A DNA stretch of 48,216 nt from Salpingoeca rosetta (GCA_033442325.1 JAWQFM010000033.1:189372-237587), one strand, 5' to 3'. Positions 1 through 48,216 are shown, numbered from the stretch's first letter. A program made the numbers and translations. The notes: generated by a model not told the origin, from the letters alone.

Positions 1-36
1 ATCAACGCAGCAGAGAGGTAGGTCAATGCGGGGGAG

Positions 37-432
37 TGTTGACAGGCAAGTCCTGTCTGCTGAGTCGTATCATTGACCTCCCTTCTTCACGACACCACAA
101 CTTTGCATTCACCTCTCTTGTGTTCTGGAATGTTCACGTGATTTCCCTCCAACCTGTTGCACGTGCAGTGTTTAGCTTGTGTGGTTGCTCGATGTTACAT
201 GTTCTTGCATAACACACCACATAACCACACAACTCTCAACAAACACTGCCACGTCACCACTTTGCGTTGTCGACAATTCTTGTCTTCTGCTCTGTTTCTT
301 TCTGTTGGAGTGTTCATTCATCCTACATCCTTGTTTGCTTCACAACTCAAGTAAACACACACAACTCTCTCTTGCCAAGACAATCTCCCACACAACACAC
401 AGCACACTCTGCACACACAGCACACACACACA

Positions 433-468
<36 letters not shown>

Positions 469-507
469 AGTCTCCAACAACAGCACCACCACCATGAACT
501 TACAACA
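37..507 (+). mobile_element. LTR, probably the 3' LTR of a copia-like retrotransposon whose body lies left of the window
   Basis: Begins TGTTG (37) and ends CAACA (503-507). Immediately preceded by the purine tract GCGGGGGAG (28-36), a typical PPT. Similarity to the copy at 2340-2607 starts and stops exactly at these termini. Confidence 0.75.
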
Positions 508-990
508 ACCACGGCACTCTGCCTGCACATTCTGCGCACTGCGGAACAACACCACCGGGAAATCCTCTCCACTCTGGCGGACCTCGCCCAGACCACAAGA
601 AAGGAAATTGTGGAGCGCAAGGCCGCCTTCCGCGAGGCCCAGGAGCGTGCCGAAGGCGTCGAGGACCTCAAGAAGAAGAAGAAGAAGGACCACAAGAAGT
701 CCCGAGCGGCGTCGCCGTCTAACAACCCGTGCAAGAGGGCAAAAGGTGCAGCAGCAACAACACCACCCGCCACAGCAACAACAGTCACAGCAGCAGCCAC
801 AGGCAAATCCCCAAGACCTGCCTACTGCTTCCAGCACTTGGCGCCACAGCTGACAGCAGACAAGCTAAGCAACCTCTTCGCCACACTGCGCAACCACAAA
901 AAAATAAGCCAAGATCCGATGCTGTCAATCCTCCGACAGCACGGCGTGGGGATACCGGGACCCACCGAAATGGATGACGGCCACCATGGT
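508..990 (+). pseudogene. 5'-truncated coding fragment (K-rich, then A/T-rich), probably interrupted by the LTR insertion
   Basis: Frame open from the LTR edge (TTALCLHILRTAEQHHREILSTLADLAQTTRKEIVERKAAFREAQERAEGVEDLKKKKKKDHKK...) with coding-like codon use and no in-frame ATG near its start. Ends at a G|GTATGT donor near 989, followed by the gap. Confidence 0.4.
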
Positions 991-1158
991 ATGTCTGTGC
1001 GCATGCTTGCGTGTTTGCCTTGTCTGCTTGATGACCCTACTCGCATGCCTGCTGTTGCTACATCATGCATCGCGGTGTGTGTCCCAGCTCGACCAACGCG
1101 ACGCACACAACCAACTCATACACACGCACCCACAACCAACTCACACGCGCGCATGCAT

Positions 1159-1658
1159 NNNNNNNNNNNNNNNNNNNNNNNNNNNNNNNNNNNNNNNNNN
1201 NNNNNNNNNNNNNNNNNNNNNNNNNNNNNNNNNNNNNNNNNNNNNNNNNNNNNNNNNNNNNNNNNNNNNNNNNNNNNNNNNNNNNNNNNNNNNNNNNNNN
1301 NNNNNNNNNNNNNNNNNNNNNNNNNNNNNNNNNNNNNNNNNNNNNNNNNNNNNNNNNNNNNNNNNNNNNNNNNNNNNNNNNNNNNNNNNNNNNNNNNNNN
1401 NNNNNNNNNNNNNNNNNNNNNNNNNNNNNNNNNNNNNNNNNNNNNNNNNNNNNNNNNNNNNNNNNNNNNNNNNNNNNNNNNNNNNNNNNNNNNNNNNNNN
1501 NNNNNNNNNNNNNNNNNNNNNNNNNNNNNNNNNNNNNNNNNNNNNNNNNNNNNNNNNNNNNNNNNNNNNNNNNNNNNNNNNNNNNNNNNNNNNNNNNNNN
1601 NNNNNNNNNNNNNNNNNNNNNNNNNNNNNNNNNNNNNNNNNNNNNNNNNNNNNNNNNN
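1159..1658. other. assembly gap (500 N)
   Basis: Run of N. Confidence 1.
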
Positions 1659-1773
1659 TAGGGAAATCACGAGACCATTCCAGAACACAAGAGAGGTGAA
1701 TGTGAAATTGTGGTGTCGTGAAGAAGGGGACGTCAAATAATATGAGTCAGCTGACTAGAATTGCCTGTCAACA
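1659..1773 (-). mobile_element. inverted partial LTR copy running into the gap
   Basis: Reverse complement reads TGTTGACAGGCAATTCTAGTCAGCTGACTCATATTATTTGACGTCCCCTTCTTCACGACACCACAATTTCACATTCACCTCTCTTGTGTTCTGGAATG..., which aligns to 37-148. Confidence 0.8.
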
Positions 1774-2339
1774 AAGGTTCATCGTGTCAGACCCCATGGG
1801 GCACGACTCTGGTATAACTTTAGCTGTATCCGCGTGCCAGAAGAACGAGCGGTCTTCGTCCCCGCCGTCCACACTTGCGGTATCCTTCTTCTTCGTGTTC
1901 TTCTTCTTCTTCTTCTTCGTGTCCTTCTTCTTCTCCTTGTCATTCTTCTCCTCCTTCCTGCCCGTTGCGTGCGTCTCCGCCCTCTGCTTCTTGTGCGCCT
2001 TCGTCTGCGATCGGGTCTGAGCTTGCTTGCCTGCCTCGCGCTCTGGGTGCCACGGGGGGACTCTTGGGCAAGCTGCATGCTTGTATGGCTGTGCTTGCTG
2101 ATCCCCTTGAAGACCCGCTTGCCTGTCCGCGTGCTCGTGTTGTTCATGACCCTTGCTCGCGCTGGGACGCAGTGTTGATGTGGGTCCGTGTCCTGGTACG
2201 AGGGCGGCTGTAGGATGCTGCAGTTGTCCGGAATCGGCGCCAGCGTCTGCTCCCAGCCGTCGAGGCACACCAGTACGCAGAAGAAGGCAACGGCACCGGC
2301 GACTCCATCGCCGGTTGCCCGGATGTGCCAGTCAATGGC
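1774..2339 (-). pseudogene. degenerate coding fragment (K-rich, apparent frameshift) between two LTR outer ends
   Basis: Two overlapping minus-strand frames are each coding-like over part of the length (FCVLVCLDGWEQTLAPIPDNC...; ...KEEKNDKEKKKDTKKKKKKNTKKKDTASVDGGDEDRSFFW). The apparent ATG at 2357 lies inside the LTR. Confidence 0.3.
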
Positions 2340-2607
2340 TGTTGACAGGCCAGCCATGTCAGCTGAGTCATATCATTGACCTCCCTTATTCGCGATACCA
2401 CAATTTGCATTCACCTCTGTTTTGTTCTGGAATGCTCTGTTTCTTTCTGTTCGAGTGTTCATTCATCCTACATGCTTGTTTGCTTCACAACTCAAGTAAA
2501 CGCACACAACTCTCTCTTGCCAAGCCAATCTCTCCCACACAACACACAGCACACACACACACACACGTCTCCAACAACAGCACCACCACCAACATGAATT
2601 TACAACA
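2340..2607 (+). mobile_element. solo, internally deleted LTR copy
   Basis: TGTTG...CAACA termini. Direct repeat of 37-507 lacking about 133-288 and with a shorter CA tract. No PBS follows and no clear TSD. Confidence 0.75.
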
Positions 2608-2750
2608 GAAGCATTGAATGCAAATGACTCCCAAAGGCGCACATTCAGTGATTTATATGACAGAAGACTAAATTAAGGACGAAGCGCACCACACGCAACA
2701 TTTATTTTCCTCGCCACGCTCTTCCTCGCCCCAAAAGTTGCACGAACAAA

Positions 2751-3990
2751 ATGGCTGCCATGACCTCTGCTCGGATGCTGGTGGCCCTAGGCAGCACAGC
2801 TGTGCTGCTGATGGTGGCGGTTGATGGTGCGGCTGTGATGCGGGAGGATGACTGGGGGAACCTGCACATCAACACGACGGACAGCAGTGGCACCACACGC
2901 GTGCTGCTCAATGGCCTCGACGTCCTGGGCCACTTGGACATGCTGCGGCAGGAGGTGGAGCGATCGCGGCGCGTGGCGCAGTGCATTTTGACGCAGGAGA
3001 AAGACGCACTTGGGGTTGACGTGACGACGCTGCGTGGTTTTGGTGATGCAGTCGGAAAGTGGCAGGAAACGGTGCTTGGCCCCGACGGCAAAGTGTATGG
3101 TGTGCCATACGACGAGACGGTTGTCCTTGTCATCGACCCCGTCACGAACGCCGTCGACACCACCACCATGGGCAGCTTCAGCCCGGCGAGTGGCAAGTGG
3201 ACGGGCTCTGCGGTAGCACCCAACGGCAAGATCTACTGCGTGCCAGAGCAGTCACCCGTGGTGCTCATCATCGACCCTACGACAAACACCACGGACATCA
3301 CGTCCATCGTTGGGTTTGGTGATGGTGGTGACAAGTGGGAGCAGGCGGTGCTCGCACCCAACGGCAAGATCTACGCTGTGCCTGACCTGGCTGATGCTAT
3401 CCTGATCATCGACCCGGAGACCAACAGCGCCGACACCTCGTCCATCCCCGTGCCCTCTGGCGACAACAAGTACCTTGGCGCTGCGCTCGCGGACAACGGC
3501 AAGATCTATGCCATTCCCGGCACGCGGACAAATGTGCTGATCATCGACCCCGTCACGAACGCCGCGGACGGCACCACCATCATGGGCCTGCCGGATGGCA
3601 ACCGCAAGTGGTTTGGTGCTGTCCTTGGAGGCAACGGCAAGATCTACGGCGTCCCTGACGAGTTCAACGCTGTACTTGTCGTTGACCCCGTGTCCAACAC
3701 TGCTGACATCACGACGCTCATGGTGACGGACTACGACGTGTCTGGCATCACCAAGTGGCTGTCTGGCGTGCTGTCTGCAGATGGTCGCATTTTCGGCATC
3801 CCCTTCAGCGCTGACGCCGTGCTTGTGGTCGACCCAGCCAAGAACACCACCCACACCGTCGTGCTTGACATGGTTGCTGCAGGTGCAGACCATGATTGGC
3901 TTGGCGGCGTCCTCGCCCCCACCGGACAGATTTACTCTGTCCCCTTTGACAATGATGCTACTCTCATCATCGATCCACTCTGTGTCGTGT

Positions 3991-3992
<2 letters not shown>
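2751..3992 (+). CDS. secreted 7-repeat beta-propeller protein with N-terminal cubilin-NTD-like motif and short coiled coil, 413 aa, intronless
   Basis: Signal peptide (LVALGSTAVLLMVAVDGA). Seven ~45 aa repeats, consensus KW.G.VLAPNGKIY.VP.....VLIIDP.TN..DTT. Strong C/G-ending codon bias. Confidence 0.9.
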
Positions 3993-3993
<1 letters not shown>

Positions 3994-4026
<33 letters not shown>

Positions 4027-4170
4027 GGTTGCGTGTGTGTGTGGCTGTGTGTGTGGTTGTGTGTGTATGTGTGTGTGATTGTGGCTGTGTATATGTGTGT
4101 GGTTGTGTATGTGTGTGTGTGTGGTTGTGTGTGTATGTGTGTATGTGTGTGTGTGTGATTGTGTGTGGTG
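3994..4170. repeat. imperfect (TG)n microsatellite
   Basis: Seen directly after the stop codon. Confidence 0.9.
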
Positions 4171-4617
4171 TTTCTGCACTGATGTGTGTACCTTAGGTGT
4201 GATGTTTGGCTTCGTTTGTCCCACGCACGTGCTTGATTTTGTGGGCCTGCTATCCTGCATCGAACCCCACCCTGCTAGATTTGTCCGTCTTGCTTGTTGG
4301 CATTCATGCACTTCTGCGCTTGTTGTTCGTGTTATCGCTTGCCGCATTAGGCCACGCTTGCTCTGTTACGACCTTTCGTTCGTTGCCGCAGTTGTTGGGT
4401 TGTGTCTTTGTGTGGTTGAAATGGTTGTCCGTGGCTCAACATCTGTATCATGGCAGTTCCTTCGCTTTGCTGCTTTGACAACAATCACTTGTTACAGCAC
4501 ATGAACACATTCACAAACATGACTGACTGACAGACACACACTCACATACACAGTGGGGCGCACACATACACACAAAGACACAGACACACACACACAGACA
4601 CACACACACACACACAG

Positions 4618-4681
<64 letters not shown>

Positions 4682-4987
4682 TTGAATGTTTGTGGATTAT
4701 GCGCACAAAATTTCTCACCGTGAACGCCACAGCATTCATTACATCACACCCACACCCTTGACCTCAGTTTTAGGCCAAAGTCCACAAGCTGTGACTTATA
4801 CACGACAGGGGCCTGTGGTTCCTTCACAGCAGTCACGATCAACTCCTGCCGTCACAACCTGGGCGAGCAGTACACCTGCACAACACACACACAAACGAAG
4901 CCTCAAACGCAGCTACTGGAGGCCTCCATCCTCCTGCTCACGCTTCTGGTCCTCTGTTCTTCTGTTTTGGCGCCAACGCTCTCCCCA

Positions 4988-5032
4988 CAGCACGGCACAG
5001 CACGGCACAGCACGGCACAGCACGGCACAGCA
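4988..5032. repeat. 10-bp tandem repeat (CAGCACGGCA) x~4
   Basis: Seen directly, upstream of the likely ATG at 5067. Confidence 0.85.
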
Positions 5033-5066
5033 AGGACGTACTTTGGATCCGCTAGAGTTCGAAGCG

Positions 5067-8000
5067 ATGCCAGTTTCGCCACAACGGCCACAGCGTCTAC
5101 TTGTGCCAGTCCAGGCTGCGCCAGTGCGCCGCCGTCGAAGCCGCGAACTCACCACCGCCACCGCTACGACACCTCCAGCCTCTGTACCGCAGCCGCAGCA
5201 CGCCGCTCTTGAGGGCACATTTGAAGCTGTTGCTGTGAGGCATGGCGTGCGGTGGAAGGCTGCCTGCGTAGTTGCTGTTGCTCTCCTTGCCACGGTTGTG
5301 GTTGCTGCGCTCCTCCCGAGTAACGTACTGCACCACAGCCACCAGGCGAGCGGTGCTGGCGCCAACGCCAACACACAACTCAGCGCACGCACCACCACAA
5401 CAGCAACAACAACCACAACAACCACCACAACAGTAGCAGCCACAACATTAGCAGCATCAACGACGGCTCTATCTAGCCCTGCTACCCCGTCAGAACAGTG
5501 CGTGCACGATGAGTTTGACGCAGTGGACACAATCACCGGTGTTGGTCGGTTCAGTCACAGCAACAAGAACAACAACTTTTTTTTCACAAGCACGCCGTTG
5601 TCATCTGATACGTCATCATTGAACGCAACCATCTGCGGGGGCGACGTGGACTGGTACCAGATCCCTGTGTGCGCCCATGCCACAGTGGTCATTGAGATTG
5701 AATCGCTGCATGCCATTCGTGGCCAGCTGTTCTTCGCTGACGGCACCCCTGTTCCCCAGTCCAATCGCGCCACAACACCACCAACCGAAGCAGCAGCACC
5801 AGCAGCACCATCGCCACCAACAGCACCACCAACAGCACCACCAACAGCACCAGCACACGACGACACCGGAAGCACCATCACAACACTCGTGTACACTCGA
5901 GCTGTGGACTACACGCCGACCAACCTCCTGCTGTACGTGTACGGCGTCCATGGAGCCGAGGGTGCCTACACCGCGCACCTCAACGTCACGTGTCTTCCGC
6001 CCCCGTGTGAGGGCACCACTACACGGCAGTTGGACTGCTCCAACACCGAGTCCCGCCAAGCCATTCGCGCCCTGCGTGTGTGTGAGGTGGCAGAGGTGGT
6101 GGAGTGCTGCTGCGACGAGTTTCGCGCCCTCAGGCGCGTGAGTGGCGACGTTCATGTGGCGCGCGCGGCAACAGCACTCGACTTTGGGTGGGTGACGCAA
6201 ATTGGCGGCAGAGTGTGGGCCCGCGGCATTTCCGGTCATACAGGCCAGCTCACGCTCGTCCGCGGTGACCACCTCCAGAGCATCGGCGGCGAGGTGGCCA
6301 TCGACCACAACCCAGCCCTGACCACCATCTCCTTTGCACGGCTGATCCGTGTGGACGGTGCCCTCCGCATTCGCTTCAGCCCCGCGCTGCTTCGCGTCGA
6401 CTTCCCAGCGCTCGAGTCCACTCACGTTCTCGACGTCCACCACAGCGATCGCCTCAACCGCCTTGCAGCCGACGCACTCACGCATGTGGGCGACAGCTTG
6501 TACGTGTATGCAAACCCTATGCTGGTGCACCTGTCACTGCCGCGGCTGTGCGACGTTGGCGTCGAGTTTCGCGTCGACACCCACGCCAGCCTGACCGCCA
6601 TCACCGCGCACGCACTGACGCGAGTGGGCAGTGTGGTGCGCATTCACTCCAACGTGGCCGTCACCAGCATTGGGTTCGAGAGCCTTGCATCTGCGGGGGC
6701 GGTTTATATCCACGACAACACCCGCATGGCCAATCTCACCATGGCACAGCTCACAGCGGTGCACGGCACCACGCTCGTGTACAACAACAATGCACTCACC
6801 TCGCTGTCGCTCCCAAGCCTGCTCGATGCGGCTGCGACCGTGCAAATGAGCGACAACCCGGCCCTGCGCACCATCAGTCTGAGTGCCGTCACCCGTATTG
6901 CCGGCACGCTCGACATCCACAGCAACGCTGCGCTGGTCGACGTCCACCTGCCAAATCTGACCAGCGTTGACCACAGCATTGTCTTGCACCACAGCAGCAC
7001 GCTTACCAGCATCGACCTGCCTGTGCTGTGTTGCGTTGGCGGTGCGTTGAGCGTGCACGGCCATGCGGCCCTCACGAGCTTGGACCTGACCCCGCTCCAT
7101 GTCGTGGGCGGTGACATTGTTGTGAGCAGCAACACAGCGCTTCACATGATCGCGGGCCTCAGCAACATCAGCGCAAGCGGCGTCAAGCTCAGTGGCAACA
7201 GCAACCTGGCCCGCGTCAGCTTTGACGAGCCCCAGCTTCAGCTGATCACTGGGCTCTACCTCAGCTCCAACCCCGCCCTCACCGGCGTTGACCTTGCATG
7301 TTTCACCACCCTGCCCGCGCTGAGCGTACGCGACAACATGGCATTGACCATCATGTCCTTTGACAACATCACCAGCGTTGCTGGGCACGTCGACCTCAGC
7401 AGCAACGCCCTGACCAGTGTGAGTGCTGCGCATCTCACTGCCATTGGTGGTCACCTGCTCTTGCACAGCAATGCGCTCACCGGTTTTCCGCTGAAACACG
7501 TGGACGTGGTTGGTGGCGACCTGGTTCTGAGCAACAACAACATCACCACACTTGACGTCGCAGCCCTGCTCGCCACCGTGCGTGGTGCCGTGAGGCTGGA
7601 CAACAACGTCATCACGCGACTCGTGGCTGGGGCCCATTATCCCGCCGTCCTCACCAACACCCTGGACCTGAGCAACAACGCCCTCGCTGCCGTCGACCTC
7701 GGCAACATGACGGCTATCGAGGCAGACTTGTTGCTCGCTGGCAACACGCGGCTGCACCCGGGCAGCGTGCGCTTTGGTGCGCTCACGTCAATCACGGGCA
7801 CGCTCAGCCTGGCCGGGTGCGGCTTCTCCGGCAACAGCACCGCCTTTCTGCGCGGCGTGCAGACCGTTGGCGGCGACCTTGTGCTGAGCGACAACGCCTT
7901 TACCAGCGTGGACGTGGATACGCTGCCGAGCGTGGCCGGCACGCTCAAGCTGGCCCGCAATGGGCTGACGGCACTCACGTTTGGCGCTATGACGCGCGTG

Positions 8001-8735
8001 GCGGGTGGGATTGAAGCGCCGCAGAATGCGCTCACCATCGTCGACTTTGCGCGCGTGACCCATTTTGGTGGGGAAGTCAGCTTTGCCAACAACCAACTGA
8101 CGACGCTGCAGCACTTTGAGGGCGTCGCGTTTGTGGGCGGCAGCCTGGACTTCTCTGGCAATGCCCTGGCTAGCATCGACCTCAGCAGCCTTGGCGACAC
8201 GTTTGCACGCTCCATCAAGCTGCACAACAACGCGCTCACAGCCGTCAACCTTGGCAACCTGACCAGCGTGGGCCACATGCTCAGCCTTCACAACAACGCA
8301 CTGACGCAGCTTGACCTGAACAGACTCGTCACTCTGGGCGGGGTCTTGCAACTACAGAACAACGCCCTCACCAGCATAGCGTTCAGCCCGGCAATGACAC
8401 GTGCCGCCAGCCACGTCTTCCTCAACGACAATCGCTTGACCACAGTTGACTTTGGGGGACTGCAAACCATTGGCGGCGCTCTCCGTCTCGACAACAACGC
8501 GCTCACCACCATCAACTTTGGCACTCTCACCCGTATTGATGCAGGCCTGGACCTGAGCAGCAACAACATCACAGGCGCCATTGACCTGTCGCAGTTGACC
8601 GTATTGTTGGGTCCCATCTGGCTCGACGACAACCCGCACCTCGCCACCGTCAACTGCAGTGGCTTTGGCACGTCGTTAACCGTGGACAACGGTGTTGGCT
8701 TGTCGCAGTGTCCCGACTCTGTGTACTTTTATTGA
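5067..8735 (+). CDS. type II membrane protein: TM, Thr-rich stalk, PPC-like beta-sandwich, then long receptor-L-domain/LRR solenoid (~1222 aa, intronless)
   Basis: Open frame 4686-8735; likely start MPVSPQR at 5067. Hydrophobic helix WKAACVVAVALLATVVVAALLP. CVHDEF...ICGGDVDWYQIPV...YVYGVHGAEGAY motif. More than 30 repeats of 23-25 aa such as LTSIDLPVLCCVGGALSVHGHAA and LDLSNNALAAVDLGNMTAIEADL. Confidence 0.88.
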   Translation: MPVSPQRPQRLLVPVQAAPVRRRRSRELTTATATTPPASVPQPQHAALEGTFEAVAVRHGVRWKAACVVAVALLATVVVAALLPSNVLHHSHQASGAGANANTQLSARTTTTATTTTTTTTTVAATTLAASTTALSSPATPSEQCVHDEFDAVDTITGVGRFSHSNKNNNFFFTSTPLSSDTSSLNATICGGDVDWYQIPVCAHATVVIEIESLHAIRGQLFFADGTPVPQSNRATTPPTEAAAPAAPSPPTAPPTAPPTAPAHDDTGSTITTLVYTRAVDYTPTNLLLYVYGVHGAEGAYTAHLNVTCLPPPCEGTTTRQLDCSNTESRQAIRALRVCEVAEVVECCCDEFRALRRVSGDVHVARAATALDFGWVTQIGGRVWARGISGHTGQLTLVRGDHLQSIGGEVAIDHNPALTTISFARLIRVDGALRIRFSPALLRVDFPALESTHVLDVHHSDRLNRLAADALTHVGDSLYVYANPMLVHLSLPRLCDVGVEFRVDTHASLTAITAHALTRVGSVVRIHSNVAVTSIGFESLASAGAVYIHDNTRMANLTMAQLTAVHGTTLVYNNNALTSLSLPSLLDAAATVQMSDNPALRTISLSAVTRIAGTLDIHSNAALVDVHLPNLTSVDHSIVLHHSSTLTSIDLPVLCCVGGALSVHGHAALTSLDLTPLHVVGGDIVVSSNTALHMIAGLSNISASGVKLSGNSNLARVSFDEPQLQLITGLYLSSNPALTGVDLACFTTLPALSVRDNMALTIMSFDNITSVAGHVDLSSNALTSVSAAHLTAIGGHLLLHSNALTGFPLKHVDVVGGDLVLSNNNITTLDVAALLATVRGAVRLDNNVITRLVAGAHYPAVLTNTLDLSNNALAAVDLGNMTAIEADLLLAGNTRLHPGSVRFGALTSITGTLSLAGCGFSGNSTAFLRGVQTVGGDLVLSDNAFTSVDVDTLPSVAGTLKLARNGLTALTFGAMTRVAGGIEAPQNALTIVDFARVTHFGGEVSFANNQLTTLQHFEGVAFVGGSLDFSGNALASIDLSSLGDTFARSIKLHNNALTAVNLGNLTSVGHMLSLHNNALTQLDLNRLVTLGGVLQLQNNALTSIAFSPAMTRAASHVFLNDNRLTTVDFGGLQTIGGALRLDNNALTTINFGTLTRIDAGLDLSSNNITGAIDLSQLTVLLGPIWLDDNPHLATVNCSGFGTSLTVDNGVGLSQCPDSVYFY

Positions 8736-8789
8736 TCGTGTGTCTTGTGTGTGTGTCTTTGTGTGTGTGTGTGTATGTGTCTTTGTGCC

Positions 8790-9595
8790 ATGTACTCGCT
8801 GAACCCAAACACGGGCTTCGTGGTGACGGTGAACCCTGAGGACCCGCGCGCCCCCGACCGCCCCCCTCTGTGCTGGATCACGACGAGCTCATCATTGGCG
8901 GTGGATGACGCGGCCGGCAATCAGGGCAAGTTCCTGCTCATGAGCACGCGCAACAGCATCGTCACCGTGAACGCCCACGTGGAGGCGTTCTGCATGGAGC
9001 TTGCAGACGGCCTGCTGGAGTTTGTGCTCAGTAAAGAACAGCTGGATGGCGGCCACCACGAGAGCTTCGACTACAAGCAGCTGCTGCACAACGCATTGCA
9101 GCTGTACATGGAGCAGAAGAAGAAAGACAGCTCAAGGTCGCGCCAGGACAGCAGGAAGAAGAAGGACAAGGGCAGCAAGAAAGGCGGCCACAGGAGCGAC
9201 GGTGACAGTTCCGCTGACGACGTGTCACTCAATGCCATGTTTGTGCTTACGGAAGTCAGCAACATGCTCGTTTCACGATCCTTCCGCGACCCCGTGTCCA
9301 TGTTCCTGGAGCATCAGCAGCGGTGCGTGTTGTATTGTATTGAGTTGTTGTTGGTGTTGTTGTGTGCGTTGGTTGTGTGTGTGATATGTGTGCGTGTGTG
9401 TACGTGTTGTGTGTGTACGTGTCGTGTGTGTGTGTGGTGTGCGTGTGTGATGTGTGTGTGTGTGTGTGTTTTCGTTTGTGAAGGATGAAAGCTTGTGTTG
9501 CTGTGTCAAACCTCGAGCAAGCCTCTGATCAAGCTCGCAGCAACCACCACAACCATACCACGCCACGCCAACCCCTTGTTGCTCACCGAACACAA

Positions 9596-9660
<65 letters not shown>

Positions 9661-10308
9661 ACCGTGGACAATGGCCTCAAGCCCACGCTGGAGAATATGC
9701 TGGACGAGCTGGCAAAGCTGACGTTCTACCGGCCACGCTACACGGAGGGCGACGACGATGCCGACACCAGCCTGAAGGGCATTGCTGCATTTGCCATCAA
9801 GCGCGTGCAGTTTGGGGTGATCTACTACGACGTCAAGGACGTGATGAGCAAGGCGTCTCCGTACTACGAGTGGACGGTCAAGTGCACCAGCTTTGACGCC
9901 TTCAACCGCCTCTCCCGCCTCTTCTACGGCGTGCGCTGCATCGTTGCCCACGGGCGCGGCCAGCGCACGCTACAGGACACACTGCCGTCGGCGCACGAAG
10001 CGTTCAAGACGCAGGACTTCACGCTGGTGTCCACCGGCACATACTCGCTGCCGTCAGGCGAGGGCGATGTGGAAAAGACAGTGAGCATGCTGAACGAGGT
10101 GCGACAGAAGGCAGAGGACCACGTGCGTCATGGCAAGGTGCTTGGTCTCAACTACCACGACTTTGTCAACTTTCTCAACTTTGCACGCGCGTTTGTTGAG
10201 CTACTGTCCACGGTGGCAGACTACGCCCTGGACCAAGATCGCGCCAAGCAGGACATGCAGCAGGACGAGGACAAGAACCCCACGGCATTCCAGCTCAGCT
10301 TGTCATGA
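8790..10308 (+). CDS. hypothetical protein, 2 exons (8790-9322, 9660-10308), ~393 aa
   Basis: Phase-2 GT-AG intron joins QQR to TVDNGLKPTLEN in frame. Strong coding bias. K-rich putative NLS. No family recognised. Confidence 0.75.
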
Positions 10309-10331
10309 TTGTTGTTGTGTGTGTGTGTGAT

Positions 10332-10394
<63 letters not shown>

Positions 10395-11224
10395 TAGGTA
10401 CAATCCTCTTGACCCTTGTTGCATGTGGGTTGGCTTGAACGTTCCGTGCGTGCGGGTTTACCCGAACCCCCTGTGTTGTGCTGACATACCCACAGTCACA
10501 GCGTCGTCGTGATGACTGATAGTGACTGTAAGTCTTGTCTCTTTGTGTTCACTTGTACATGGCAGTGTTTCACGCACTCAAACGCGGATTCATTTGCTTA
10601 CTTCACACACCTGAGCACTTCTGCTTGAATAATTCTGCTCGTGGATGTACTACGTCGTGGTGTCACGATGGTAACGGTGGAAACGAAAGCAACGAAGCAA
10701 CACTCGCCAGGCAGGATAACAGAAAGGTGGAAGCGCACCAACGAGCTCAAAGTGGCTCAAAGAGAGGAGTTGCTTGGCACACACAATTGGGGGCGGGGGG
10801 ACAGAAGCTTGTGACACACACACACACACACACACACAGGCCGGAAAAGGTAACAGAAGCACAAGCGAATGGCAGACGAAAGCAATATAACACGGCTAGA
10901 CGTTGGAATGCAATTCACATGCACTTGGAAAGAAGCAAAGAGAATGTGACACTCTCATATGTGGCGGCGAGAACAGCGAGAGGAGAGGGTATCCAGCACA
11001 CGAGGGGATCGCGTACCACCTGAGCGAGCGAACAGTGCCATCTGGGCGTTGGAGCGCCGACGACATCAGGAAGTGCTGCGGAAGTGACAACGGAACAAAA
11101 CCACACACGCAAAGAAACAGAAAGGAATCGGGAGCAGGAGTGACGAAAGCCAACGGAAGTGGCAATGGCTGGAGCAAACAATTGAAAGTCGCAACAACAT
11201 AAGGCAAACAAAGTGACAGTACGA

Positions 11225-12705
11225 TCACATGAGGGCACAGCAGCCACCGCCCTGCTTCCTCTGAGCGTCGGCCGCAGCACGATATTCGTCAAAGCGCTGC
11301 ATGAACAGTCGCGCGTGCCCGAGACGAACACCCATCTCCTGCAACCGTTCCACGCTCACATCTCCAGCATCAACCAGCACAGTCAGCACGTCAAAGGTTG
11401 TAGCGCCGACGTGCGCAAGGGCACCTTCCACATGCATGCGCAGCTTGTTGACCGACAGCCACTTCTCAAACTCCGCGTCAAACACGATGCCAGCTTCCTG
11501 CTCGTTGTGCGTGTGTTGGGGGGGGGGGAAGAGTGAGGATGTGAAGACAAGCATACAATGGGGCGTTGCGTGAGGCCTTTCACCACATGAGCATACACAC
11601 GTGGGTACATGCACATACGCACCTGCACTGGCACACACGCGCAAACACACACCTGAAGTGAGGGTGACTGGGGCACTTGTGGGGACTGTGGTGTGGCCGG
11701 TTCAGACGGCTGCATCGGCTGGGAGGACTGCAAGCAACAGAAACACAAAGGACGCGATGTGTGAGTCCGTGAAGCAGGAAGGTGAGTCACAGCGAGACAT
11801 GAGATGCATAACACAGCAGTATTGCGCACGAAGGCGAAAACAACGCATGTACACACACACGAACACGCACACAATACCGTACCTGAGTGGATCGACGTGC
11901 AGTTGCTGGCTCCAGTGCTGCTTGTTCTGCACTCCTGGCAGAAGCGACGACCTGGCGCACCTTCTCTGCAATGTCGCGCAGCTGCAGAGTGCGGTCAACA
12001 GTGGCGTCCAATACAATGACGGCGTCGATGTCAAACAGCGACAGCACCGCCTCACGTACAGGTTTGTGGTTTTGTGGCGGCGGCAGATGCAGTACTTGTG
12101 TAAAGTACTGGTCGAGGGCTGATGCTGTCGCCTTGCTCACAACATCTGGTAACTTCATCGTCAGCTGCTTCATGCGGTCAAACGAGTCGTACTCGCCCAT
12201 CTCGGCGCGGCTCGTGCTGCCGCTGTCGCTTGTGTTGTGCCACACGCTGCCAACAACCACGGGCACGACACGGCGAAGCCGGATCAGGTCTGCGGCCTCT
12301 CCCTCACCTCCCCCTCCGTGCTTGCGCTGGTGCTCGTGCAACGCCAGCATCGTCATCCACTCCAGCAGCACGTTGTCGCAGTAGTCGCTGTGCTGCAGCT
12401 GCCTCATCTGCATGATGGTGGCAGCAGAGACGATGGGGCAGGCCACCAGACTCAGCCCAATCGCCGTCATGAACGACAGCTTGAAGTTGAGGCCCGTCTC
12501 CAGGTTGTTGGCGTCCAGAAACGCAACCAGGTTGCGCTGCTCCAAGCGCGGATGCAGCGCCATCACCAGCCCACTGCTGGCGCGTTGCCTGTGGTGATCG
12601 TGGTGGTGGAGGAGGGAGAAGGGGGATGTGAGGTGAAATGTTGTGCTGCAGCAGTGGTGGTGGGTGGGTAGGTGGGTGGAAGCGACGAACACACCACATA
12701 CTCAC

Positions 12706-12773
<68 letters not shown>

Positions 12774-14534
12774 GTCTCACCGGTAGCTGATGAAGACGTC
12801 ATACTTGTCCTGCAGGCCGAGAACGGGCAAGAGAGGGCCATACTTGGCGATCAGGTCATCGGGTGACAGCAGCTGTTCGTCTACCCACATGTCCTGCTTG
12901 CGCTTGTGGTGGTGCAGCACGTCCTCGAAGAACAGCAGCGTCTTGTCGTCAAATGGCAGCAGCAGGCTGCTCTTCAGCTCAGGGTAGCGCTCTCTTATGG
13001 CCTCGCTGATCATGGTGTGCAGCATGTGCAGCATGGCGCGTGGCTGCGCACTTGTGATCTTCATCTTGATGCCGCCAACAGCCGGCACAAGCTGCAGCTC
13101 AAGCTTGGTCGACTCCATGAAGCAGACGGCGTGGGTGCGGCTCAGCTTGGGCTGCTGGGATGCGCCGTGCTGTGCGTGCACCATCACGTGTGCCAGCACA
13201 ACGGTGAACAACCCCTCGGGCAGGAACGACGCGTGCCGTGCGTCTCGAGCACACACGCTCGCACTTCGCTTGAATTGCTTCAGGCTGAAGGTGACGTAGG
13301 CTGTCTTCTCCTCGTGCCCAAGATACGGGTTGACCTGCTGTGCTGCCGTCGTGCTAAGTGACACGGATGCCATCTCGCTGTTGTTGTGGCGAATCGTCAT
13401 TGGCAGGATGGCTGGGACCAGGTAATGCTGCTGCTCTGGACTGTTGCCCTTGCTGCCCTTGGCTGTAGCGTGGGCACCGTGGCCAGAGTTGGCGCGAGCA
13501 AGTGCCGTGCGGCTATCCACCAGCTTGGGTGGAGAGTACTGGATGCACAGCCCGTACTGCATCATGAGGCGCAGGAACGGCATCACCAAGTTGCTGTCCA
13601 CGTCCCCCCACAGTACATCAAGCAGACGGCGGTGCAGGATGCCGCGGTCAACAAGGTCGTCCCACAGCTGCGCGCCAACGGCCCTCGCCTCGCCATCCCG
13701 CACATCGTGATGCAGGTCAAAGTTGCGGATGACGCGCGTCATCATGTCCACCGCCCACTGCGGGCTAAGGATCACATAGTCCTCCATGCCTGGCACGCTG
13801 TCGTAGTACAGGACCATGGAATACAGGTGCAGGAACTGGAGGCAGGTCCGTGTCTCCTCACGTGTACGCAGCCCACATGTGCGCGCAATCTGGACCACCT
13901 CGTCAAACGTGAGCAGCGGCCGCTCCTCGTCGCGGGCGATGGCGTTGAGCTTGTCGTAGAGGTGGAGGTAGGGCACAGCCACCTCCTGGCTCACGTATTC
14001 CTGCGCTAAGGCTGTGGAGGAGATGGTCTGGCGCAGGTCCTGGATCATGGGATCATCGATGGACTTGGTGTTGTCAACGGGCCAGAACCACAGCCCGTGC
14101 TTGTCGTTGTGGATGACGCAAGGGAAAGCGGGGTTGTGGCGCAGGCGACTGTAAATGTCACGCGAGATCTGCTCATGCTCCTTCCGCTCGTTGATCCTGT
14201 CAGCGAAGGTGCCCACGATGAGGACGGGTGCGCCCTTTGCGTGGAGGTGAAGGGAGGAGAGCCAGTGCTCCATAAACTCCCACGCCTCTGTCCGCTTGCT
14301 CTCGTCTTGGTGTAACAGGTCCTCCATCGAGAACACCAGCAGGTACACGGCGTACCTGTTACGGGATGATTGGGAGTGGTGGGAAGGTGTGGGTGGGGGG
14401 AGCAAAAATGGGGTTGTTGAGGGGAGCGGTGATCAGCACACATACATACGCACACGCACACACGCACACACGCACACACGCACACACGCACACACACACA
14501 CACACAAGAACACACACACACACACACACACAAG

Positions 14535-14568
<34 letters not shown>

Positions 14569-15234
14569 CACAGTGACTCACCTGGTGAGGAAGAAAGGGT
14601 GGAAGACGTAGAAGGTGGACTGGCCGCCCAGGTCAAAGATCTTGAAGGAGACCTGCATCTTGCCTTCGCCAATTGTCGCATCAAAGTCCATGTCCTTGAT
14701 TGCCTTCTCCACCTCCTCCTTCGAAACGGATGGTGTGGTCACGGCAACGACGTCAGCATCGTCGTCACCAACGTCGGCGTGGCTGGAAGCTGGGTGCTGC
14801 TCCTTTGCTGCAGGCGTTGCTGTGGAGGCATCACGACCTGCAGCAGGTGCAGGCACGGCTGCGGTGGACGCCTTGTCGGATGATGGAGCGGAAGTTGTGG
14901 ATGTGCCATGGCCCTTCTTGCACTGCTTCTTGTCATCCGTCCTGGCCTGCTTCTTGGCCTGCTTCTTGGCCTCCTCGTGCTGTTGCTCGGTAACACGGGT
15001 GGCGTGCTGCGCCTGTGCCTTTGCTGACGCGCGCTTCAGCTCCTCGTCCACGCCGGCCTCGCGTGCCATCGCCGTGCCAACGAGACTGCGGATGAACTCG
15101 GACGTGCTCTGGTCGCTCTCCTGCACGAGATGTGGAACGGGGTGATGTGTGTAAGTGCTGGTGAACAATGACATAAGGTGGTGATTGACCAGGTGTTGGT
15201 GGAAGCAGGTGTTGGTACACGGTGGATGCACATA

Positions 15235-15284
<50 letters not shown>

Positions 15285-16890
15285 TCCAGTCGCACACTTC
15301 CATGGTGTGGACGGTGACCCTCATGTCGTTGGTGGTGGCGCCGAGTGTGGAGTGCTGCTGCTTGTTGAACGGCTTGCCCTGAAGCGAGTCCATAAGCGTC
15401 GTCTTGCCCGCGCGGCCCTGGCCAGAGACGCCCATCTTGGCTCGCCCCGCCATGTGCGTGTCGGAACGCTCCGCAATGTCCATCATGCGCGCCTGCACCG
15501 CCTCTCTGTGCACCTGTGTACATCGGCGGGGCATTGGCGATGGTGAGGAATGAATGGATGATGGTGGATGATGGCGGATGATGGCGTGCAAGACATTAAT
15601 TCGGACGTGTGTTGCAAGAGGTTAACACGAACAAATGCCTGAAATGGTGCGGCATGCCAAAGGTCAATGTGTTTCGTGTGCACGTACATGCTCAGCGTCT
15701 GTTGCGTCAGAAGCAGCGGTCGGATGCTGCTCTTGCCCGAGCCCTAAGATGGCGGTGATGTCGTGGAAATTGCGTTTTTGTGCGACCATGAACGGCGTTC
15801 CGCCCTGTGGAAGTTGGAGTGTGGAAATGGTGAGCAAGCACAGAAATAATGTTGACGGTTCAAGGAAGGTGCACCCATGATACATGCGGCCGCACCCTGG
15901 TGTTCGTGATGGAAACGTCTGCGCCTTCTGCGAGCAGCAGCTTCACAATGGCAGGCTGGTTGTGCCTGCAGGCAACGTGCAGCGGCGTGTCGCCCTGTGG
16001 GAACAAGGAGAATGGAAGGGCCAAGTGGTGAGAGTAGCAGTTGAGCCATTTTCATTGAACGATATCAGCAGCCCATGCACAGGAACATGTACACACAGAC
16101 ACAGTCACATACATGAGCACACACACACACACACACACACACGCTCACACACACTTGTTCATCCTGGTGGTTGACATGTGCATGGTCTTGCTTGATGAGG
16201 GAAGTGACAGCTGCGACGTCGCCATTCTTGCAGGCACCGAGCAGGCGCTCGTGTGGTTGCTGCTCGTTGTCTGCAGTTGCTTCTCGATCGGCGTGCATGC
16301 TCGTATGCTGTCGCATCTTCTGTTCTAGCGCCTCGTTGAAGGCGGTTTCGCTCCCATCGTCATTGGACCTGTGCTCACACGCAGACACACGAGATGAAGT
16401 ACAATCAGCAGAACACAGAACGCTGCAGTGCAAGGGGAGAAAGAGATTGTATCTATGCGACTGTGCAAATATGCATGCGAGAAGGAACGGCAGTAGAGCC
16501 AGGTTGGAGTGAAGCCGTGGTACTTCGAAACAACCATCACTGCGTTGCCCATGAGCAACCCCTTGTGGCGAAGCCATTCATGAGAGTTAGCTCGTTCGAA
16601 GACAACAAGGTAATCCAATGGTGCGCAAGGGCATTGCACGCTTTGCGGCGCTCAATTTAACCATACGCGAGTGCGTCTTCGTTCGGTCCCCCATTCAAGC
16701 GTGCTTCAATTAGCTTCAATAGCTGCGCGTTGCGACGGCGTTCGTGTGTAGTGGAGGTGACCCTTGAGTAGTCGACAAGTGGGGCCCCTGCACAGGCAAA
16801 GTCCAAGCTTGAACCGGCCGGTGGCTGCATGTATACAGAGAGAGTGTGTGTTTGTGAGTGAGTGTGTGAATGAGCGTGTGAGAGAGTATG

Positions 16891-16933
<43 letters not shown>

Positions 16934-17567
16934 TGTGTGTGTGTGTGTGTGACGATGAGAGTGTGCTGAAATTGAAATGAGGTGTTGAAAGTTTGTGTTG
17001 GAGCGGGTTTGGACTTGAAAAAAACATGTGGTTGCTGAAAGCAGAAGCGAGAACAAGATGAAGCGATAGCAAGATAGCAAGATGAGGCCACAACCACACA
17101 GCTGACTTCTTTGCGCGTCGTCTTGATGAAGAAAATAGGCTTGCGCAGCTTGTGGGCGTAGTGCAGCTCCGCGCGGCAAGAGGCTGACTCACTATACTCT
17201 GGTGAGTAGTCGATGATCACGAATGCAGACTCCTGAATGCCCTCGCCCTGCGTCTCAAGGATCGACTGAACGATACACGGACATGTCGCACGACACAACA
17301 CAACGTAACACACACACATACACACACACATACACACACGCGCGCGTTCAGCTGTTGTCAATCGTAATCAGGACAAGCCTCTAAGCCTGACAAGCAGCCA
17401 ACGCAAACACGTGTCCAGGAATACAGTACGAGTGCAATGTCACTGACCTTTCCGTCCAATTGGCTGTCGTGCCACACTTCGTAACCTGCGTGGGTGAGGG
17501 CTTGCTCCAACTTCATGAAGAGCCTTTTGTGAGGCCAACAGTAGGAAAGGAAACACTTGCGATTCAT
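11225..17567 (-). CDS. ROCO-family protein TIR-ANK(x3)-Roc-COR-TIR-SAM-like-CaaX, 12 exons, ~1421 aa
   Basis: Exons: 17567-17448, 17265-17107, 16824-16667, 16368-16155, 15994-15896, 15804-15688, 15513-15283, 15120-14582, 14355-12781, 12588-11883, 11727-11653, 11497-11225; all GT-AG and phase-consistent. TIR1 CFLSYCW...[32 protein letters not shown]. Roc GQGRAGKTT / HSTLG / FDLGGQ / [22 protein letters not shown]...VILSPQW. TIR2 YDVFISYR...FLDANNL...DNVLLEW. Ends CCALM. Confidence 0.85.
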
Positions 17568-18273
17568 TGTCTTGTGTCTTCGAGCTTCGTGTCGTGTGCT
17601 TGTGGTTGTGAGTGAAGCTTTCTCCGTGCACTTTTCGAGCCAAAGATTTTGACGATTTCTGCATGGAAAATTCTCGACGTGTCACATCACAACAGTGCTA
17701 TGTGTGGCGGCTCGTGTGTTGTGGAGTTGACCGGAGTGAATGAATGCTGTGAGGTCTTTGTTGTCGTTGTCAAGGTTCTTCTCAGGTTGTCAGGTCTTTA
17801 GGTCAGACACGCGAACACATGGCTCAATGGCTCGAGGGCTCTTGCTCAAAGCACTGCAGGAAGTCAAGTGCTGGAGAGCTTGAGAGCACGCCCCACACCC
17901 ACACAGCCGACATCGCACGATAGGCACCACAGCAAGAGCTAGCACCATCGAGCCACTGCCTCCAACACGCAGCCGCACTAGCGATCGCTTGCTTTCTGTT
18001 GTGTCGTGATTGTTGTGTCTGTGTGTGTGTGTGTGTGAGCCATCATCACATCGCCTCATGTCATGCTTCCATTATCCTTTGTCTCCTTGTGCAAGGTTCG
18101 ATCGTTTACATGGCACGCAATACACGTCGGTACAGTCGTTGTAACGCGTCAATCACAGTGCAGGCTCAAGCAACACATCATTAAAGTCATGCCGCATACG
18201 CACACTACGCGCGCGCGCTCTCTCTCTCTCACTCCCTCTCGTCTCTTCTTCTCCGTCTACTCTTCCACCATCA

Positions 18274-18618
18274 TCACTTGTCTTTCTTGCTCTCGCTCTC
18301 GGCACTGCGGCCACGCGACGCCGCTGTGACGGCTGTGGAGACGGCGGTGATGACGGAGAGAACGCCCGTGACGGCAGCTGCGATCACAGCACCAACGTTG
18401 TCCTTTCCCGCCATGGCTGCAGGCAGCGACGCCAGGCCAATGCCTGTAACGCAAACGTGCATGTTGAATGGAGGTTGGAAACAGCAGTGACAATGAACAG
18501 AGCCAAGATGGAACACGGCACCTACCAGTGTAAACCACGCACACACACATACACACACAAAAAAGCATACAAATTGCACCAAACACAGGCACGCATACAG
18601 AAATGTACAAAACACGAC

Positions 18619-18694
<76 letters not shown>

Positions 18695-19002
18695 TCATAC
18701 ACCCGCGCGTCGAACGCACCCGAGATGAAGACGACAATGGTTGCGAGCCATGGGCGGTTTGCCTCGTTCACGTCAACGACAAAGCGGCCAATGGATGCCA
18801 CGACGGTGGCGAGTGTGAGCGGGAAGAGGATAGTGTGCTCAATGTCGGGGATGATGTGCAGCGTGTGGCGAAGCGGGGGCAGGACCTTGGGCACATCGGC
18901 CAACTGCCGCGCGTGTTCCTCGCGCAACTCCTCTGCAACAAACAAGGAGGGAAGTAGGTGTGAGTGAGTGAGACGCAGGACCACAAGAGGGGTTTCTGAC
19001 AT

Positions 19003-19034
<32 letters not shown>

Positions 19035-19046
19035 TACACACACACG

Positions 19047-19078
<32 letters not shown>

Positions 19079-19240
19079 AGCAAGCAACCTCCCCCCTCCC
19101 TCTCGAACACACCTGGCGCCATGTCGAAAAAGTACGGCAGCCACCAAAAGTAGAGCTGCATGCTGAGGAAGAGAAACAACACTGGCATGAGAAGCGACGC
19201 AAACCCCGTCGGTAGGATGGACACGGCAGCCGCGGTTGAA

Positions 19241-19272
<32 letters not shown>

Positions 19273-19599
19273 GTTTTCAGCGTTGTCGCGTGGTACTCCT
19301 TTGTGGCGCCGCTTTGATGCCTCCTCTTTCTTTTGCCGGCGTTTCTTCTCCCGCTTCTCCTCGCGTTCCTGCTGCACCTCCTCCTCTGTTTCCTCCGGGT
19401 GCTCGTGGATGTATCGGAGCCAGGACAGCGACGCCGCCAGCATGAAGAGCGGAAAGCCGTTCACCAGCCCCGCCACGATGCGGTGGTTCATGGGCATCTC
19501 CGCGCCATCGTTCAGCGCCTTGTGCACCCCAAACACGTCCCACATCCACGCCGCAACCTCAAAGGCACCCAGCGCAATCAACAGCTTCACCGCAGCCAT
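18274..19599 (-). CDS. multipass membrane protein with C-terminal KKxx motif, 3 exons (19599-19113, 18932-18720, 18443-18274), ~289 aa
   Basis: Two phase-1 GT-AG introns. About six hydrophobic helices, a charged loop, a WWLPYF...KVLPP...PDIEHTIL motif, and the end sequence SKKDK*. Confidence 0.8.
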
Positions 19600-20038
19600 G
19601 ACGCGTGTTGCGCGATCGTGTGAATGAGCGAGACGAAGACGAAGAAGGTGTCTGCTTGTGAACAGTGGTGAGTGGTTGGTGTGTGCTGGTTCAGTCGTCG
19701 GCAGAGCAAGTGGCAGGCAGCGTCCACTGCCAAACAAACAAGCGCCCTTTGTTTGCGACGCGGTTGTGGAAAATTGACCATATTTTCATTCAACAATCGT
19801 CATTAATTTGAAAAACTTGGCGAGCGTTGTTGAGGCGGAAGACGTTGCAAACAAGGTGCGGTGCGGCGGTGTGGTGTGTGCAGGGTTGAAGGGATGTGAT
19901 GCAGGGATGGAAGAGGTGGTTGTCGCTGTTGTCGCTCACGGTGTGTGTGTGTGTGTGTGTGTATACGTGTGTTTGTTTGTATGCATCAGAAAGGGTCTTG
20001 GCGCAACAAAAGAAGCAGCAGAAGCTCCAACTTTCCAC

Positions 20039-26263
<6,225 letters not shown>

Positions 26264-26668
26264 TTTCAACACGTGTTTGTCATGCTTGTGTGTTTCGGGC
26301 CCTGCTCTGTGTTTGTGATGATTGATGTTCTCATCGTCTTCGTCTTCGTCTTCGCCAGTCCGTGCGTTGTTTGAAGCATCTGATTGGTTGGTGCTTGGGG
26401 TGTGCATGCCTGTCTTCTTCTTTTGTCTTGATTCCTGTGCATGTTTTTGCTTCTTCTGTTGTTTGTCACTTTGCTCGCTCATCTGCGTGTTTTTGTCTTA
26501 CACCAGCCACAACTAAACACTCACCACTTGGAAACGCAGCCACGCATACAGCAAGACACGAACACAGCAAGCAACCGAACTGACTCCAATCACTCAATGT
26601 CATTATTTGCATGTTTTCGTCCTGTTCCAAAGCCACACCTCGACACTCAGCCAATTGAAAACGCGCGT

Positions 26669-26718
<50 letters not shown>

Positions 26719-26745
26719 TCACTCACTCACTCACTCACTCACACA

Positions 26746-26800
<55 letters not shown>

Positions 26801-27708
26801 GCAACTGCACAACACGGACCAAATCGCCCAAGCAAACAAAACGTCAGCCAACCACCCAAAGTCGACGATTCCATGCACATATAGCTTGATGCATTGCCCA
26901 AACACTCGGGTCTTCAGCCTGTTATGTCTGCATCAGATCATGACGTCACTATCTTAAGTGCCGAAACGCGTTTGATTGGGTCGTGGCGTTGTCGTCATCC
27001 CCGTGCGCCAGAGCAACAACACTGTTGGCACGACAGCTGTTTCGCAACTTACCCCATGACTTTGTCCGGTTTATTGCTGTAAGCGTGCCTTGTGTTGTGC
27101 ACCTTGCGGCTCTGAACGCGGCCATGATGACAGCTGCTGTCACATGTCTGTGCAGGCTGTCTCAAGCACACAAGCAATTTGGTGCAGCCAATGTCCCAAT
27201 GATGTCCTTATGTCCCACGTCGCATGTGCGATCGCCATTTCCCACCTGTCACAGTTTCCAGCTCAAGCACTGCCAGAGCCCCTGTCAATCAGCACACCTA
27301 GGCAACTGCAGCACATGATCTCTCCGCCCACGACATCAAAGCCAAGCGCATCAGCACCACGTATCTTGAGGTGAGCACCTTCGGTCCAAAGAAGCAAGGA
27401 AAGAAGGAAGCAGCCATCAGATCGGATCGAAGCACCTGCCTCATCATCTCCCCCGTTGGACCTTCTTTCTCTTCAACGACATACACGAGACGATTCGTGA
27501 AAGGTGCGTTCGACGCGGCAGTAGGGTGTTTCTTTCTGCGTTCCTGTTCTGCTCTGACCCATGCGCCTGTTGCTCGTGAAGCCGTTCAGATTTGTGTGTG
27601 CGTGTGTGTATTCTCACTCTCATATGACATGTGACGGCACTGCCATGTGGAAGCACTGCCCCACTCCTCAATCGCTTTGACCCATGGTTCTGATGTCATG
27701 TCCTTCAG

Positions 27709-34810
<7,102 letters not shown>

Positions 34811-35717
34811 GATGTCCATATGTGTGTGTGTGTGTGTGTGTCTGTGATATGGAGCTGGACCTAGGTACGATTGAACACGGTCGGTGTACGGTGTACCCCT
34901 CCCTCCCCTGCTGTATGCTCGTCTGGCGTGAATTCATCTTTCATCACGGGCATCGCCGCCCCTTCCCCTCCCTCTCCTTCCCTCTCTGCACATCGCATGA
35001 TTATCTTGATCCCTTCGCCGCTTCCTTTCACTGGTTTTACATTAGATCGACAAGTCCCCCCACTCTATGTTGAATGTTGTGCATATTGCTTCTATGTTCA
35101 AATGTTTGCTTGCATGTCTGTATCAATCGTTTGAATGTGCTGCTTTGAATGCTTGTCAGGCACACTCTCTCTCTCACTCGCAAGGCTGTCGTAGTCATGT
35201 AAGGTGTAACTGCTGTCAGTTCAAGAACTTGCTTTCATGTTGTACTTTGTAACGTAACTGTCATTGTCACTGATCGATAACCAACCAAAACATGAACAGT
35301 AAAGACACGCTGGGAACACAAGCAGAGCAAGGGGACAGTGCGAACGGAGGAACGAACGAAACGAAGTGACGTGACAAGAGAGTTGCAAGGTAACGTGAGG
35401 ACGAAACAGGTAGGTCCCTGTGGGCGCAAAGAAGGCATCAACGAATGGTGGTGGAATGTTGTGAAACGCAAGGGCAGAAGCGAGCACACAGAAGCATGAC
35501 GGTGGGTGGCACTGATCTGTGAATGCAATGAAAAAGGGTGGATGGCGATAGCAAAGAACACAGCAGAAGTCACACGTCGCATCATAACAGCTGCCAGAAA
35601 CGAAAGAAATGAAAGACATGAAAGAAACGAAAGACACCCACAAGAGAACGAAAGACATCCCAACGGAGCCACGTCGCAGGGTTGATTTCCTTCAGCATTG
35701 CCGTCGTCAATCTTGTT

Positions 35718-37790
35718 TCAGGCCCAGAAGAACTTGATAATCTTGGTGCACAGCGAAGCGTTTTGCACGTCATCAAAGTCAATGTCTTTGAAGTTGCGGC
35801 GACCAGCAGTGACACGCGCCGTCACATCAAGGCCAAGCGACCGCTTCAGCATCTGCACAAAGATGGTATCCAAGCTGGAGGGCCGAGCAAACAAACGAAT
35901 GCATGGACAAGTTTATGGTGTCAGTCAGAAACACACTCGCAATGGGGCAAGGGTAGAGCATGCTTGCGGATTTTCTGCATGTCAATAGAACAAGTTGTGC
36001 AGAACCTACCCTGGTGTCACGTCCTGCTCTAGAAAACGAGTATCGGTCGGGGCACACTTGATCATTGCTGTCGATGCGTTTGGAACAAGAACCCTGGCAG
36101 TGTTGCTCGGGCAGGTTGAGAGTTGTGCCAACAAAACCCATGCAGACAGTCGTGCACTCTCAACACAGCGGACGGGAGTTCTGCATGGAGCAACACAGAC
36201 ATATGCCACTCACTTGAGTTCTTCGATGGTGTGTCGGGTCCAATACAGTGTTGCTCCCGAGGTGTCCAGCGTCTCCGGTACGTTCATATCAGCGATTCGC
36301 CGACCTAAGACAGCGGCATCAGTGTTCAGGAAGGAGACACAGACAGCAATATTCGAAGTTGGTCTTTGCACACGTACACACACACACACACACGCACGTA
36401 CACAAGTTCGAGCAGTTCGAACCAGATTGCTGTTAGCGCACCCTTTGCAAAGAAGCTGAGCCGCGTCGGGATTTTGCCAGGACTTGATGTTGGCGTATCG
36501 AGACAGATGAGAGAGAAGTCGGCCTCCTCTGGAGTGTCAACCAGTTCAATCACATCGTAGCTATGGACCAAGTGAAGATAAGATGTATGTAAGTTAACAC
36601 CCATATCAGCGAGGCTGAGATAGCGCCACCGGAAAATGCGCAACAAGTCTCATGCAAGACGTCAAACCAATGTCAACAAGCAAACACGCCGTGTATCGCT
36701 TTGAAAGTACGTGAATTTCAACTTACTAGGCAAGCGTACGCAGCGCGCGTTCCCTGGACTTTGTGAGGTGCGACTGTCTGTACACGCCCAGCTTGTTCGC
36801 GATTCCAAGCCGAACCAACATTGCAAGCAGCAGCGGTGCATCTGGCAGCGACGCGAAATCGATGGAGCGGCGAACGCTGGGAAAGTAATGGAAGAGCACT
36901 GGAACGGGAAGCAGAAACCAGTTTGTGATGCAGCTGTACCACAGCTGCTTCCGAGAGAAGCCGCCTCGAACCGCAAAAGTCAACAGGACGTGTATCATCA
37001 CACCAGCCACTGAATAAAGCAGGCGAAACACTGCTGAGTGAGGATATACTTTGATAGTCAAATTATATCGACAAGGCATTTGAGTGCGTTCGACCAACCT
37101 GAAACTACGATGGTCCCAACGATCACGAGCCATTCGACGGCCACTGCTGACGGCAAGTATAGAAGGAACAAACCATCATCTTCTTGGAAATAATCGCCAT
37201 CATAATCATCGTCTCCATCGTCTCCATCGTCGAGAGAATAAATCCGAAAAAACGTATGCTGAGAGGTCAACTCGGACAAAAGAAGTGCAGCGATGACCAT
37301 TCCGGCAATCCCTGTTTGAGCACATTGTCAATTACGTTCGATAAGTTTCGGTTGTTCTGCAAGAGAAAAGGGGGTTCATGACCTCATGAGTGTGTCGTAC
37401 TCACATGCTGCTAGCCCAAAGAGCGGTTGTAAGATGTGGAGTCTCGCCTAAGAAGCTCAGGAGTTGACATGAGTGAGGGCTCCAACAAAAAGCAGACAGT
37501 GACAGCAAAGTTGCTGATCGTCGCCATGCGAAAACGAAACACACAAGGGGGATGTTCATACCGTCCGAAGCACGGAGGAGACGGTGCCATGCCACCCTTC
37601 GTTGATTGCAGGCGTGACTTGTTGCTCACGATAGATATCGTTGAACGCGCCACAGGCGATGAAACCCTCCAGCAATATTCTTGTGAGCAATGCACGACAT
37701 AAAACGTTGTGCACGGTGGCTAGACTTAGAACGAAACTTTGAAAAACACGGTCCAACAAACACACATTCTCTCTCACACACTCACATACA

Positions 37791-37824
<34 letters not shown>

Positions 37825-39639
37825 CTCTCTCCCTCTCTCTCTCTCTCTCTTCGTCCCTTTGGTTGCCGAACCGTGCATAGCGATGTTTGAGCTCCTTGCT
37901 GCTGATGCTGCTCTGATCATACCAGAGGTAGTGGCCACATTCCCCTAACTTCAGCACAAGCTGACTTCGAAGCTGCAAACCATCAAGACAACAGTGCAGC
38001 AATACCATCGGACTGCAGATGAGCGTGTGTCATATCGCAGGCCATACTACGTCGACATACAACAAGTGTTTGCTCCTTACCTTGGCATCAGCGGACATGA
38101 AGTTGCGAGTGACAATGATCACGAGTGTCGCACTGGAAGTGGTCGTTCGCCGCAGCAATTGAGACAGATACGAAGCGTCAACTGTTTGATCCAGCACGCC
38201 AGTGTTGGGAGGTTTGGCGTCACGATCCCACAAGTCATCCACCCAGTCTGGTCGCATTGCTGCCAGCACGTGGCCACACTTTGGCTCGAGGTTCAGCAGT
38301 TCCACACAGCAATTGTGTGAGGAAATGTACTCGTCGGAGAGAAACACAACACCGGCCTTTGCGGAAGCCATGGCCAGTGCACACGTGTCCTCAATGCGGT
38401 GGCCCGGGAGGATGTTTCGAATGTCAATCCAGCAGACATCGCCAAAGAAGCAGTGAAAGGATTTTCGGGCGATCCGTTTGGTCCAATTACTCCATGAGTA
38501 GCTGATGGCGAAGGTTCCGGGCTGCATACCCGCTGTTAAGGCTTTCAGCATACGAGTTGGTGTCTTGGCAGTGAAGTGCTGTCGCGACCTACAAGAGGGC
38601 AAGAAGAGCAATTGCATTAGTTCGGTGGCAGAAAATACAAGATGCACACACACACGCCGACACACACACAAAACGCAGAACACCAAAGGTTCGAACATAA
38701 AGAACTTGCCAAATGAGGTGGAAGGTGACGGCAGAGCACAGAGACATGACGATTGTGGACTTGATCGCCGCGGGCTTCGAGACATCTTGGACAAACACAA
38801 GTGTGTCGTCAAAACAGTTGTCGTCCTTCAGTTTACCACCCTTTGTGCCCTGCGAATTCAGTGTGTTTTCACCAAACACAATGCACTCAAAGATGAGTCA
38901 AGGGGGCCAGCCGTGCAGCAAAATTCCAAACCACGAACAAGCTCAATAGATCAGTCCACCATCTACAATAGCAAACGCACCACGACCACCCAGGCGAGGA
39001 GCACAAAGGTCCAAGCAAGTCCGTACACGATGACTGCCAACCGAACACGCAGAAAGTAACAAAACAAACAAGAAGGTGCGTGTCGTGTGGCAAACGTGTT
39101 TTATATCAGTTGCTTCATATGGCTGTGTGTGCTTGTGTTCCCCATTCCTCGGCTCACGCAAACCAATGACCCAGAAGCAAACGCGCTCTTGTCCCATATC
39201 ATCGCGTGGCATGTTCAGGCAAATACCTGCACCTACATGTCAGCTTGGGGCTGAGCATAAATCTGCGGACAGTGGCGACCCAGAATGGCAACCAAGAGTG
39301 TCCGGACGAATCTTCCAGGCGATCCAACAGATTTGTGAGACGGCGCCTTCTCTGCTGCTCTTGTTCGTCGAGCTTGTTGTTGCGTTCGCGAGAGGGCGAA
39401 GAATGGGGGTCCATGTCGATCACCTCTGCCCAATCGTCCTCAGTTGCGTCATCATTGGATGCAGTGCGTGCATGTGTCCGTCGTGAAAAAGAAGAGCCTC
39501 GCTGTTGTCCCTGTCCTCCTTCTCTTTCTCTCTCTTCTCTGGTCACGCCCAGCTCCAATTCTTCGCCAGCAAGGGAAGACTCAGCTTGATCATCATCACC
39601 ACCGTCCCACCCAAGCAGCGGCTGGGCGAGGTCACTCAT
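35718..39639 (-). CDS. multipass membrane TIR-domain protein, ~13 exons, ~803 aa
   Basis: Exons: 39639-39237, 39033-38981, 38849-38710 (GC donor), 38588-38081, 37972-37872, 37679-37562, 37447-37405, 37311-37099, 37033-36740, 36648-36442, 36304-36214, 36093-36010, 35874-35718. TIR motifs FAISYSW, CWIDIRNILPG, VVFLSDEYISSHNCCVEL. TM helices on both sides of the TIR. Some junctions are non-canonical, so exact boundaries are less certain. Confidence 0.65.
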
Positions 39640-40360
39640 GCTCTCTTTCTGTGGTGCAGTCAGTGCGCGCGGGCTTGCTGGCTTGCTGGCTTGATGGGTG
39701 TCCGACTGTTGAGCTTGCTTGTCGTCTTGTCTGGTGTCTTGTTTGCTTTTGGAGCAAGAGCAATTTGCACAAAAAGTGCTTGTGATGATTTGCCTGCATG
39801 CAAAGAGGGCAAAGGACCAACCCACCACCGACCCTGTTTACAGGCCAGAATCCCATATCTAGACTAGAACCCGCACGAACAGGTTTTACCAGCCTGTCGT
39901 GGCCTTTTCCACTGAATTCAGTGCTTTGGGCAAAAGTGCGTGTGTGTGTGTGTGGTGTTTGGCTCGCTCGTGACGTTCCCGCTGCGTCTAGCCGTTTTGC
40001 CTTTCTGTCTCGCTCGTGTGTGTTTTGTCGCTTTCTCCCCTCCCAAACATAAGCGTCACATCATCCCATCGCCAGCTTGCTTGTCGGTGTTGTTGTTGTT
40101 TTTGTTTTCCCCCCACCTGCTGCATCATCTTCGCCAACAGACGCTAGTCGTTGGTGAGTGTGTGCGCATGCGCGAGCGTGGAAGTAACCCCTCACAGCAA
40201 CCAGCAACCAATCAACCAAACAACCAATCAACCGAGCAAGCGAGCTTCTCCTCTCCCCGCAAACAACACGAGTGTTTGTGGCAAGAAGGGAGCAAGCGTG
40301 TGTTTGACGAGTTGTCTTCAACGTCACATGCACGCATCACTGTGCCATCAGTGATCGCAA

Positions 40361-46262
<5,902 letters not shown>

Positions 46263-47288
46263 TAATGTGTCCAAAATCACGCCGTACCTCACGTCACGCC
46301 GCATGGAATGCACGTCTTACCAACCGTCCCCCCCCCCCCCCCCAAAAAAAAAAAAAAAAAACCACTGCCGCATTCCGTCGCTTTTCCCTTCACTGCACAT
46401 GCTCATCGTTGTCCCCCCTCTCCGCCTTGCTCATTGCTCATCGTTTGTCGCGCTGGCCGTGAAACCTGATCATTGTCGCTCCACCCCCTCCCCTCCAATG
46501 TTGCTGTCATGTCACACTTCGCCATCCCCCTCCCACCCACTTTTCTTTTTGCCTTGCAACTGTCTCATATTATTCGCAACTGGTCACCCTTTGATTCCAC
46601 TCAACCCGACTGTCCATTCACTCACGCCGTTGCTGCTGCTATTGGTGACCGCAATGGTGGCTGCGTGCGCTGTCCAACCATGCATGATTTTCTCTCCTCA
46701 CCCCGCTTCCTGTCTGCCGTACTGGCTCTTGCGTCACTTGGTGCTCGTTTGCCCCATAATAAACTTGCGTTCTGTGAACCCTTCTTCATGTGCGTGTGTG
46801 CGTTTACTACTACTCATCAAGAGCACGAACCACAACGGCCCACTGTTGCTTGCGAGCAAACAACCAAAACACAGCAGTCACCTGCAAGCAAACGGTCGAG
46901 CATGGGCGGGGCGCTGAGAAACAAAACGCACGCAACGCAACAAATCAGCACAGACACAAATCACAACTGAACTCGTCTGCATCAGCGTCTTTGGTCGCGG
47001 CGATGAACGAAACGACACAGCCACAGGCAAGTCTGCACAGCAGCAACAAGAACAAGTATCTTGGCCTGTTACTTGCGTGCTGCTGGCGTGTGCGTTCCAC
47101 GACCAAGGAAAGGGCGCAACTGAATACAACTGCAGCATCCAGTCAAAAAGAAAAAAAAATCCACGAGACAACACAAAGGGAGGGATGGGAAGAATGGTGG
47201 TGGGGAAAGAGAGTAAAAAATGACGGCCCTCAGCTCAAAAGCACAGAGGGTGCAAGCAAACGCGGCCGATCACAGCACAATGTGGCAA

Positions 47289-48038
47289 TCACTCGCTGTC
47301 GTCGTTCTCCTCGTCCATGCACTGATGGCTGCACGTGGTGAGACAACATGTCGGACAAACGCCTTCGTCGTACTCGTCCAGAACGGCAACGCCCCTGTCC
47401 GTCTTGCCGCGGGCTGTACTCTTGCGGCGCCGTTCCTCAGAGCGGCGGCGATGGGCTCCATTGCGGTTGTTGCCCCTGTTGTTTCGGTTTCGGTTTCGGT
47501 TTCGGTTTCGGTTCTCCGCCTGGATGATGCGTTGCAGATCAGCGCTGCGCACGCCCCTGAGCTCCTCGGGTCGGTCGCCTTTGCCTGCCATGCTTGGTAG
47601 TCGTTGGTTTGGCTTGCTGCTGTTGCTCTTCTCGCCCTGCTCGCTTGCCGTGCAATGCGCTCTCGGTGCTCCTGTGCTTCTGTGCTTGGTGTTGGCGTGC
47701 CCTTGCTCACTTGGCCGTCGTCGTCGTCGTCGTCGTGACTTGGTGGCTTTGACTTGGTGGCTTCCTGCCTTGGTCTTGCTCCTTGTTGGAAGGTGGAGAA
47801 AATGGCGATCCACATGCAACTGCTTCGCTTATAGTGCGAGCGAGCGTGTGCATTTGTGCGTGCGTGTGCGTTGTGTGTGTGCGTGTGCGTGTGCGTGTGT
47901 CTGTAAGAATTGGCGCTGAAGTAACATCGCAGGCGATATGTGACACGCAACGAAGGCATATAGATGAGAAACAAGCTGCAACATGTCTCACCTCAGTAAG
48001 TGGGGGACCGAAGATGGTGGAAGCAGATGGAAGAAACG
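47289..48038 (-). CDS. 3' end of a gene extending beyond the window (exons 48038-47992, 47781-47289); basic low-complexity tail with a Cys cluster
   Basis: AG|GTGAGA donor gives a phase-2 in-frame join (LLR-SKTKAG). Contains RN repeats and ends CPTCCLTTCSHQCMDEENDDSE*. Confidence 0.4.
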
Positions 48039-48117
48039 CTTGGGGTAATATGGCAGTGGTTGTGGTGGGGTGATGGTTGGTGTGTGTGTGTGTGTTTGTG
48101 TGTGTGTTCGTCCTTGT

Positions 48118-48195
<78 letters not shown>

Positions 48196-48216
48196 GTCGT
48201 CGTGGTGGTGGTGTGT

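What the first reader, a model, noticed from the sequence alone, without database searches (positions are those of the whole stretch)
11225..17567. Double-TIR ROCO GTPase: TIR-ANK-Roc-COR-TIR-SAM with no kinase or LRR
Seen: a Roc-COR core flanked by two TIR domains, each keeping a Glu at the alphaC position (SCRAEL; DNVLLEW). Known: that Glu is catalytic in NADase TIRs (SARM1, plant and bacterial TIRs), and Roc-COR dimerisation depends on nucleotide state. Inference: a GTP-switched oligomerising TIR enzyme for innate immunity or cell death. I do not know this architecture from described ROCO proteins.
Basis: partly seen in the sequence, partly recalled or inferred. Interest (0 to 1): 0.75.

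Follow-up and report, generated by a model that had tools for sequence, protein, structure and literature searches.

The report
Choanoflagellate Roco GTPase with two TIRs
This Salpingoeca rosetta gene belongs to a large family of GTPase-switched, TIR-enzyme proteins built like immune receptors, and here three exons missing from the public annotation probably replace the usual leucine-rich-repeat head with a second TIR domain.

Summary
There is no LRR and no kinase.

The locus is S. rosetta PTSG_10437. The public model (1345 aa) starts at 16577 and omits the N-terminal TIR. That annotated start looks intronic. A phase-2 acceptor at 16368, conserved in paralogs, needs an upstream exon, and TIR exon 3 offers an in-frame GT donor. 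That donor is weak and I found no RNA evidence. I put the single-gene, 12-exon, 1421-codon model at about 0.6.

The C-terminal TIR is 66% identical to the TIR of paralog PTSG_12359, which a 2026 preprint reports to make cADPR in a Glu-dependent way. The Glu motif is identical.

The N-terminal TIR is a three-exon cassette related to two ARM-TIR-SAM genes and appears to be under purifying selection.

The layout is not unique. Double-TIR Roco proteins occur in Paulinella micropora and in two environmental assemblies.

This scan has noted the Roco-TIR-SAM family many times at other loci of this genome. None of the notes I retrieved describes a double-TIR member. An immune role is untested.

The parts
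17448..17567 (-). Exon 1 (40 codons): ATG start and the first strand, helix and strand of the N-terminal TIR (CFLSY ... YEVWHD). Not in the public annotation.
   Evidence: Pfam TIR_2 21.5 bits, profile 2-32. Local TIR profile positions 4-38. Codon-usage score is positive only in this frame. Donor is AAG|GTCAGT.
17107..17265 (-). Exon 2 (53 codons): core of the N-terminal TIR. The candidate catalytic Glu of SCRAEL is the codon at 17169-17167.
   Evidence: Pfam TIR_2 22.6 bits, profile 41-88. 70-72% identical to the equivalent exon of two ARM-TIR-SAM genes. The Glu aligns with the conserved Glu of TLR1/TLR6 TIRs and of Roco TIRs. The nearest ESM Atlas clusters are TIR_2.
16667..16824 (-). Exon 3 (52 codons plus 2 nt): C-terminal part of the N-terminal TIR. 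Proposed phase-2 donor is GC|GTATGG. If this donor is not used, a TAA stop follows at 16660-16658.
   Evidence: Homologous to exon 3 of L014 and L015. Reading of the sequence. Donor strength is at the 4th percentile of family donors. No Pfam hit on its own.
16369..16577 (-). Stretch annotated as the N-terminus of PTSG_10437. I judge it to be part of intron 3.
   Evidence: Codon-usage score is -0.45 per codon and GC3 is 0.45, the same as confirmed introns. Homology to paralogs starts only at 16367.
16155..16368 (-). Exon 4: linker and first ankyrin repeat. It is entered through a phase-2 acceptor (cacag|G).
   Evidence: The same acceptor and phase are found in paralogs PTSG_12865 and PTSG_13152. 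Exon map.
15896..15994 (-). Exon 5: second ankyrin repeat.
   Evidence: Pfam Ank 41.7 bits. Exon map.
15688..15804 (-). Exon 6: third ankyrin repeat and linker.
   Evidence: Ank_2 49.6 bits over residues 113-194 of P0013. Exon map.
15283..15513 (-). Exon 7: start of Roc, with the P-loop GQGRAGKT.
   Evidence: Pfam Roc 24 bits on the exon alone; Roc 55.6 bits in P0013.
14582..15120 (-). Exon 8: low-complexity insert of about 150 residues inside Roc, then the DLGGQ (G3) motif.
   Evidence: Pfam Roc profile 51-78 at the end of the exon. P0013 sequence.
12781..14355 (-). Exon 9: end of Roc, COR-A, COR-B, and the first strand of the C-terminal TIR (DVFISYR).
   Evidence: COR-A 68 bits and COR-B 18.9 bits. 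86-90% identical to paralogs, with dN/dS 0.13-0.17.
11883..12588 (-). Exon 10: C-terminal TIR with a long insert. The catalytic-type Glu of CDNVLLEW is the codon at 12362-12360 (E1071 of PTSG_10437).
   Evidence: 66% identical to the cADPR-producing TIR of PTSG_12359/F2UB80, whose Glu is E1118. TIR_2 19.8 bits in P0013.
11653..11727 (-). Exon 11: Ser/Pro/Gln-rich linker.
   Evidence: Exon map against P0013.
11225..11497 (-). Exon 12: SAM domain, basic stretch, CaaX-type end (GGGCCALM) and TGA stop.
   Evidence: AlphaFold2 pLDDT 89.6 with five helices. Best structural matches are SAM domains: Z 6-7.3, rmsd about 2 A over 60-75 residues. About eight paralogs share CaaX-type ends.

Best explanation
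**What it is.** One 12-exon gene on the minus strand (17567-11225) of Salpingoeca rosetta. It encodes a Roco protein of about 1421 residues with no kinase and no LRR. The domain order is TIR1, three ankyrin repeats, Roc GTPase, COR-A/COR-B, TIR2, SAM, CaaX.

**Family and origin.** It belongs to the large S. rosetta (LRR)-ANK-Roc-COR-TIR-SAM family. Here the usual LRR head has been replaced by a three-exon TIR cassette. The cassette is related to the TIR of two ARM-TIR-SAM genes elsewhere in the genome.

**Proposed mechanism (inferred).**
1. The Roc-COR module acts as a nucleotide-dependent switch that controls self-association.
2. The SAM domain and a prenylated C-terminus concentrate the protein into oligomers at a membrane.
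3. Assembled TIR2 domains cleave NAD+ and make cADPR, as reported for the TIR of a paralog.
4. TIR1 sits where the family normally has its sensor. It is either a second NAD+-cleaving domain or a homotypic docking module for other TIR proteins, such as the ARM-TIR-SAM relatives.

**Shown versus inferred.** Shown: domain content, family membership, origin of the cassette, and conservation of both Glu residues. Inferred: the exon 3 to exon 4 splice, catalysis by either TIR of this protein, GTP control, lipidation, and any immune role.
For: **Identity of the locus.** P0013 (PTSG_10437) matches the window's exons at 99.6-100%. The record GCA_000188695.1 annotates nothing between 18274 and 16577.

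**Domains.** (Pfam; SAM fold; CaaX end).

**TIR2.** It is 66% identical to the tested TIR of PTSG_12359/F2UB80, and the Glu motif is identical.

**TIR1 is a live coding sequence.**
- Codon usage is positive in frame for all three exons.
- The rough branch dN/dS is about 0.3.
- It shares splice positions with L014 and L015.
- The Glu is conserved.

**Fusion of TIR1 to the Roco body.**
- The annotated N-terminus looks like intron.
- The phase-2 acceptor at 16368 is conserved in paralogs, and paralog homology begins there.
- Exon 3 has a phase-2 GT donor six bases before its stop.
- Proposed introns of 182, 282 and 298 nt fall inside the family range of 91-366 nt.
- Heads differ among paralogs: LRR, Rab plus ANK, long ANK arrays.
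- An uninterrupted open frame from an ENA assembly encodes TIR-ANK-Roc-COR-TIR. Paulinella micropora and a Logan contig encode similar double-TIR Roco proteins, with Glu kept in both TIRs.
Against: - I could reach no transcript evidence.
- The public model omits the TIR exons.
- The proposed exon 3 donor CGC|GTATGG scores at the 4th percentile of 50 family donors. About 26% of all GT sites on this strand score at least as high.
- Phase compatibility alone has about a one-in-three chance of arising by accident.
- Without that splice, exon 3 ends in TAA and gives a plausible stand-alone TIR protein of 146 residues.
- Each TIR1 Pfam hit is below threshold on its own, and exon 3 has no family hit.
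- TIR1 lacks the Trp usually found four residues before the Glu. The same is true of the active paralog TIR.
- The fold prediction for the TIR2 exon was of low confidence (pLDDT 55) and uninformative.
Confidence: 0.6

Rival explanations
1. There are two adjacent genes on the same strand. The first is a small stand-alone TIR protein of 146 residues (exons 1-3, stop at 16660-16658). The second is a separate ANK-Roc-COR-TIR-SAM-CaaX gene that starts at the annotated ATG (16577), at an internal Met of exon 4, or in an unrecognised short first exon.
For: - The public annotation starts the Roco gene at 16577 and has no gene over the TIR exons.
- An in-frame TAA lies six bases after the proposed donor.
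- The donor is weak.
- TIR-only proteins are common in many genomes (general knowledge).
Against: - Only 83 nt separate the TAA from the annotated ATG.
- The annotated N-terminal 69 codons look intronic by codon usage.
- The acceptor at 16368 is conserved in position and phase with paralogs and needs an upstream exon.
- Double-TIR Roco proteins exist as single open frames elsewhere.
Confidence: 0.27
2. The TIR exons are a leftover of a partial duplication of an ARM-TIR-SAM gene. They are non-coding or lie in the 5' untranslated region, and the functional protein is only ANK-Roc-COR-TIR-SAM.
For: - The cassette lacks the ARM and SAM parts of its relatives.
- It is not annotated.
Against: - All three exons are open, with GT-AG borders kept at the relatives' positions and a start codon placed just before the first strand.
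- Codon usage is coding-like in frame only.
- At a branch dS of roughly 0.8 the rough dN/dS is about 0.3, and 34 of 53 exon 2 residues, including the Glu, are invariant across the three copies.
Confidence: 0.08
3. This is a rival on mechanism only. The gene is fused as proposed, but TIR1 is a non-catalytic adaptor or bait. It docks onto other TIR proteins, or is targeted by a pathogen factor, and thereby takes over the sensor role of the missing LRR. Only TIR2 is an enzyme.
For: - TIR1 occupies the position that holds LRR, Rab or ANK heads in paralogs.
- It is 60-63% identical to the TIR of two ARM-TIR-SAM proteins, which would favour homotypic contacts.
- It has Ser where many NADase TIRs have Trp, four residues before the Glu.
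Against: - The Glu is invariant in TIR1 and its relatives.
- Both TIRs keep the Glu in the double-TIR Roco proteins of other organisms.
- The active paralog TIR also lacks that Trp.
Confidence: 0.3

Closest known systems
S. rosetta LRR-ANK-Roc-COR-TIR-SAM paralogs, for example PTSG_12359 (UniProt F2UB80), whose TIR is reported to make cADPR (preprint 10.64898/2026.04.20.719644), and PTSG_12865, the nearest paralog
   Same: - The ANK-Roc-COR-TIR-SAM body is shared.
- Exon 9 is 86-90% identical to the paralogs.
- TIR2 is 66% identical to the tested TIR, with the same CDNVLLEW Glu motif.
- Exon structure is shared, including the phase-2 intron before the first ANK exon.
   Different: - There are no LRR exons. 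A TIR cassette stands in their place.
- The SAM exon belongs to a CaaX-ended sub-type shared with only about eight copies.
- The N-terminal TIR is missing from the public model of this gene.
Double-TIR Roco proteins in public predicted proteomes: P0176 (ENA ERZ27280195), P0067 (Paulinella micropora g23839.t1), P0076 (Logan SRR9661224)
   Same: - The domain order is the same: TIR-(ANK)-Roc-COR-TIR-(SAM).
- Both TIRs keep the Glu.
- The N-terminal TIR of P0076 resembles TIR1 exon 2 (E = 1e-5).
   Different: - They are only 25-28% identical over Roc-COR.
- Their C-terminal TIRs are not of the S. rosetta TIR2 type.
- The shared layout is therefore probably a recurrent assembly, not orthology.
- None is named or studied.
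SARM1 / TIR-1 (ARM-SAM-SAM-TIR NADase)
   Same: - A TIR with a catalytic-type Glu is joined to SAM-mediated oligomerisation.
- SARM1 and TIR-1 SAM domains are among the structural matches of the SAM model (Z 5.7-6.4).
- The relatives of TIR1 are ARM-TIR-SAM proteins.
   Different: - This gene has no ARM domain.
- It has one SAM, placed after the TIR.
- A Roc-COR GTPase is present, instead of an NAD+/NMN-sensing ARM.
- It is not a member of the family.
Roco proteins in general (LRRK2, MASL1/MFHAS1, Chlorobium tepidum Roco, brown-alga ROCO candidate receptors)
   Same: - The Roc-COR tandem is present, with P-loop and DxxGQ motifs.
- Repeat domains lie N-terminal to Roc.
- The family is lineage-expanded and exon-shuffled, like the brown-alga ROCOs (PMC11378527, title and abstract).
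   Different: - There is no kinase and no LRR.
- The output domains are TIR, SAM and a lipid anchor.
- The Roc domain carries an insert of about 150 residues.
TIR plus ROC-COR proteins of Aplysia californica (PMC9334734)
   Same: TIR and Roc-COR occur in one predicted protein. The authors interpret this as possible GTPase-linked TIR signalling.
   Different: Those are described as TLR-like or MyD88-like proteins with LRR, death, EF-hand or Mbt domains. No member with a TIR on both sides of Roc-COR is described there.
Plant TNL and other NLR/STAND immune receptors
   Same: The logic is similar: an NTPase switch, oligomerisation, and a TIR NADase output.
   Different: The switch is a Ras-like Roc-COR, not an NB-ARC or NACHT STAND ATPase. 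This is an analogy of design, not homology of the core.

Membership tests
Roco (Roc-COR) GTPases | Ras-like Roc domain with P-loop and DxxGQ motifs | tested here: met
   Pfam Roc 55.6 bits and Ras 29.2 bits in P0013. GQGRAGKT and DLGGQ are read in the sequence.
Roco (Roc-COR) GTPases | COR-A directly after Roc | tested here: met
   COR-A 68 bits on the exon and 65.6 bits in P0013; cut-off 35.3.
Roco (Roc-COR) GTPases | COR-B after COR-A | tested here: inconclusive
   COR-B 17-19 bits at the expected place; cut-off 27.
Roco (Roc-COR) GTPases | Guanine-nucleotide binding and nucleotide-dependent dimerisation | not testable with these tools
   Needs purified protein.
S. rosetta (LRR)-ANK-Roc-COR-TIR-SAM paralog family | Close sequence kinship of the Roc-COR-TIR body and a shared exon structure | tested here: met
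   86-90% identity in exon 9 and 78-82% in the TIR2 exon. Same intron positions. At least 53 COR-A matches in the genome.
S. rosetta (LRR)-ANK-Roc-COR-TIR-SAM paralog family | LRR head before the ankyrin repeats | tested here: not met
   No LRR Pfam hit in any open frame from 17681 to 16068. The LRR parts of the paralogs find nothing in the window. Other paralogs also lack LRRs, so this feature is usual for the family but not universal.
TIR domain (N-terminal copy, TIR1) | Sequence match to TIR family models | tested here: inconclusive
   TIR_2 21.5 and 22.6 bits on exons 1 and 2. The hits are collinear, but each is below the 28-bit cut-off. I did not score the joined exons. The 63%-identical relative on G000:C11 scores 31.1 and 25.7 bits. 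A local TIR profile gives 21.2 and 36.9 bits. The nearest ESM Atlas clusters are TIR_2.
TIR domain (N-terminal copy, TIR1) | Glu at the catalytic position at the start of helix C | tested here: met
   The Glu of SCRAEL aligns with the conserved Glu of TLR1/TLR6 TIRs and of the Roco TIR profile. It is invariant in the three copies.
TIR domain (C-terminal copy, TIR2) | Homology to a TIR with demonstrated activity, and to TIR models | tested here: met
   66% identity (145 of 219) to the TIR of PTSG_12359/F2UB80. That TIR scores TIR_2 33.3 bits and TIR 21.5 bits, both over cut-off. This copy itself scores 19.8 bits.
TIR domain (C-terminal copy, TIR2) | Catalytic Glu | tested here: met
   The CDNVLLEW motif is identical. 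E1071 here corresponds to E1118 of F2UB80, which the preprint lists as the catalytic residue.
TIR NADase / cyclase enzymes | NAD+ cleavage or cADPR production by this protein's own TIRs | not testable with these tools
   Only a paralog's TIR has been assayed, in the preprint.
SAM domain | Five-helix SAM fold | tested here: met
   pLDDT 89.6. 20 of the first 21 structural matches are SAM domains, with Z 5.8-7.3. These Z values are modest in absolute terms.
SAM domain | Match to SAM sequence models | tested here: not met
   No Pfam SAM hit on the exon. The profile search of PDB sequences found nothing. The single-sequence hit to the EphB2 SAM has E = 0.46.
CaaX-prenylated proteins | Cys-aliphatic-aliphatic-X at the very C-terminus | tested here: met
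   The open frame ends in CCALM followed by the stop. Lipidation itself is untested.
SARM1 | ARM-SAM-SAM-TIR order with an autoinhibitory ARM domain | tested here: not met
   No ARM hit in the gene. It has one SAM, placed after the TIR.
NLR / STAND receptors | NB-ARC or NACHT STAND NTPase core | tested here: not met
   Pfam finds only Roc/Ras-type GTPase models.

The most novel reading that the evidence does not exclude
The N-terminal TIR, copied from an ARM-TIR-SAM (SARM-like) gene, serves as the sensing or docking head of a Roco switch. Heterotypic TIR contacts, with the ARM-TIR-SAM proteins or between TIR1 and TIR2 of neighbouring protomers, would be gated by the Roc-COR nucleotide state. 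This would couple two TIR signalling systems at a membrane in a close relative of animals. It would be a GTPase-gated TIR-to-TIR relay, distinct from STAND-based TIR receptors.
Probability: 0.15. Interest if true: 0.75.

Novelty: new variant of a known kind. Interest (0 to 1): 0.45.

Why it matters
Roco-TIR-SAM proteins are a large, fast-diversifying family in choanoflagellates, the closest living relatives of animals. One family TIR has now been reported to make cADPR.

This locus shows that the family's head can be swapped for a second TIR taken from a SARM-like gene. It also shows that the same TIR-Roco-TIR layout has arisen in unrelated protists, which points to a recurrent functional design and not an annotation accident.

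The finding corrects a public gene model. It also gives a natural test case for two questions: whether two TIRs on one GTPase scaffold act as two enzymes or as an enzyme plus an adaptor, and whether a Ras-like switch can stand in for the STAND ATPase of classical TIR immune receptors.

The value is moderate. The family and its enzyme type are already known, and the one-transcript claim still needs RNA evidence.

Tried and rejected
- **PDB sequence search, TIR2 exon.** Neither the single sequence nor the 23-paralog profile gave a meaningful hit.
- **PDB sequence search, SAM profile.** No hit.
- **AlphaFold2 on the TIR2 exon.** The exon lacks its first strand, which lies in exon 9. The model had pLDDT 55, and the Foldseek matches were noise. 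I do not use it.
- **Word search with the exon 2 / intron / exon 3 open frame.** It returned only microsatellite-driven noise, so it gave no transcript-derived protein covering the TIR1-ANK junction.
- **Own-genome search with the same open frame.** It failed twice on the server. The exon 1 search and the TIR_2 family search replaced it.
- **Census for an upstream TIR near other COR genes.** Of the COR-A loci that have a TIR_2 hit nearby, only this locus has the TIR upstream of COR. Exon-level sensitivity is low.
- **Bacterial or human origin.** Rejected. The locus has GT-AG introns and matches the S. rosetta record at 99.6-100%.
- **A kinase or LRR hidden in introns.** No hits.
- The length of 1421 codons is arithmetic on the coordinates. 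For this reason I ran neither an InterPro-style scan of the full spliced model nor an exact-sequence look-up of the 146-residue alternative.

Full report
**1. What is there**

The window is eukaryotic. Open frames are broken by GT-AG introns that carry (TG)n/(CA)n runs, and G+C is about 55%. The assembly has 55.4 Mb in 68 contigs.

A word search with the largest exon returned Salpingoeca rosetta proteins. P0013 (PTSG_10437, 1345 aa) maps onto the window's exons at 99.6-100% identity. The locus is therefore S. rosetta PTSG_10437, in an assembly that differs from GCA_000188695.1 by two residues in this gene.

**2. Domains, tested exon by exon and on the public protein**

| Domain | Evidence |
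|---|---|
| TIR1 | TIR_2 21.5 bits on exon 1 (profile 2-32) and 22.6 bits on exon 2 (profile 41-88) |
| Ankyrin | Ank 41.7 bits |
| Roc | Fragments on two exons; 55.6 bits in P0013; P-loop GQGRAGKT and DLGGQ present |
| COR-A | 68 bits on the exon; 65.6 bits in P0013 |
| COR-B | 18.9 bits on the exon; 17.1 bits in P0013 (below threshold) |
| TIR2 | TIR_2 19.8 bits in P0013 at 990-1077 |
| LRR, kinase | None; LRR parts of paralogs find nothing in the window |

**3. The C-terminal TIR (TIR2)**

A 2026 preprint (10.64898/2026.04.20.719644) reports cADPR production by eukaryotic TIRs, including one from S. rosetta. It states that activity depended on the catalytic Glu in all cases.

Its Table S4 lists that protein as F2UB80: 1352 aa, TIR at 1034-1255, Glu 1118. 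P0021 (PTSG_12359, 1352 aa) carries exactly that sequence at 1034.

The window's TIR2 is 66% identical to it (145 of 219 aligned residues). The motif CDNVLLEW is identical, so E1071 of PTSG_10437 corresponds to E1118. The Glu is kept in at least 90% of 23 paralog exons.

**4. SAM and the C-terminus**

Pfam and PDB sequence searches do not detect this domain. I aligned the C-terminal exons of 27 paralogs and predicted the structure from that alignment. The result is a confident five-helix model with pLDDT 89.6.

An all-against-representatives structural search returned SAM domains in 20 of the first 21 rows: CNK2, EphA5, Sans, p73, tankyrase, caskin and SARM1. Z scores were 5.8-7.3, with rmsd about 2 A over 60-75 residues. 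The Z values are modest, but the list is homogeneous and covers the whole domain.

The protein ends in GGGCCALM, a CaaX-type motif with an extra upstream Cys. About eight paralogs have similar ends: CCVLM, CCCLLM, CVLL, CMLI.

**5. The N-terminal TIR (TIR1)**

- **Reading.** It reads as three exons:
  - Exon 1, 17567-17448: starts with ATG and has the donor AAG|GTCAGT.
  - Exon 2, 17265-17107: holds SCRAEL.
  - Exon 3, 16824-16667.
- **Relatives in the genome.** Its only relatives are the TIRs of two genes on G000:C11 and G000:C30. In each, a long ARM-like region precedes the TIR and a SAM-like stretch follows it.
- **Similarity.** Identity is 60-63% overall and 70-72% in exon 2. Both donors and the second acceptor sit at the same positions; the first acceptor is displaced by two codons.
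- **Coding signal.** Codon usage is coding-like in frame for all three exons and intron-like between them.
- **Selection.** A three-way comparison gives a rough dN/dS of about 0.3 on the window's branch, at a branch dS of about 0.8 (139 codons, so imprecise).
- **The Glu.** The Glu of SCRAEL is invariant in the three copies. It aligns with the conserved Glu of solved TLR1/TLR6 TIRs and with the Glu of a TIR profile built from Roco proteins of other organisms. ESM Atlas neighbours of exon 2 are TIR_2 clusters.

My reading is that a genomic TIR cassette was copied from an ARM-TIR-SAM gene, acquired a start codon just before its first strand, and has been maintained.

**6. Is it one gene?**

The public model starts at 16577 and reads straight into exon 4. 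The record has no gene over the TIR exons.

*For fusion*
- The 69 annotated codons from 16577 to 16371 score as intron (-0.45 per codon, GC3 0.45, against +0.6 to +0.9 for real exons).
- Homology to paralogs begins at 16367.
- In PTSG_12865 and PTSG_13152 the homologous exon is entered through the same cacag|G acceptor, in phase 2.
- Exon 4 therefore needs an upstream exon that ends in phase 2. TIR exon 3 has a GT in phase 2 (GC|GTATGG) six bases before its TAA. This would give an in-frame junction.
- The proposed introns of 182, 282 and 298 nt lie within the family range of 91-366 nt.
- Heads vary among paralogs: LRR, Rab plus ANK, and long ANK arrays.

*Against fusion*
- The donor is weak. 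It sits at the 4th percentile of 50 family donors, and 26% of all GT sites score as high.
- Phase agreement alone has a one-in-three chance of arising by accident.
- I could reach no transcript data. One word search aimed at transcript-derived fragments returned only noise.

I put the single-gene model at about 0.6, two adjacent genes at about 0.27, and dead exons at under 0.1. The model has 12 exons, 4263 nt and 1421 codons.

The length comes from coordinate arithmetic only.

**7. Is the architecture new?**

A full HMMER search with exon 9 found 1709 cluster representatives at E <= 1e-3.

Taxa named for Roc-COR-TIR proteins:
- Salpingoeca infusionum
- Mylnosiga fluctuans
- Mallomonas annulata
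- Cymbomonas tetramitiformis
- Hondaea fermentalgiana
- Paulinella micropora

Three representatives have a TIR on both sides of Roc-COR:

| Protein | Source | Layout |
|---|---|---|
| P0176 | ENA ERZ27280195; one uninterrupted frame | TIR 14-160, ANK 178-312, Roc, COR-A, TIR 1327-1484 |
| P0067 | Paulinella micropora | TIR-Roc-COR-TIR-SAM |
| P0076 | Logan SRR9661224 | TIR-Roc-COR-TIR |

Both TIRs keep the Glu in all three. These proteins are only 25-28% identical to the window's protein over Roc-COR. The shared layout therefore looks recurrent, not inherited.

In the literature I searched:
- TIR plus ROC-COR proteins are noted for Aplysia (PMC9334734).
- The legend to the preprint's Figure 3 lists Roc, COR and LRR among the domains drawn for the tested proteins.
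- I found no description of a double-TIR Roco.

Within S. rosetta this appears to be the only family member with this head.

**8. How it most likely works**

1. The Roc-COR tandem acts as a nucleotide switch. Established Roco biology links nucleotide state to dimerisation; see for example the titles of PMC11052575 and PMC4721548.
2. The SAM domain, as in SARM1, and a lipidated C-terminus would concentrate and oligomerise the protein at a membrane.
3. TIR enzymes need self-association to form active sites (general knowledge of SARM1, plant TNLs and bacterial TIRs). Assembly would therefore switch on TIR2, whose type makes cADPR.
4. TIR1 stands where the sensor normally is. It is either a second enzyme (Glu kept, purifying selection) or a homotypic docking or bait module for the ARM-TIR-SAM relatives.

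Every step of this mechanism is inferred. Only the enzyme type of TIR2 has indirect experimental backing.

**9. Verdict**

- **Observation.** Confirmed.
- **Interpretation.** Partly supported.
- **Novelty.** This is a new variant (TIR-headed, double-TIR, CaaX-ended) of a known kind (Roco-TIR-SAM proteins). The gene model correction is likely but unproven.
- **Earlier notes.** The scan has noted the family many times at other loci of this genome. None of the notes I retrieved describes a double-TIR member.

Noticed in passing
window 16369-16577 (-): The first 70 residues of the public protein PTSG_10437 appear to be translated intron. They are hydrophobic and low in complexity, have intron-like codon usage, and have no homology to any paralog.
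   Followed up: yes
window 11225-11250 (-); loci L017-L024: The protein ends in a CaaX-type motif (CCALM). About eight paralogs end in CCALM, CCVLM, CCCLLM, CVLL or CMLI. Most others end in ...KKCDVDSSV-like tails without CaaX. This suggests a membrane-anchored sub-family.
   Followed up: partly
L014 (G000:C11:108000-116000) and L015 (G000:C30:706000-714000): Two S. rosetta genes encode a long ARM-like region followed by a three-exon TIR with a conserved Glu, then a SAM-like stretch. This is SARM1-like domain content in a different order. They are the source type of the N-terminal TIR cassette.
   Followed up: partly
P0036 (PTSG_02681, 1593 aa): A close paralog has Roc, COR-A and a TIR2-type domain (671-788), followed by a PNP_UDP_1 phosphorylase-superfamily domain (1270-1492, 26.5 bits). 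This looks like another effector variant of the family.
   Followed up: no
P0051 (Hondaea fermentalgiana GBG34516.1, 1621 aa): One predicted protein contains two Roc-COR-TIR units in tandem, each TIR with the Glu. It could be a true duplication or two merged gene models.
   Followed up: no
window 14582-15120 (-): The Roc domain carries an insert of about 150 residues, low in complexity and rich in Lys, Ala, Gln and Ser, between the switch I region and DLGGQ. The insert is shared with paralogs such as PTSG_12359.
   Followed up: no
window 38297-38512 (-): A separate TIR_2 match (31.1 bits, over cut-off) lies in another gene of the window. It corresponds to another first-stage note about a TIR between transmembrane blocks.
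   Followed up: no
window 11600-17400, most introns: Nearly every intron of the gene holds a (TG)n/(CA)n microsatellite. These translate as CVCVCV or THTHTH runs and draw spurious word matches in protein searches.
   Followed up: no
window exon 9 versus TIR1 exons: The Roco body is young relative to its paralogs (dS about 0.37). The TIR1 cassette is much more diverged from its relatives (dS 0.7-1.4). This could mean an old head on a body homogenised by gene conversion, or a cassette copied from a lost donor.
   Followed up: partly
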